The position numbers and the translations under genes are program-made. From positions 160,001-224,000 of the forward strand of contig CAWHTE010000007.1 of the NCBI GenBank assembly GCA_963832165.1: a stretch of DNA of 64,000 bases, written 5' to 3'. The notes below the pieces were generated by a model. It ran no database searches and had not been told where the DNA came from. It saw nothing but the letters and a program-made list of their open reading frames with translations. The stretch's first letter is position 1, and the number at the start of each line of letters is the position of its first letter. This document shows positions 1-64,000 of this stretch, in pieces. Source of the stretch: an uncultured delta proteobacterium. GTDB taxonomy: Bacteria > Myxococcota_A > UBA9160 > SMWR01.

Positions 1-503
1 ATGAACGCGAGCCGTAGTACGTCGCGGTGTCCGGCCGGGAGACGTTCGATCGCGCGGACGAGGCGCCCGAGCTCCTCGCGCGCGTTGATCGATTCGATGT
101 GGTCGGCCGGGTCGGGGATGCGCGCGAGCGTGTCGTCGGTGGCGACGCGCACCGAGGACCGCCGGGGCTGGGAGAAATAGCGCCGCGCCGAGAGCGCCTT
201 CAGATTGGCGATGCCGAAGATCCACGTCGTGACCGGCGACTCCCCGCGGTAGGCGGCCGCGTTCCTCCACACCTCGAAGAACACGTCGGTAGCGACCTCC
301 TCGGCGAGGCCTTCGTCGCCGAGGCGGCGGCGCAGGAACGAGAGCACGCGCTTGTAGTAGCGCTCGAAGATCACGCGGTGGGCAGCCTGGTCGCGCTCGA
401 CCACCCGCGCGAGCATTGCGCGGTCGCTCTCCGGCGCGCCGTCGCGGTCGGGTTCGACCGCGGCGTTCGCGAGACCGCCGGAAACGATGCGCAGCTGGGC
501 CAT
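1..503 (-). CDS. ECF-type RNA polymerase sigma factor (3' end outside window)
   Basis: Not in the ORF track; own translation from ATG at 503: MAQLRIVSGG...DRAMLARVVERDQAAHRVIFERYYKRVLSFLRRRLGDEGLAEEVATDVFFEVWRNAAAYRGESPVTTWIFGIANLK...RAIERLPAGHRDVLRLAF. Matches sigma-70 region 2 and the start of region 4. The ATG overlaps the upstream TGA (TGATG). Confidence 0.9.
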   Translation of the reverse strand, partial: MAQLRIVSGGLANAAVEPDRDGAPESDRAMLARVVERDQAAHRVIFERYYKRVLSFLRRRLGDEGLAEEVATDVFFEVWRNAAAYRGESPVTTWIFGIANLKALSARRYFSQPRRSSVRVATDDTLARIPDPADHIESINAREELGRLVRAIERLPAGHRDVLRLAF

Positions 504-1411
504 CAGAGACCAAGCCCCGACGTCAGACCACCCGTGAGCCCGCCGACTGCGCCCGTCGTCGTGCTCAGCGTGTCGGTCGTCAGCGTGGTCGTCGTGCCGA
601 GCGTCTCCGCACCGAGCGAGCCGGCGCCGCTCGTGACGCCCGTGAGCCCGCCGTTGAGCGAATCGACGCCGCTCGAGACGGTCTCCGTGACACCGCTCGT
701 CGTGCCGGTAACCCCACTGCTCAGCGTTTCGACGCCGCTCGACACGGTGCTCGTGAGACCACTCGTCGTGCCGGTGACCCCACTGCTGATCGTTTCGACG
801 CCGCTCGACGCGCTGTCCGTAACGCCGCTCGTGGTACCGCCCGTGAGGCTGCCCAGGCCGCTGCCAATCGAGTCGAGGCCGCTCACGACGGTCTCGCTGA
901 CGGCGCTCGTCACGGTGCCGAGGAAACTGGTCGTACCGGTCACGGTTTCACTCGTGGTATCGGTCACCCCGCTCACCGTATTCGTGAGCGCGCTCGTGGT
1001 GCCGCCCGCGACACCCTCGACCACCCCGGTCACGCCGGTCACGGTGTTGTTCACGGCCTGGGTCGTATTCGAAACCGTATTGGTGACGACCTCGGTCGTG
1101 CCCGAAACGGTCGTGCTCACGGCCTGAGTCGCCGACTGGACCGCCGTCGCCGTGTTCGCAGGAGTGCGCGTTAGCTCGAGCGGAACCAGCTGCACGAGAT
1201 CCGTGGCGGTCCCGTTCCTCGGAGCGAAATGATTCGATGCGGGGCCCGAGACTCCCGCGGGCTGTCCGTATACGGGCGCCATCACGAACTCGCCGACCGA
1301 CTGAGCGCAGTCGCCCGGGGCCGCGATCGCGGCGCCCAGGTTGTCGGCGACGGCTGCGAAAGACAGGAAGCTGCTGACCAGAAACACGACAGAAGCGTTG
1401 TGCAGGTTCAT
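503..1411 (-). CDS. Secreted Thr/Ser/Gly/Val-rich protein with 11/22-aa repeats (302 aa)
   Basis: C-terminal part of ORF 503..2491, from MNLHNASVVFLVSSFLSFAAVA (signal-peptide-like). ATG overlaps the upstream stop (ATGA) and follows a GAGGA RBS. Confidence 0.75.
   Translation of the reverse strand: MNLHNASVVFLVSSFLSFAAVADNLGAAIAAPGDCAQSVGEFVMAPVYGQPAGVSGPASNHFAPRNGTATDLVQLVPLELTRTPANTATAVQSATQAVSTTVSGTTEVVTNTVSNTTQAVNNTVTGVTGVVEGVAGGTTSALTNTVSGVTDTTSETVTGTTSFLGTVTSAVSETVVSGLDSIGSGLGSLTGGTTSGVTDSASSGVETISSGVTGTTSGLTSTVSSGVETLSSGVTGTTSGVTETVSSGVDSLNGGLTGVTSGAGSLGAETLGTTTTLTTDTLSTTTGAVGGLTGGLTSGLGL
643..840. repeat. Three imperfect 66-bp tandem repeats (22-aa unit)
   Basis: tcgacgccgctcga recurs at 663, 729 and 795. 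Encodes TTSGVTDSASSGVETISSGVTG / TTSGLTSTVSSGVETLSSGVTG / TTSGVTETVSSGVDSLNGGLTG. Confidence 0.85.
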
Positions 1412-3105
1412 AGCGTCCTCGCGAAGTTCACGTTGAGGAGGAATCCCACGACGTGTTGATCGTAGTCGAACACGTCCGCCGAGGAGAGGTTGTCCAGATA
1501 GCTGTAGAGCACGGAGACGGAGAACGGATCGACGAGCGGAATCGAGAGCCGCGCGTCGAAGCCGATCCGCTCGTCGCTGCGCGCCGAGTCGCTGAGGAAG
1601 TACTGCTGCGGTATCGGCTGCGCCGCGCGCACCAGATCTTCGCGGTTCGGGAACGTCGTCGGATGGCGGAAGTCTCGGTAGGTGTAGCTCCCCTCGACGT
1701 CGAGCCCGAGGCTCCAGGGCAGCGCGAACCCGAGAGCCACGAAGGCACGATGCGCCTCGTGCGAGTACTCGGTTCCGTCGGATTCGAAATAGGTATAGGC
1801 GTAGCCACCGGTGAGCGCCGGATCCGAGAGTGGCGGCAGCCCGAGCGGCAGGGTCAACGCATGCGAAATGCCCAAGCCGCTTCCGTAGCCGTCGAGGTCG
1901 CGCTCCTGGTGCTCGTTGATGAACGGCGGGCCACATACGGCGAAGCCAGGCGGGAGCGACGGGCACGCACCCCCGGTCACCCCCGGGCCATCGGGAACGT
2001 CGTCGAACGAGACGCGATAGTCGTCGACGAACGATCTCGCGTAGAGCTCGGTCGAAGAGCGCGCCGACCAGGCGCGGATCAGCGAGAGGCGCCCGCCGTT
2101 CGAGATCAGGAACGGATCGGTGTCCACCCACGCGTAGCCGAAGTCGTAGCGGAAGCGCACGTGGGTATCGGCGCGCAGCGCGTGATTCAGCCACAGCGAC
2201 GCAGTGGGAAAGTGGTTGTCGAACTGGCGCAGCTCGTCGCGGTCGGAGTGGATCCGACCGCGATAGCTCGCGAGCAGCCCCGCCGAGTTGGCGCCCCACT
2301 GTCCGAGATCGAGACCCGCGCGCGCGACCACCGCACCGAGGAGATCGTCCTCGTGGCTGATGTCGGTGGGCAGCGGCGTCTCGCGCCCCGAGAGCACGAC
2401 GTTGTCGTTGTAGGCGAGCCCAGCGCCCAGATTGAGCCACACGCGCCGGCCACCGGCGCGCTCGAGCGCGCGGTTGGCTTCGTTCGCCCAATCAGTGCCC
2501 GCCCACCCGTCGGCGACTTCGTTGAGCCGGTCGCGAGAGTCCTTCTCCTGGCCCGCCGCGCGCAGCGCGACGCCGAGGTAATAGGACGCGACCGGCTCCA
2601 CGGCCTGGGGGTCCGCACGCGTCTGGAACGTGGCCTTGTTGATGTCGACCGCGCGCTGCAGCGCCACCACGGCGGCGTCCGCATCGCCGCGGCCCAGGTC
2701 CACCATGCCGCGATAGAGCTGCCAGAGCGCGTCGCCGGACAGGCTCTCACCCGCGCGCAGGGCGGCGTCCGCGCCGTCGAGGTCGCCCGTGTGATAGCGC
2801 GCGCGCGCGAGATCGAGGTTCGCCTCGGCGAGGCTCGGGTCGATCGAGAGTGCGCGCTCGAGCACCCCCGCCGCACGCGCGTACTCCCGCGCGCGCAGCG
2901 CGCACTGGCCGAGTCGCCACGCGACGCGTGCGGACTCGGGCGCGGGCACGAGCTCCAGCTCCTTCTCGAGCTCGGGCACCGCCACTTCGCAGCGCCCCTC
3001 GAGGGCGAGCCGCTCGCCACGCGTGGGCCGGCGTTCCTCCGCATGGAGGGCCGGGATCGCGGCGAGCAGAGCGATCATCAGCGCAACGAGCTCCTTCCTC
3101 GGCAC
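1408..3105 (-). CDS. TPR-repeat + outer-membrane beta-barrel protein (Slam/DUF560-like architecture)
   Basis: Signal peptide (ELVALMIALLAAIPALHA), TPR helices (AWRLGQCALRAREYARAAGVLERALSIDPSLAEANLDLARARY), then GLAYNDNV and amphipathic beta-strands ending ...HVVGFLLNVNF. Start placed at GTG 3105 (uncertain). Confidence 0.7.
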   Translation of the reverse strand: MPRKELVALMIALLAAIPALHAEERRPTRGERLALEGRCEVAVPELEKELELVPAPESARVAWRLGQCALRAREYARAAGVLERALSIDPSLAEANLDLARARYHTGDLDGADAALRAGESLSGDALWQLYRGMVDLGRGDADAAVVALQRAVDINKATFQTRADPQAVEPVASYYLGVALRAAGQEKDSRDRLNEVADGWAGTDWANEANRALERAGGRRVWLNLGAGLAYNDNVVLSGRETPLPTDISHEDDLLGAVVARAGLDLGQWGANSAGLLASYRGRIHSDRDELRQFDNHFPTASLWLNHALRADTHVRFRYDFGYAWVDTDPFLISNGGRLSLIRAWSARSSTELYARSFVDDYRVSFDDVPDGPGVTGGACPSLPPGFAVCGPPFINEHQERDLDGYGSGLGISHALTLPLGLPPLSDPALTGGYAYTYFESDGTEYSHEAHRAFVALGFALPWSLGLDVEGSYTYRDFRHPTTFPNREDLVRAAQPIPQQYFLSDSARSDERIGFDARLSIPLVDPFSVSVLYSYLDNLSSADVFDYDQHVVGFLLNVNFARTL

Positions 3106-3386
3106 GCGCCAACCCCGTCGCGGGCGATCCTTTCCGGATCGCGCGACCAACTGCACGCGCACCCATCTAAGGAGTTGCAGCCCGGCGCTCCGAGGTTGCG
3201 GAAAATCAGCCGTGCGCAGGTGCGCAACGAGGGGGCGGAGCACTCAAGTCCTCGGTTTCAAATCAGAATTAGGAGATTCAGGTGCAGCGCGATTCCCGCA
3301 GGGTACCCCGCTCCGCGCCGGGCGCCCCCCTGTCCTGGCTGGGCAATGCCGGGGACCTCGCCCACCCTCTCCCCCTGGAGAAACAC

Positions 3387-3851
3387 ATGAGCGATTCACT
3401 GGATCTCGCCGCGCTGATCCCCGAGCACTTCGGGCGCTACTTCGCGTTCTTCAAGCCGGGCCACATCGAGGGCATCGTGCCCGCGCGCATCAAAGAGCTC
3501 GCGCGTCTGAAGATCGCCGCCCTCAACCAATGCGATACCTGACTGTTCGCGCGCTACGCGTCGGCGACGCGTCAGGGGCTCGACGAAGAGACGATCGCGC
3601 AGATCCACCGGCCCGCTGCCGAGCGCGAGCTGGCGCCGCGCGAAGCGCTCGCGGTGCAGTTCGCCGAGCGCGCCGCGCTCGACTTCCGGAGCGTCGACGC
3701 CGCGTTCGTGGCCGAGCTCCGCAAGCACTTCAGCGACGCGGAAATTGCCGAGCTCGGCATGATGATCCAGCAGTACATAGCGCTCGGGCGCCTGCTCGTG
3801 ATGACGGGCGGCCACAAGGGCGCGTGCGAGATCTACGTCCCGGAGTATTAG
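3387..3851 (+). CDS. AhpD/carboxymuconolactone decarboxylase-like protein with CxxU motif; probable selenoprotein (154 aa, Sec52)
   Basis: GGAG RBS and ATG at 3387; ...RIKELARLKIAALNQC-D-T-TGA(3540-3542)-LFARYASATRQGLDEETIAQI...ELRKHFSDAEIAELGMMI... continues in frame to TAG at 3849-3851, joining ORFs 3282..3542 and 3654..3851. Confidence 0.88.
3556..3572 (+). promoter_or_regulatory. Putative bacterial SECIS hairpin
   Basis: ACGCGTC-GGC-GACGCGT perfect 7-bp stem with a G-first loop beginning 20 nt after the TGA. CCTGAC(3538-3543)/GTCAGG(3571-3576) could form a lower stem. Confidence 0.65.
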
Positions 3852-3863
3852 CGGCGCTTGCGG

Positions 3864-4865
3864 TCAGGCCAGCCACTCGGGCACCGGCAACCCCTTGCTG
3901 CGCAGGAATTCCGGGTTGAACAGCTTGCTCTGGTAGCGCGTGCCGTAGTCGGCGAGCACCGTCACCACGGTGTGCCCGGGACCGAGCTCCTTCGCGAGCC
4001 GGATCGCGCCCGCGACGTTGACTCCGCTCGACCCGCCGAGACAGAGGCCCTCCTCGCGCAGCAGGTCGAAGATGATCGGAAGCCACTCGGGGTCGGGGAT
4101 CTGATAGGCGTCGTCGATCTGTGCCTCGGCGATGTTCCCCGTGACGCGCCCCTGCCCGATTCCCTCGGTGATCGAGCTGCCCTCGGCCTTGAGCTCGCCG
4201 TGCTTGATCCAGTGGTACATCGCGGCGCCCAACGGATCGGCGGCCACGATGCGCACGTCGCGGTTCACGGACTTCAGGAACTCGCCCACGCCCGCGAGCG
4301 TGCCGCCCGTGCCGATCGCACAGGTGAAGCCGTCGACCTTGCCGCCGGTCTGCGCCCAGATCTCCGGACCCGTCGATCGGAAATGGCCGGAGCGGTTGCT
4401 CGGGTTGTCCCATTGATTCGCGTAGAGCACGCCACCCGGCTCGCTCTTGGCGAGCTCGGCTGCATGGCGCTCGGCCTGCTTCACGTAGTGATCGGGGTCC
4501 TTGTACGGAACCGCGGGAACGCAGCGCAGCTCGACCCCGCACAGCCGCAGCATGTCCTTCTTCTCCTGGCTCTGCGTCTCGGGCATCAGGATCACCGTGC
4601 GGTAGCCGCGCGCATTGCCGACCAGCGCGAGTCCGATCCCGGTGTTTCCCGCGGTGCCCTCGACGACCACGCCGCCGGGCTGCAGGTCTCCGCGCTCCTC
4701 GGCGTCGAGGATCATGTACTTCGCGGCGCGATCCTTCACCGAGCCGCCCGGATTGAGGAACTCGGCCTTCCCGAGCACGTTGCAGCCCGTCAGCTCGGAT
4801 GCTTTGCGCAAGCGGATCAGCGGGGTGTTGCCGACGGCGTCGGTGAATCCGTCTCGTACGTCCAC
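3864..4865 (-). CDS. cysK: Cysteine synthase (PLP-dependent O-acetylserine sulfhydrylase family)
   Basis: GNTPLIRL, KAEFLNPGGSVKDR (PLP lysine), EGTAGNTGIGL, IGTGGT, TEGIGQG motifs. Confidence 0.92.
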   Translation of the reverse strand: MDVRDGFTDAVGNTPLIRLRKASELTGCNVLGKAEFLNPGGSVKDRAAKYMILDAEERGDLQPGGVVVEGTAGNTGIGLALVGNARGYRTVILMPETQSQEKKDMLRLCGVELRCVPAVPYKDPDHYVKQAERHAAELAKSEPGGVLYANQWDNPSNRSGHFRSTGPEIWAQTGGKVDGFTCAIGTGGTLAGVGEFLKSVNRDVRIVAADPLGAAMYHWIKHGELKAEGSSITEGIGQGRVTGNIAEAQIDDAYQIPDPEWLPIIFDLLREEGLCLGGSSGVNVAGAIRLAKELGPGHTVVTVLADYGTRYQSKLFNPEFLRSKGLPVPEWLA

Positions 4866-4881
4866 GGGGATCTCCTTGGTG

Positions 4882-5481
4882 TCACTGGGCGCCCTGCGCC
4901 GCGGCGCGGCGAATCGTAGCCACGTCGCGCGCGTCGAGCGGCAGCTCGAGCGCGAGCTCCACGGCGCGCCCGCTCATCTTGCGCAGAGTCTTCGCGGTGA
5001 CGTCGAGCAGCTTCTCCTCGGACAGGCGCTCGGCGATCTCGCGGTACTGCGTCTCGAGAAATACCAGGCACAGCGCGTCCTCGAGCACCTGCGCCTCGTG
5101 CTCTCCGCGCGCGAGCCCGCGCTTGTGCAGGAGATCGGAGACGCGCCGGATCAGGGCCGCGTCATAGCCGTGCGCTTCGAGGATCGCTGCGGTCTGATCG
5201 GCGTGGAAGTCGTGCAGCGCCCGCCGCCAACGCAGATATCCCTCGCGTCCTTCGGGATAGTCCGCGCGCGGGATCGCCCAGCGGCGGAGGTGGTGTGCGC
5301 GCCCCGCGAGCTGCAGCGCCTCGCTCGCATCGGGCTCGAGCTTTCCGATCCACTCCGACACGAGCTCGGCGTGCGCCTGCTCCTTGGGGCGGCGCGATCC
5401 GCGCACGAGGATCGCGTGGGGATCTCCGCTGTTGGCGGCGTCGATGGCCTCGAGCGCCTTGCGCAGCCGCTCGTCGCTCAC
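4882..5481 (-). CDS. DUF4202 family protein
   Basis: AIDAANSGDP, LQLAGRAHHLRRWAIPRADYPEGREGYLRWR, QVLEDALCLVFLE, KTLRKMS: pattern recognised as DUF4202. Confidence 0.85.
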   Translation of the reverse strand: MSDERLRKALEAIDAANSGDPHAILVRGSRRPKEQAHAELVSEWIGKLEPDASEALQLAGRAHHLRRWAIPRADYPEGREGYLRWRRALHDFHADQTAAILEAHGYDAALIRRVSDLLHKRGLARGEHEAQVLEDALCLVFLETQYREIAERLSEEKLLDVTAKTLRKMSGRAVELALELPLDARDVATIRRAAAQGAQ

Positions 5482-5491
5482 GCGCGAGTCC

Positions 5492-5821
5492 TCAATAGGG
5501 TGTGAGGCTCGGATCGATGCGCTCGATCCAGGCGAGGATCCCGCCGTTCAGGTTCCAGACGTTCTCGAAGCCGGCTCCGCGCATCGCCTTCACCGCGTTC
5601 GCGCTGCGGCCGCCACTCCGACAGTGCACGACGATGTGTGCGCCGCGATCGAGCTCGGCGAGATGTCCCGAGAGCTTGCCGAGCGGAATCAGCTGGCCGT
5701 CGAGATGGCAGATCTCGTACTCGTGCGGCTCGCGCACGTCGATCAACACGAAGTCCGCCCGCTCGTCGCGCAACCGCTTGAGATCCTCGACGCTGATGTC
5801 CCAAGGGCTCTGTACCGGCAC
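5492..5821 (-). CDS. Single-domain rhodanese (sulfurtransferase, MoeB C-terminal-like)
   Basis: LIDVREPHEYEICHL, active loop HCRSGGRS, NLNGGILAWIERIDPSL. Confidence 0.9.
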   Translation of the reverse strand: MPVQSPWDISVEDLKRLRDERADFVLIDVREPHEYEICHLDGQLIPLGKLSGHLAELDRGAHIVVHCRSGGRSANAVKAMRGAGFENVWNLNGGILAWIERIDPSLTPY

Positions 5822-6400
5822 TAGCGTCCCTCCACGCGCGCGAGCAGCGACGCGAGATCACCACTGCCACCCGTGAGCACGAGCGTGAGCATGCGTCTCG
5901 GGTCGTCCGCCGCTGCGTTCTCGAGGCGTCACCGCCTCGCCGAACATCGCGCGCGCGACCGGCAACAGCTCCTTGCTCGCGAGCTCGAACGCAGCGGCCG
6001 TATTCGGGGCCGCGAGACGGTCCGGGAACGAGATCTCGAGCTCGCTCGTCGCGAAGCGGATCGCGGCGTGATCGTCCGCTTCGAGCGCGCTCGCAGCCAC
6101 GAGCGCCTTCGCGAGTGCGTCGCGGAACAGCGCCGCGACGTCTTCGCTGCCGGCGCGCTTGCGCAGGGTGAGCAGGCCCGTGCGCCCGCGCGCGAGGTCG
6201 ATGCCGTAGTCGACCTCGTGCCCGATCAGGATCACGCCGGGCCCTTCGGGAACGTGGGCGTAGTCGGCTACGTCGATCAGCTGGCCTGGCACGGCCGCTT
6301 CCTGGATGAAGCGGTGGAACACGCCGATGAAACGGTGCAGATCAGCGCGCGCGATCGGTTGCACGGCGAAGAGCTTGAGAGCGAGACGGTTCGGGTCCAT
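5821..6400 (-). CDS. Hypothetical protein in the sulfur operon (apparent +1 frameshift near 5926)
   Basis: ORF 5858..6400 (FIGVFHRFIQ...LIDVADYAHVPEGPGVILIGHE). Removing one base near 5926 gives ...VTLENAAADDPRRMLTLVLTGGSGDLASLLARVEGR* with TAG at 5823-5821 overlapping the rhodanese GTG. Confidence 0.7.
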
Positions 6401-6410
6401 GTCTCGCGAC

Positions 6411-8713
6411 TCAGGCCTCGGCCTGCACTTCTTCCGGCTCGCTCGCGCTGCCCGGAATCGGCGGCGCCTGGCGCACCGCTTCGCGCGCCTCGCAGGCGTG
6501 CGCGGCTTCGATGAACAGCTGCGCCTCCTCGACGCGCTGCGACGCGAGCTCCGCCGTCACGCGTTCGGGAGGGCTCGCGTGGCGGTCGAGCAGATAGCGG
6601 CCGAACAGGCCCTTCGCGAAGCGGTCGAAGAAGCGCTCGCTGTCGAAGAAGCGCGTCTTCCACTCGGCGACGATGTCGTCGGGATTCTGCGTGACGTCGA
6701 TGTATTCCATGCGCACGAGCGCGCGCGCCGCCGAGAGCATCGCCGCGTAGGCGAGCTCTTCCGCGGTCTCGGGGTCGCCTTCGTCGAGCGCGATCTGCGC
6801 GTCGAACGCCTGCGCCTCCGCCTTCACCACCTCGATGCCGAACAGCGACACCACCTCGCCCGCGCACTCGCCCACGCCGAGGTCGCCGATCGTGAACTCG
6901 CGCACGTCGCTCCAGTCGCTGTAGAACGACGGGTCCTCGGCGTAGGGCGCCACGGGCATGAACGGCTTGATCAGCTCCTTCAGGTTGCGCTTGCCCATGC
7001 GCGCGCACCACGCCTGGAAGCGCTCGCCATTCTCGCGACCGTGGGCGTAGGCGTCCGTGAGTGCGTCGACCGCCTCCGGGATGGCCTTGCTCGGCACCGC
7101 GCCGACGGCGAGCCCGTAGCTGCCCGCGTTCTCGGTCCACTGCCCGCCCAGGATCACCTGGAAGTGCGGCACCGTGCGCCCGTCGATCTTGCGGCTGTTG
7201 CCGTAGAAGCCGATGTCGGCGACGTGGTGCTGGCCGCAGCAGTTGAAGCAGCCCGAGATCTTGATCTTGAGGCTCTTCACCGCCTCGGGCAGCGACACCG
7301 ACTTCGCGGCGAGCCGATTGCGCAGCTCTGCGCCGAGCCCGCGGCTCGACGAGATGCCGAGCTTGCAGGTGTCGGTGCCCGGGCAGCTCGTCACGTCGAC
7401 GATCGTGGTGGCGCCAGGAGCGGCGAGGCCGAGCGCGGCGAGGTCGCGGTGCACGTCCGGGAGATCGGCGTCGGAGACCCAGCGCAGCACGATGTTCTGC
7501 TCGACGGTGGTGCGCAGGTTCTCGCCCACGTACTGGCGCGCGAGATCGGAGAGGCCGCGCGTCTGATCGGCGGTCAGGTCGCCGAGCGGCAGGTTCAGCA
7601 TCACCACCGAGTAGCCACTCTGGCGCTGCGGGCTCACGTTGGTGGCGAGCCACTCCTCGTAGCCCTCGACGAGCCCCTGCTTTGCGACGACGCCGCCGGC
7701 AGGGCGCGGCGCCTCGCCGCGCGTGTGCGGCATGTCGTTCAGATAGGCGGTCCAGCGGTCGTCGTGGGGCAGCGTCTTGCGCTCCTCCACGACGAGCCGG
7801 CGGAACTCCTCGATGCCGAGCTTCGCGACCAGGAACTTGATGCGCGCGCGGCCGCGGTTCTGCTTCTCGCCGAGCCGCGCGAACACGCGCGCGATCGCCT
7901 GGGTCACCGGAAGCAGCTCCTCCTCGGGCGTGAACTCCGAGAGCACCTTCGCCTGGTGCGGAACGGCGCCCAGCCCGCCGCCGACGACGACCTCGAAGCC
8001 GCGCTTGCCGTCGACGACGCGCGCGACGTAGCCGGAGTCGTGCATCTGCACGAGACCGCACGCCTCGTGCTCGCAGCCCGAGAACGCGAGCTTGAACTTG
8101 CGCCCGAAGTCCTGCACGTCGGGATGTCCGAGCAGGAAGCTCATGAGCGCCTGCGCGTAGGGCGACACGTCGAACGGCTCGGTCTTGCACACGCCCGCGA
8201 GCGGGCACGCCGTGACGTTGCGCACCGAGTTGCCGCACGCCTCGCGCGTCGTGATCCCGACCGCGGCGAGCCGGCGCATCAGATCGGGCGTGTCCTCGAT
8301 GTGCACGAAGTGGAGCTGGACGTCCTGGCGCGTGGTGACGTGGAGGATCCCGTCCGAGTACTCCTCCGCGAGCGCCGCGAGCACGTCGAGCTGCTCGGGC
8401 GAGACGCCGCCGAAGGGGATCTTGATCCGCTGCATGCCCGGCGCGTCCCAGAGCGTGTCGGGGCCCTTCGTGGGCTTCGTCGTCGAACGCGAGCTGCGCG
8501 CTCTGCGATGCCGTCGTGGCGCTGGCCGTTGTCGTAGCGCTGCCCGTACACGCCGCGTCGCAGGCGCGTCTCGGCGAACACCTTCTCGTCGATCTTCCCC
8601 TTCTTGCGCAGCTGAAGCTGCGCCTCGAACTGATCGATCTCCTCGGCCCAGCCGGGATTCATGCGATCCGCGAGCGTGTCCTTCCAAGACTCCGGGGTAC
8701 GGGTGTCAGCCAT
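6411..8713 (-). CDS. Ferredoxin-type nitrite/sulfite reductase (siroheme, 4Fe-4S) with C-terminal extension; frameshifted near 8480-8505
   Basis: N-terminus in ORF 8279..8719 (FAETRLRRGVYGQR); remainder in ORF 6411..8687 (HVTTRQDVQLH, ACGNSVRNV, RKFKLAFSGC, SCPGTDTCKLG, KISGCFNCCGQHH). GGGAG RBS favours ATG 8713. The cysK/rhodanese context favours sulfite as substrate. Confidence 0.88.
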
Positions 8714-8852
8714 GGCCATCTCCCGAGTCGACCGCGGGCGGCGGGGGGTCGAGATCGGTGTTGGAGGATTCCCCGCCTAGCAACGGGGACGGGTCGTCGC
8801 CTTGCAGTCTACGCGAATGCGGGCTCGTGCGCGGCGACTCGCCTTGGTCTCG

Positions 8853-8881
8853 ATACTAGTCCGCAGGCGGAAATCGATCAA
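8853..8881 (-). promoter_or_regulatory. Sigma-70-type promoter of the sulfur operon
   Basis: Minus strand TTGATC (8881-8876), 17 nt, TAGTAT (8858-8853). Confidence 0.6.
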
Positions 8882-8882
8882 C

Positions 8883-9007
8883 AAATCCCGACTATATAAA
8901 TAGGATAATATCGAATCCTTAAGAGGCTTAAATCACAACGAAATAGGAGATTTCATCCCGAGGATCCCACGGAAATCTCCATTTAATACTGCGTAATAAT
9001 GGGGATT
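8883..9007. promoter_or_regulatory. AT-rich regulatory region with inverted repeats
   Basis: Most AT-rich tract in the window. AAATAGGAGATTTC (8941-8954) vs GAAATCTCCATTT (8972-8984); AATCTCCATT (8974-8983) vs AATGGGGATT (8998-9007). Confidence 0.5.
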
Positions 9008-9554
9008 ATGAGCGGCTTCGCGCCGCGACCAGAAGCCGCAGCCGGTCGAGCATCGAGATCGCCGTGCTCGCGACGAGCCCCCAGCCGAGCCAGAGCACTA
9101 GCGATGGAGAGGGCCAACCCAACCCGAGCGCGTCGCGCACGATCGGGATCGCGGCGATCACGTAGTACGCGATGCCGTTCCAGCGCCCGAGCCGACTCGG
9201 GAACAGACCCGATGCGGAGAGAACGCGCGAGTCGAGCGAGTACTGGATGAACGCCGCGGCGATCAGCCACGGCAAAGGCGTCGGCAGGACACCCATGCGC
9301 GCGAGCGCGGCGGTGCCCGTGACGACGAACGTGGCGTCGGCGGCGTGATCCGCAAAGCCGCCGAATCGGCTCTCCTCACCGTAGCGGCGCGCCACCCAGC
9401 CGTCGGCGAGATCGGTTCCGACGGCGGTGAAGAACAGCGCCGCGGCGATGCCGGGCGCGTCCGACAGCACCGCGACCGCGAATGCCGGCGCGAGCAGAAG
9501 TCGCAGCAGCGTGAGCGCGTTGGCCCGCGTCGACCAGGAGGCAGCGGCATCCAT
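9006..9554 (-). CDS. CDP-alcohol phosphatidyltransferase family protein
   Basis: ANALTLLR...TDLADGWVARRYGEESRFGGFADHAAD (D-x2-DG-x2-AR-x8-G-x3-D-x3-D signature). Start uncertain (9554 or 9569). Confidence 0.88.
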   Translation of the reverse strand: MDAAASWSTRANALTLLRLLLAPAFAVAVLSDAPGIAAALFFTAVGTDLADGWVARRYGEESRFGGFADHAADATFVVTGTAALARMGVLPTPLPWLIAAAFIQYSLDSRVLSASGLFPSRLGRWNGIAYYVIAAIPIVRDALGLGWPSPSLVLWLGWGLVASTAISMLDRLRLLVAARSRS

Positions 9555-9615
9555 CGCCGCCCATTTCACACTGCACGGCGCGCCGTGTCTAGCCTCCGGC
9601 TACAGTCCGCGCCCG

Positions 9616-9948
9616 ATGCGTATCCATCTCGTTGCCGCGATCGCGATTCCGCTGCTCGCGTGCTCTGCTGCGGACGATCGTGCGCTCTCGGATCTCGCGC
9701 GCGAGGGCGAGCGGGTCTACCAGAACGTCTGCATCGCGTGTCACCACGGGAACCCGAACCTCGACGGCGCCCTCGGCCCCGCCAACGCGGGCGCGTCGGT
9801 CGAGCTGCTCGAGGCGAAGGTGCTGCGCGGCGAGTACCCGCCCGGCTACACGCCGAAGCGTCCCGGCAGCAACACGATGCCGCGCTTCGAGTACCTCGCC
9901 GACAAGATCCCCGCGCTCGCGGCCTATCTCGGCGAAGTGAAGAAGTAG
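9616..9948 (+). CDS. Monoheme cytochrome c, probable lipoprotein
   Basis: MRIHLVAAIAIPLLAC lipobox; GERVYQNVCIACH; distal Met in NTMPRF. Confidence 0.88.
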   Translation: MRIHLVAAIAIPLLACSAADDRALSDLAREGERVYQNVCIACHHGNPNLDGALGPANAGASVELLEAKVLRGEYPPGYTPKRPGSNTMPRFEYLADKIPALAAYLGEVKK

Positions 9949-9954
9949 GCGGGA

Positions 9955-10704
9955 TCAGCCGGCGGGAATCAGGCGCACGCCCGCGATCGACGCGGCGCCG
10001 TCCGCGCCGAGCACTCCGCGCGCGCGGGCGCGGGCCTCGAAGCGCCCGCGGTCTGCGAGCGCGACCTCGACGCCGACGAGCGCGTCGCTCTGGCCGCCCG
10101 GCACGAACGCGATCCGGCCTCCGCGCGTCAGCGCGATCTCGAATCCGCTCGCGCAGGCGCGCGCCCCGATCCCGAGCAGCTCGCTCCAGCGCGCGGCGAG
10201 CTTCTCCGGATCGGGGCTCGCGAGCTCGGCGCCCGTGATCGCGGTGGCCGTCGACGTGCGCGTGCGCTCGCGCCAGCCCGGTCCGGCCCACACCCATTCG
10301 CCCCACGACGGCATGCCGTCGAGCGAGACGATCGCGCCTAGCGCGCGCGGGTGGAAATGCGCGGTGCGCCCGCCCTCGTGCTCGCCCTCCCAGACGACCG
10401 CGGCGCCCGCGCCCTTCGCGCGCTCGACCTCGCGCGAGAGCGTCGCGAGATCGTCGCACTGGACGATCACCATGTATCCCGCGTCGCCGCCGCGTCTGTC
10501 GATCCACCGCTTCGCGGTGGCGTCGTCGCGCACGGGCGAGACCACTTCGAGAAAGGTCTCGCCGATCGGCATCACCGCGTTCACGAGCCCGAACACGGCA
10601 ACGCCCGGATCGCGGAACGGCTCTCCCGCGCCGAGCACGTCGGTGAGCGCTGCGGTGGTCGCCTCGAGATCCATCGCTGCGAGAGCGATCTGCCGCAGCC
10701 GCAC
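9955..10704 (-). CDS. VOC/glyoxalase-like protein
   Basis: MRLRQIALAA, DPGVAVFGLVNAVMPIGETFLEVVSP, GDAGYMVIVQ. Confidence 0.75.
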   Translation of the reverse strand: MRLRQIALAAMDLEATTAALTDVLGAGEPFRDPGVAVFGLVNAVMPIGETFLEVVSPVRDDATAKRWIDRRGGDAGYMVIVQCDDLATLSREVERAKGAGAAVVWEGEHEGGRTAHFHPRALGAIVSLDGMPSWGEWVWAGPGWRERTRTSTATAITGAELASPDPEKLAARWSELLGIGARACASGFEIALTRGGRIAFVPGGQSDALVGVEVALADRGRFEARARARGVLGADGAASIAGVRLIPAG

Positions 10705-10716
10705 GGTTCCCTCCGT

Positions 10717-11418
10717 CTAGAGAATCGCCATCGCTGCGAACAGGATGAACGTGAGCGCGAGCCCGAGGTGGATCGTTCCCGACACGGTCGAGAGCGGCTT
10801 CTGGCGCGCCAGACCGGTTCCCACGAGCGCGTTGAGCTCGAGCACGCCCACGAGCGCGAGCGTGAGGATCCAGTAGAGCGTCAGGTTCTTCTCGATGCCG
10901 AGCGTGTTGAAGTGCGACGCCGACACCATGAAGAACAGCATCGGGATCGAGAACAGCGTGTTGGTGCGCGACGCCAGACCCGCGCGCGCCCCGCGCGGCG
11001 CTGCGGCCGGGTCGGCCTCACCGCCCGCGGCCACCTTGGTGGCGTTCGCAATCACCACCTGCTGCGCCGGCCAGATCACGAACCAGACGTTCGCCCACAT
11101 CGTGGTGCCGAGCAGTCCACCCGTGAGGATGCGCGTCATGTAGTTGCTGCTGAGCGGGACGCTCTCGTGACCCCATCGCGTGAGCACGTAGAGCACACCC
11201 GTGATGAACGTGAACATCGCGCCCCAGCGGAACCACCAGAGCGCGTTGGGTACGAGGCCGCGCGTCATCAGGCTCTTGGCCTGGCCGCCCAGCTCGGTGC
11301 CAAAGAAGGGAGTCTGCACGAGATTGAAGTAGTAGAGCATCCCGATCCACGTGATTCCCGCGAGCACGTGGAACCATCGGAGGAGGATGTACCAACCCTC
11401 CAGGCTGACGCTTTCCAT
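10717..11418 (-). CDS. Membrane protein of the urate hydroxylase PuuD N-terminal domain family
   Basis: LLRWFHVLAGITWIGMLYYFN, ALWWFRWGAMFT, MWANVWFVIWPAQQ, ASRTNTLFSIPMLFFMVSASH; no CxxCH. Confidence 0.75.
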   Translation of the reverse strand: MESVSLEGWYILLRWFHVLAGITWIGMLYYFNLVQTPFFGTELGGQAKSLMTRGLVPNALWWFRWGAMFTFITGVLYVLTRWGHESVPLSSNYMTRILTGGLLGTTMWANVWFVIWPAQQVVIANATKVAAGGEADPAAAPRGARAGLASRTNTLFSIPMLFFMVSASHFNTLGIEKNLTLYWILTLALVGVLELNALVGTGLARQKPLSTVSGTIHLGLALTFILFAAMAIL

Positions 11419-11549
11419 GACCGGTCCTCCCTCTCTGCGGCCGCCGCCTCAGGGCGATCGGGCCGCGACACGCGAATGGGGGGCTGCCCCATTCTACAGG
11501 TAGATCGGGTCGTTGGCCTGCGATTTTGCGAGTCGGGCCCGGATCCGGT

Positions 11550-11573
11550 GGCGGGGCGCCCCTGGGCCCCGCC
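11550..11573. terminator. GC-rich hairpin after the thiolase-like operon
   Basis: GGCGGGGC-N8-GCCCCGCC abutting the TAG at 11573-11575; no U-tract. Confidence 0.35.
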
Positions 11574-12730
11574 TACGGCTTGTCCTTGCCGAACAGGCAC
11601 ATCGAGAAGTACTGCGACCCGCCGCCGTAGGCGTGGCCGAGCGTCTTGCGGGCGCCGTCCACCTGGTGCTCGCCCGCCTGACCGCGGATCTGCATCGCGG
11701 CCTCGGCATAGCGGATCATCCCCGACGCGCCGATCGCGTTCGACGAGAGCACGCCGCCGCTCATGTTGACGGGCATGTCGCCGTCGAGCGCGGTCGCGCC
11801 TTCGTAGACCATCTTCCAGCCCTCGTTCTCGGGAGCGAAGCCCAGGTTTTCCATCCACATCGCCTCGAACCAGCTGAACGGAACGTAGATCTCCGCGCAG
11901 TCGATCTCCTTGCGCGGGTTGCTGATGCGCCCCTGCTTGTAGAGATCGGCGGCGGCCTTGCGGCCGGCCATCGGGTTCACCGCGTCGCGGCCCGGGAACT
12001 GATTCGGCTCGCTGCGCATCGCGGTCGCGTGCACCCAGGCCGCCGGTGTCGGCGCGCGCTCGGCGACCTTCTCGCTCGCGATCACCATCGCGCACGCGCC
12101 GTCCGAGGACGGGCAGCTCTCGAGATAGCGGATCGGATCCCAGAGCATCGGCGAGTTCGCGATCTTGTCGAAGTCGATGTCGGGGATCTGGAGGTGCGCC
12201 AGGGGATTCTTCAGCGCGTTCAGCCGATCCTTGAGAGCGGTGCGGATCCCGGTGTCCTCGGGCGCACCCGAGCGCTGGATGTAGGCGTGGATCAGCGGCG
12301 CGAAGTAGCCACCCGCGCCCGCCACCACGGCCACCGAGAACGGCGGCGAGATCGACAGGCCCCACATCGCGTTGCTCTCGGACTGCTTCTCCCATCCGAT
12401 CGTGAGCACGCGCTCGTGGATCCCCGCCTGGACCAGGCTCATCGCGACGTTCGCGGTCGAGCCGCCGACGCTGCCCGCGGTGTGAACGCGCAGGAGCGGC
12501 TTGCCCGTCGCGCCGATCGCGTCGGCGAGGTAGTTCTCGGGCAGCATCACGCCCTCGAACATGTCGGGCGCCTTGCCGATCACCACCGCGTCGATGTCCG
12601 CGAACGTGAGTCCCGCGTCGTCGAGCGCGCGCAGCGCCGCTTCGCGCAACAGGCCGGGCATCGACACGTCGATGCGCTTCGCGTCGTACTTGGTCTGACC
12701 GATGCCGATGACGCCGCACAGGTTGGCCAT
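11573..12730 (-). CDS. SCP-x-type thiolase-fold protein, Ltp3-like (steroid side-chain aldolase family)
   Basis: GKAPDMFEGV, RVHTAGSVGGST, CPSSDGACA, AEIYVPFSWFE, GHAYGGGSQYF; recalled similarity to mycobacterial Ltp3. Confidence 0.85.
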   Translation of the reverse strand: MANLCGVIGIGQTKYDAKRIDVSMPGLLREAALRALDDAGLTFADIDAVVIGKAPDMFEGVMLPENYLADAIGATGKPLLRVHTAGSVGGSTANVAMSLVQAGIHERVLTIGWEKQSESNAMWGLSISPPFSVAVVAGAGGYFAPLIHAYIQRSGAPEDTGIRTALKDRLNALKNPLAHLQIPDIDFDKIANSPMLWDPIRYLESCPSSDGACAMVIASEKVAERAPTPAAWVHATAMRSEPNQFPGRDAVNPMAGRKAAADLYKQGRISNPRKEIDCAEIYVPFSWFEAMWMENLGFAPENEGWKMVYEGATALDGDMPVNMSGGVLSSNAIGASGMIRYAEAAMQIRGQAGEHQVDGARKTLGHAYGGGSQYFSMCLFGKDKP

Positions 12731-12733
12731 CGT

Positions 12734-13783
12734 TCACTCCCCTTCGAGTACGCAGACGAGGTTCTGCTGGAGACAGTGGCCCTGCGTGGCGTGCGCCACC
12801 GCGCGGTCGCCCTCTCCGCGCGCGATGCGCGCGAACGCATCGCCGATCCGGTTGAGTCCGCACGAGAACAACGTGCGCGAGCACAGGGATCCGCCCGAGG
12901 GATTGATCCGGACGTCGGCCCCGAGACCGAGCGCTTCGCGCAGGATCAGCTCCTGGTGCGTGTACGGTGCATCGAGCTCCGCGAAGTCGATGCGATCCTT
13001 CGCAACACCGGCCTTCTTCGCCGCGATCTCTGCCGAGGGTGCGCGCGTGAGATCGCGTACGCCGAGCGCGGGCGGATCGATGCGGTGATCGATGCCGCGG
13101 ATCCAGACCGGGCGTTTCGCGAGCTTGCGTGCGAGATCGCCCGCGGCGATCACCATCGCCGTGGCGCCGTCGCTATTGGTCGGGCAGTCGTGATCGCGCA
13201 GCGGCGAGGTCCGGTACGGCTCGGCGAGCAGCTTCTCAGCGTCGAAATCACCTTTGGCGATCGCGTGCGGGTTGCCGCGCGCGTCGCGGCGGCTGCGCAC
13301 GGCCACGTCCGCGAGGTCGCGCTCGGTCTTGCGCGCGCGTTCGAGATAGAGGCGCGCCTGGATCCCCGCGATGCTGTCGGCGTCGGGCCACAGCTGCGTC
13401 ACGCAGTAGGGGTCGAGCTGGAGCGCGAGCACTTCGGCGAGATCGCCCGGCGAGGTCTTGCCGAACGAGTAGATCAGCGCCGACTCCGCCTCGCCGGTCT
13501 GGATCTTGACCCAGGCCTCGTACAGCGCCCACGCGCCGTCCATCTCGACGTGCGACTCCTTGATCGGAGGCCACGCGCCGACTCCGTCGAGCGCCATCAC
13601 GAACGCGAAGGGTTGACCCTGCAGGAAGTCGCTCGAGCCCGAGCAGGTGAAGTCGATCTCGGTGCGCGGGAGGCCACTCTGCTTGACGGCCTCCTTCACG
13701 ACCGGCAGCAGGATCTCGACCTCGTTGCGCACCTCGCGCAGCGCGTTCGATTGCGCGAACGAGACGATGGCGACGTCCCGCAT
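12734..13783 (-). CDS. SCP-x-type thiolase-fold protein, Ltp4-like
   Basis: MRDVAIVSFAQ, FTCSGSSDFLQGQPFAF, GAWPPIKESHVEMDGAWALYEAW, HATQGHCLQQNLVCVLEG. Confidence 0.85.
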   Translation of the reverse strand: MRDVAIVSFAQSNALREVRNEVEILLPVVKEAVKQSGLPRTEIDFTCSGSSDFLQGQPFAFVMALDGVGAWPPIKESHVEMDGAWALYEAWVKIQTGEAESALIYSFGKTSPGDLAEVLALQLDPYCVTQLWPDADSIAGIQARLYLERARKTERDLADVAVRSRRDARGNPHAIAKGDFDAEKLLAEPYRTSPLRDHDCPTNSDGATAMVIAAGDLARKLAKRPVWIRGIDHRIDPPALGVRDLTRAPSAEIAAKKAGVAKDRIDFAELDAPYTHQELILREALGLGADVRINPSGGSLCSRTLFSCGLNRIGDAFARIARGEGDRAVAHATQGHCLQQNLVCVLEGE

Positions 13784-14271
13784 CAGGTGTTCTCCTTGAT
13801 CTTCTCGTAGGGCACGTCCGGCTCGTCGATCGGCTCGAAGTACTCGATGCTCGCGACCGTCGGGGCCAGCTTGTCGTCGGCGACCCACTTCGCCTGGACG
13901 CGCATCCCGATCCGCACCTTGTCGAGCGGACAGTTCTGGAGCACGTGGAAGAATCCGATCGCCGCGCCGTCGAGCAGCACGTTCACGGCCACGTAGGGCA
14001 GATCGAACTTGATGTTCTCGGACGGCACGCGAATCACCGAGTAGGTCACCACGGTGCCCTTGTCCGACACCTCGACCGCTTCCTGAGCGAGCTCGGAAGT
14101 GCGCGGGTCGGCGCCGCGCGGCGGAACGAGCACGGGCTGTCCGGGCCCCGTGCGCGCGCCGACGATCTTCTTCCTCGCGAGGCCGCGCAGGAACAGCGTC
14201 GCGGCCTGTCCGGCCGTGAAGTCGTACTCGAGGCGGACCGGTGTGACGATCGACTTGATCGGGTCGCTCAT
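13783..14271 (-). CDS. DUF35/OB-fold acyl-CoA-binding protein (like the C-terminal half of Rv3521)
   Basis: IVTPVRLEY, FLRGLARKKIVGARTG...VPPRGADP, GTVVTYS, VRIGMRVQAKW; overlaps both neighbours. Confidence 0.82.
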   Translation of the reverse strand: MSDPIKSIVTPVRLEYDFTAGQAATLFLRGLARKKIVGARTGPGQPVLVPPRGADPRTSELAQEAVEVSDKGTVVTYSVIRVPSENIKFDLPYVAVNVLLDGAAIGFFHVLQNCPLDKVRIGMRVQAKWVADDKLAPTVASIEYFEPIDEPDVPYEKIKENT

Positions 14272-14717
14272 TTCTTCTCCAGATCGAAACAGACCACGTC
14301 GTTGATGCCGCCCTTGGGCTCGTTCGCCCAGCGCGGGACGACGCGCGTGCCGACGGCGAGCTTCGACTCTTCGCGCGCGTCGACGGCGTGCAGCATCGGT
14401 ACGTCGGCGCCGTCGAGCTTGATCAGCGCGTACGCGAACGGATGTTGCAGCGGCTGCTTCTTGCGCGGCTTCGAGACCCAGGACCACGAAACGACCTGGC
14501 CTCCCGGACCCACCGGCACCCACTCCGAGATCGTTTCACCCGAGTTCGGGTCGTACTCCTGCGGCGGCACGAGCACGCGGCCGTCGCGCGCCTTGATCCC
14601 CTCGAACTGGCGATCGCGCAGGCTCGTGAAGAAGCGCGACAGCACGGGACCCAGCGAGCGCTTGTAGGGATACTCGAGAACGTGCGGCCCGCGCAGCACG
14701 TCGGGGGGTTGGGCCAT
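14268..14717 (-). CDS. DUF35/OB-fold acyl-CoA-binding protein (like the N-terminal half of Rv3521)
   Basis: LGPVLSRFFTSLRDR...DGRVLVPPQEYDP...SWSWV...QPLQHPFAYALIKLDGADVPMLHAVD. Confidence 0.82.
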   Translation of the reverse strand: MAQPPDVLRGPHVLEYPYKRSLGPVLSRFFTSLRDRQFEGIKARDGRVLVPPQEYDPNSGETISEWVPVGPGGQVVSWSWVSKPRKKQPLQHPFAYALIKLDGADVPMLHAVDAREESKLAVGTRVVPRWANEPKGGINDVVCFDLEKK

Positions 14718-14798
14718 GTCCGACTCCGTCAGGGTTGGGGGGCACAGGTCGGCCACCGACGGAACACCGTCGGGGCGGCCACGCTAGCACGAACGTTC

Positions 14799-15974
14799 CT
14801 AGATGGGCCGCACCAGCGACATGCCGTTGTCGCGCATCACGAGGCGCTTCTCGCTCGCGGAATAGCCCTCGAGATCGGCCACGAACTCGGTCGGCTCGGC
14901 GAGCCCCTCGGCGTGCGGAAAATCCGAACCGAACAACACGTGATCGGCGCCGATCAGGTCGCGCAGGTTCGGCAGGTCGTCTTCGTAGTAGGGCGCCACC
15001 CAGACGTGCTTGCGGAACGCCTCCACCGGATCCTGTCGGAACGCGAACGGCATCTGACCGTAGGCTTTCTTGAATCGGCTGATCAGCGGTGCGACCCACG
15101 AGCTGCCGGTCTCGATCGTCGCGACGCGCAGGCGGGGGTGGCGATCGAACAGCCCGCCGCACACGAGCGCGGCCATCGTGTCCATGATCGGCGCGGGCGA
15201 CATGCACAGGCGCAGCGGATTGAAGTCGAACGACTGGAAGTCGCCGGCGAGTCCCCACGCTTCGAAGAAGCGCAGGTAGCCCGAGTCGCCCGAGTGATAG
15301 GCAGCCGTGATGCCGGCTTCCGCCACGCGCGACCAGAACGGATCGAAGCGCTCTTCGGCGGGCGAGTGGCCGCCAGCCGGAGTCTCGATCGGACCCGCGC
15401 GCATCACGATCGCGCGTGCGTCGTGCTCGAGCGCCCATTCGAGCTCGCGCACCGCATTGTCGACGTCGACGAGCGTGATGTAGGGCGCCGAGTACAGGCG
15501 CTCCTTGTATGCGAAGCCCCAGTCCTCGTGCAGCCAGCGGTTGAAGGCGCGAAACGCCGCGCACAGCGCCTCGGGATCGCGGACCAGCGACTCCTCCATG
15601 CCGACGCCGAGCGTCGGGAACATGAACATCCCCTCGAGTCCCTGACTGTCCATGAGTGCGATGCGCGCGTCGCGATTGCGATAGGCGGGGTTGATCGGCT
15701 CGAGGTCGCCGAACACCTCGCGGATGCTCTTGCCGTCGGGATTGCGCCCGCGGAAGTACTGATCGAGGCAACCCGGCTTCGCGACCGGATCGAACGTCGG
15801 ATTCGGGATGAAGCGATTGATCTTGCCGCCCACGAGCAGGCTCTTGCGGCCGTTCACGACGCCCCACTGCATCGCGCGTCGTTGCATCTTCGGCTCGATG
15901 TGGCGCGTGAAGGCGTCTTCGGCCTCGTAGTAGTGGTTGTCTGCGTCGAAAGCCGGAAAGTCGATGTGCGACAT
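14799..15974 (-). CDS. Amidohydrolase_2 family protein
   Basis: DADNHYYE, RAFNRWL, FDPFWSRV, YHSGD, LFGSDFPHAEG. Confidence 0.88.
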   Translation of the reverse strand: MSHIDFPAFDADNHYYEAEDAFTRHIEPKMQRRAMQWGVVNGRKSLLVGGKINRFIPNPTFDPVAKPGCLDQYFRGRNPDGKSIREVFGDLEPINPAYRNRDARIALMDSQGLEGMFMFPTLGVGMEESLVRDPEALCAAFRAFNRWLHEDWGFAYKERLYSAPYITLVDVDNAVRELEWALEHDARAIVMRAGPIETPAGGHSPAEERFDPFWSRVAEAGITAAYHSGDSGYLRFFEAWGLAGDFQSFDFNPLRLCMSPAPIMDTMAALVCGGLFDRHPRLRVATIETGSSWVAPLISRFKKAYGQMPFAFRQDPVEAFRKHVWVAPYYEDDLPNLRDLIGADHVLFGSDFPHAEGLAEPTEFVADLEGYSASEKRLVMRDNGMSLVRPI

Positions 15975-16023
15975 CGCGGTGTTCGTCCTCTCGCGCGGTG
16001 CGGGCCATCGGGTCCCGCTCGCC

Positions 16024-16079
16024 TTGACTCGTGATTCGGTTCTGGAATACTACCATTCGTATTTCTGAACTGCAATTCA
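16024..16079. promoter_or_regulatory. Divergent promoter/operator region of tetR
   Basis: TTGACT at 16024-16029; imperfect palindromes GAAT-N6-ATTC (16045-16058) and TGAA-N6-TTCA (16066-16079). Confidence 0.45.
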
Positions 16080-16103
16080 TCCGAACGCACGAGGGGGAGT
16101 CCG

Positions 16104-16796
16104 ATGCCGGTCCAGGCGCGTGCGAAGGCAAGGAGGCCGACCTCCGGGTCGGCCGACGCGCAGCGAGCCGAAGGCGAGCGAAGGCGGGCCCCTGCACAAG
16201 AGAAGATTCGCCAGGCCCGCCACGGGGCCTACCGGGACCTGATCCTCGAGGCCGCGCAAGAGGTTTTCGCCGAGAAGGGCTACGCCGAGTCGAAGGTCGC
16301 CGACATCGCCCAGGCCGCGGGCGTCGCGACCGGCACGGTCTACGCGATCTTCCCGGGCAAGCAGGACCTCTACCGCGCGATCCACCGCGAGAACCTCGAG
16401 GAGCTCGCGCGCCGCTACGCCGCGATCCCTGCCCGCAGCTCGGTGCGCGAGACGCTGCTCTCGCGCAGCGAGATGTCCACGCGCTTTCTCACGTCGCGCC
16501 CCAACTATCTGCGCATCTATCTGCGCGAGGCCGAGCGCTGGGGCTTCGACCCGAGCGAGCTCCCCAGCGATGCCGCGGCGTTCGTGGATCTCCCGCTCTT
16601 CGAGCGCGGCGTCGCGAACGGCGAGCTCGTCGACGAGGCGCCGCAGCTGCTCCAGAGCCTCGTGCTCGCGAGCGGGCAGGTGCATCTGGCGCACTGGCTG
16701 CGCGGGGGCATGCGCGAAGATCCGGCTGCGCTCGTGGCGCGGATCCAGGCCTTCACGCGGCGCGCGATCTTCCGATCCGAGCCCGCGTCGAGCTGA
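16104..16796 (+). CDS. TetR/AcrR family transcriptional regulator
   Basis: ILEAAQEVFAEKGYAESKVADIAQAAGVATGTVYAIFPGKQDLY HTH. Confidence 0.92.
   Translation: MPVQARAKARRPTSGSADAQRAEGERRRAPAQEKIRQARHGAYRDLILEAAQEVFAEKGYAESKVADIAQAAGVATGTVYAIFPGKQDLYRAIHRENLEELARRYAAIPARSSVRETLLSRSEMSTRFLTSRPNYLRIYLREAERWGFDPSELPSDAAAFVDLPLFERGVANGELVDEAPQLLQSLVLASGQVHLAHWLRGGMREDPAALVARIQAFTRRAIFRSEPASS
16157..16183 (+). repeat. Dispersed short repeat, copy inside the tetR coding region
   Basis: cgcgcagcgagccgaaggcgagcgaag, matching the copies at 16811-16853 (reverse) and 30742-30819. Confidence 0.7.
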
Positions 16797-16810
16797 CGCG
16801 CGTGGCCTAG

Positions 16811-16853
16811 CCTCATGGACTTCGCTCGCCCTCCGCTCGCTGCGCGAAACTTG
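16811..16853 (-). repeat. Dispersed short repeat, inverted copy
   Basis: Reverse complement reads caagtttcgcgcagcgagcggagggcgagcgaagtccatgagg. Confidence 0.75.
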
Positions 16854-17945
16854 CGCGCGCTCGTCGTCGGCGGCACGGGCCCCACCGGCCCGTTCATCGT
16901 GAACGGCCTGCGCGCGCGCGGCTATGCCACCGCGATCCTGCACCGCGGTACTCACGAGATCGACGAGATCCCCGCGGACGTCGAGCACATCCACGCCGAT
17001 CCCTACGACGGCGCCGCGCTCGATGCGGCGCTCGCGCAGCGCCGCTTCGACGTGGTGGTGGCGAGCTATGGGCGGCTGCGCGAGGTGGCGCGCGCGTGCG
17101 TCGGCCGGACGGAGCTCTTCGTGGGCGTGGGAGGCGTGCCGCTCTACCGCGGCTGGATGCGCCCCGAAGATCTCGCGCCGCGCGGGCTCGCCGTGCCCGT
17201 GCGCGAAGACGCACCGCAGGTCGAGAGCGCCGACGAGCTGCGCAAGGGATTCATGATCCGCCGCACCGAGGAGGCGGTGTTCGAGTATCACCCGCGCGCG
17301 GCGATGTTCCGCTATCCGACGGTCTACGGACCGCGCCAGCCTCTTCCGCTCGAGTGGTGCATCGTGCGCCGCGTGCTCGACGGCCGGCGCGCGATCGTGT
17401 TGCCCGACGGCGGGCTCACGCTCGCCACCGCGGGTTATTCGGAGAACCTCGCGCACGCGGTGCTCCTGGCCGTCGACCGGCCCGACGCCGCCGCAGGCCA
17501 GTCCTACAACTGCGGCGACGAGCACACGCTCACGCTGCGCCAGCGCGCCGAGACGATCGCGAGCATCCTCGGTCATCCGCTCGAGGTGATCGGCGTGCCG
17601 TCCGAGGTCGCGCTGCCCGCATGGCCGCTGCTCACGCACGAGGCCAGCGACCACCGTCTCATGGATCTCGGCAAGCTCCAGGGCGAGCTCGGCTATCGGG
17701 ACGCGGTGCCGACCCCGGAAGCGCTGCGGCGCACCGTGGACTGGCTCGTTGCGAACCGGCCCGAGCGGGGCGGCTTCACCGAGCAGCTGCTGGGCGATCC
17801 GTTCGACTACGACGCGGAGGACCAGCTCATCGCGGCCGCACGCGAAGGACTCGAGCGCCTGCGCGCGGTCCGCTATGCGCGCCCGCCGACGGGCGGCGCG
17901 TCGTACATCGCCGTCGCGGACCGCTCGTCGCAGCGCAAGAGCTAG
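16815..17945 (+). CDS. NAD-dependent epimerase/dehydratase family protein
   Basis: LRALVVGGTGPTG Rossmann motif, FRYPTVYGPR, ENLAHAVLLAV, YNCGD. True start may be TTG 16851. Confidence 0.85.
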   Translation: MDFARPPLAARNLRALVVGGTGPTGPFIVNGLRARGYATAILHRGTHEIDEIPADVEHIHADPYDGAALDAALAQRRFDVVVASYGRLREVARACVGRTELFVGVGGVPLYRGWMRPEDLAPRGLAVPVREDAPQVESADELRKGFMIRRTEEAVFEYHPRAAMFRYPTVYGPRQPLPLEWCIVRRVLDGRRAIVLPDGGLTLATAGYSENLAHAVLLAVDRPDAAAGQSYNCGDEHTLTLRQRAETIASILGHPLEVIGVPSEVALPAWPLLTHEASDHRLMDLGKLQGELGYRDAVPTPEALRRTVDWLVANRPERGGFTEQLLGDPFDYDAEDQLIAAAREGLERLRAVRYARPPTGGASYIAVADRSSQRKS

Positions 17946-19147
17946 GAAGGCCGGAGATCGCGCGGCAGTCCGAGCCCGCGCTCACCGATGATGTTGCGCT
18001 GGATGTTCGAAGCGCCACCGGCGATCGCGGGCCCGAGCGAATACATGTAGTTGTGCACGACTCCGCGCAGCGTTGCGGATTCGTCGTAGATGCTGTCGTT
18101 GGCGGCCTCGGGCTCGAGCAGGCCATCGCTGCCGAGCAGATCGAACGCCGCACACGCGATCTGCTTCATCACCTCGGTGGAGAAGAGCTTGATCATCATC
18201 ATCGGAAGCATCACCTGGAGCTCCTCACCGCGTGCTGACGCAGAGAGCATGCGCAGGTTGGTGGTCTCGCACGCGCGCACGGAGCACTCGATCTCGGCGA
18301 TGCGACGACGCACGACCGGATCCTCGATCGCGGGCCGGCCGCCGCGCACCGTGCTGCGCGCGATCTGCAGCAGCACTTCGAGCTGGCCGACCATCAGGCG
18401 CGGGTTGCCGATCAGATTGCGCTCGTGCCTGAGCGTCGCTCGCGAGATCGCCCATCCCTCGCCGCGCCGTCCGACGATGTTCTCGGCCGGCGTGCGCACG
18501 TCGTCGAAGAAGACTTCGTTGAACTCCATGCTGCCCGTCATCTGCTTGAGCGGCCGCACGTCGATGCCGGGCGCGTCCATCGGCACGAGCAGGTACGAGA
18601 TGCCCGCGTGTTTGCCCGCGCCGGCCTCGGTGCGGAACAGACCGAACATGTAGTCGGCATCGGCCGCATTGCTGGTCCAGATCTTCTGGCCGTTGATCAC
18701 CCAGTGATCGCCCTCGAGCCGCGCGCTCGTCTGCAGTGACGCGAGATCGCTGCCCGAGCCGGGCTCGCTGTAGCCCTGACACCAGCTCATTTCGCCCGCG
18801 AGCGTCGGCGGCACGAAGTGCCGCTTCTGCTCTTCGCTGCCGAACTCGAGCAGCGTGGGCACGAGCAGGCCGGGACCCTGGTCGAGGCGATTGCCCGGCG
18901 CGCCGCTGCGCGCGTACTCCTCCTGGATGACGCGGTCGATCAGCGGATCGCTGTCGTGTCCGGCGCCGCCGTACTCGGCGGGAATGCTCCGGTAGACGTA
19001 GCCGGCTTCGATGCCGCGCTTGCGGAAGATCCGCTCCTGATCCGCCGCGGGAAGCTCCGCCTCGGCACCGCGCAGCGGCCATCCGCTCAAGAACTCGCGC
19101 AGCTCGCCGCGAAACGCCTCGTAGCGCTCGCCGTAGGTGAGATCCAT
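17942..19147 (-). CDS. Acyl-CoA dehydrogenase
   Basis: WCQGYSEPGSGSDLASL, INGQKIWTS, FNEVFFDDV, LRHER, IAGGASNIQRNIIGERGLGLPR. Confidence 0.93.
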   Translation of the reverse strand: MDLTYGERYEAFRGELREFLSGWPLRGAEAELPAADQERIFRKRGIEAGYVYRSIPAEYGGAGHDSDPLIDRVIQEEYARSGAPGNRLDQGPGLLVPTLLEFGSEEQKRHFVPPTLAGEMSWCQGYSEPGSGSDLASLQTSARLEGDHWVINGQKIWTSNAADADYMFGLFRTEAGAGKHAGISYLLVPMDAPGIDVRPLKQMTGSMEFNEVFFDDVRTPAENIVGRRGEGWAISRATLRHERNLIGNPRLMVGQLEVLLQIARSTVRGGRPAIEDPVVRRRIAEIECSVRACETTNLRMLSASARGEELQVMLPMMMIKLFSTEVMKQIACAAFDLLGSDGLLEPEAANDSIYDESATLRGVVHNYMYSLGPAIAGGASNIQRNIIGERGLGLPRDLRPS

Positions 19148-20224
19148 CTACCAGTCTCCGAGTTCGGCGATGCGCGCGTAGTGGTGTTCGGGCGCTCCGC
19201 CCCAGATCCGGTCGAACATCGCGCGCTTGAACCAGATCTGGACGTCGCACTCCCAGGTGAACCCGAGTCCGCCGTGCAGCTCGACCGCCGCGCGCGCCAC
19301 CTCGCTCGCGCGTGCCGTGATGTGCGCCTTTGCGATCGCCGCCGCGCGCGGCGCCTCGGACGGGATCTGATCCCACGCATGAGCGGCATACCAGAACAGA
19401 CCGCGCGTGGGCTCGACCTGCGTCGCCATGTCGGCGAGCTGGTGCTTGACCGACTGGAACTGCGCGATCGGCGTTCCGAACTGTTGGCGCGCCTTCGCGT
19501 ACTCGGTGGTGATGCGCGTGAGGTGCCACGCGGCCCCGAATGCATCCGCGGCGAGCGCCACGAGCGCTGCGTCGCGCACGCGCGCGGCGGCAGCAGGAGC
19601 CCCAGCGAGCAGCTCCGCGGGCGTGCCGTCGAAGCCGAGCTCGGCGATCGGACGCGTGCGATCGGCGCCGCGCTCGTCCTCGATGCGCATGCCCGCTGCA
19701 CCGCGCTCGACCACCGCGAAGCGGCCGCCGCGCACTCCCACCACGACGAGATCCGCGACCACCGCGTGCGGAACGTGGCGCTTGACGCCGCGCAACGACT
19801 CACCCGCTTGGAGCGTCCAGGCCTCCGGGTCCCACACATCGCTCGACTCCGCGAGTGCGATCGTCGCGACCCGCTCGCCCGACGCGAGCGCAGGCAACCA
19901 GCGCCGCTGCTGCTCGTCGCTGCCCGCGAGCGCGAGCGCAAGGCACGCGAGGGAGTGGCCGAAGATCGGGCCCGGCAGCGCACTCGCGCCGAGCTCTTCC
20001 ATCACGAGCGCAAGCTCGAGCAAGCCGAGTCCTGCGCCGCCGAACGATTCGGGCACCGTGAGCCCCGCGATGCCGATCTCCGCGAGGCCCTTCCAGAGCG
20101 CGGGATCGTGCCCTGCGCCGCCGTCGAAGATCTCGCGCAGACGCGGCGCGGGACATTCGCCCGCGGCGAAACCGCGCACGGTCTCCTGGAGCAAGAGCTG
20201 CTCCTCGGTCAGGCCGAAGTGCAT
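19148..20224 (-). CDS. Acyl-CoA dehydrogenase (short partner subunit type)
   Basis: MHFGLTEEQ, RQQFGTPIAQFQSVKHQLADM, ELHGGLGFTWE; degenerate N-terminal FAD motif. Confidence 0.9.
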   Translation of the reverse strand: MHFGLTEEQLLLQETVRGFAAGECPAPRLREIFDGGAGHDPALWKGLAEIGIAGLTVPESFGGAGLGLLELALVMEELGASALPGPIFGHSLACLALALAGSDEQQRRWLPALASGERVATIALAESSDVWDPEAWTLQAGESLRGVKRHVPHAVVADLVVVGVRGGRFAVVERGAAGMRIEDERGADRTRPIAELGFDGTPAELLAGAPAAAARVRDAALVALAADAFGAAWHLTRITTEYAKARQQFGTPIAQFQSVKHQLADMATQVEPTRGLFWYAAHAWDQIPSEAPRAAAIAKAHITARASEVARAAVELHGGLGFTWECDVQIWFKRAMFDRIWGGAPEHHYARIAELGDW

Positions 20225-20275
20225 CCGATTCGATCTCCCGCGGACGGCGACGAAGGACGCCGAGTAGTAAGTCAT

Positions 20276-20305
20276 CTTGACTATTTGGTCAAGCCGCCTT
20301 ACGGT
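20276..20305 (+). promoter_or_regulatory. marR promoter with overlapping palindromic operator
   Basis: CTTGAC-N6-GTCAAG (20276-20293) overlaps TTGACT(20277-20282)-N17-TACGGT(20300-20305)-N6-ATG. Confidence 0.7.
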
Positions 20306-20311
20306 CGCCGC

Positions 20312-20830
20312 ATGGCTGAATCGCTCGCCGCATCGCCGCGCCGCAGCCGCAACCCCGACTTGATCGAGCGCTCACTCGCGGTGTTCGGGCGCCGCAACAT
20401 CGGCGTGCTGTTCCAGCACTTGTCGCGCGATTTCGAGCGCCGCGCGCGCGCCACGCTGCAGGCGCGCGGCCACACCGAACTCCTGCCCTCACACCAGGTG
20501 GTGTTCGCGAGCCTAGGCCGGGACGGCACGCGCCTCACGACACTCGCGCAGCACGCGGGTATGACGAAACAGGCAATGGGCCAGATCGTCGACGATCTCG
20601 AGCAGCTCGGATACGTCGAGCGGACTCCGGATCCCGAGGATGGGCGCGCCAAGATCGTGCGCTTCACCGCGGCGGGACTCGACTTCGTGTGCGACGCCGC
20701 CGAGGTGCTCGAGGAGATCTGGCGCGATTATTCGCGTCTGCTCGGCGAGAACGAGCTCGATCGGATCCAGGAGCAGCTGCACGAGCTGATGCGGGGCACG
20801 CGCCGCGATCCCCCGCCCAGCGAACGTTAG
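20312..20830 (+). CDS. MarR family transcriptional regulator
   Basis: GTRLTTLAQHAGMTKQAMGQIVDDLEQLGYVERTPDPEDGRAKIVRFTAAG. Confidence 0.92.
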   Translation: MAESLAASPRRSRNPDLIERSLAVFGRRNIGVLFQHLSRDFERRARATLQARGHTELLPSHQVVFASLGRDGTRLTTLAQHAGMTKQAMGQIVDDLEQLGYVERTPDPEDGRAKIVRFTAAGLDFVCDAAEVLEEIWRDYSRLLGENELDRIQEQLHELMRGTRRDPPPSER

Positions 20831-22467
20831 GCGGAGCTCGCAGCGATCACCGACGCCACGCGCTCGGGATCGACGCGCGTCATGAGGCTCTGGAACTTCC
20901 CGACCTCGCTGCCGAGCAGCGGTCGCGATGCTTCGTCCCAGCTCGGCGCGGCCGAGAGTCCGAACAGCGCGCGGCCGTCCGCGGCCAGGCGCGGCAGGAT
21001 CGGCGACAGATAGACGGCGATCTGGTGGAAGAGATTGAGCGCGACACTGCACACGTCGCGCAGCTCGTCCTGGGCATCGCCGCGCTTGCGCAGCGTCCAC
21101 GGCGCGCGCGCCTCCACGTACTCGTTGGCGCGATCCGCGAGCGCCATCACGAGCCGCGTGACCTTTCCGGTATCACAGGCCTCGTACGCGGCCGCGATCT
21201 CGTCGGAGAGACGCGCGCCCGCAGCGAACAGACCGCCGTCGTCCGGGTAGTCGGAGGCGAGTGGCTGGCCCTCGACGAAGCGCGCTGTGCGGCTCGCGAG
21301 GTTCACCACCTTTCCCACGAGGTCGGCGTTCACCTTCGCGACGAACTCGTCGAGGTGGAGATCCATGTCGGACGCGCCGCCGGACAGCTTGGTCGCGAAG
21401 TAGTAGCGGAGATAGTCGGGCGAGAGGTGCTCGAGATAGGTGCGCGCGAACACGAACGTGCCCTTGCGCTTGCTCATCTTCTCGCCGTTGACGGTGAGGA
21501 AGCCGTGCACGTGCACGCGCGTCGGCAGCGGTCGACCCCACGCCTCGAGCATCGCGGGCCAGAACAGCGTGTGGAAGTAGGCGATGTCCTTGCCGATGAA
21601 ATGGTGGATCTCGCAGTCGGGATTCCCCCACCAGCGCTCGAAATCCTCGCCCGTCTTCTCGCACCAATCCCAGGTCGAGCTCATGTATCCGACCGGCGCG
21701 TCGAGCCAGACATAGAAGTAGTGGCCCGGCGCATCGGGGATCTCGAAGCCGAAGTAGGGCGCGGGCCGCGACACGTCCCAATCGCGCAGCGCCTCGGCGA
21801 GAAATCCGTTCGCGAGCCAGTTGGCGGTCTCGGTCGGCATGCGGCCGGGCGCCTGCGTCCACTGCGCGAGAAAGTCGTGGAAGCGCTCGAGCACGACGAA
21901 GCAGTGCATCGCCGAGCGGAGCTCCGGGCGCGCGCCCGTGAGCGTGCTGACCGGATTCACGAGCTCCTCGGGACCGTAGACGGCGCCGCATACCTCGCAG
22001 TTGTCGCCGTACTGATCGGGCGATCCGCAGCGCGGGCAGTTCCCTTTCACGAACCGGTCGGCGAGGAAGATGCCCGCCTGCGCGTCGTAGAGCTGCGTGA
22101 CCTCGCGCTCGGTGACGTGGCCGCCCGCGCGCAGCGCAGCCCATACCTCGTTCACGAGCCGCTGGTTCGAAGGACTGTGCGTGCTGCCGTAGTGATCGTA
22201 GACGGCGCCGAAGTCGGCGAGGTCGCGCTCGTGCGCGCGGCGCACGTCTTCGAGCAACGCCTCCGGCTCGCGGCCCTCCTTCTGCGCGCGGATCATCGTT
22301 GCGGTGCCGTGTGTGTCGTCGCCGCAGAAGCTGCGCACCTCGTGGCCGCGCATGCGCTGGAAGCGCACCCAGATGTCGGTCTGGACGTGCTCGAGCAAAT
22401 GCCCCAGATGCAGATCCGTGTTCACGTAGGGCAGGGCGTTGGTGATGAGAATCTGGCGGCGCACCAT
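20827..22467 (-). CDS. metG: Methionine--tRNA ligase (short form, 546 aa)
   Basis: ITNALPYVN..LHLGH, DDTHGT, Zn knuckle CPRC/CEVC, DWDVSRPAPYFGF, YVWLDAPVGY, HFIGKDI, KMSKR. Confidence 0.95.
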   Translation of the reverse strand: MVRRQILITNALPYVNTDLHLGHLLEHVQTDIWVRFQRMRGHEVRSFCGDDTHGTATMIRAQKEGREPEALLEDVRRAHERDLADFGAVYDHYGSTHSPSNQRLVNEVWAALRAGGHVTEREVTQLYDAQAGIFLADRFVKGNCPRCGSPDQYGDNCEVCGAVYGPEELVNPVSTLTGARPELRSAMHCFVVLERFHDFLAQWTQAPGRMPTETANWLANGFLAEALRDWDVSRPAPYFGFEIPDAPGHYFYVWLDAPVGYMSSTWDWCEKTGEDFERWWGNPDCEIHHFIGKDIAYFHTLFWPAMLEAWGRPLPTRVHVHGFLTVNGEKMSKRKGTFVFARTYLEHLSPDYLRYYFATKLSGGASDMDLHLDEFVAKVNADLVGKVVNLASRTARFVEGQPLASDYPDDGGLFAAGARLSDEIAAAYEACDTGKVTRLVMALADRANEYVEARAPWTLRKRGDAQDELRDVCSVALNLFHQIAVYLSPILPRLAADGRALFGLSAAPSWDEASRPLLGSEVGKFQSLMTRVDPERVASVIAASSA

Positions 22468-22528
22468 CGTGGGAACGGAGCGTATACTGTGCAGCGCCGC
22501 GGCGCCCCGCGAGTTTCGGAGGATCGCC

Positions 22529-23722
22529 ATGCCCACCCCCGACGCGATCGAGCGAGACTGGGTGATCGATTGCGACACCCACATCACCGAACCGCCCGAC
22601 GTCTGGACCGCACGACTCCCCGCAAAGTTTCTCGATCGCGCGCCGCACGTCGTGCACGACGAGGAGTTCGGCTGGGACGTGTGGCGAATCGGCGACTCGA
22701 AGTCGCTGCTCACGGTCGGTCACACCGCGGTGGCGGGCTGGCCGGAGCCGTTCCCGTCGGCGCCGCGCACGCTCGCCGAGGTACCGCGAGCGGCCTACGA
22801 CGCAAAGGCACGGCTCGAGTACATGGATTCGATCGGCATCTGGGCGATGGCGCTCTATCCGAACGTGGGCGGCTTCGGCAACGAATCGTTCCTGAAGCTC
22901 GGCGACCCCGAGCTCATGCTCGCGTGCGTAGAGGCCTACAACGATTTCCAGATCGACTGGATCAGCCCCGATCCGCGCCGCTTCATCCCGATCCTCGCGA
23001 CGCCGTTCTGGGACCCCGCGGCGTCTGCGCGCGAGATCGAGCGCAGCGCGGCTCGTGGGCACCGCGGCGTGCTGTTCACGGGCGAGCCGCAGAAGTTCGG
23101 CTTCCCGCCGCTCGCGGATCCGCACTGGGACCCGCTCTGGGCGGCGGCCCAGGACACCGGGCTCCCGGTCAGCTTCCACATCGGCAGCGGCAGCCTGGTC
23201 GAAGAGTTCACTCCCGAGCGCATGAAGGTCTACGGCATGGGCGCGCTCAACGCCAAGACCACCGTCGGCTTGTTCCTCGAGAACGGCAAGCAGCTCGTCG
23301 ACCTGTTGTTCTCGGGTGTGCTTGCGCGCTTCCCGAAGCTCCAAGTGGTATCGGTCGAGAGCGGGATCGGATTCATCCCGTTCGTTCTGGAAGCCGCCGA
23401 CTACGCGTTCGAGTACTCGAAGGTCCGGCGAGAGCGCCCGATCTTCGAGATGAAGCCGAGTGAGTACTTCCAGCGGCAGGTCTACGGCTGTTATTTCTTC
23501 GAGGAATTCGCTCCGCAGAGGCTGATCGATCGGATCGGCGTGGACCGGATCCTGTTCGAGACCGACTATCCGCACCCGGTCTGCCTGTACGGCAACGTGC
23601 GGGAGAAGATCGACGCGGGGCTCGCCGGAAAGTCGCACGAGGTGCGGCGTAAGCTCCTCTGGGAGAACGCTGCGAAGCTCTACCGGGTGCCGGAGCCGGA
23701 TCGCCCGGTACCGATCGCGTAG
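22529..23722 (+). CDS. Amidohydrolase_2 family protein
   Basis: IDCDTHITEP, EAYNDF, HWDPLWAAAQ, SFHIG, FETDYPHP. Confidence 0.88.
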   Translation: MPTPDAIERDWVIDCDTHITEPPDVWTARLPAKFLDRAPHVVHDEEFGWDVWRIGDSKSLLTVGHTAVAGWPEPFPSAPRTLAEVPRAAYDAKARLEYMDSIGIWAMALYPNVGGFGNESFLKLGDPELMLACVEAYNDFQIDWISPDPRRFIPILATPFWDPAASAREIERSAARGHRGVLFTGEPQKFGFPPLADPHWDPLWAAAQDTGLPVSFHIGSGSLVEEFTPERMKVYGMGALNAKTTVGLFLENGKQLVDLLFSGVLARFPKLQVVSVESGIGFIPFVLEAADYAFEYSKVRRERPIFEMKPSEYFQRQVYGCYFFEEFAPQRLIDRIGVDRILFETDYPHPVCLYGNVREKIDAGLAGKSHEVRRKLLWENAAKLYRVPEPDRPVPIA

Positions 23723-23724
23723 CG

Positions 23725-24522
23725 CTACGCGTCCGAGCGCCGGCGGAACTGCCCGAAGTTCGCTTTGCGCTTCTCGAGAAACGCCCGGACCGCCTCGATG
23801 TTCTCGGGCGATCCCGCCTGTTCCTTCATGCCCTGATCTTCCGACTCGAACGCCGCGCGGATCCCGTCGCGGTGCGCGCGCAGCAGCGTGCGCTTGGTGG
23901 CCTGTAGCGCGGACACGGGATGCTGCGCGATCTCTCGCGCGACGGCGAGCGTCGCTTCGAGCAGCTGCGCGTCGGGAAACACGCCGGCCGCCATGCCCAG
24001 CTTCACGGCCTGGCCCGCGTCGATCCACTCGGCGGTGTAGAAGAGCTCGGCCGCGCGCTGCGAACCGATCACCTGTTGCAGCAGGTAGCTGCTCGCGCCT
24101 TCGGGAACCAGGCCGAGCGCCACGAACGGGAGCCGCAGCCGCACGCTCTCGCCCACGTACACGATGTCGCAATGGAACAGGAACGTGGCGCCGATCCCGA
24201 CCCCGACACCCTTGGCGGCCGCGAGCAGCGGCTTGTCGAACGCGACGAGCGCCTCCATGCAGCCGTAGTAGCCGTTCGGATGGCCGTCGTCGCGCGGTGC
24301 CGACGACTGGCCGAACGCGGAGAGGTCCTGGCCCGCGGAGAAATCGCTTCCGGCGCCCGTCACCACCACCACCGCAATGCGCGGATCTTCGCGCGCGGCG
24401 TTGAGCGCGTCGCGGAGGCCATCCCACTGCGCATCGTCGAAGGCGTTCTTCTTGGCGGGGCGGTTCAGCGTGACCACGAGCACGCCTTCGTCGTCGAGCG
24501 AGCGCAGCACCGGGTCGGTCAT
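23725..24522 (-). CDS. Enoyl-CoA hydratase/isomerase family protein
   Basis: LNRPAKKNAF, FSAGQDL, GVGIGAT, LPFVALGLVPEGASS. Confidence 0.9.
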   Translation of the reverse strand: MTDPVLRSLDDEGVLVVTLNRPAKKNAFDDAQWDGLRDALNAAREDPRIAVVVVTGAGSDFSAGQDLSAFGQSSAPRDDGHPNGYYGCMEALVAFDKPLLAAAKGVGVGIGATFLFHCDIVYVGESVRLRLPFVALGLVPEGASSYLLQQVIGSQRAAELFYTAEWIDAGQAVKLGMAAGVFPDAQLLEATLAVAREIAQHPVSALQATKRTLLRAHRDGIRAAFESEDQGMKEQAGSPENIEAVRAFLEKRKANFGQFRRRSDA

Positions 24523-24623
24523 GGATCGTCCTCCGCCGCTTCGGATGATAGCGGTGCCCTCTCGCGCGGTAGAGCTACCCTGGGCCGGCGTCGCCGGATC
24601 CGGCGTCACTCCAGGAGCGCTCG

Positions 24624-25805
24624 ATGATCTCGTACAACCCGTTCGCCGAAGCAGTGATGGCCGATCCCCATCCCGTCTATCGCCAGTTGCGCGACGAGGC
24701 TCCGGTGTACCGGCTCGCCAACTACCCGTGCTGGGTGCTGTCGCGCTTCGAAGACGTGTGGAATGCGAGCCTCGACGTGAAATCGTTCTCGGTCGCGCAG
24801 GGAACGACGCCGAGCCAGCTGCTCACGAAGGCGCAGCCGGTCACGCCGATGATCAACAACATGGATCCGCCCGCTCACACGGCGTTGCGCGCGCAGCTGC
24901 GCCCATTCTTCGCGCCCGCGCGCATCCGCGAGCTCGAGCCCACCATCCGCCAGCTCTTCTCCGACGCGCTCGATCAGCTGGTCGAGAAGGGTGGGGGCGA
25001 TCTCGTGGGCGAGTTCGGCACGCGCGTCGCGCTCAAGGTGGCGTCGATCGTCTCCGGCATCCCGCTCGAGGACGGAGACATGCTCTACCGACTCGTGCAG
25101 CGTTTCTTCGGCCACGAGGAAGGCGTCGACGGCATGACCGCCGACGGCATCAAGGCGATGATGGAGATGATCGAGTACTTCGCCGCGCTCGCCGCGCGCC
25201 GGCGCGCGCAAGGCACCGCGCGCGCGCATCCGCTCGACGTGCTGATCGACTTCGAGCAGGACGGGCACAAGCTCGAGGATCCCGTGATCGCCTCGCACAT
25301 GTCGCTGCTCCTGATCGGGGGGTCGGAAACCTTCCCGAAGGTGTTCGCGAATCTCGCGCGCCGACTGTTCGAACATCCGGACCAGCGCGCCGCGGTGGCT
25401 GCGGATCCGAGCCTCGCGCCCGACGCGATGATCGAGGCGCTGCGCTACGACATGCCGACGCAGTTCCTCGGCCGCACCGTCGTGCGCGACGTCGAGGTGC
25501 GCGGTGAGAAGCTGCGCGCGGGCGAGACCGTGCTCTTCCTGTACGCGTCCGCCAACCGGGATCCGCGCGAGTTCGCCGACCCGGATCGCTTCGACATCGC
25601 TCGCCGCCCGCCGCGCATCCTGAGCTTCGGCCACGGCACGCACGCCTGCCTCGGCATCCACACCGCCAAGGCCGAGGGGCGGATCGCGCTGGAGGAGCTG
25701 CTACGCCGCGATCCCGAGTACGAATTGGACATGAGCGGCGCCGAGCGCCTGCGCACCGAGTTCGTGCAGGGCTTCGCTCGCTTGCCCGTGAGGTTGCACA
25801 CCTAG
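24624..25805 (+). CDS. Cytochrome P450
   Basis: MDPPAHT, GGSET (I-helix), EALR, SANRDP, FGHGTHACLG heme Cys. Confidence 0.95.
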   Translation: MISYNPFAEAVMADPHPVYRQLRDEAPVYRLANYPCWVLSRFEDVWNASLDVKSFSVAQGTTPSQLLTKAQPVTPMINNMDPPAHTALRAQLRPFFAPARIRELEPTIRQLFSDALDQLVEKGGGDLVGEFGTRVALKVASIVSGIPLEDGDMLYRLVQRFFGHEEGVDGMTADGIKAMMEMIEYFAALAARRRAQGTARAHPLDVLIDFEQDGHKLEDPVIASHMSLLLIGGSETFPKVFANLARRLFEHPDQRAAVAADPSLAPDAMIEALRYDMPTQFLGRTVVRDVEVRGEKLRAGETVLFLYASANRDPREFADPDRFDIARRPPRILSFGHGTHACLGIHTAKAEGRIALEELLRRDPEYELDMSGAERLRTEFVQGFARLPVRLHT

Positions 25806-25818
25806 CCCGGAGGCCTGC

Positions 25819-27012
25819 ATGTCGGCGCCGTTCTCTCACCTCGCGAGCATCGACTACCCGATTCTCGACGCCGACGCGCATGTGAACGAGCCGCCGAACC
25901 TCTGGCAGGACGCGGTCCCGGCGAAGTGGCGAGATCGCGCGCCCAAGCTCGTGAAGACCGACGCCGGGGATTTCTGGCACTTCGACGGCGGCCGGGAGAA
26001 GTCGCCCGTCGGCCTCACGGCCGCGGCAGGGCAGAGCATGCTCGAGATGGGGCTTTCCGGGCAGACCTACGAGGGGATGCGCCCGGGCAGCTTCGATACC
26101 GCGGCGCGCCTCGCAGATATGGACGCCGACGGCATCTACGCGCAGGTGCTCTATCCCTCGGTGACACTGAAAGGCGCCAAGGTGTACTCGGAGGAGCGCG
26201 AGCTGCAGCTCGCGTGCGTGCGCGCCTACAACGATTGGATCGCCGCGTTCGCCGCGCCCGCGCGCGGGCGCCTGGCTGCGCAGGCGATCATTCCCACCAC
26301 GGGCCTGGACGATGCGGTCACCGAGCTCGACTACGCGCTCAAGAACGGCCACCGCGGAGCGATCATCTCCTCGTTCCCGAGCGGCTCCATCGTACCGAGC
26401 GCGAGCGATGCGCCGTTCTGGTCGCGAGCACAGGAGGCGGACTTCCCGATCGGCGTGCACATCGGGAGCTTCGTGAAGGCCGCGCCGGCTGCACCGGCGG
26501 CCGGCCGCACTCCCGAGCCCGCCGGCAATGCATCGCTCGCGTTCCTCGCGCGCGCGGCGTGGGCGAAGTCGGGCGGGCAGACGCTCGACGTCGCGTGCGA
26601 TCTGCTCTTCTCGGGGATCTTCCAGCGCTTCCCCGGTCTGAAGATCGTGCTCGTGGAGGCGAACATCGGCTGGATCCCGACGCTGCTCGAGCAGAGCGAC
26701 GACATGTTCCGCCGCTATCGCTGGTGGACGGGCGCGCACAAGACCATGTCGGAGATGCCGAGCCAGATCTTCCATCGCAACTTCTACTCGACCTTCATGG
26801 TCGATCGCTCGGGCCTCGAGCTGCGCCACCGACTCCACATCGACCACCTGATGTGGTCGACCGACTATCCGCACAGCGGCACCGACTGGCCCAACTCCGG
26901 CGTCACGATCGAGAACCTCTTCCGAGGCATCCCGCAGGACGAAGTGAAGAAGATGCTTCACGACAACTGCAAGACGCTGTACCGCCTCGACGTACCGGAT
27001 CGCCTGATCTAG
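25819..27012 (+). CDS. Amidohydrolase_2 family protein
   Basis: DADAHVNEP, RAYNDW, GVHIG, VEANIGWIP, WSTDYPH. Confidence 0.88.
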   Translation: MSAPFSHLASIDYPILDADAHVNEPPNLWQDAVPAKWRDRAPKLVKTDAGDFWHFDGGREKSPVGLTAAAGQSMLEMGLSGQTYEGMRPGSFDTAARLADMDADGIYAQVLYPSVTLKGAKVYSEERELQLACVRAYNDWIAAFAAPARGRLAAQAIIPTTGLDDAVTELDYALKNGHRGAIISSFPSGSIVPSASDAPFWSRAQEADFPIGVHIGSFVKAAPAAPAAGRTPEPAGNASLAFLARAAWAKSGGQTLDVACDLLFSGIFQRFPGLKIVLVEANIGWIPTLLEQSDDMFRRYRWWTGAHKTMSEMPSQIFHRNFYSTFMVDRSGLELRHRLHIDHLMWSTDYPHSGTDWPNSGVTIENLFRGIPQDEVKKMLHDNCKTLYRLDVPDRLI

Positions 27013-27992
27013 ACCACGTTCGAGAGCGGCTCGCCGCGCGCCCAGCGCTGCAGGTTGGCCAGGAAGAGCTCGGCCTGGCGAGCCTGGTTCCCCGCCGAGA
27101 GCGCCGCCGCATGCGGCGTCACGATCACGTTCGGCAGCGACCACAGCAAGGACTCCGCCGGTAGCGGCTCGCTCTCGAACACGTCGAGGTACGCACCCGC
27201 GATGCGGCCCGAGACGAGCTCCGCGGTGAGCGCGACCTCGTCGACGATCTCGCCCCGTGCGACGTTGATCACGTGGGCGCCGTCGGGGAGCAGTGCGAGC
27301 GCCGCGGCATCGATCCAGCCGCGCGTCTCGTCGCTGAGCGGACACGCGATCGCGAGCCAGTGCGCGCGGGGTAGCACGTCGCGCAGCTGCGCGGGCGCAA
27401 CGAGCTCGTCGGCGGGTGCTCCGGTGCGATTCGTGCTGCGTCGCACGCCGACGACGTGCAGACCCAGCGCGCGTCCGAGCCGGGCGATCTCGCCACCGAT
27501 GCCGCCGAGGCCCACCACCACGAGGGTCTGCCCGCCGAGATCCGCGGGTGACGCGACCGAACCCGGCTCGAGCCAGCGGCGCTCGCGCTGAGCGGCTCCG
27601 AAGCGCGGCAACCCGCGCGCGAGAGCGAGCAGCCCCGCGATCGCGCTATGCGCGATCGGAACCGCGCTCGCGCCCGGCGAATTGGTGAGGCGCACACCGC
27701 GCTCGAGCAGGCGCGCGAAGATCGGATGGTCGGTACCCGCGTTGAAACAGTGCATCCAGCGCAGCTTGTCGGCGGAGAGCGCCGCCGCGAAGAACGCGGC
27801 GGAATGGACCGGATACACGTCACCCGAGAAGTACGCGAGCTCGATGCGCTCGACCTCGCCGCGATCCAGCCGCGCCGCGGGATCTTCGGGCAACGCGATC
27901 GGCTCGAGCTCCGCACCGGTCTCGCGCGCGAGCGACGCGACCCGTGTGGCATAGCCGCGCAAGAAACCCGGACCGACGAGCAGCCCCGCCAC
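27009..27992 (-). CDS. D-2-hydroxyacid dehydrogenase family protein
   Basis: VVGLGGIGGEIA, INVARGEIVDE, AYLDVFESEPLP, VTPHAA. Start at GTG 27992 inferred. Confidence 0.88.
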   Translation of the reverse strand: MAGLLVGPGFLRGYATRVASLARETGAELEPIALPEDPAARLDRGEVERIELAYFSGDVYPVHSAAFFAAALSADKLRWMHCFNAGTDHPIFARLLERGVRLTNSPGASAVPIAHSAIAGLLALARGLPRFGAAQRERRWLEPGSVASPADLGGQTLVVVGLGGIGGEIARLGRALGLHVVGVRRSTNRTGAPADELVAPAQLRDVLPRAHWLAIACPLSDETRGWIDAAALALLPDGAHVINVARGEIVDEVALTAELVSGRIAGAYLDVFESEPLPAESLLWSLPNVIVTPHAAALSAGNQARQAELFLANLQRWARGEPLSNVV

Positions 27993-27996
27993 CCGA

Positions 27997-29799
27997 TCAG
28001 CTCTCGGGCGACTTGGCTTCGCGCAGCGCTTGGCGCTCCTGCGCGAGCTTCTTCGCCTTCGCGAGCGTCGGCGCCCGCAGCTTCGCTTCGAGCGCCTCGA
28101 GTATGGGCTTGGTTTCCGGCAGGTCACTCGCGGCGAGCCACGCATAGCCCTCGACGATGTTCGTGCTCGTGCCCTTCCCCTCGATGTAGGCCATTCCCAG
28201 CTTCACCTGTGCCTGCGGCTGCCCTTTCGCTGCAGCTCGCTTCCACCACTTCACGGCTTCGCGTGGGTTCGCCGTCAGCCCGCCGCGACCGTCGGCGTGA
28301 AAAATTCCCATGCTGTACTCGGCGATGGCATCCCCGCGTTCTGCCGCTCGCTCGAACAGCGTGCGCGCCGTAGCGTCGTCGGGCTCACCCACCATGCCCG
28401 AGGCGAGCAACGTGGCATACGAAACCTCGGCAGCCGGCTCACCCGCTTCGACCGCGGTGCGGAAGAGACGCAGCGCTTCCTTGGGGTCGGCCGCAACACC
28501 GGCACCCGACGCATACATCGTTCCGAGCGTGATGAGCGCGGGCGCGTAGTTCTTTTCTGCGGCCGCCTTCAGCATGCGCAGCGAAGCCTCGTCATCCTTC
28601 GGAACGCCGTTGCCGTGCGAATAGCGCACGGCCATCTCGGCCATCGCGACCGAGTCTCCGAGCTCGGCGCCGCGCTGGTAGAGCCGAACCGCTTCGGCCG
28701 GATCGGCCTCGACGCCGCGCCCCGCTGCGTACATCTTCGCGAGATTCGTGTGGGCGGGAGCGAAGCCCGCGTCGACGGATCGGCGATACCACTCGACCGC
28801 TTTGAGATCGTTGTTGTGGCGGCCCACCGCCGCCACGCGCTCGAGCTGTTCGGTCACGTCCGAGACGTGCTGGCCCCCGCCCCTCGTGTAGAAGGCGATC
28901 TGCTCGGCGGTCTCCTCGTCGGGGATCAGTCCCTGCGCGTACAGAACGCCGAGCTGATTCATCGACGCGGGCTGCTTCTGATCGGCAGCCAGGCGGTACC
29001 ACTTCGCGGCCTCGGCGGGGCTCGTGTCCACACCGCGCCCCATCTGATAGAAGAAGCCGAGAGACTCCTGAGCGGGCGCATAGCCCTGAGTCGCCGCACG
29101 TTCGAACCAGACGCGCGCCTGAACGTCGTCCTTCTCCACTCCGGTCCCGTTCGCGTAGCGATCGCCGAGCGCGTGCTCCGCCTCGGGTTGACCCGCCTCT
29201 GCGGCCACCGTCAGCCAGCGCAGCGTCGACTCGGCGTCGATCTCCGCAGCGCCCGCCGTACCCGCTCGCGCGAGCTCCAACGCCGCGTCAGCGTTGCCTT
29301 GTTCCGCGGCGCGCGTGAGCAGCGCAATCGCCTCGGCCTTCTTGCTCGGATCGCGCGCGAGAAGATGCGCCTGCGCGAGCTGGCCGCTCGGATCGCCCGC
29401 CTCGGCCGAGCGCGCGATCCACGTCGCGGCCTCGGTGGGGTCCCCGCCCGCAGCGAGCATCTGCTCGCCGAGTCGCGCCTGGGCACGCGCGTTGCCCGCC
29501 TCTGCGGCCGCACGCAGCCAGCGGTCGACGCGCGCCGCATCGTCCGGAGCCGCGCGCTCGCCGTAGAGCTCGACGAGCCGCATCTGGGCGGGAGCTGACC
29601 CGTTCTCGGCCGCCTTCTCGAGCCAGACGAACGCCTCGTCGAGATTGCGCTCGACGCCGTCGCCAGTCGCGAAGCGCTCACCGAGCGCTCGCTGCGCATC
29701 CGCAGATCCCAGCCGCGCTCGCCAGCGCGTGCGGTCGACTTCACTGCATGCGGCGCATGCGAGCAGCACGAGCACGAGTGCGAGTCGCAGCGAGTGCAT
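27997..29799 (-). CDS. Sel1-like repeat lipoprotein
   Basis: MHSLRLALVLVLLACAAC N-terminus; more than 10 Sel1 repeats (e.g. AQESLGFFYQMGRGVDTSPAEAAKWYRLAADQ). Confidence 0.9.
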   Translation of the reverse strand: MHSLRLALVLVLLACAACSEVDRTRWRARLGSADAQRALGERFATGDGVERNLDEAFVWLEKAAENGSAPAQMRLVELYGERAAPDDAARVDRWLRAAAEAGNARAQARLGEQMLAAGGDPTEAATWIARSAEAGDPSGQLAQAHLLARDPSKKAEAIALLTRAAEQGNADAALELARAGTAGAAEIDAESTLRWLTVAAEAGQPEAEHALGDRYANGTGVEKDDVQARVWFERAATQGYAPAQESLGFFYQMGRGVDTSPAEAAKWYRLAADQKQPASMNQLGVLYAQGLIPDEETAEQIAFYTRGGGQHVSDVTEQLERVAAVGRHNNDLKAVEWYRRSVDAGFAPAHTNLAKMYAAGRGVEADPAEAVRLYQRGAELGDSVAMAEMAVRYSHGNGVPKDDEASLRMLKAAAEKNYAPALITLGTMYASGAGVAADPKEALRLFRTAVEAGEPAAEVSYATLLASGMVGEPDDATARTLFERAAERGDAIAEYSMGIFHADGRGGLTANPREAVKWWKRAAAKGQPQAQVKLGMAYIEGKGTSTNIVEGYAWLAASDLPETKPILEALEAKLRAPTLAKAKKLAQERQALREAKSPES

Positions 29800-29876
29800 C
29801 GCCGCGGATCCTAGCTCTCCGACCGACCCCTGCCCCCGGAACCGCCGGGTGGTACGTTCGCCGCCCCGGAGCGATC

Positions 29877-30740
29877 GTGAAGTTCGTCCTTTCCGCCGCG
29901 TTCAATGATCCCGATCATCTGCTCGAGCTCGCCGTCTGCGCCGAAGAGTGCGGCTTCGAGGCGATGGCGTTCCCGGATCACGTCGTGCATCCGGAGCGGC
30001 TCGACACTCCCTACCCCTACACCGCGGACGGTTCACGTCGCTGGCAGGCATTCACACCCTGGGTGGATCCCTGGGTGGCGATCGGCGCCTGCGCCGCCGT
30101 GACCACGCGGCTGCGCTTCACGAACAACGTCTTCGTGCTCGCGATGCGCAACCCGTTCCTGGCCGCGAAGTCGATCGCCACCGCGGCGGTCCTGTCGCGT
30201 GGGCGGGTGACCGTTACTCTCGGCGTCGGCTGGTCGAACGTCGAGTACACGCTGCTCGGCCAGGACTTCCGCACGCGCGGCAAGCGCACCGACGAGATGA
30301 TCGAGGTGCTGCGCAAGCTCTGGACCGGCGAGATGATCTCGCACCAGGGCCCGTTCTATCGCTTCGACGCGCTCGAGTCGAACCCGAAGCCTCCCGCGCG
30401 GATCCCGATCTGGGCGGGCGGAATCTCCGACGCGGCACTGCGCCGCGCCGCGCGCAACGACGGCTGGCTCTCGGACCTGCAGACGACGGCCGAGATCGAG
30501 ACCTGCATCGACACGGTGCGCCGCTACCGCGCGGAGCAGGGACGTGCGGGCGAGCCGTTCGACGTGATGGCGAGCGCGAGCGATGCGTTCACGCTCGAGG
30601 GCTACCGGCGACTCGAGAAGATCGGCGTGACGCACGTGCTGACGCTGCCCTGGATCTTCAGCCACGGCGACACCAAGGTGCTGAGCGAGAAGAAGGATGG
30701 CATGCGCCGCTTCGCCGACGACGTGATCACAAAGGTTTGA
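29877..30740 (+). CDS. LLM-class (luciferase-like) probable F420-dependent oxidoreductase
   Basis: AFPDHVVHP, DPWVAIGACAAVTTRL, LSRGRVTVTLGVGW, RGKRTDEMIEVLRKLWTG. Confidence 0.88.
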   Translation: MKFVLSAAFNDPDHLLELAVCAEECGFEAMAFPDHVVHPERLDTPYPYTADGSRRWQAFTPWVDPWVAIGACAAVTTRLRFTNNVFVLAMRNPFLAAKSIATAAVLSRGRVTVTLGVGWSNVEYTLLGQDFRTRGKRTDEMIEVLRKLWTGEMISHQGPFYRFDALESNPKPPARIPIWAGGISDAALRRAARNDGWLSDLQTTAEIETCIDTVRRYRAEQGRAGEPFDVMASASDAFTLEGYRRLEKIGVTHVLTLPWIFSHGDTKVLSEKKDGMRRFADDVITKV

Positions 30741-30741
30741 G

Positions 30742-30819
30742 CAAGTCTCGCGAAGCGAGCCGAAGGCGAGCGAAGTCATAAGGAGTGTCTCGCGCAGCGA
30801 GCGAAGTCCATGAGGAGTG
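30742..30819 (+). repeat. Two tandem copies of the dispersed short repeat
   Basis: caagtctcgcgaagcgagccgaaggcgagcgaagtcataaggagt followed by gtctcgcgcagcgagcgaagtccatgaggagtg. Confidence 0.75.
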
Positions 30820-30828
30820 AGATCCACC

Positions 30829-31635
30829 ATGAGCGAGAGCGAACGCCATCCGGATGGCCAGATCAGCGTGGAACAGCGCGGCCGCATCCTGCTGATGGGC
30901 CTCGACCGGCCCGAGAAGTACAACGGACTGACACCCAAGATGATGCGCGAGCTCGGCCTCGCCTACACGCGACTCGACGAGGATCCCGAGCTCTGGGTGG
31001 GCGTGCTGTTCGGACACGGCAAACACTTCACGGCGGGCCTCGACCTCCCGAAGTGGACCGAGGGCATGAGAGACGCGGTCGCGCGGCGGGAACGCGACCG
31101 CAACGACCGCGTCGATCCGATGGCGCTCGCGCGCGCGTGCCGCAAGCCGATCGTCACCGCGGTGCACGGGATCACGTACACCGCGGGCATCGAGATGATG
31201 CTCGCGGGTGACATCGTGGTGGCCGCCGATGATTGCCGCTTCTCGCAGCTCGAGCCGAAGCGCGGGATCCATGCCACGGGTGGCGCCACGATCCGCTTCG
31301 TCGAGCGCGGGGGCTGGGGCAACGCGATGTATCACCTGCTCACCAGCGACGAGTTCAGTGCGGAAGAGGCGCGTCGGATCGGCCTCGTGCAGGAGATCGT
31401 GCCGCGCGGCGCCGAGCTCGCGCGCGCGCTCGAGCTCGCCGACCGGATCGCGGCAATGGCCCCGCGTGCGGTACAGGCGACGAAGGCATCGTCGCGCCGC
31501 TATCTCGACCACGGGTTCGCCGCCACCGTCGCCGCATTCGCGTCCGACCAGGCCGAGCTCGCCAACTCCGAGGACGCCCGCGAAGGAGTGGCCTCGTTCG
31601 TCGAGCGGCGCGATCCCAGATTCACGGGGCGCTAG
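30829..31635 (+). CDS. Crotonase/enoyl-CoA hydratase family protein
   Basis: LDRPEKYN, HFTAGLDL, TAGIEMMLAGD, QLEPKRGI. Confidence 0.9.
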   Translation: MSESERHPDGQISVEQRGRILLMGLDRPEKYNGLTPKMMRELGLAYTRLDEDPELWVGVLFGHGKHFTAGLDLPKWTEGMRDAVARRERDRNDRVDPMALARACRKPIVTAVHGITYTAGIEMMLAGDIVVAADDCRFSQLEPKRGIHATGGATIRFVERGGWGNAMYHLLTSDEFSAEEARRIGLVQEIVPRGAELARALELADRIAAMAPRAVQATKASSRRYLDHGFAATVAAFASDQAELANSEDAREGVASFVERRDPRFTGR

Positions 31636-31636
31636 G

Positions 31637-32482
31637 ATGGCGACCGTGAGTGAAGCCGACCTCGAACGCCCGCTCGGCGAGCTGCGCACTCAGGGATACA
31701 CGATCCTGGAGAACGCGATCGAGCCGGAACTCGTCGCCGCGCTCGTGGCGGCAATCCGGCGGATCGAGCAAGAGAGCGGTGCGGCGCCGCGCGGCAACCC
31801 GGCCGAGGGCTTCGCAACGCTGCGCACCTACAACCTGCTCGCGAAGGACCCGATCTTCCAGAAGATGCCCGTTCACCCGGCCGTGCTGCCGCTGGTCGAG
31901 CGCGTGCTCGATGCGGGCTGCCTGCTTTCGGGCCTGACCGCGATCGACATCGGCCCGGGCGAGCGCGCCCAGCCGGTGCATCCCGACGACCTCGTGATGA
32001 CGGTGCCGCGGCCCCACCCAGCGCTCATGTGCACGTCGCTCTGGGCGCTCACCGATTTCACCGACGCCAACGGCGCGACGCGCATCTTTCCGGGTACGCA
32101 CCTCGAGTCGGGCCGGCCGGACGGGCGCGAATCGATCCCCGCCGAGATGCGCGCGGGCAGCGTGCTCGTGATCGACGGCGGCCTCTGGCACGGCGGCGGC
32201 GCGAACACCACCGAGAACGAGTGGCGGATCGGCGTGAACGTCCAGTACTGCGCGGGCTTCTGCCGGCCGCAGCAGAACCAGTACCTCGGCATTCCGCGCG
32301 AGATCACGCGCACGTTCCCCGATCGGCTGCTCGAGCTGTGTGGATACAGCCTCTACAAGGGCATCATGGGACACATCGACGGGCAGAGCCCTGCGGTCGT
32401 GCTAGGCGACGGGCGGCTCGAAGAGCGCGCCTACGCATCGACGAAGCAGCTGGGCGCCCGGCGCACGCGCGCGGAGTACTGA
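31637..32482 (+). CDS. Phytanoyl-CoA dioxygenase (Fe/2OG) family protein
   Basis: QPVHPDD (HxD), WALTDFTDANGAT, LWHGGGAN. Confidence 0.88.
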   Translation: MATVSEADLERPLGELRTQGYTILENAIEPELVAALVAAIRRIEQESGAAPRGNPAEGFATLRTYNLLAKDPIFQKMPVHPAVLPLVERVLDAGCLLSGLTAIDIGPGERAQPVHPDDLVMTVPRPHPALMCTSLWALTDFTDANGATRIFPGTHLESGRPDGRESIPAEMRAGSVLVIDGGLWHGGGANTTENEWRIGVNVQYCAGFCRPQQNQYLGIPREITRTFPDRLLELCGYSLYKGIMGHIDGQSPAVVLGDGRLEERAYASTKQLGARRTRAEY

Positions 32483-32483
32483 C

Positions 32484-33728
32484 ATGGCAGAGCTCTTCTG
32501 GCGCAGTGAGCCCGAGGCGGCCCCCGAGTCGGTCGGGATGGATCCCGCCGTGCTCGACGCGCTCGTCGCGGAATTCGAAAAGACGGTGGAGAAGGGCGAG
32601 CTGTTCCACGGCGCGCAGCTCGCGGTGTACCGGCGCGGGGTCCGCGTACTCGAGGCCGGGGGCGGACTCGCGCGCGTGCGCACGCGCGTGCCCGTGACGC
32701 CCGAGTCGCTGTTCGTGATCTTCAGCGCCACCAAGGGCCTCGCGGGCCTCGCGATGCTCATGCTCTACGAGCGCGGGGCGTTCCACTACGACGAGCCGGT
32801 CGCAAAGTACTGGCCGGAGTTCGCGAGCGTGGTGCCCGAGAAGTGCCAGGTGACGATCCGCCACGTGATGAGCCACCGCGCCGGCTTCCCGCTCGGACCG
32901 AGATGGCTGAACGTGGATCACTGGGGGGATCGCGAGGCGATCCGGCGCGCGATGATCGAGATCCGGCTGCGCTTCACACCCGGCGAGAAGAACGCCTATC
33001 ACGCGATGAACTACGGGCACATGGTGAACGAGCTCGTCTCGCGGATCGACGGCCGCGACTGCGGCCGGTTCCTGCACGAGGAGGTGTTCGATCCGCTGGG
33101 CCTGCGAGACCTCTACGTGGGTCTGCCCGACGACGCGGCGCTCGAGGCGCGCGTCGCGTGGTGCTATCACGAGATCGTGCTGAACGCCGCGCGCGCGACG
33201 GGTGTGGCGGGACCGGAAGCAAGCGCGGCCGCGCTCGCGCTCGAGGCACCCGAGCTCACCGAGAAACGCGCGGTGCCTCCGCAGTATCGCGACACCCCCG
33301 AGCTCGCGCACGACTTCAACCGCCCCGAGACGCACCGCGCGGTGCTGCCCGCGGCGGGCGGAATCGCGACCGCGCGCGATCTCGCCGCGGTGTACGCCGT
33401 GCTCGCGCAGGGTGGAAGCGGCCGCGGCGTGTCACTCGTCTCCGCCGACGGCCTCGCACAGGTCACCGCGCCAACCAATCGGCCCGGCGACATCGACGGC
33501 ACGATCGGCTTCCCGCTGCGCTGGGGGCTCGGCTTCCACATGGGCACGCACGGGCGCGGCAGCACGCTGCGCACCTTCGGCCACGGCGGTGCGGGCGGTC
33601 AGATCGGCTTCGCCGACCCCGACCGCGAGCTCGCCTTCGCGTTCGTCACCAACGGCGAGCTCTCGCCGGACTTCGTGGTGTGGCGCTACCGGCTGCAGGG
33701 CCTCGCGTTCAAGGCCTGCATCGACTGA
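32484..33728 (+). CDS. Serine hydrolase, beta-lactamase-related (family VIII esterase-like)
   Basis: FSATK (SxxK), AYHA, FGHGGAGG. Confidence 0.88.
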   Translation: MAELFWRSEPEAAPESVGMDPAVLDALVAEFEKTVEKGELFHGAQLAVYRRGVRVLEAGGGLARVRTRVPVTPESLFVIFSATKGLAGLAMLMLYERGAFHYDEPVAKYWPEFASVVPEKCQVTIRHVMSHRAGFPLGPRWLNVDHWGDREAIRRAMIEIRLRFTPGEKNAYHAMNYGHMVNELVSRIDGRDCGRFLHEEVFDPLGLRDLYVGLPDDAALEARVAWCYHEIVLNAARATGVAGPEASAAALALEAPELTEKRAVPPQYRDTPELAHDFNRPETHRAVLPAAGGIATARDLAAVYAVLAQGGSGRGVSLVSADGLAQVTAPTNRPGDIDGTIGFPLRWGLGFHMGTHGRGSTLRTFGHGGAGGQIGFADPDRELAFAFVTNGELSPDFVVWRYRLQGLAFKACID

Positions 33729-33737
33729 CGATCGCGC

Positions 33738-34493
33738 TCAGCGCGCGGGACCGCGGCTCGCGAGCACCACGACCGCCCACGCGTACAGCGGCTCGATCTT
33801 GCGCGCGCGCGGCAGCTCGCGCACGAGCTCGGGGTCTTCGTAGCGCGGATCGTTCGTGGATCGGCCGGGATCGCCCGGCCCGGGTGCGGGCTGATCGGCC
33901 GGGGGAAGCGGCATGTGGGTGCGCCGCCGCGAGGTGAGCTCGTCCGTCTCGAAGCCGAGACCGACCCGCGCCCCCGGCGCGAGCGTCACACCCGCGAGCG
34001 TGCTGGTTCCCGAGAGCGGCGTGCCCAGCGCGATCCGGATCTCGTACGCAATCACGTCGGCGCGCGCGGCAGCCTGGACGTCGATCGGCCCTGCCGTGGA
34101 GCCGACGAGCTGTTCGCCGTATTCGGCCCCGCGCTGCACGATCTCGATGTAGGCGGGCGCGGTGGCCGTGGAGCCAGCCTGGAACGGCGCGACGCGGATG
34201 CCGATCTGCCGCGCTGCGCCGCCGGCGGGATCGATCCAGAGCGTGAAGCCCACGCGCTCGATCAGGGTCTGCACATCGAGATCACGCGTGACGAGGCAGA
34301 GGTAGAGGTTCGCGCCGTCGTTCGCGACGCCGAGCGCGACGCTGCGCTCTTCGTCGATGCGCGTGAATCGCCCCGACCACTCGGCGTAGGCGCCGTCGAC
34401 TGCGATCGGGTTCGCGGTCCATTCGCTCCGGAGCTCGGGCGAGTGAGCGCACGCGAGCCCGAAGATTCCTGCCGCGATCCAGGTCTTCCGCAT
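33738..34493 (-). CDS. Hypothetical lipoprotein
   Basis: MRKTWIAAGIFGLAC lipobox; IAVDGAYAEW, NDGANLYL, YEIRIAL resemble DOMON/CBM9-like folds. Confidence 0.65.
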   Translation of the reverse strand: MRKTWIAAGIFGLACAHSPELRSEWTANPIAVDGAYAEWSGRFTRIDEERSVALGVANDGANLYLCLVTRDLDVQTLIERVGFTLWIDPAGGAARQIGIRVAPFQAGSTATAPAYIEIVQRGAEYGEQLVGSTAGPIDVQAAARADVIAYEIRIALGTPLSGTSTLAGVTLAPGARVGLGFETDELTSRRRTHMPLPPADQPAPGPGDPGRSTNDPRYEDPELVRELPRARKIEPLYAWAVVVLASRGPAR

Positions 34494-34495
34494 CG

Positions 34496-35248
34496 TCAGC
34501 TCGCGGCCACGCCGCCGTCGATCGACAGGATCGACCCGTGCACGAAACGCGCCTCGTCCGAAGCGAGATAGGCGATCGCGCCCGCGACTTCCTCCGGCTG
34601 ACACATCCCGCGGTGGCCGACGTAGGGCTTTGCGAGCTTCCAGTTCATCTCCTTGGGAAAGTCGATCTTCTTGTTCAGCGGCGTGTCGACGCCGCCCGGC
34701 GCCACCGCGTTCACGCGCAGGCCCGTGAGCACGTACTCTGCGGCGAGCGATTTCGTGAGCTGCACGACGCCGCCCTTCGCAGCGCAGTAGGCGACGGTAT
34801 ACGCCTGGCCCATGAGCCCCGCGACCGAAGCCACGTTCACGATCGCGCCCTTGGTCTCGATCAGGTGCGGAATCGCGGCCTGACACGTGAACGCGACCGC
34901 CGAGAGGTTCAGCGCGATCAGGAAGTTCCAGTTCTCCTCGGGCATCTGCTCGAACATGTGGAACTGACTCGCGCCCGCGACGTTCGCGAGCACGTCGAGC
35001 CGGCCGTACGCCCCGGTGGCGGCGGCGACCGCGCCGAAGCAGTCGTTGCGGTGCGTGAGGTCGAAGCGGCCTCCCTGCATCTTCCCACCCGCGGCGGCGA
35101 TCGTGTCGGACGTGCGCGCGAGCCCGGCCTCGTCGATGTCGGCTCCGAACACGAGCGCACCCTCGCTCGCGAGCCGCACCGCCGTGGCCCTTCCGATGCC
35201 CGATGCAGCTCCCGTGATCAGTGCGACCTTACCGTCGAAGCGGCCCAT
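34496..35248 (-). CDS. SDR family oxidoreductase
   Basis: TGAASGIG, NVASVAG, YCAAK, VNAVAPG. Confidence 0.93.
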   Translation of the reverse strand: MGRFDGKVALITGAASGIGRATAVRLASEGALVFGADIDEAGLARTSDTIAAAGGKMQGGRFDLTHRNDCFGAVAAATGAYGRLDVLANVAGASQFHMFEQMPEENWNFLIALNLSAVAFTCQAAIPHLIETKGAIVNVASVAGLMGQAYTVAYCAAKGGVVQLTKSLAAEYVLTGLRVNAVAPGGVDTPLNKKIDFPKEMNWKLAKPYVGHRGMCQPEEVAGAIAYLASDEARFVHGSILSIDGGVAAS

Positions 35249-35302
35249 TTCCTGTTCCTCCTGCTCGCGATCGCGCGGGATGGTACCGTCCTCCGCGCTC
35301 CG

Positions 35303-36487
35303 ATGGTCGAATACCACCCGTTCAGCGATGCGATCTTCGACGACCCGTACCCGACCTACAAGCGGCTGCGCGACGAATCGCCGATCCACTACCTCGAAGA
35401 GTTCGACTGCTGGTTCGTGTCGCGCTTCGAGGACGTATGGAGCCTCGAGCAGGATCAGCGCAACCTGACCTCGAAGTTCGGCACCACCTCGACCCATCTC
35501 GTCACGAAACAGACGCCCATCTCACCGAACCTCTCGGGCCTCGATCCGCCGCAGCACGGGCCGGTGCGCTCGTACTTCAACCCCGCGTTCAAGCCCGGCG
35601 CCGTGGCCGCGCTCGAGCCGCGTGTACGCGCGTTTGCGCGCGAGGCGATCGACGCGGTGCGCGAGCGCGGCTCGGCAGACGCGGTGATCGAGCTCGGCGG
35701 ATACGTCGCGTCGCGCGTCGTGTGCACGATCCTCGGACTGCCGCTCGAAGACGCCGACCAGGTCCTGGCCTGGGTGAACACCTACTTCGAGCGCGAGCCC
35801 GGGCAGCGCGGCAGCACCCCGCGCGGGATCGAAGCCGCGAAAGAGTTCGCGATGTATCTGTTCCGCCTCTCGAAGGAGCTGCGTGCGCGCGGAGCACCCG
35901 AGGGCAGCGTGATGCACAAGCTGCACCACGTGGAGGTCGCGGGCGAGCGCGCCGACGACATGCGCGTCGCGGTGCATCTGAACATGCTCGCGATCGGCGG
36001 CAGCGAGACGTTCCCGAAGGTGTTCTCGGCGGCGCTGTGGCGCCTCGCGCAGAATCCCGATCAGCGCGCCGAATGCGTACGCGACCCGTCGCTCGTACCC
36101 GACGCGCTTCACGAGACGCTCCGCATCGACATGCCGACCCAGATGCTCGGGCGCACGATCTCGCAGGACTTCGAGATGCGCGGGAAGCAGCTGCGCGCGG
36201 GCAGCGGGGTGCTCTTCCTCTGGGGCTCCGCGAACCGCGACGAGCGCGAGTTCGCCGATCCCGACATCTTCGATCTGCGTCGCCGCGCGCCGCGCATCCT
36301 CTCATTCGGCCATGGCCAGCACATGTGCCTCGGCGCGCACGTCGCGCGGCTCGAAGGGCGCGTGCTGATCCAGGAAGTGCTGCGCGGCATGCCCGAATAC
36401 GAGATCGACGCGGCGGGCATCCAGCGCCTGCGCTCCGAGTTCTTCCGCGGCTTCGCGGCGCTGCCGATCCGTTTCGCGCCGTTCTAG
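35303..36487 (+). CDS. Cytochrome P450
   Basis: LDPPQH, GGSET, ETLR, SANRDE, FGHGQHMCLG. Confidence 0.95.
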   Translation: MVEYHPFSDAIFDDPYPTYKRLRDESPIHYLEEFDCWFVSRFEDVWSLEQDQRNLTSKFGTTSTHLVTKQTPISPNLSGLDPPQHGPVRSYFNPAFKPGAVAALEPRVRAFAREAIDAVRERGSADAVIELGGYVASRVVCTILGLPLEDADQVLAWVNTYFEREPGQRGSTPRGIEAAKEFAMYLFRLSKELRARGAPEGSVMHKLHHVEVAGERADDMRVAVHLNMLAIGGSETFPKVFSAALWRLAQNPDQRAECVRDPSLVPDALHETLRIDMPTQMLGRTISQDFEMRGKQLRAGSGVLFLWGSANRDEREFADPDIFDLRRRAPRILSFGHGQHMCLGAHVARLEGRVLIQEVLRGMPEYEIDAAGIQRLRSEFFRGFAALPIRFAPF

Positions 36488-36500
36488 CGCGGCGAACGAG

Positions 36501-36866
36501 TCACAGCTCGGGCGTGAAGGCGTCGACGAGCACGATGCCGTTCTCGACGCGCGCTGCGATCGGCTCGAGGCGATCGCCCGCGCACGGGCCCGCGATGCAG
36601 TAGCCGTCCTCGCGGCGGAAGATCGCGCCGTGCGTGGCGCAGACGATGTGCCGGCCCTCGCGGTCGAGGAAGTCGTTGGGGCGCAGATCGAGCGGCGTGC
36701 CGCGATGCGGACACCGGTTGCGATACGCGATCACGTCCGAGCCCGTGCGCAGCGCGATCACGCGCAGCGGACCTGCGCCGTCCGGGTCGGGCAGCACGAG
36801 CCCCTTCGCGCCGCCGTCGGGGATGTCCTCGAGGCGGCAGATCGGGCTCTCGAAGATGACCTCCAT
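36501..36866 (-). CDS. Rieske [2Fe-2S] ferredoxin
   Basis: NRCPH...IVCATHGA. Confidence 0.9.
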   Translation of the reverse strand: MEVIFESPICRLEDIPDGGAKGLVLPDPDGAGPLRVIALRTGSDVIAYRNRCPHRGTPLDLRPNDFLDREGRHIVCATHGAIFRREDGYCIAGPCAGDRLEPIAARVENGIVLVDAFTPEL

Positions 36867-36872
36867 CGCGCG

Positions 36873-37541
36873 CTAGTTCGAGGGCGCGAGCTTCTGGTCG
36901 AGAGCCGCGAGCACGCGCGGGTACATGTCGCGCTTGAGCACGCCCATCACGGGATCGGCCTTGGCCGCCCACTCCTCCGCCATCGCGAGCGCGGTGGACA
37001 AGAGCTCTTCCTCCGGAACCGCGCGGTCGACGATCTTGCGCTCGAGCGCGCGCTCCGCGGGATAGCGCATGCCCGTGACGATCAGCTCGTGCGCACTCTG
37101 GTGCGGCAGGCGTGCCTGGATGATGGCGGTCATGCCCGGGTGCAGGTAGGCCTTCATGTCGATTTCGGGCATGCAGAAGAAGCCGCGCCCCGTGCGCATG
37201 ACACGCGCGTCGTGTGCGAGCGCGATCTGCGCGCCCGCGCCGAACGCGTGCCCGTTCACCGCAGCGACCGTATAGGCCGGGAACACGAGCACGCGCTTCA
37301 TGATCGCGAGCACGCTCGAGACGTAGCCGTCGATGTCTCCGCACTTGGCCATGTGATCGAGATCGAGGCCGTTCGAGTAGAACTTGCCGCTGCCGATCGT
37401 CACGAGCGCCTTCGGCGCTGCGGCCTTCTCCACCTCGTCGAGCGCGGCATTCCACGCAGCGATCGTGTCGGGTACGAAGCGGTTCTCACCTGCGTCCATG
37501 CGCAGAACGAAGACGTCCCCTTGTCGTTCGAGATCGAGCAT
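36873..37541 (-). CDS. Enoyl-CoA isomerase/hydratase family protein
   Basis: GENRF, KFYSNGLDL, VNGHAFGAG, FCMPEID. Confidence 0.88.
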   Translation of the reverse strand: MLDLERQGDVFVLRMDAGENRFVPDTIAAWNAALDEVEKAAAPKALVTIGSGKFYSNGLDLDHMAKCGDIDGYVSSVLAIMKRVLVFPAYTVAAVNGHAFGAGAQIALAHDARVMRTGRGFFCMPEIDMKAYLHPGMTAIIQARLPHQSAHELIVTGMRYPAERALERKIVDRAVPEEELLSTALAMAEEWAAKADPVMGVLKRDMYPRVLAALDQKLAPSN

Positions 37542-37612
37542 GGCGAGTACGATAGAATGGGGCGCTTCGCGCGCCACCGCGGCGACGACGACCGCCGTCG
37601 CCCGCTCCCACC

Positions 37613-38965
37613 ATGGTCAAGATCCACGTCGAAGAGACCCTCGGCGCCAATCCGGGGGACGCTGCGCTCAACCCGGCCGACCCGGTGGCCATGGGCGTTT
37701 CCGAGATTGCGCCCGGATTCCTCGGGACGACCGGGGGGCGCGCCTTCCGGGCCCTGGCCCACCGCCCCTATCGCCTGCTGTTCGCGGCGTTCATCGTCAA
37801 CCAGACCGGATTCTGGATCTCGCACATGGGGCTCCAGGGCCTGATGGTCGAGCTCGCCCACAATGATCCGATCTGGCTGGGATTCTTGTTCTTCGCGCTG
37901 TTCATTCCAGCGTTCGCGCTCGCGCCGCTCGCGGGCGTCGCGGCCGACCGCTTCGACCGCAAGCGGATCATGCTCACGAGCTACGGCGCGGTCGCCGTGC
38001 TGACCGGGGCGCTCGCGGCGTTCACGGCCGCGGGTTGGATCACCCCGCCGCTCGTGCTCGCGCTCGGGCTCGGTCTGGGGACGAGCTTCGCGTTCGCGGG
38101 ACCCGCGAGCTTCGCGCTCGCGGCCAACGCCGTTCCCGACATCGACATGCCGAGCGCCGTCTCGCTCCAGTCGGCCGCCAACAACCTCACGCGCGTCGTC
38201 GGCCCGGTCGCCGCGGCGCCGTTCGTGGCGAATCACCACTTCGAGTGGGCGTTCGCGTGCTTCATGCTCGCGGCGCTCGTATCGGCGGTGTTGATCGCGA
38301 TGATGCCGGTCGACCACTACGAGGTCGAGCACGAGGAAGGCGGAATCTTTGCGCGGCTCGCCTTGGGATACGAGCACGCGCGCGAGCGGAAACCGGCGCT
38401 GCCGGCGCTCGCGATGGTCGCGATGCTGTCGCTGTTCGGTGTCTCCCACTCGGTGATTCTGCCCGTCTTTGCCGAGCAGATGCTCGGCAGCACGCACTAC
38501 TTCACCTGGATGATCGTCGCGACCGGCGGCGGCGCGATGCTCGGGGCGCTCTCGATCGGCTACCGCGCGCAGGGACCCTCGATGCAGGCCGCCGCGGCGC
38601 TCATGATCGTCTACAGCGCCGCGATGGCATCGTTCGCGTTCATTCACGTGTTGGCGTACGCACTGGTGGCGCAATTCGTGATCGGCTGGACCTACTTCGC
38701 GGTGATGACGAGCCTCCAGACGCTGATCCAGTCGATCGTGGACGAGTCGAAGCGCGGCCGCGTGATGAGCCTGTTCCAGGTCTGCTGGGCGGGGCTGATT
38801 CCGTGGGGCGGCCTCATGATGGGCAAGTCGGCGGCGGACCTCGGTGTGACCGCCACGCTCGGATCGGGGGCGGCGATCTGCGGCGTCTACGCATTCGGGG
38901 TGTGGCTCTGGGCGCGCGGGGCGGTCGCGGCGGACCTGCCGGCATCCGAAGGCCGGCTGTACTAA
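37613..38965 (+). CDS. MFS transporter
   Basis: GVAADRFDRKR (motif A), about 12 hydrophobic segments, RGRVMS. Start uncertain. Confidence 0.88.
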   Translation: MVKIHVEETLGANPGDAALNPADPVAMGVSEIAPGFLGTTGGRAFRALAHRPYRLLFAAFIVNQTGFWISHMGLQGLMVELAHNDPIWLGFLFFALFIPAFALAPLAGVAADRFDRKRIMLTSYGAVAVLTGALAAFTAAGWITPPLVLALGLGLGTSFAFAGPASFALAANAVPDIDMPSAVSLQSAANNLTRVVGPVAAAPFVANHHFEWAFACFMLAALVSAVLIAMMPVDHYEVEHEEGGIFARLALGYEHARERKPALPALAMVAMLSLFGVSHSVILPVFAEQMLGSTHYFTWMIVATGGGAMLGALSIGYRAQGPSMQAAAALMIVYSAAMASFAFIHVLAYALVAQFVIGWTYFAVMTSLQTLIQSIVDESKRGRVMSLFQVCWAGLIPWGGLMMGKSAADLGVTATLGSGAAICGVYAFGVWLWARGAVAADLPASEGRLY

Positions 38966-38979
38966 CCAATGTCCGCGCG

Positions 38980-40635
<1,656 letters not shown>

Positions 40636-42120
40636 TCAGCGCAGCTCGAGCACGCCGCCCGGGCGCACGCGGCCCGTCCGGCCCGCGATCTCCTCGTGCT
40701 GCATCAGGCTCAGCAGATCGGGATCGTCGGTGGTGGCCCAGGTGCGCCGCCCTGCGTCGATCCGGCACGCCGCGAGCAGGTGATCGTCCTCGCCGTCGTC
40801 GCCGCCATCGCGCGCGGGAAGATGGGTGAACGCCTCGACCGTGACCTCACCCGTGTAGTCCTCGTCCCAGGCGACGGTCTCGCACGCCGCGCGCGCGGTG
40901 ACGTCCTCGTAGCGATAGCCCGACGAGGGGGGCTCGCTCGAGTAGACGCCCCAGGAGTGCTTGGCCATGTAGCCGCCGATGCCGCTCGCGAGGCCGATGC
41001 TGCCCGGATCGCCGCGCAGCCGCTGGACGAGCGTCGCGAGCGAGTGCATGACGTAGCTGTTGAACGGCCCGCCGGCGAACGTGAGCCCGCCCGTGACGGT
41101 GAGGTCGCGCTGCGTCGACAGGCCGACCTCGGCCGCCGCGATCTGCACCGCAGAGGGGAAGCAGCTGTAGAGGTCGACGTGCGTCACCTGCTCGGCGGTC
41201 ACGGCCGCGAGCTCGAGCACGCGGCGGCCCGCGGCGCGGATCGCGGCCTGATCGTGGAGCGTGGCGCGTACGCCGAGCGGTGTCGTCTCGAACACGTCGG
41301 TGCACGCGTGAGGGAAGATCCAGCGATCGGTGGGGATCTGGTGGCGGCGCGCCATCTCGACCGAGCACAGGATCAGCGCCGCGCCCAGATCGACCACCAT
41401 GTTCGCAACGAGGAACTTCGTGTACGGGAACGCCACGAGGCGGTTGGTCTCGCTCGGCGTTCCGATCTCGGCCGCAGACATCGGCTTCTGGATCCACGCG
41501 TAGGGATTGTTCGCAGCGACGTGCGAGAACCGCGACCACAGATCCGCGATGCGCGCGCGGTGATCCGCGATCGCCTCTTCGCGTCGATGGCGCAGTGCGT
41601 TCTCGAACAACGCGAACGCCTGGGGAGGGTGGGGCCGGAAGCGCGCTTCCCATTTTCCGAAGCCCGGATCCCGCGCCGAGAAGCCGAAGTCCTCATCGGG
41701 TGCGTCGCCGCGCTGCTCCGTCCACCCGAGTGGAATGCCCGCGGCCTTCGCGCGCCGCTTGCTGCGCTCGGCCTCCGCTCCGACGAGCAGCACGGCGTTG
41801 CGCCGCCCCGCGGCAATCTCGCACGCCGCGTGCGCGAGCATGCGCTGCACGGTGCTGCCACTGATCGGCCCCCAGGCGGTCTGCGCGCCTGCGCAGCCGA
41901 AGCGCTCCCGCAGGAGCGCCGCAGGGTTGGAGTAGCGCCAGAGGCCGTGGGGCACGCGGATCGAGTCGAGCTCGCCGAGCAGCGCGCGGCTGCCCGCATC
42001 GTCGGCCGCGCGCTCGGCGGCCTCGGCCATCAGCGCGAGCGGCTCGAGCGCCTCGCGCGGATCATCGCAGCGCTGCTTGACCTGCCCGCAGCCGACCAGC
42101 ACGGGAGTGCGCGGGTCCAT
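40636..42120 (-). CDS. Thiolase-like (acetyl-CoA acetyltransferase-annotated) protein
   Basis: MDPRTPVLVGCGQ, NRLVAFPYTK, DLYSCFPSAVQ, LTVTGGLTFAGGPFNSY. Confidence 0.85.
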   Translation of the reverse strand: MDPRTPVLVGCGQVKQRCDDPREALEPLALMAEAAERAADDAGSRALLGELDSIRVPHGLWRYSNPAALLRERFGCAGAQTAWGPISGSTVQRMLAHAACEIAAGRRNAVLLVGAEAERSKRRAKAAGIPLGWTEQRGDAPDEDFGFSARDPGFGKWEARFRPHPPQAFALFENALRHRREEAIADHRARIADLWSRFSHVAANNPYAWIQKPMSAAEIGTPSETNRLVAFPYTKFLVANMVVDLGAALILCSVEMARRHQIPTDRWIFPHACTDVFETTPLGVRATLHDQAAIRAAGRRVLELAAVTAEQVTHVDLYSCFPSAVQIAAAEVGLSTQRDLTVTGGLTFAGGPFNSYVMHSLATLVQRLRGDPGSIGLASGIGGYMAKHSWGVYSSEPPSSGYRYEDVTARAACETVAWDEDYTGEVTVEAFTHLPARDGGDDGEDDHLLAACRIDAGRRTWATTDDPDLLSLMQHEEIAGRTGRVRPGGVLELR

Positions 42121-42122
42121 CT

Positions 42123-43577
42123 TCAGTTCCGCGGCATGCGCGCGTCGCGCAGTGCCGATCGCCGGACCTTGCCCGCCTCGTCGCGCAGCGGTGCATCGAC
42201 GTACTCGAAGCTGCGCGGATGCTTTCCGCGCGCGAGGTGCTCTGCGAGGTGTGCGCGGAGGTCCTCGTCGCCGAGCGGCAGCTCGGCCTCCACGATCGCG
42301 TGGACGCGCTGACCGAGGTCGGGATCGGGCAGGCCGATCACCGCGCACGACCGCACGCGTGGATGCGCCTCGAGTGCGGCCTCCACCTCCGCGGGGTACA
42401 CGTTCGATCCGCCCGTCACGATCATGTCGGTGCGTCGGTCGACCAGATAGAGGAAGCCGTCGCCGTCGAGATAGCCGAGATCGCCTAGCGTCTCCCAACC
42501 GTCGGTCGTCGAGCGCGCATCGGCCCCGATGTAGCGATAGGTGGAGCCGCGGCCACCCGGCGGCATCATGAACACGTCTCCGACCTCTCCGGGCGGCAGC
42601 TCGCGACCGCCCTCGTCGAGAATTCGGATCTTGCGCTCGCCGGTCGGCCGGCCGACCGAGCCCGGATGCGCGAGCCACTCGCGGCCCGAGATCAGCGTTC
42701 CACCGATGCGCTCCGTACCGCCGTACGCCTCGAACACGCGGTCGGCGCCGAACCAGCCGATCAGCTCGCGCATGAGCCACGCGGGGCAGGGCGCACCGCT
42801 CGACACCACGCGCTCGAGCGAGGACACGTCGTAGCGCTTGCGCTCCTGCTCCGGCAGGCGCCAGATGCGCAGCAGCATGGTCGGCACGAACGAGACCCAC
42901 TTCACGCGGTAGCGCTCGATCGATGCGAGCGCGTCGGCCGGATCGAAGCGCGCCAGCAGCACGGCAGTGCCGCCGATCAGGATCGTGATGCTCGTGTTGA
43001 GGAAGCCCGCCGCGTGATAGAGGGGACCGGGCACGAGCACGACGTTTCCGGGCTCGTTGCCGTAGAAGGGCTGGGTCGGATCGCATTCGGCCGGCAGCGC
43101 GTCGACGATCAGCTTGGGGCGCCCGGTGCTGCCGCCCGAGGCGAGCGCCTGGCGCGACGGCGACGTGCGATCGGGCAGCGGGTCGTCGCCGTGGTGCTCT
43201 TCGGGGACGAATCCGGCCGCCACGCTCGGCGCGCCCGCGGCCGCGTCCGGCTCGACACCGACGACCAGCGCGGGCTTCGCCTCGACCAGGATCGCGGCGC
43301 GCTCCTTCTCGGGAAGACGCCACGAGACCGGCTGAGGGACCGCGCCGAGCTTCCAGATCGCAAAGCACGCGACGACGAACTCGGGGCCGTTCGGGAGCGC
43401 GATCGTGACGAAGTCGCCCTGCGCGACGCCGCGCTCGGCGTACGCGCGCGCTAGCCGTGTCGAGGCGCGGTCGAGCTCGTGGAACGAGATCGCGTGCTCG
43501 CCGCAAACGAGCGCGGTGCGCTCGGGCGTTCGGGCCGCGTGCAGGCGCAGCGCAGCGGGATAGGACATCGTGGTCAC
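42123..43577 (-). CDS. Acyl-CoA synthetase (AMP-binding; BaiB-like)
   Basis: SGGSTGRPK, PLYH, YGGTE, GDLGYLD, DRRTDMI, GKVRR. Start GTG 43577 or ATG 43568. Confidence 0.9.
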   Translation of the reverse strand: MTTMSYPAALRLHAARTPERTALVCGEHAISFHELDRASTRLARAYAERGVAQGDFVTIALPNGPEFVVACFAIWKLGAVPQPVSWRLPEKERAAILVEAKPALVVGVEPDAAAGAPSVAAGFVPEEHHGDDPLPDRTSPSRQALASGGSTGRPKLIVDALPAECDPTQPFYGNEPGNVVLVPGPLYHAAGFLNTSITILIGGTAVLLARFDPADALASIERYRVKWVSFVPTMLLRIWRLPEQERKRYDVSSLERVVSSGAPCPAWLMRELIGWFGADRVFEAYGGTERIGGTLISGREWLAHPGSVGRPTGERKIRILDEGGRELPPGEVGDVFMMPPGGRGSTYRYIGADARSTTDGWETLGDLGYLDGDGFLYLVDRRTDMIVTGGSNVYPAEVEAALEAHPRVRSCAVIGLPDPDLGQRVHAIVEAELPLGDEDLRAHLAEHLARGKHPRSFEYVDAPLRDEAGKVRRSALRDARMPRN

Positions 43578-43625
43578 GGGCGGCGAGTATGCGAAACTGG
43601 GCGGCGCAGAGCACCCGGGAGCCGC

Positions 43626-44081
43626 ATGGACGCGAGCGAGGCGATCGCACGCGAGCAGATCCGCGACGTGATCAGCCGCTACAACCACGCGGGCGACCGC
43701 GGCGACCTCGATGCGCTCGTGCGCTGCTTCGCCGAGGACGGCGTGCTCGATCTCGAAGACGAAGACGATTTCATCGGGCGCGCCGCGATCCTCTCTCGCC
43801 TCTCGCGCGTGGTCACGGACAGCCGCGAGCGGAGCCGAAGGCCGCTCGTGCGCCACCACGTCTCGAGCGTGAAGATCGAGCTCACAGGCCCGAACGCTGC
43901 CACGGCGGCCTCCTACTTCCTCGTCTTCACCGAAGTGGGGCTCGATCACTGGGGCCGCTATGCGGATCGCCTCAGGCGGTCGGACGGCGAGTGGTTGATC
44001 GCACACCGCAAAGTGCGCGTCGACGGCGCGTCGGCCCATTCAGCGATGGCGGTCGCGCACCGGATCGCCAGCGTCGAGTAG
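43626..44081 (+). CDS. SnoaL-like/NTF2 family protein
   Basis: REQIRDVISRYNHAGD, CFAEDG, RHHVSS, GRYADRL..GEWLIAHR. Confidence 0.85.
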   Translation: MDASEAIAREQIRDVISRYNHAGDRGDLDALVRCFAEDGVLDLEDEDDFIGRAAILSRLSRVVTDSRERSRRPLVRHHVSSVKIELTGPNAATAASYFLVFTEVGLDHWGRYADRLRRSDGEWLIAHRKVRVDGASAHSAMAVAHRIASVE

Positions 44082-44111
44082 AATGCGCGTCGCGCGCACG
44101 AGGAGGAGCCG

Positions 44112-44582
44112 ATGCCCGAGACCAAGATCCGACCCTGGACCCCGAGCGAAGAGCGATTCGGAACCGTCGCCGTGCGCATCATGTCGGTGGTGAACACCGC
44201 CGTGTTTCGGCTGAGCGGCGGAAGACTCGGGAGCCGGTTCATGCGCGGCGCGCCCGTTTGCCTCGTGACGACGACTGGCGCGCGCAGCGGCACGCGCCGG
44301 ACCACGCCGCTGATCTACCTCGCCGACGGTGAGGACGTGGTGATTGTGGCGAGCAAGGGCGGCATGAGCCACCACCCGGCCTGGTACCACAACCTCGCGA
44401 AGCATCCAGAGGCCCAGGTGCAGATCGGCAGCACCGTGCGCGACATGGTCGCGCGCCGCGCAAACGATGCAGAGAAGGCGGCGCTGTGGCCGCGGCTCGT
44501 CGCGATCTATCCCGACTACGACGACTATCAGGCCCGCACCCCGCGCAACATTCCGGTGATGATCCTGTCACCGCAGCGATGA
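44112..44582 (+). CDS. Deazaflavin (F420)-dependent nitroreductase family (Ddn/FDOR-A)
   Basis: TTTGARSGTRRTTPL, VASKGG..HPAWYHNL, YDDYQARTPRNIPV. Confidence 0.92.
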   Translation: MPETKIRPWTPSEERFGTVAVRIMSVVNTAVFRLSGGRLGSRFMRGAPVCLVTTTGARSGTRRTTPLIYLADGEDVVIVASKGGMSHHPAWYHNLAKHPEAQVQIGSTVRDMVARRANDAEKAALWPRLVAIYPDYDDYQARTPRNIPVMILSPQR

Positions 44583-44610
44583 GCCCCGTCCCGTTCACGA
44601 GGAGACCCCC

Positions 44611-45432
44611 ATGTACGAGCAGATCCGCTACGAGGTGAGTGACCCGATTGCGACGATCACGCTGAACCGCCCGCAGGCGCTCAACGCGTGGACCGACCGC
44701 ATGGGGGCCGAGGTGAAGCACGCCGTCGCTGCGGCCGAGGCCGACCCCGGCGCGGTCGCGATCGTGATCACGGGCGAAGGGCGCGGCTTCTGCGCGGGCG
44801 CCGACATGAAGCTCCTGAGCGACATCAGCCAGGGAAGCCGCGGCTCCGGGGCTCCGGCCGAGCTCCTGGCCGACCCGGGCGACCCTGCGGCGGGGGCGGA
44901 CTTCCGCGGCACCTACACCTATCTGATGTCGGTGCGAAAGCCGATCATCGCCGCGATCAACGGCCCGATCGCGGGTATGGCCGTGCCGATCGCGCTCTGC
45001 TGCGACCTGAGATTCGCCTCGGACCGCGCCGTGTTCACGCTCGCGTTCTCGAAGCGCGGACTGATCGCGGAGTGGGGATCGGCGTGGCTCTTGCCCCGAC
45101 TGGTCGGGCCCGCGCACGCGCTCGATCTCCTGTTCTCGTCGCGCGTCGTCTCCGCGGAGGAGGCGTGTCGGATCGGGCTCGTGAACCGCGTCGTTCCGCA
45201 CGACGAGCTCCTGCCGACGGTGCAGAAGTACGTGGCCGAGCTTGCGTCCGCATGCTCGCCCGCCTCTTTGCAGATCATGAAGCGCCAGGTCTATCAGCAG
45301 CTCACGCGCGAGCTCGGGCCGTCGGAGAAGGAGGCGGTCCAGCTGATGGTGGAGAGCTTCGGGCGGCCCGACTTCAAAGAGGGCGTGGTGTCGTTCCTCG
45401 AGAAGCGGCCACCGCGCTTCGGGCGCGTGTAG
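44611..45432 (+). CDS. Enoyl-CoA hydratase family protein
   Basis: LNRPQALNAW, FCAGADM, AFSKRGLIAEWG, EKRPPRF. Confidence 0.9.
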   Translation: MYEQIRYEVSDPIATITLNRPQALNAWTDRMGAEVKHAVAAAEADPGAVAIVITGEGRGFCAGADMKLLSDISQGSRGSGAPAELLADPGDPAAGADFRGTYTYLMSVRKPIIAAINGPIAGMAVPIALCCDLRFASDRAVFTLAFSKRGLIAEWGSAWLLPRLVGPAHALDLLFSSRVVSAEEACRIGLVNRVVPHDELLPTVQKYVAELASACSPASLQIMKRQVYQQLTRELGPSEKEAVQLMVESFGRPDFKEGVVSFLEKRPPRFGRV

Positions 45433-45437
45433 CGCGC

Positions 45438-46040
45438 GTGCACAAGCTGGTGGGATTGCTTTCGGATCGCGGCGACGATCCGAAGCTCGACGTTCCGCAC
45501 CAGTGGCTGCGCGCCGACGCAACGGACGCGATCCTCGCTTCGCTCGCACAGAGACCCGCGCGCGCCGAACGGCACGCCGGCCTCGTGTTGGCCTGGCCGC
45601 GCGATGCGGCGCAGGGCACCGAGGCCGAGGCGACGCTCGGCCCCCACACGTCGGCGCTCTACCGCGTGCGAGAGGTGCTGCATTGGGACGAGCTCGGTCC
45701 CGGCGCCGACGCCGTGGTGCTGACCTATCTCGTGCGGCGCCGCGCGGACCTCTCGTTCGCGGCCTTCGAACAGCACTACCGGGAACGGCATGCGCCACTC
45801 GCGCGCGTCCACCACCCCGGGATCGCGCGCTACGTGCAGAACTACGTCGAGCCGCGCGCCGGCGAGCCGGCCGAGTTCGACGCGATCTCGGAGCTGTGGT
45901 TCCGCAGCGAGGAAGAGGCGCGCACGCGCTTCTACCGGGACGACGACAGCCGCCGCGTGATCACCGAGGACGTGCATCGCTTCATCGACCTGCGCGCAGG
46001 CAGTGCGTTCGCGGTGCGGCCGGGTCTCCCACCCGGTTAG
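45438..46040 (+). CDS. EthD domain-containing protein
   Basis: RRRADLSFAAFEQHYRERHAPLA...RYVQNYV...FDAISELWF...EDVHRFID. Start GTG 45438 inferred. Confidence 0.75.
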   Translation: MHKLVGLLSDRGDDPKLDVPHQWLRADATDAILASLAQRPARAERHAGLVLAWPRDAAQGTEAEATLGPHTSALYRVREVLHWDELGPGADAVVLTYLVRRRADLSFAAFEQHYRERHAPLARVHHPGIARYVQNYVEPRAGEPAEFDAISELWFRSEEEARTRFYRDDDSRRVITEDVHRFIDLRAGSAFAVRPGLPPG

Positions 46041-46049
46041 AATGCCCGC

Positions 46050-46442
46050 GTGTCCCGCACCGCCTCTCGACGCTGGCTCTGGCTCGTCGCGCTCGCGACG
46101 ATGCCCGTGCCGTTCTACCTCGGCGAGGTGGAATGGGCCCCCGTGCTCCGGCTCGCGTTCCTGTGGTCGCTGCTCTCGCTCGTGCTGGTGGCCGAGGGCG
46201 GCCACACGCTGATCAGGATGTGCGCGCTCGGCTTCGTGCAGGCGGCGCTCTACATCGGCCTCTTCTACCTCGGCGCGGCTCTCGCGGCGCGGGCGGTCGA
46301 GCGGATCGCGGAGCCACCGCTGCGCGCGGCCGCGGTCGGCACCGCAGTGTTCCTGCTCGTCGTTTCGGCATGTCTGCCGATCTACCAGACGCCGCTCTCG
46401 AGCACGCGCCTCCACTCCGACCTCTGGCACCTGTTCGAGTGA
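46050..46442 (+). CDS. Small membrane protein of unknown function
   Basis: 130 aa with about 4 hydrophobic segments; stop overlaps the GTG of the DUF3604 gene. Confidence 0.65.
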   Translation: MSRTASRRWLWLVALATMPVPFYLGEVEWAPVLRLAFLWSLLSLVLVAEGGHTLIRMCALGFVQAALYIGLFYLGAALAARAVERIAEPPLRAAAVGTAVFLLVVSACLPIYQTPLSSTRLHSDLWHLFE

Positions 46443-48337
46443 GTCGGCGCGGCATCGTTCTCGGTCTCGCGGCGTTCGTGTTGCTCGCGCCGGCTACCGC
46501 AGCGACGGTCGAGCGCACCGAGCAGCGCGAGCCGTGTGCGGCGCGCGACGCGCTGCGCAGGCCGTACTTCGGCGATCTGCACGTGCACACGCGTTATTCG
46601 CTCGACGCGAGCACCCAGGGCACGCGCACACGGCCGAGCGAGGCCTACGCCTTCGCGCGCGGCGAGCCGCTCGGGCTGCACCCGTTCTCGGATCGCGGCG
46701 AGCCCGGCCGCACGGTGAAGCTCGCGCGCCCGCTCGACTTCGCCGCCGTCACGGATCACGCCGAGCTGTTCGGCGAGGTGAGCGTCTGCAATTCACCCGG
46801 GTCACCCGGCTTCGACTCGACGGTGTGCGTGATCTACCGCGGTTGGCCGCGGCTCGCGTTCTTCTTCATGAACGCGCGCGGCGCGCCGCGCTTCGGCTTC
46901 TGTGGCGAGGGCGGCCGCGACTGCATCGCCGCGGGGCAGGGCCCCTGGCGCGAGATGCAGGAGGCGGCCGAGGCCGCCTACGACCGCAGCTCCGCGTGCC
47001 GCTTCACGACCTTCGTGGGCTACGAGTGGACCAAGAGCGTGCAGTCGGCCAGCAACCTGCACCGCAACGTGATCTTCCGGAACGCCGCGGTGCCCGAGAT
47101 GCCCGCGAGCGCGGTCGATGCGCTGACGCCCGAGGACCTCTGGGACGCGCTCGACCGCGATTGCCGTGCTTCTCGGCCGGACTGCGATGCCGTGGTGATC
47201 CCGCACAACTCCAATCTCTCGGGCGGCTTCATGTTCGCACCCGTCGAGCTGCGCAGCGGCGAGCCGTTCACGCCGGAGTACGCCGCGCGGCGGGCCGACA
47301 ACGAGCGCCTCGTGGAGGTGGTGCAGCACAAGGGCGACTCGGAGTGCCGGATCGGCGCGGGCACGAGCGACGAGCTCTGCACCTCGGAGCTCCTGCCCTA
47401 CGACACGTTCATGGGTCGCTTCCTGCCGCTCGCGCGGAACGAGTCGCCCGCGCCGAGCAATTTCACGCGCACGGCGCTCGGCGCAGGCCTCGTGTACCAG
47501 GAACAGCTCGGCGCCAACCCGTTCCGCTTCGGATTGATCGGCAGCACGGATACCCACCTCGGAGCCGCGGGGCTCGTCGAGGAACGCGGCTATCCCGGCC
47601 ACGGCGGCGCGGGCATTCCGATCGGCGAGCAGCTGCCCGACGCGCTGCTCGATCCGATCGAGTACAACCCGGGCGGGCTCGCGGGCATCTGGGCCGAAGA
47701 GAATTCGCGCGACGCGCTGTTCGAGGCGCTGCGGCGCCGCGAGACGTTCGCGACCTCGGGCCCGCGCATCGTGTTCCGTCTGTTCGCGGGCTGGAACCTC
47801 GAATCGGATCTGTGCGGAGCCGACTTCGCGAAGCGCGCCGACGCAGCCGGAGTGCCGATGGGCGGTGAGCTCGGCGCGGCTCCTTCTCCGAGCGCGGCGC
47901 CCGTCGTCGCCGCGTGGGCGCTCCAGGATCCCGGAACCGCGGAACTGCCCGGCGTTCCGCTGCAGCGCCTCCAGATCATCAAGCTCTGGGTCGAAGACGG
48001 CACCGCGCACGAAGCCGTCATCGACGTGGCGGGTGACGCCGCCAGCCGCGCGAGCGTGGATCCGGAGAGCTGCGAGACGAACGGACCTGGATTCCCGCAG
48101 CTCTGCGCAGTGTGGCGCGACCCCGACTTCGACCCGCGCACTCCCGCGCTCTACTACGCGCGCGCCGTGCAGAACCCCACGTGCCGCTGGAGCGCATTCG
48201 CCTGCAACGCGGCGGGCGTGCGCTGTGAGGACTCGAGCACGATCCGCGTGGGCTTCGAAGCGTGCTGCGACGAGGCCTACCCGAAGACCGTGCAGGAGCG
48301 CGCCTGGACCTCGCCGGTCTGGTACACGCCGAAGTAG
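46439..48337 (+). CDS. DUF3604 family secreted protein (PHP-like metal-binding motifs)
   Basis: Signal peptide; FGDLHVHT, LDFAAVTDHAE, LHRNVIF, IPHNSN, QHKGDSEC, GSTDTH, WAEENSRDALF, QERAWTSPVWY. Confidence 0.88.
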   Translation: MSRRGIVLGLAAFVLLAPATAATVERTEQREPCAARDALRRPYFGDLHVHTRYSLDASTQGTRTRPSEAYAFARGEPLGLHPFSDRGEPGRTVKLARPLDFAAVTDHAELFGEVSVCNSPGSPGFDSTVCVIYRGWPRLAFFFMNARGAPRFGFCGEGGRDCIAAGQGPWREMQEAAEAAYDRSSACRFTTFVGYEWTKSVQSASNLHRNVIFRNAAVPEMPASAVDALTPEDLWDALDRDCRASRPDCDAVVIPHNSNLSGGFMFAPVELRSGEPFTPEYAARRADNERLVEVVQHKGDSECRIGAGTSDELCTSELLPYDTFMGRFLPLARNESPAPSNFTRTALGAGLVYQEQLGANPFRFGLIGSTDTHLGAAGLVEERGYPGHGGAGIPIGEQLPDALLDPIEYNPGGLAGIWAEENSRDALFEALRRRETFATSGPRIVFRLFAGWNLESDLCGADFAKRADAAGVPMGGELGAAPSPSAAPVVAAWALQDPGTAELPGVPLQRLQIIKLWVEDGTAHEAVIDVAGDAASRASVDPESCETNGPGFPQLCAVWRDPDFDPRTPALYYARAVQNPTCRWSAFACNAAGVRCEDSSTIRVGFEACCDEAYPKTVQERAWTSPVWYTPK

Positions 48338-48364
48338 GTTCTCTTTCTCTCGACGGAGGACGCG

Positions 48365-49147
48365 ATGGCCGACGAGTTCATCACCCTCGAGTACGACGGC
48401 CCGGTCGCCGTGCTCAGCAACAACCGGCCCGATAAACACAACGCCGCAAACGATGCGATGGACGCCCAACTCTGGCAGGCGCTCGCCGAGCTGCACCGCC
48501 GCGACGACGTGCGTGCCATCGTGTGGCGCGGCAACGGCAAGTCGTTCTCGTCCGGGCGCGACACGACCCAGCTCGGCGTGCGCACCGAAGACATCAGCAA
48601 CCTCGACTTCATCGAGCGCGGGCACTCGGGCACGCAGATGTTCTTCACGGTGCCGGCACCGATCATCGCCGCGTTGAAGGGTTGGGTGATCGGCGGGTCG
48701 TTCGAGCGCGCGCTGCTCTGCGACCTGCGGATCGCGGGCGAGAGCGCCCGCATGCGGCTGCCCGAGATCCAGCACGGCGTAGTACCCGACTCGGGCGGCA
48801 CGGCGCGCCTGTTTCAGATGGCCGGCCACGGCATCGCGGCCGACCTCGCGCTCACGGGGCGCGTGCTCGACGCGCAGGAGGCGCTGCGCCACGGAATCGT
48901 GTCGCGCGTGGTGCCCGACGCGGAGCTCGACGACACGTGTCTCCAGGTCGCGCACGAGATCGCGAAGATGCCCGCATTCACGGTGAAGATGTTCCGACGC
49001 ACGCTGGGGCGGCTCGCGAACACTGCCGTGCAGGCTTCGATCCAGGAAGAGGCGGTCACCCAGGTGCTGACGCAGGCGTCCGACGACTACGCGGAGTTCA
49101 AGACCGCGCGCGCGGAGGGACGCGATCCCGTGTATCGACGGCGTTAG
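48365..49147 (+). CDS. Enoyl-CoA hydratase/isomerase family protein
   Basis: NRPDKHNA, SFSSGRD, IGGSFERALLCD, LPEIQHGVVPDSGG. Confidence 0.88.
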   Translation: MADEFITLEYDGPVAVLSNNRPDKHNAANDAMDAQLWQALAELHRRDDVRAIVWRGNGKSFSSGRDTTQLGVRTEDISNLDFIERGHSGTQMFFTVPAPIIAALKGWVIGGSFERALLCDLRIAGESARMRLPEIQHGVVPDSGGTARLFQMAGHGIAADLALTGRVLDAQEALRHGIVSRVVPDAELDDTCLQVAHEIAKMPAFTVKMFRRTLGRLANTAVQASIQEEAVTQVLTQASDDYAEFKTARAEGRDPVYRRR

Positions 49148-49148
49148 G

Positions 49149-52100
49149 CTACGGCGCGTTCACGAAGGCGATCGCGCCGAGCGCGTTCTGCTTGCCGGCC
49201 CCGTAGTTGGAAGTGCCGACGAGTTGCACGTAGCGCTGTAGCGCTAGGCCGTTCACGCGCTGGCCCGCGTTGCTGACCGTTCCCCGGGCCAAGGTGCCCG
49301 TTGCGACGGTGACCGGGCTCACGAGCGCCTGTCCACCTGCGGCGAGCGTATTGCTCGTGCGGATCTCGTAGCCGCGGATCTCGGGGTCGGTCTGCTGCCC
49401 GTTGTAGTGCCACATCACGATCGCGTCGGCGACGCCCGGCGCGCCCAGGTCGAAGATCAGATTGGCCAGCGCGGTGCCACTATTCGTCGAGACGAAGCTC
49501 TTGGCCTGCTTGCCCGTGTGCAGCGAGCTCTGGATCGTGGTCGGGTTCACCACGACGCCCGTCAGCGCGAGCAGGTTGCCGATGCACTTCGAGGTGATCG
49601 AGGTGTAGTTCGTGCCGCACGGATTGCCGCGCCCGAACACGACCTGGGCCTGCGCATTGACGACGACGTCCCCTTGCCACCGGGTCGGATCGTTCGGGAA
49701 CGCGTCCGAATTGTCCCCGTGGCCGTCGCCGTCGCTGTCGGCCCACTCGGTGGGATCGTTCGGGAAGGCGTCCTGCGGATCGGGAACGCCATCGCCATCG
49801 GTATCGGGGGGCGGCGGTGGCGGTTGAACGTCGCCGGGGTTCAGCTCGCGCAGGAACGCAGCGAGCGCGGCCCGCTCGGCGGTGGTCGTGGTCACGTGAG
49901 CCGCGATCGCCGCATCGAGCGTCGCCGCGGAGCCGTCGTGGAGATACGGTGCGGCGCCCCAGCTGCCGAGCAGGGGCGGCGTGTCGAAGCCGTCGAGCGC
50001 CGAACCGAGCCGGCTACCGCTGCCGGCATGGATCGTTCCGACATTGTGTCGGGTGTTGAGCGCGCTGTCCGTGAACGACGCACCGGAGTGGCAGCTGCCG
50101 CAGGCCTTGATGGCAAAGGTCGCGCGGCCCTGCTCCGCCTGCGCCGAGAACGCGCCGTTTCGGAACGGGCTCGCGGGCGCCGTGTTCAGCGAGGCGACGT
50201 AGGCCGCGAGCGCGTCGAGATCGGCGCTGATGCCGGCCTTCGGATCGCCCAGCGGCGACGAGCGCGTGCCCGTGTTGAAGTCCGTGTTGCTCATGAGGCC
50301 GGTGCCGGCCGAGAGACCGCGGATCTGCCCCTCGAAGTCCTGCACCTCGTCGAAGTTGCCAGTCCAGTGCAGCGGGCCGTTGCCCATGCCGGCCTTGCCG
50401 CGCAACTCGATCGTATTGCGCAGGCCCTCACCGAATCCGGTGAGGTCCCACACGCGTCCGTCCTGGCCGCCGTCGTTGTGGCACGACGCGCACGAGATGT
50501 AGTTGTCGCGCGCGAGCCTGTCGTCGGCGGCGTCGTAGAACAGCTTCTTGCCCTGGAGCACGTTGGGCGCGAGCAGCTCGTTCGCGACGGTCGCGACGCT
50601 GCCGAGAGCGGTTGCCTGCGTCGAGCCCAGCGCGACCATGTTCGTGACGTCGAAGCGCGTGACGGTGCGATCCATGAAGTTGTGCACGTACAGCGTGCGG
50701 CCGTTGCTCGAGAACGCGACGCCCTGGGGCGCGCGGCCGACGGGAATCCGCGCGAGCTGGAAGCCCTGCTGCGTGTCGTAGACCGCCACTTCCTTGCTGG
50801 TCTCGAGCGCGACGAAGAGATACCGGCCGTCGCCCGTGATCGCCGCGCCGGTCGCGAGCCCCGCGTTGTCGTGATCGATCCGCTGTCCGGTGAGCTCCGT
50901 TCGCGAGGGCAGATCGACGACGGACGTCACCGCGCGCACGGTCTGGTCGAAGATCATTCCCACACGGCCGCGATAGGCGCCGCCCTCGACATTGTCCTGC
51001 TTCGACGGCACGTAGGCCTTCGAGCCGAAGAGGACTGGCGCGTTCAGGTAGTTCGCGATGCCCGGACCCGAGACCTCGGCGGGCGCGCGGCTCGAGTAGC
51101 CGAACGTGACCGTCTGCGAGAGCGTCATCGCGCCCGTCGCCACCACGAACAGCTGTCCGCCGCCGCCGCTCACGTTGACCACGTTCGTGTCCTCGCCGGG
51201 CAGCCGCGGCGTGACGAAGTTGGTGACGTAGAGCGTCTGGCCGTCGGCGCTCACGGCGAGATGGCGCGGCTTGCCGGAGAGCGCGGCACTGGCCGAGAGC
51301 GCTCCCGTGGAACGCGTGCGCTTGTCCACGCGCCCGAGCGCCTCGAGCGCGACGTAGAACGTGTCGCTTCCGGATGCGAACGAGATGCCGTGCGGCTGCG
51401 AAGCCACGGGCAGCGTGACCGTTCGCACGACCGCGAGCGTCTGCGTGCTGATCACCGAGATCGTCGCCGATCCCTTGTTCGCGACGAACACCTCGTTCGC
51501 GAGCGGCGCCTTGGCGAGCGACCAGGGCCGATCACCGACGCCGATCTCGGCCACCACCGCGCCCGCGGCGCTCATCACGGTGACCGTGCGCGCGTCGGGA
51601 TTCACGCTCCAGACCCGGTCGGCGCCGCTGCTGCCCTCCACGATCAGCGTCGTCGAATTGAACGGAGACGGCACCGACGCGACGCCGTGCTCGACCAGCC
51701 ACTTGCCCGGATCGCTCGGGAACACGTCAGAGTTGTCGCCGTGGCCGTCGCCGTCCGTGTCGGCCCACTCCGTGGGATCATTCGGGAACGCGTCGGTGGA
51801 GTCTGGAACACCGTCGCCGTCGGTATCGAGGTCGGGCGGCGGCGGGGCCGAGAACACGAGCCGCATCCAGTCGAGGCGGGTGCCCGCCTCGCGGTGGATC
51901 ACCTCGACCGTGTGAGTTCCGGCGCTGAGCGCCACGAGTACGGGATCGGCGCCGCCCAGGTCGCTCACGAAATCGGTCTGATAGGTGGTGTTGACCGGTG
52001 CCTCCCAGTCGAAGCCACTGCCGGGCTGGTCATCCACGGTGATCCAGAACGAGTTCTGCGAGGTGCTCGGCGCGTAGACGGCGCCCTCGAGCCTGTACTG

Positions 52101-54477
52101 GCCGGACTGGCTCACGTTGAAGGTGAGCACGGCCCGACTCGGGCTGGTGGGCCCACTCGTCACGGCGGTGCCGCTCGGAACCGAGATGTAGCGGCCGTTG
52201 CGCGCAGCGGCGTCGAGGCCGACCGTGAACGAGCCCGCGAGCACCGCGCTCTCGGCCTCCACGTCGAGACCATTGCCCGTGCTGCCGTCGTTGCGCAGCA
52301 CCTGGAAGGTCTGGCCGATCGACGGCACGCCCGCGCTGTCGACGGCGAAGATCCAGTAGTAGCCCGGCAGCAGCACGTTCGGGTTCGGCTCGAGCTGCAG
52401 CGCGTAGGAGCCGTCGCCGTTGCTCGTGAACGCGATCGGCAGGTAGCGCTGATCCGTGTTCATCGCGTGCGTGGTCGCCGAGAGCCGCACCATGCTGAAC
52501 TTCGCGATCGTTCCCGTCGCGAACACCGTGATCGAAGAGCCCGCGTCGCCGATCGCGGGTGCCGCCGTGATCGCGGGCCGCGGGGCCAGGCTGCCGTCCG
52601 CTGAGTAGAGGTAGGGCGGCGAGAAGATCTGTCCGTCGAGATGGTTCGCCGCACAGCCGTTGCCGCACGCGCCGCCACCCGCCGACAGCACGCGGCCATC
52701 CTTGAGCAGGATCGCCGTCGAGTGGTAGGTGCGGGCCACGGCCATGTTCGCGAGCGTGCGCCACTGGTTCGTGGTGGGGTTCCAGGCCTCGGCGGTCAGG
52801 ACGGAGCCCGCGTCGTCGAACTGCGCGCCGGTGTTGTTGCCGCCGATCACGAGCACGTCGCCGGTCGGCAGCGTCACCGAGTTGTGGAACGCGCGCGCAC
52901 TCGCCATCGGCGCCGCCGCCGTGATCACGGGGGTCGGGCCGTTGAGGTCGACGCGGTACACCGCGCTCGTGGTCGGCGGGTTCTGGGTGCGGTCCGAGCC
53001 GCCCACGAGCAGCACCTTGCCTTTGTCGTACGTAACCGCGTTGCCCCACATCCGCGTACGCGTGCCGACGGGCTGACCCAGCGACTGCACGCTGCCCGAG
53101 TTGCGCGGATCGAAGATGTGCCAGGTCTGGGTCGGCCCGCCGTGAAACACGCGCCCGTCCGGCGCGACCGCCATCTGGCCCCACCACTCGAGACCCCCAG
53201 CACCGTTCGCGGCCGATTGGCCGTTCTCGGAGTTCTGCTCGTTGAGCAGGTCCTGCATCGTCGCGCCGGTCGTCGCGGTCCAGCTGTTGTTCGCGGCGCT
53301 GTAGCGCTCGGAGGTATTGCCGGCTCCGTTCGCGAAGGTCGCGAACAGCTCGTTGCTCGGGCAGCGCGAGCACGGTGCTGTACCAGCGGTTCTGTGCCAT
53401 TCCCGCGAGCGCAGACCACGCGAGCGTCGCCGGGTTGAACGTGCTCGTGCGCGTGTCGAACGGATTGCCGCCGGCCGCAACGACCCGACCGTCCTCGAGC
53501 GTGGAGACACCCGCGCAGAACATGTCGTGGAAGTTGCTGTTGGTGGTCTGGAACGTCCCGGCGCTCGGATCGAACAGCGAGGAGTAGGTGAACTCCCGAT
53601 TGCTCGGGAACGCGTTCGTCTCGGTCGACGACCACGAGAGCACGCGCCCGTCGGGCAGGTTGGCCGCGCTGATCGCGATGTGCGGCCACGCGATCACGGA
53701 GCCCCAGGATCCGAGCGTCGACGTGGGGGGCGGCGGGGGCGGGGGCGGCGGCGCTCCTCCCGAGACGGCGGTGTTCATGTCGTTCTGGATCTCGGACTGC
53801 GAGAGCGCGCGGTTGTAGATCCGCAGATCGTCGATTCGTCCCGGGAAGAACTCATCGCTGTAGGTGTTGCCCCCGATGCGGAGCGGGTTGCTATTGACCT
53901 CGAGGCTGCCAGTGCGGCTCTGGCTGCCCACCTGGGTTCCGTTCAGGTACAGGCGCAGCGACGCTCCGTCGTAGGTGCCGGCCATGTGGGTCCACTCGTT
54001 CAAGGGCAGCGCGTTCGGTCCTTGCGCGGTGGTGCAACAGTTCCCAGCGAACGTCCCACCGACTCCCACCTTGTTGTCGCTCGTGTTGGCGTTCAGGTAA
54101 TAGGCATCTACTTCCTTCTGCAGGATCACCTTCCAGTCCGACATCGCCGACGTCGGATACACCCAGGCCTCGATCGTCATGCCCGTCGTCAGATCGAGCG
54201 AGCTCGAATCCGGGATCAGCACGACGTCGTTCGTGCCGTCGAAACTCAGCGCCGGGCCGTAGCGGCCCGACGGCGTCCGGATCGCGCCGCTGATCGAGCC
54301 GTGATTTCCCAACCCCGAGGCGTCGGCGACGGTGGGCCCGCTCGCTTCGTCGAACGCGTACGCAGCGACGAGGCCCGACTGGGCCGACGCCGTGCCCGCG
54401 GTGGCGGCCAGGAATCCCGCGATCCCGAGCGTCAGCATCCCCGTGCGAACGACGCGCTCGTCGACCATCTTGCGCAT
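49149..54477 (-). CDS. Large secreted multidomain protein (~1775 aa): LamG + galactose-oxidase-type copper-radical oxidase + CBM-like + TSP3 + beta-propeller + di-heme cytochrome c peroxidase-like; one frameshift near 53360
   Basis: Joins ORF 52030..54477 (signal peptide, LamG, HDMFCAG, RWYST) to ORF 49149..53510 (RTYHSTAILL, ATTHAMNTDQR, CASCH, CGSCH, APYLHDGS) by deleting one G from ggg 53359-53361, giving ...VLALPSNELFATF... Confidence 0.82.
49677..49806 (-). repeat. Thrombospondin type-3-like Ca-binding repeats (copy 2)
   Basis: DTDGDGVPDPQDAFPNDPTEWADSDGDGHGDNSDAFPNDPTRW. Confidence 0.8.
51699..51828 (-). repeat. Thrombospondin type-3-like Ca-binding repeats (copy 1)
   Basis: DTDGDGVPDSTDAFPNDPTEWADTDGDGHGDNSDVFPSDPGKW. 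Confidence 0.8.
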
Positions 54478-54546
54478 CTCCGAGGACCACCGGGTGAGCC
54501 ACAGGTTCGGCGGACGGGCCGACCCGACACCCGATGCTGCTCGACA

Positions 54547-54564
54547 TTGTGATCCAAATCACAA
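54547..54564. promoter_or_regulatory. CRP/FNR-family binding site
   Basis: TTGTGAT-CCAA-ATCACAA contains the perfect TGTGA-N6-TCACA consensus, 70 nt upstream of ATG 54477. Confidence 0.75.
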
Positions 54565-54652
54565 AACAAGTGTTGGAAATAAGCTGCAGGGAAGCCGCAG
54601 CGATCCGCAACTCGCTCCTGGAACAGCCACTGCGAACTGGGTTTCTGGAGGA

Positions 54653-56209
54653 CTACGGGCGCGCCGAGTAGGCGCGCGGGCCCCGCTGGAGCGCGAGCAC
54701 GGGCTGGATCTCGTCGATCCAGTCGCACAGTCGCGCGCGCGTCTCGCGCGGGTCGATCAGATCGTGGACGCCGAACGCCTCGGCGCGCGGGAACACCGAC
54801 TGCGCGCGCGCGTACTCGCGCTCGAGCTCGCGGCGGCGCGCGTCGGGGTCTGCGGCTTGCGCGATCTCGCGGCCGTGCGCGAGCTCGACGCCGCTCTCGA
54901 GCGGCATCGAGCCGCTCTGCGCCGATGGCCACGCCACCACCGTGCCGCTCGGTCCGAGGTGCAGCCCCGCCGCGACGCCGAAGCTCTTGCGCACCACCAC
55001 GGTGAACCACGGCACGATCGTCTGGTTGACCGCGAACATCGCCTCCATGCCGTAGCGAATCGTCGCGGCCCTCTCGGCGTCGGTGCCGATCATGAAGCCC
55101 GGCTCGTCCATCAGCGACACGATCGGCAGATGGAAGTTGTCGCAGAGCTCGAGGAACCGGCGCAGCTTCTGCGCTCCCTCCGCGGTCATGCTGCCGCCGT
55201 ACACGTACGGATCGTTCGCGAACACTCCCACCGGGTGGCCCGCCACGCGCGCGAGGCCCGTGATCTGCGTGCGGCCGTAGCCGGGCGTGAGCTCGAAGAA
55301 CGACGAGAGGTCGACGACCGCCTCGACGATCCGGCGCATCTTGTAGGCGCGGCGGCTCTCGCGCGGGACGATCGCGAGCAACTTCTGCTCGGCGCGATCG
55401 CGCGGATCGTCGCACGCGCGCACGGGCGCACCTTCCCAGACGTTCGACGGCAGGTAGGAGAGGAACGCACGGATCTGGCGGAACACGTCCGCTTCGTCCT
55501 CTGCGACGTTGTCGACCACGCCGCTCCTTCCGTGCACGTCGGCGCCGCCGAGCTCGTCCTTGTCGACCGCTTCGCCCGTGGCGCGCGCGACGAGCGCGGG
55601 CCCGCCCACGATCACCTGGGAGGTCTTGCGCGTCATGAGCGAGAAGTGCGCCGCGACGAGCCGCCCCGCGGCGTAGCCCGCGACCGGGCCCAGCGCCGCC
55701 GCGACCATCGGGACCGTGGCGCGCGCCTCCAGCAGAGCGTGGTTGGAGCTCGCACCCGCGACGAAGTCGTAGCCCGAGCGTCCTTTCACGCCGGTGATTC
55801 CGGAGACCGATGCGCCGCCGGCCTCGAGCAGGCGCACGTTGGGAACGCGCAGTCGCGCAGAATGACGATCCGCGTACTCCGCCTTCTGCATACCGGCGGG
55901 CGAGTAGGTGCCGCCGCGCAGCGTGAAATCGTCGCCGCAGATCACGACGGGGCGGCCGTCGATCTTCGCGGTTCCGATCACGGCGTTGGTCGGCGAGAAG
56001 TCGACGAGGTTGCCCTCGGCGTCGGTCTCGGAAACACCCGCGATCCCGCCCTGCTCGCGGAACGTTCCCTTGTCGGCGAGCGCGTCGATGCGCTCGCGCA
56101 CGGTGAGCCGCCCGCGCGCGTGCTGCTTGGTGATCGCCTCGGCACCGCCGAGCTCCGCAGCTGCGGCGCGGCGCTTGCGCAGCTCTTCGACTTCGCGTTC
56201 CCAGCTCAC
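54653..56209 (-). CDS. Acyl-CoA carboxylase carboxyltransferase subunit
   Basis: QHARGRLTVRERI, DDFTLRGG, ELGGADVH, DEPGFMIG, IDPRETR. Confidence 0.9.
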   Translation of the reverse strand: MSWEREVEELRKRRAAAAELGGAEAITKQHARGRLTVRERIDALADKGTFREQGGIAGVSETDAEGNLVDFSPTNAVIGTAKIDGRPVVICGDDFTLRGGTYSPAGMQKAEYADRHSARLRVPNVRLLEAGGASVSGITGVKGRSGYDFVAGASSNHALLEARATVPMVAAALGPVAGYAAGRLVAAHFSLMTRKTSQVIVGGPALVARATGEAVDKDELGGADVHGRSGVVDNVAEDEADVFRQIRAFLSYLPSNVWEGAPVRACDDPRDRAEQKLLAIVPRESRRAYKMRRIVEAVVDLSSFFELTPGYGRTQITGLARVAGHPVGVFANDPYVYGGSMTAEGAQKLRRFLELCDNFHLPIVSLMDEPGFMIGTDAERAATIRYGMEAMFAVNQTIVPWFTVVVRKSFGVAAGLHLGPSGTVVAWPSAQSGSMPLESGVELAHGREIAQAADPDARRRELEREYARAQSVFPRAEAFGVHDLIDPRETRARLCDWIDEIQPVLALQRGPRAYSARP

Positions 56210-56286
56210 GTGCTCTCCACTGCCTCTCGATGGCCGCATTCTACCGCCGCTTGCTGCTGCTGGGCCCGGCATGCACCATGCGCGCG

Positions 56287-57507
56287 ATGAAGCCGCTCGA
56301 GGGATGCCGCGTCGTGGATGCGAGCCGCATCGTCTCGGGTCCCGTGTGCGGATGGCTGCTCGCGTCGCTGGGCGCCGAGGTGATCCGCGTCGAGCCTCCG
56401 GGCGGCGACGTGACCTGGCAGGTGCCGCCCTGGATCGGACCCTCGGGCGTGCACCGAGAAGGGCGCGGCGAGCGCGACCTCGCCCTATCGCCCCTGCGGC
56501 GCCAGCGCGGCAAGCGCAGCGTGGTGCTCGACCTCAAGAACGCGGCGGGCCTCGACGTGTTCCGTCGGCTGCTGCTCGCGAGCGACGTGCTGATCGAGAA
56601 CTTCGTGCCGGGCGCGCTCGCCCGGCTCGGACTCGACGATGCAGAGCTCGAGCGACTCCACCCGCGCCTCGTGCACTGCAGCATCACGGGCTACGGCCAC
56701 GACGGCCCGTACGCGAACCGCTCGAGCCTCGACCTCGTCGTGCAGGCGATGTCGGGACTCCTGGCGAAGACCGGCTTCCCGGACGGACCGCCCACCAAGG
56801 TGGGTGCGACGGTCGGCGATCAGGTGCCCGCGATCTACGCGGCGCTCGGCATCGTCGCCGCACTGCGCCAGCGCGACCGCGACGGCCGCGGCCAGAAAGT
56901 GGACGTCGCGATGCTCGACGCGCTCGTGAGCCTGCTCTGGGACGAGCCGCTCGACGAATACGAGCGACAGGGCGTGCCCGAGCGCGTCGGCAATGGCGAC
57001 CCGCGCGGTGCTCCGCTCGACGTGTTCCGCACGTCGGACGGCTGGGCGGCCGTGGTGGTGACGAGTCAGCGACAGTGGGAGCAGATCTGCGAGGTGATCG
57101 GCCGACCCGAGCTCGCGCATCGCTATGCGACGCTCGCCGATCGCGCCCGTGAAGGCCGAGCGGTCAACGACGCGGTGGCGCAGTGGTGCGCGCGCCACTC
57201 CACCGACGAAGTCGTGACGCGCTTTCTCGCGATCGAAGTGCCCGTGGGTCCCGTGCGCGGAGCATTCAGCGCGCGCGAGGATCCGCAGGTCCGACACCGC
57301 GGTGCGTTGGTGCCGCTGCTCCACCCCGATCGCGCGGAGCCGACCGGCTATCTCGGCGCCGCGTTTCCGGTGCGGCTCTCGCGCGCCGACACGAGCACGC
57401 CGCCCGCCGACCCGCTCGGCGCAAGCACGGCGGCCGTGCTGGCCGACGTGCTCGACCTCTCCGAGAGCGAGATCGCCGCGCTGCGGGCCGCGGGCGCGCT
57501 GGGTTAG
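56287..57507 (+). CDS. CoA-transferase family III (CaiB/BaiF)
   Basis: PLEGCRVVD, LGAEVIRVEPPGGD, GKRSVVLDLK, DVLIENFVPG, SITGYG, VGDQVPA. Confidence 0.9.
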   Translation: MKPLEGCRVVDASRIVSGPVCGWLLASLGAEVIRVEPPGGDVTWQVPPWIGPSGVHREGRGERDLALSPLRRQRGKRSVVLDLKNAAGLDVFRRLLLASDVLIENFVPGALARLGLDDAELERLHPRLVHCSITGYGHDGPYANRSSLDLVVQAMSGLLAKTGFPDGPPTKVGATVGDQVPAIYAALGIVAALRQRDRDGRGQKVDVAMLDALVSLLWDEPLDEYERQGVPERVGNGDPRGAPLDVFRTSDGWAAVVVTSQRQWEQICEVIGRPELAHRYATLADRAREGRAVNDAVAQWCARHSTDEVVTRFLAIEVPVGPVRGAFSAREDPQVRHRGALVPLLHPDRAEPTGYLGAAFPVRLSRADTSTPPADPLGASTAAVLADVLDLSESEIAALRAAGALG

Positions 57508-59897
57508 CGAGGCGCGCGTCGACGCGCGAGTGCGGCGAGCACGGCGGCGCCGCTCGCGAGCAGCGCGAGCGACGACGGCTCGGGAAGCGGCTCGTACCAG
57601 ATCGGCGAGGCCCACGCGCGCTCCTCCACGGTATCGAAGGGCGTGACGGGCGATGCGCCTGCGAAGCCGAGCGAGTCTGCATTGCGCTCGATCGCGCAGC
57701 AGCCCTCATAGCCGCGCCAGTGCGACCACTCCCCCGAGAACACGCCGTTGCCGTCTAGCTTCGAGCAGTCGACCGGAGCGCCCGGCGCGCGCACGTGACA
57801 CTGCCAGGCGGTGTAGCGGCAGGTCGGGATCTCGAACGCGCGCGCGTAGTAGTAGGCGTCCTGGCTCGGATCGAATTCCGGGTCGCGCCAGAGCGCGCAC
57901 AGCCGCTCGGGATGCGTGGCCACGTTCACCGAGCAGTCCCCGTTCGGCTTGGTGACGGGTGCGCTCGTCGACGACACGTCAAAGGTCTTGGTCTTGAGCT
58001 CACCGTTCTCGACCCAGCCCTTCACGATGTCAGTGCGCTGGAGCGGGACCGCCTGCGCGCGGCCGAACGCCGGATCGTCGAGCGGATCCTGGCGCGCCCA
58101 CACGATCAGCGCGGGCGCCCGCTCCGGATCGGCATGCGGCGGGAGCACGCCGCCCATCGCGACACCTTCGAGTGCGCCCGAGTCGAGCGGGCTGCGTCCC
58201 TGATCGAGCGCATTGCACCAACCCTGGATCTGCTGCGACTCGAGGTCGTCCCAGGTCGCGAGCGCGCGGATCTCCATCCGCGTGCCCGAAGTCCCGAACG
58301 CCTCGCGGCGCTTCATCGCCGAGAACAGCGCGTCGCGCGTGTTCTCCTCGGCCCACAGCCCCGCGAGCCCGCCCGGGTTGAGCGGCCGGCTCCAATCGAG
58401 GAACTCGCGATCCTGGCAGTTCGTGTTTGCGTTCGGATCGCCCGGAGAAAGCGGATCGGCCTCGTTCGAGCAGCTCCAGAAGCCGAGCTGTTTCTTCGCC
58501 TCGTTGTCGAGCAGCCCTCCGTGTCCCTCGAACACCGCTTCCTGGGTGTTGCCGGCGGTTCCATTGTGATTGTCGCTCGAGCCGATGAAGCCGCCCTGAT
58601 ACGGATTGACGCCGACCACCGAGCGCATGCGGAGCCCGGCGATGTAGGAGTTGCGGACCATGTCCCACGGCGTCGTGCAGTCCTCGGGAGTGCTCGCGCC
58701 ATCGGGGGCCGCGGCGTCACAGCGCACATTGTCGGAGCTGCCCATCGTGAGATTCCGACACCAGGGCGCGTCGCTCGCGGGATTCGGCGGTGTCGAACAC
58801 CAGGCCGCGCATTGGGCCGGCAGCGTGCCGCCGTTCTTCGCGCGCGACTGCGGACCGCACACGTGCTTGTACTGTTCGAAGCCGCACGAAGTCTCCTCGC
58901 CCTCGAGAAAGTCGTTCAGGCCGGCTGCGCACTCCGACTGGCCCTTGTGCTGCGAGATCTCGACGAGCCGGTCCATGTCGTGGCGCGTCAGCGCGTCCTG
59001 TGGAGTCAGCGGAAGCGCGTCGCGCGCGATCGGCAGCCCCGTCAGCGGATCGGGCGGCAGGAACATCCGGCCGTCGGACAGATTGGGATTGTGTGGGATC
59101 GTGAGCACCTCACAGCCGGCGACGCCGATGCACTCGTTCTTCAGGTGATCGAAAAGCTTCCACTCGTCGTTCACGTTGGGATCGCCCTCGACCAGGTAGC
59201 CGCCGAAGTTCGTCGAGGGGAACACGTCGGCGGGACGCACGGTCCCGTTGAAGATCACGTTGCGGTGAAGCATCTGGCCGTTCTTGTTCGAGCTGAACTC
59301 GTAGCCGTCGAAGGTCGTGAACGAGCAGGGCTCGTTCTCCTCATCGTTCATCAGCTGGATGTCCTGCCAGGCGGTCCGACGGATCAGCTGCTGCTGCTCG
59401 AGCGTGCCGAGTACGATTGCCGTGGTCGGCGGAGTGTTGCCGCGCGCAAGCTCGCGGATGTTGTCGCGTGTGTTCTGCCCGAGCAGCTCGCAGACCGGAT
59501 TCGCTCCGGGGGGCAGCAGCCCGCCGGGACCGCCCTCGCAGACGTAGATCCAGCCGCCCAGGAACTCGGCGTGATCGGTCACGGCGGCGAAGTCGAGCGG
59601 GCGGTCGATCCGGACCGTGTGATCGCAGGTGTGGGGATCGCTGCTGTTGCCTCCGGCCGGCACCATGCACGCGGGCTCGCCCTTCGCGAAGCGCACCGCA
59701 TCGCGCGGGCTGTTGTTCGAGTTGAAGAAATAGGTGTCCAGCGAGTAGTTCGTGTGGATGTGGAGATCGCCGAAGAACGCCTGCTTCTTGCCGGACTCGC
59801 TTCCGAGGCACGACGGCGCGCCGAGCGCGGCCGAGGGCGACAGCGCCGCGAACAAGACCAGTGCGATGGTTGCGGGCAGAGCTCTCTTCGGGGGCAT
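57504..59897 (-). CDS. DUF3604 family protein with C-terminal PEP-CTERM sorting signal
   Basis: Signal peptide; FGDLHIHT, DFAAVTDHAE, LHRNVIF, IPHNPN, GSSDNH, EERAWASPIWY; tail LPEPSSLALLASGAAVLAALARRRAPR. Confidence 0.88.
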   Translation of the reverse strand: MPPKRALPATIALVLFAALSPSAALGAPSCLGSESGKKQAFFGDLHIHTNYSLDTYFFNSNNSPRDAVRFAKGEPACMVPAGGNSSDPHTCDHTVRIDRPLDFAAVTDHAEFLGGWIYVCEGGPGGLLPPGANPVCELLGQNTRDNIRELARGNTPPTTAIVLGTLEQQQLIRRTAWQDIQLMNDEENEPCSFTTFDGYEFSSNKNGQMLHRNVIFNGTVRPADVFPSTNFGGYLVEGDPNVNDEWKLFDHLKNECIGVAGCEVLTIPHNPNLSDGRMFLPPDPLTGLPIARDALPLTPQDALTRHDMDRLVEISQHKGQSECAAGLNDFLEGEETSCGFEQYKHVCGPQSRAKNGGTLPAQCAAWCSTPPNPASDAPWCRNLTMGSSDNVRCDAAAPDGASTPEDCTTPWDMVRNSYIAGLRMRSVVGVNPYQGGFIGSSDNHNGTAGNTQEAVFEGHGGLLDNEAKKQLGFWSCSNEADPLSPGDPNANTNCQDREFLDWSRPLNPGGLAGLWAEENTRDALFSAMKRREAFGTSGTRMEIRALATWDDLESQQIQGWCNALDQGRSPLDSGALEGVAMGGVLPPHADPERAPALIVWARQDPLDDPAFGRAQAVPLQRTDIVKGWVENGELKTKTFDVSSTSAPVTKPNGDCSVNVATHPERLCALWRDPEFDPSQDAYYYARAFEIPTCRYTAWQCHVRAPGAPVDCSKLDGNGVFSGEWSHWRGYEGCCAIERNADSLGFAGASPVTPFDTVEERAWASPIWYEPLPEPSSLALLASGAAVLAALARRRAPR

Positions 59898-59996
59898 CGG
59901 GAGCCTCGGGTACGGCGGGATCGAGGTCCGCCACTCTAAGGCCCGCGACCGCCCGGATTCAATGAGTGCTCGGTTAGGCTCCCAAACGGTCGGGGG

Positions 59997-61025
59997 TTAC
60001 CCGCCCCAACCCGCCTCGACGCGCGCGATCGTCCAGTAGGCCGCCACGGCCCCGATCGCGGCCGTCGCAATCGGCAGCGGCAGTCGCAGCCGCGACGGCA
60101 ACACGCGGCGCGCGGCGAACGCGCCCACGGCGATCACGGATACGAACAGCAGCTGGCCGGCCTCGACACCCAGATTGAACGCGAGCAGCGCAGCGCCGCG
60201 CGCCGACTCCGGGAGGCCCATCTGCTCCAGTGCGCCTGCGAAGCCGAAGCCGTGGAGCAGGCCGAACGCGAAGGCGACGAGCCACGGGCGCTCGAACGTG
60301 TACGACCGCCGTGTGCGCGAAGGAGCCACCGCGAGCTCGACGGCCAGCAGCAGGATGCTCGCGGGAATCGCGGCCTCGACCACGCGGTCGGGCAGCCGTG
60401 CGCCGCCCAGGATCGCCAGCGCGAGAGTGAGACTGTGAGCGGCAGTGAAGGCCGTGATCGTGCCGACGAGGGTGCTCGTCGAAGCGCGCGCGACCCGCAG
60501 GATCAGCATCAGGCACAGCACGAAGAGCAGGTGATCGGGGCCCGTGAGGATGTGCAGGATGCCGATCGGGAAGTAGGCCGCGACGCCGCGCGCGGGGTCG
60601 CGTCCCTCCGGCCCGAACACGAACGCCGTGTGGCTCGAATCGAGCACGGCGACGCGCAGCGTCCCATCGGCGAAGCGCATCGATACCGCGGCGTCCGGGA
60701 CCAGCGGAGAAAGACCGTCGATCGACACGCGCCGCCCGCGCAGGCCGCCCTCGCACTCGAGCGCGAAGCGCCGGATCAGCGCTTCGGAAGTTCGCTCGCC
60801 CTGCGACGGGCCGATCAGCGAGCACGCCTTCGGGAATCGCGGAATCACGGGTACGGCGAAGCCCTGCTCCTGGACCGGGATCTTCATCGTCACCTCGACC
60901 GCGCTGCCGCTCGTCTCGCGCAGGTCGAGGAACATCGAGCGGAACGAGTGGCCCGCAGCCGGCGCGCCCAGCAGCAGGACCAGCGCGATACCGGTGAGAA
61001 TCCAGACTGCGTGGCGCCCGTTCAA
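59997..61025 (-). CDS. HupE/UreJ family protein
   Basis: Signal peptide then AGHS; GILHILTGPDHLLFV, ITAFTAAHSLTL, FGLLHGFGFA, FNLGVEAGQL. TTG start overlaps the upstream TGA. Confidence 0.9.
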   Translation of the reverse strand: MNGRHAVWILTGIALVLLLGAPAAGHSFRSMFLDLRETSGSAVEVTMKIPVQEQGFAVPVIPRFPKACSLIGPSQGERTSEALIRRFALECEGGLRGRRVSIDGLSPLVPDAAVSMRFADGTLRVAVLDSSHTAFVFGPEGRDPARGVAAYFPIGILHILTGPDHLLFVLCLMLILRVARASTSTLVGTITAFTAAHSLTLALAILGGARLPDRVVEAAIPASILLLAVELAVAPSRTRRSYTFERPWLVAFAFGLLHGFGFAGALEQMGLPESARGAALLAFNLGVEAGQLLFVSVIAVGAFAARRVLPSRLRLPLPIATAAIGAVAAYWTIARVEAGWGG

Positions 61026-61879
61026 TCGGACTCCTCGGGCGCGTGCACCGCGATCGGATAGCGCGCGATCATCGCCTCGATCGCCTCGCGGTCGAGCGCC
61101 GCGCGGCGCTCGATCCGCCAGTCGCGCGCGAGCTTGTCGCGTACCTCGGTGAGATCCGCGGACCGCCCGGGCTCGCGCGCCGTGATGCGGACGAGGTGCA
61201 TGCCGAGGCTCGATGCGATCGGCCCCTGCCACGCGCCGATCGGAAGCGAGTCGAGCGCGGCGGCGAACGCGCCGCCGTAGCGATCGCGCAGAGCGTCGGA
61301 CGTGGCCGCGGAGACGACCGGACCCGTGGGCGCGGAGTCGCCGAGCTCGCGAAACCCCGCGCCGTCGATGCGCAGCTGCTCGAGCACTTGCGCGGCGTCG
61401 GCGACGAGCGACGCGCCGCGCCGTCCGCGCGAGAGAAACACCTGCTCGAAGCTCACGGTGGCCGCGTGGCCGTAGCGCATCGGATCCGCGTCGAGCAGCG
61501 CGCGCAGCTCGCCGTCACTGGGCTCCGCGACGGGATGAAGCTGTTCGAGCAGCTCCTGCATCTTCTGGGCGAGGCGGCGACGCACGATCACGTCGCCCGC
61601 ATCGAGGCCGATCCGCTGCGCCTCGCGCGTGAGCACCTCCTCTTCGATCCAGAGTCCGAGCACCGCGCGCAGCTGCGCGGGCGTCGGGATCTGGCGCGCT
61701 GCGTCCGGATAGCGATCGAGCAGCCGGCGCGCTTGCTCACCGCCGATGACGATCTCGGGCGTTCCGCCGCCCGGATCGCCCGATCGGAACAACGCATCCG
61801 CACCCAGCAGGGCGAGGCCGAACGCGAGGAAGAGCAGGAGAGGTTGCTCGGTCTGGAGCCGGGAGAGGAAGCGCCACAT
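61022..61879 (-). CDS. PpiC-type rotamase-domain protein
   Basis: EQPLLLFLAFG, IEEEVLTREAQRIGLDAGDVIVRRRLAQKM, VSFEQVF, WQGPIASSLGMHLV. Confidence 0.85.
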   Translation of the reverse strand: MWRFLSRLQTEQPLLLFLAFGLALLGADALFRSGDPGGGTPEIVIGGEQARRLLDRYPDAARQIPTPAQLRAVLGLWIEEEVLTREAQRIGLDAGDVIVRRRLAQKMQELLEQLHPVAEPSDGELRALLDADPMRYGHAATVSFEQVFLSRGRRGASLVADAAQVLEQLRIDGAGFRELGDSAPTGPVVSAATSDALRDRYGGAFAAALDSLPIGAWQGPIASSLGMHLVRITAREPGRSADLTEVRDKLARDWRIERRAALDREAIEAMIARYPIAVHAPEESD

Positions 61880-61967
61880 GCCCCCCTCCCTTTCCTTCGC
61901 GAAGTTCTGCGAGGCGTTCCGACGGGCCCAGTTTCCGGGCAGCCGCCGCGGGCCGTCAACTGGGCGA

Positions 61968-62019
61968 TTGACACGACCGCCAGCCGGGGGCTAAGGTGCG
62001 TTTCTGACGGTCCGTCAGA
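61968..62019 (+). promoter_or_regulatory. Sigma-70 promoter plus perfect palindromic operator
   Basis: TTGACA(61968-61973)-N18-TAAGGT(61992-61997), followed by TCTGACGG-T-CCGTCAGA (62003-62019). Confidence 0.65.
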
Positions 62020-62054
62020 TTCTGCCTAACTCCCCCCGCCAGCGAGGAAACCCC

Positions 62055-63191
62055 ATGCGCGAATACCGACTGATCGACGCCGACTGCCATGTCGTCGAGC
62101 CGCCCCACATCTGGGAGCGCTGGCTGCCCAAGCAGTACCACGATCGCGCACCCAAGCTGGTGAAGGACGAGGAAGGCGGCGACGCGTGGCAGTTCGTGAA
62201 GGACGGGCCGCTCATGCACATCGGCCTCGTCGCGACGCCGGGCATGCGCTTCGAGGACATGAAGTGGAAGGGGTACACCTACGACACCGTCCGCCGGGGC
62301 TGCTGGGAGGGCAAGTCGCGCCTCGAGGACATGGACTTCGACGGCGTCGACGCCGAGTTCATCTACCCGTCGCAGCGCACGATGTTCTCGTTCATGGGCA
62401 ACCCCGACCGCGACTATCACCGCGCGGGTGTGCGCGCCTACAACGACTACATGGCGCAGGAGTTCTGTGCGGCGGACCCGGAGCGGCTGTTCTTTCTGGC
62501 CCAGATGCCGAACCTGGGCGTGAAGGAAGGGATCGAGGAGCTGAAGCGCTGCCGCGAGATGGGCGCGCGCGGCTGCATCATCACCGCGTGGCCGGCCGGC
62601 GAGGACGACGTCACCGCGAAGGACGACGAGTTCTTCCGCGCCGCCGCTGACTTCGGCATGCCCGTCTCGATCCACATCAACATCCAGCGCAAGCGCAACA
62701 CGAAGCAATCGATCGAGGGTCCGGCGGCGATCGCGGGCATGGCGCTCGGAGGCTTCCTGAACTTCCCGCCGATCATGTTCGAGCTGATCATGGGCGGCCT
62801 GTTCGACCGGATCCCGAAGCTCCAGATCATCGGCGTGGAGACCGAGATCGGCTGGATTCCCGAGGCGCTCGAGCAGGTCGACAACTTCTACTGGCGCAAC
62901 CGCACGCACACGGGCGTCAACATCCGCCACCTGCCGAGCCACTACTTCCGCGAGAACTTCACCTGCACGTTCATCCAGGACCGCACGGGCATCCGCAACC
63001 GCCACGCGATCGGGATCCGCAACATCGCGTGGTCGACGGACTACCCGCACCACGGCTGCGACTGGCCGTACAGCCGCAAGATCGTGGAGGAGACGATGCT
63101 GGACGTGCCCGCGAGCGAGCGGTACTGGATCTGCGCGGGCAACATGGTGTCGCTCTACGACCTGCCGCAGAGCCTGGCGGTACCGCGCTAG
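62055..63191 (+). CDS. Amidohydrolase_2 family protein
   Basis: IDADCHVVEP, RAYNDY, SIHIN, VETEIGWIP, WSTDYPH. Confidence 0.88.
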   Translation: MREYRLIDADCHVVEPPHIWERWLPKQYHDRAPKLVKDEEGGDAWQFVKDGPLMHIGLVATPGMRFEDMKWKGYTYDTVRRGCWEGKSRLEDMDFDGVDAEFIYPSQRTMFSFMGNPDRDYHRAGVRAYNDYMAQEFCAADPERLFFLAQMPNLGVKEGIEELKRCREMGARGCIITAWPAGEDDVTAKDDEFFRAAADFGMPVSIHINIQRKRNTKQSIEGPAAIAGMALGGFLNFPPIMFELIMGGLFDRIPKLQIIGVETEIGWIPEALEQVDNFYWRNRTHTGVNIRHLPSHYFRENFTCTFIQDRTGIRNRHAIGIRNIAWSTDYPHHGCDWPYSRKIVEETMLDVPASERYWICAGNMVSLYDLPQSLAVPR

Positions 63192-63219
63192 AACGCACAG
63201 ATCGAGCTAGCTTCCGCGC

Positions 63220-64000
63220 GTGCCCAAGCACGTCGGAATCCTCACGAGCGGCGGGGACTGTCCGGGGTTGAACGCGGCGCTGCGCGGCTTCGGCCGCGCG
63301 GCGATCCAGGCCCACGGCATGGAAGTGCTCGGCTTCCTCGATGGCTTCCGCGGCGTGGTGCGCGACCGCACCGTGAAGCTCGACCTGGCTTCGCTCTCGG
63401 GGATCCTCACCGACGGCGGGACGATCCTCGGCACGAGCCGCGACAAGCCGCACAAGATGCCCGTGGGCGGCAAGGTCCTCGACATGACCGATGCGGTGGT
63501 CGAGACCTACGCGAAACACCGCCTCGACTGCCTCGTGTGCATCGGCGGCGGCGGCACGCAGAAGAACGCGCTGCGGCTGCAGAAGGCGGGGCTCAACATC
63601 GTCACGCTGCCGAAGACGATCGACAACGACGTCGCAGAGACCGACGTGACGTTCGGTTTCGACACCGCGCTACAGATCGGCACCGAGGCGATCGATCGGC
63701 TGCACTCGACCGCCACGAGCCACAACCGGATCATCGTGGTCGAGCTGATGGGCCACCGCGCGGGCTGGCTCGCGCTCGGCGCCGGCATGGCGGGTGGCGC
63801 CGACGTGATCCTGATCCCCGAGATCCCCTACGACCTCGAGAAGGTGGCCGCCGCGATCACGGCGCGCAGCAAGGCCGGCAAGCACTTCAGCATCGTGGCG
63901 GTGGCCGAGGGCGCGATGAGCCGCGAGCAGCACGCGCGCGTGCAGAATCTGCTGCGCCGCCGCGAAGAAGCGAAGAGCAAGGACGGTCGGCGCTCGTACT
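63220..64000 (+). CDS. pfkA: 6-phosphofructokinase (3' end outside window)
   Basis: Not in the ORF track; own translation [20 protein letters not shown]...GGTILGTSR...CIGGGGT...LPKTIDND...TFGFDTA...[10 protein letters not shown]...LIPE. Confidence 0.93.

Follow-up and report, generated by a model that had tools for sequence, protein, structure and literature searches.

The activation of copper radical oxidases is not completely understood (PMC11611005). These enzymes are industrial biocatalysts and are normally used with added horseradish peroxidase and catalase. Their activation by peroxidases has precedent in separate partners (PMC9770985, PMC11611005, PMC4736821), which are known from fungi (PMC9770985) and from Streptomyces (PMC4736821). 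The Colletotrichum tandem AlcOx-peroxidase and the Streptomyces GlxA-DtpA-Sco set, the latter including a copper chaperone, each pair a copper radical oxidase with a haem peroxidase. The partners there are separate proteins and the peroxidases are of unrelated families, whereas the gene described here places a c-type di-haem unit in the same chain as the oxidase. On the haem side, the closest described system is hydrazine synthase beta/gamma (PDB 5c2v; fused in Scalindua), in which a seven-bladed propeller is joined to a di-haem domain, as here, but in which the partner is not an oxidase. The gamma subunit is given as bis-His, with haem potentials of about 0 and -310 to -330 mV, in PMC12607021, and beta-gamma-like relatives are described as highly prevalent in environmental bacteria in PMC12758564. 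The fusion offers a handle on these relatives. No description of it was found in the mainly open-access literature searched; proteins of this kind may be tabulated in the supplements of PMC12758564.

To explain the fusion we tentatively favour, at slightly less than an even chance, a self-reactivating pair of oxidase and peroxidase that is secreted and held together by a tether. The oxidase would use oxygen and a surface alcohol or aldehyde to make peroxide, and the haem unit would spend this peroxide on re-oxidising the Cys-Tyr radical of the oxidase while also draining the excess. Haem 1 would be five-coordinate and bind peroxide beneath a cap formed by the propeller, the oxidant would be a one-haem, Compound-I-like species rather than the bis-Fe(IV) state of MauG, and the tethered lobes would dock transiently.

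A split gene and its domains

The window, the whole 64,000-nucleotide stretch of DNA analysed, carries the gene on its reverse strand (Table 1). Translation gives a frame of 373 residues (54477-53359) and a stop-free frame of 1402 residues (53357-49152), together the 1775-residue chain that the preliminary description had proposed after removal of one extra G. The product is likely secreted, judging from its N-terminus. Four families exceed their Pfam cut-offs, LamG (5e-37), the galactose-oxidase E-set (1e-20), Kelch and CCP_MauG (9e-9), as had been expected of a domain search, and the beta-propeller anticipated downstream of the oxidase is there, of the seven-bladed YVTN type, with a YNCE score slightly short of the Pfam cut-off. 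The proposed TSP3 modules are present as DxDxDG repeats whose Pfam scores (1e-4 and 1e-3) fall below cut-off, and the proposed 'CBM-like' domain is likewise less secure than first described: Pfam and PDB sequence searches with the accessory and C-terminal domains returned nothing meaningful. The accessory domain occurs in up to three copies in some homologues; that it binds carbohydrate is only a guess.

Table 1. Features of the oxidase-haem gene, in the order of translation (positions are those of the window)
Feature	Position	Strand	Basis or remark
Whole gene	49149..54477	(-)	1775 codons, divided 373 + 1402 between two frames
Likely signal peptide	54379..54477	(-)	Visual judgement from a basic start, a hydrophobic stretch and ASA|Q
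LamG / concanavalin-like domain (PF13385)	53785..54240	(-)	Pfam, E 4.7e-37
AA5 oxidase propeller, first part	53359..53721	(-)	In-frame paralogue aligned to galactose oxidase
HDMFC with Cys of the Cys-Tyr pair	53515-53529	(-)	AA5 propeller, first part
RWYS, Trp-Tyr	53377-53388	(-)	AA5 propeller, first part
GGG run, frame break	53359..53361	(+)	One base more than paralogue and related contigs; sequence comparison
AA5 oxidase propeller, second part	52602..53357	(-)	
RTYHS, Tyr495/His496 equivalents	52719-52733	(-)	AA5 propeller, second part
Galactose-oxidase E-set domain (PF09118)	52299..52580	(-)	Pfam, E 1e-20
TTHAMNTDQR, His581 equivalent	52446-52475	(-)	Within E-set domain
Accessory domain, about 145 aa	51843..52283	(-)	No meaningful Pfam or PDB match
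DxDxDG acidic repeats, TSP3-like	51690..51842	(-)	Pfam E 1e-4, below cut-off
Seven-bladed YVTN-type beta-propeller, hydrazine synthase beta-like	50568..51689	(-)	Profile and structure comparison
Di-haem domain	49833..50567	(-)	Pfam CCP_MauG and family alignments
CxxCH (CASCH)	50478-50492	(-)	Di-haem domain
LHWTG	50358-50372	(-)	Di-haem domain
Bridging Trp	50364-50366	(-)	Di-haem domain
Acidic motif NFDEVQDFE	50331-50357	(-)	Di-haem domain
CxxCH (CGSCH)	50088-50102	(-)	Di-haem domain
PYLHDGS	49929-49949	(-)	Di-haem domain
His1154 (P0002 numbering)	49896..49898	(-)	Predicted sixth ligand of haem 2, by alignment
Second set of DxDxDG repeats	49674..49817	(-)	Pfam E 1e-3, below cut-off
C-terminal domain, 173 aa, no known family	49152..49670	(-)	No meaningful PDB or Pfam match

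The placing of the extra G at 53359-53361 agrees with an 88%-identical paralogue on another contig (C3) of the same genome and with one related soil contig from each of two sequencing runs (X1 and X2), these last being of low depth and from relatives of the strain, not the strain itself. Because all three lack the base, the extra G is probably an assembly error. That the window copy is instead a real pseudogene we consider unlikely; this question touches the single copy, not its family, and has no bearing on the mechanisms weighed below. Both gene copies in the genome have a +1 break, where only 3/77 orthologues are split and two breaks would arise by chance in ~4-5% of cases by our estimate, and the sequencing runs searched contained no reads of the window's strain (the best run had 9% of the words, and no RNA run was listed as carrying it). 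Each break, however, comes from a single surplus base within a short run, differently placed in the two copies, and comparable splits were seen in other genes; no stops occur, every catalytic residue is kept, and a same-genus homologue is an open frame of 2098 codons. Nor does the split hide the fusion from annotation, as had been supposed: the downstream frame is a 1369-aa database protein (P0003) with the oxidase and CCP_MauG families both annotated. In the paralogue, a PEP-CTERM-like tail takes the place of the 173-aa C-terminal domain of the window gene.

The copper radical oxidase half

All five copper-radical active-site residues that had been picked out are present and near-invariant in the family alignment (Cys in 181/182, the two Tyr in 179/179 and 192/192, and the two His in 192/192 and 205/205 of the proteins aligned at each position, among 360). 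The Cys-Tyr pair of AA5 enzymes is there, as are their axial Tyr and both His residues, and the Kelch propeller and E-set fold of that class were recovered by Pfam and in the model of a 75%-identical homologue, which matches galactose oxidase 2wq8 with a Z of 52.8 and an rmsd of 2.0 over 465 aligned residues. Copper binding, a Cys-Tyr cross-link and O2-dependent alcohol oxidation are predicted for this half. Its identity to galactose oxidase and other AA5_2 enzymes (PDB 9g43/9g8h from Pseudarthrobacter; 1gof from Fusarium; 5c86/5c92) is about 36%, and it shares with galactose oxidase the equivalents of Phe194 and Phe464 in addition to the five residues. Unlike them, it is fused to a haem unit, and alignments and column counts show that Trp290, Arg330 and Gln406 are not kept, which sets it apart from the galactose 6-oxidases; the substrate is probably not galactose.

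The loss of Trp290 bears on activation, given that galactose oxidase W290H needs an oxidant of 892 mV and the wild type one of 424 mV (PMC11611005); a strong built-in oxidant would help an enzyme lacking this residue. Counting against self-activation, a Trp directly precedes the cross-linked Tyr in 170/179 proteins and may, by analogy with GlxA, replace Trp290. With the GlxA family itself (NF052501), whose curated cut-off is 800, the two pieces of the window gene reach 37 and 115 bits.

The propeller and di-haem unit

The earlier assignment of the haem domain to the bCcP/MauG superfamily stands as far as the superfamily is concerned (PF03150 at 36.6 bits against a cut-off of 25.6, and two CxxCH motifs), but the domain is neither a MauG nor a classical peroxidase, having no Tyr or Met ligand. 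The second-haem ligand position is His in 340/349 aligned proteins; this residue lines up with the Met ligand of bCcPs (3o5c, 1nml) and with a His in hydrazine synthase gamma, and is the predicted sixth ligand of haem 2. With bCcPs (1eb7, 1nml, 3o5c) the family shares the two CxxCH motifs, the Ca-site Asn/Thr/Pro, the PYxHxG motif and the bridging Trp, conserved in 355/357 proteins. It differs from them in having a predicted propeller cap, His in place of the Met of the electron-transfer haem, and no counterpart to the distal Gln/Pro/Glu pocket, where Asp or Phe, Gln and a gap stand against 1eb7 and 9qdt in a sequence-only alignment that is loose there. That pocket is said in PMC6405878 to be needed for peroxide binding.

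MauG, BthA and MbnH belong to the same superfamily (TIGR03791 matches at E 2e-11 but scores well short of its cut-off), and the bridging Trp is as in MauG, but the family lacks the Tyr ligand of the six-coordinate haem, the column being equated with MauG Tyr294 through its match to the bCcP Met. MauG Y294H is said to behave in a Compound-I-like manner. PMC6405878 states that bis-Fe(IV) requires the Tyr ligand and that BthA Y463H loses bis-Fe(IV) while retaining peroxide reduction; because the Tyr is absent, bis-Fe(IV) chemistry is not expected in the family.

The missing Tyr also weighs against a maturation role of the MauG or MbnH kind, in which the haem unit would work a single time to build the Cys-Tyr link or to load copper; we regard such a role as very improbable. 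Cys-Tyr formation in galactose oxidase is self-processing, and separate di-haem genes, which adjoin 18/80 loci, could do that job. Consistent with a maturation role are the SCO, YtkA, MbnP and MbnH-like genes that adjoin 39/80 loci, and the need of GlxA maturation for DtpA and Sco (PMC4736821).

Among solved di-haem structures, hydrazine synthase gamma comes nearest to the haem domain, and the propeller finds its match in the beta subunit of that enzyme. Among di-haem PDB entries the family profile matches gamma best (E 2.7e-23), then bCcP (2.3e-21) and MauG (1e-6), and the best NCBIfam haem match is a beta-gamma fusion (1e-13). The propeller compares with 5c2v_B at a Z of 36.5 and an rmsd of 2.0 over 303 residues, tied with 1l0q; the propeller-di-haem model has a pTM of 0.94, and structure searches with propeller-containing models gave match lists filled by propellers in both cases. 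In its propeller and its di-haem domain, whose second haem is paired with a His in the alignment, the unit resembles beta-gamma-like proteins, and it scores 37-50 bits with the curated hydrazine synthase families against cut-offs of 625-1250. Its propeller-to-haem spacer is of fixed length across the family, and covariation ties the haem domain to a propeller loop near 50934-50957, which suggests that the propeller forms a cap over that domain.

Gamma is reductive, which counts against self-activation and raises the possibility of a unit in which a partner cytochrome feeds electrons through a low-potential bis-His haem to haem 1, which reduces H2O2 or an N-O compound, protecting or feeding the oxidase without oxidising it. 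The profile and NCBIfam matches, a CxxCH..G..WDL stretch common to gamma and the family, and a small cytochrome-like gene at 11/80 loci (without a Pfam match) are in keeping with this. We nevertheless judge it improbable: the family alignment offers nothing equivalent to the third haem-binding Cys or to Asp168 of gamma, gamma has His or Arg where the family keeps the bridging Trp, and PEP-CTERM-like tails (12/119) suggest a surface site far from respiratory electron donors.

Spread of the fusion and coupling of its halves

The window copy is one ordinary member of a large, widespread family. A search for intact homologues of the same architecture, which the preliminary description had called for, found a single chain with all three domains (oxidase, propeller and di-haem) in 111/118 top homologues, and at genome loci the oxidase lies in the frame of the haem unit, whole in 65/80 and partial in 10/80; these chains and loci rule out that the two are encoded separately. 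Of 150 representatives picked by the haem domain alone, 97 have 900 aa or more upstream, and 87 of these carry the oxidase. Seven of the remaining 10 have an LVIVD-type propeller, and three of the 10 (P0287, P0309, P0363) are perhaps N-terminally incomplete. Many short database proteins have the haem unit standing alone; most are on short contigs or labelled partial, and these were not counted.

The LVIVD forms, also found in two related genomes, make up one clade (support 0.994), and clusters of stand-alone 600-aa propeller-cytochromes exist. Both observations suggest that the haem unit could be the working end of the chain, where a peroxidase or peroxygenase would attack an external polymer or small molecule, with the oxidase as a swappable peroxide supply and any activation of it a side effect. 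A parallel is glyoxal oxidase as peroxide supply for lignin peroxidases. In further support, the oxidase-to-propeller spacer is variable (44 to 1521 residues, median 299, in 181 proteins) and may hold PA14, NPCBM, ricin, discoidin or malectin domains, and in the closest homologues the haem unit is better conserved than the oxidase (~88-91% against 72-80%). However, the LVIVD forms have no evident peroxide source, an atlas search of the LVIVD domain having named only LVIVD repeats; they are nested among oxidase fusions under a midpoint root, itself only assumed; and a propeller cap would limit access by polymers. We consider a working-end role rather unlikely.

Coupling of the oxidase to the haem unit is strong in the representatives and loci counted above. 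Between-sequence distances correlate across the oxidase and haem halves (r 0.65, shuffles at most 0.06), an r that kinship alone can give, and the top 80 covarying pairs (~195 effective sequences) include propeller-to-haem pairs but none from oxidase to module. The AlphaFold model of the 1151-aa core of a compact homologue (P0020; spacer of 53 residues) has a pLDDT of 89.8 and a pTM of 0.80; since this pTM exceeds what would be expected of freely moving lobes, it hints that the two lobes pack together. Self-activation is plausible on the sequences, with the tight oxidase-haem coupling, the near-invariant copper ligands, the kept bridging Trp and this pTM in its favour. Against it stand the variable spacer, about 200 residues in the window gene, unlike the 53 of the modelled homologue, a reversed domain order in one protein, the lack of oxidase-module covariation, the LVIVD swap and the unaligned Gln/Pro/Glu pocket.

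A more specific proposal, that the beta-gamma-like haem unit docks on the oxidase and fires the Cys-Tyr radical through a Trp relay, forming a widespread self-sufficient class, we hold to be doubtful. If true, it would provide the first example in nature of a copper radical oxidase that activates itself, would give many non-anammox relatives of hydrazine synthase their first assigned function, and would imply a common ancestry of the anammox enzyme and a peroxide-using module. With both parts in one natural chain, the activation question can be tested directly by deleting or mutating the haem unit. Cultured carriers of the fusion include Variovorax robiniae, Methylibium sp. Root1272, Marinobacter salicampi, Rivibacter subsaxonicus and Thalassotalea euphylliae.

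Integrity and distribution of the fusion

On the minus strand of the window the gene is read in two frames: 373 residues starting at 54477, then 1402 residues running from 53357 until the stop codon at 49149. Every motif named in the preliminary description was found in its place, and Pfam placed the domains expected there (LamG, Kelch, galactose-oxidase E-set and CCP_MauG) above cut-off. Since a single unbroken downstream frame holds the propeller, both haem motifs and most of the oxidase, the fusion is independent of the break. The extra base at 53359-61 is likely an assembly error. The second fusion copy in the source genome (5.5 Mb, 11 contigs), on contig C3, is 88% identical in DNA and reads through this position without the extra base, and has a separate extra base of its own near C3:36643. 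One contig from each of two soil runs, at low depth and from relatives, has one base fewer at 53359; no run of the source strain was found among the sequencing runs searched. For 77 of 181 frames taken from a same-genus genome the source genome has a clear orthologue, and a frame change splits 3 of these orthologues. Over 751 codons the two copies show 63 synonymous changes against 67 non-synonymous ones, which suggests past purifying selection and is uninformative on recent loss.

A query of residues 1-1180 gave 2162 matches at E ≤1e-20 among 8000 candidates. Intact homologues of the same architecture, which the preliminary description had proposed to look for, were found: leaving out the source genome's own two, 111 of the 118 best homologues are single chains that combine the haem domain and propeller with the two parts of the oxidase. 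When the best 80 of at least 598 matches in the genome scan were taken as loci, 65 were fully fused, in a further 10 the same frame included part of the oxidase, 4 were cut by a contig end and 1 was split. The haem domain alone matched 1110 representatives at 1e-30; the oxidase is present in 93 of the best 150, and in 87 of the 97 of these with at least 900 residues upstream. By record titles, the family spans Myxococcota, Verrucomicrobiota, Pseudomonadota, Acidobacteriota, Chloroflexota and others, and it is patchy among relatives (8/41 genomes, source genome included). In Variovorax robiniae (L096:36-11194), two tandem oxidase, propeller and haem sets are followed by a SCO gene, and in the database protein P0255 the propeller-haem unit comes first, with the oxidase ~1000 residues further on.

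The oxidase and the propeller-haem unit

The in-frame C3 paralogue aligns with galactose oxidases over 470 residues (E 1e-95 to 9g8h/9g43, 3e-78 to 1gof), the modelled structure of a homologue with 75% identity fits galactose oxidase over 465 residues (Z 52.8, rmsd 2.0), and the five copper-radical active-site residues are near-invariant in the family alignment. Equivalents of galactose oxidase Phe194 and Phe464 are retained, whereas those of Trp290, Arg330 and Gln406 are not. Because Arg330 and Gln406, reported to limit substrate access in galactose oxidase (PMC11611005), are missing from the sequence, the fusion oxidase probably has a different substrate. The residue before the cross-linked Tyr is Trp in 170/179 aligned members, the place occupied by Trp288 in GlxA (PMC11611005).

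Three observations mark the propeller plus haem domain as a single rigid unit: the spacer between them is constant in length in the family alignment, the window's own 624-residue unit is predicted with a pTM of 0.94, and one propeller loop covaries strongly with the haem domain in pair analysis. The haem domain had been described as bCcP/MauG-like. Among di-haem structures the family profile ranks the hydrazine synthase gamma subunit first (2.7e-23) and bCcPs next (2.3e-21), and MauG follows at a long distance (1e-6). In structure comparison the propeller matches hydrazine synthase beta at Z 36.5, equal to an archaeal YVTN propeller. His1154 (P0002 numbering; His in 340/349) aligns gap-free with the ligand position that is Met in bCcPs, and also with a His of gamma; the equivalent in MauG is Tyr. 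The bridging Trp is retained in 355/357, Glu1004 and Asp1007 are each present in 357/357, and sequence comparison gave no alignment of the distal Gln/Pro/Glu set in the unit; the acidic motif to which Glu1004 and Asp1007 belong could supply the acid-base group. With the Trp kept and both His1154 and the propeller hydrazine-synthase-like, we read the unit as a hybrid of a peroxidase-type Trp bridge with a hydrazine-synthase-type cap and ligation. MauG Y294H reportedly forms a Compound-I-like species. In BthA a Tyr-to-His change abolished bis-Fe(IV) and left peroxide reduction intact (PMC6405878). A reductive role resembling that of gamma, the first-ranked structure, appears improbable to us.

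The unit also occurs without the oxidase. In 7 of 10 long oxidase-free representatives, an LVIVD-type propeller with Big_5 and PKD domains takes the oxidase's place, and in a tree of 105 modules (incomplete or unclassifiable ones omitted) eight LVIVD forms and one partnerless protein cluster with support of 0.994 under provisional rooting. Non-oxidase forms were also found in two related genomes. These forms give the haem unit a use that does not require fusion to a copper oxidase. They are the chief argument for an alternative that we hold to be rather unlikely, in which the oxidase supplies peroxide to a haem enzyme acting on a substrate of its own. Several LVIVD-type propellers carry His/Asp-rich motifs, and this sister architecture may be an unknown metalloenzyme.

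Contact between the lobes and proposed activity

The model of a compact homologue (P0020 core; 53-residue spacer, 87 sequences, pLDDT 89.8, pTM 0.80) hints at a defined lobe arrangement. Against this count the range of the oxidase-to-propeller spacer across sequences, 44 to 1521 residues, the one reversed order, and the position of the best oxidase-to-module covarying pair below the top 80 pairs (241 sequences). These results are best reconciled by lobes that dock transiently on a flexible linker, or by a diffusible mediator.

We tentatively favor, at somewhat under even odds, a tethered surface oxidase whose haem 1 uses the oxidase's H2O2 to restore the radical and drain the excess. Accessory domains of the likely secreted chain would bind a surface and the oxidase would generate H2O2, from which haem 1 would form a one-haem oxidant; this would return the Cys-Tyr site to its radical state, surplus peroxide being removed. 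The precedents are pairs of separate proteins: a fungal tandem peroxidase directly oxidises its oxidase (PMC9770985), and DtpA together with Sco supports GlxA (PMC4736821). That the haem unit is instead a one-off maturation factor seems very unlikely. No description of the fusion was found in the full-text literature searched. Beta-gamma homologues of hydrazine synthase are reported to be widespread (PMC12758564), in a main text from which the word 'galactose' is absent.

Neighbours and other redox proteins

With representatives of the neighbour families scanned for domains, a second di-haem gene, linked to YtkA or MbnP among the members scanned, lies beside 18 of the 80 best loci, and SCO proteins beside 11 + 10; combined, they accompany 39/80, many loci being short. 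Upstream of the C3 paralogue are a gene for YtkA and a pair of di-haem CCP_MauG genes, likely a copper-delivery cassette. The four neighbours scanned at the window copy are an enoyl-CoA hydratase, a carboxyl transferase and two DUF3604 proteins.

Locations of neighbours, second copy and sister architecture (G000, source genome; L, genome loci; P, database proteins)
Feature	Location	Strand	Remark
DUF3604 protein	window 46037-48337	+	near fusion gene
DUF3604 protein	window 57504-59897	-	near fusion gene; PEP-CTERM-like tail
Second fusion copy	G000:C3:33721-39055 = L001:7719-13056		own +1 break; PEP-CTERM-like tail
LVIVD sister architecture	L010:1162-4893; L011:1-4026; P0319, P0320, P0322, P0340, P0347, P0355, P0308, P0357		

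Another beta-gamma-like family is present on contig C5 of the source genome as two tandem ~1000-aa proteins (L004:3362-6385 and 6544-9498), each with a propeller and a distant di-haem domain (CxxCH, HWRGD and GFLHDG motifs) and no oxidase in the chain. Contig C11 encodes a stand-alone copper radical oxidase homologue with FCS, RWYP, RTYHN and TTH motifs (L003:6399-8549). A protein on contig C1 (L002:5292-8183) joins a Glucose/sorbosone dehydrogenase-like domain to PKD, Fn3, LamG and a PEP-CTERM-like tail; its LamG closely resembles that of the fusion, a module common to surface redox proteins of this genome. Exosortase and cytochrome c assembly genes are present, and an exosortase match at G000:C3:208608-209364 falls in two frames, which probably reflects a further frameshift of assembly origin.
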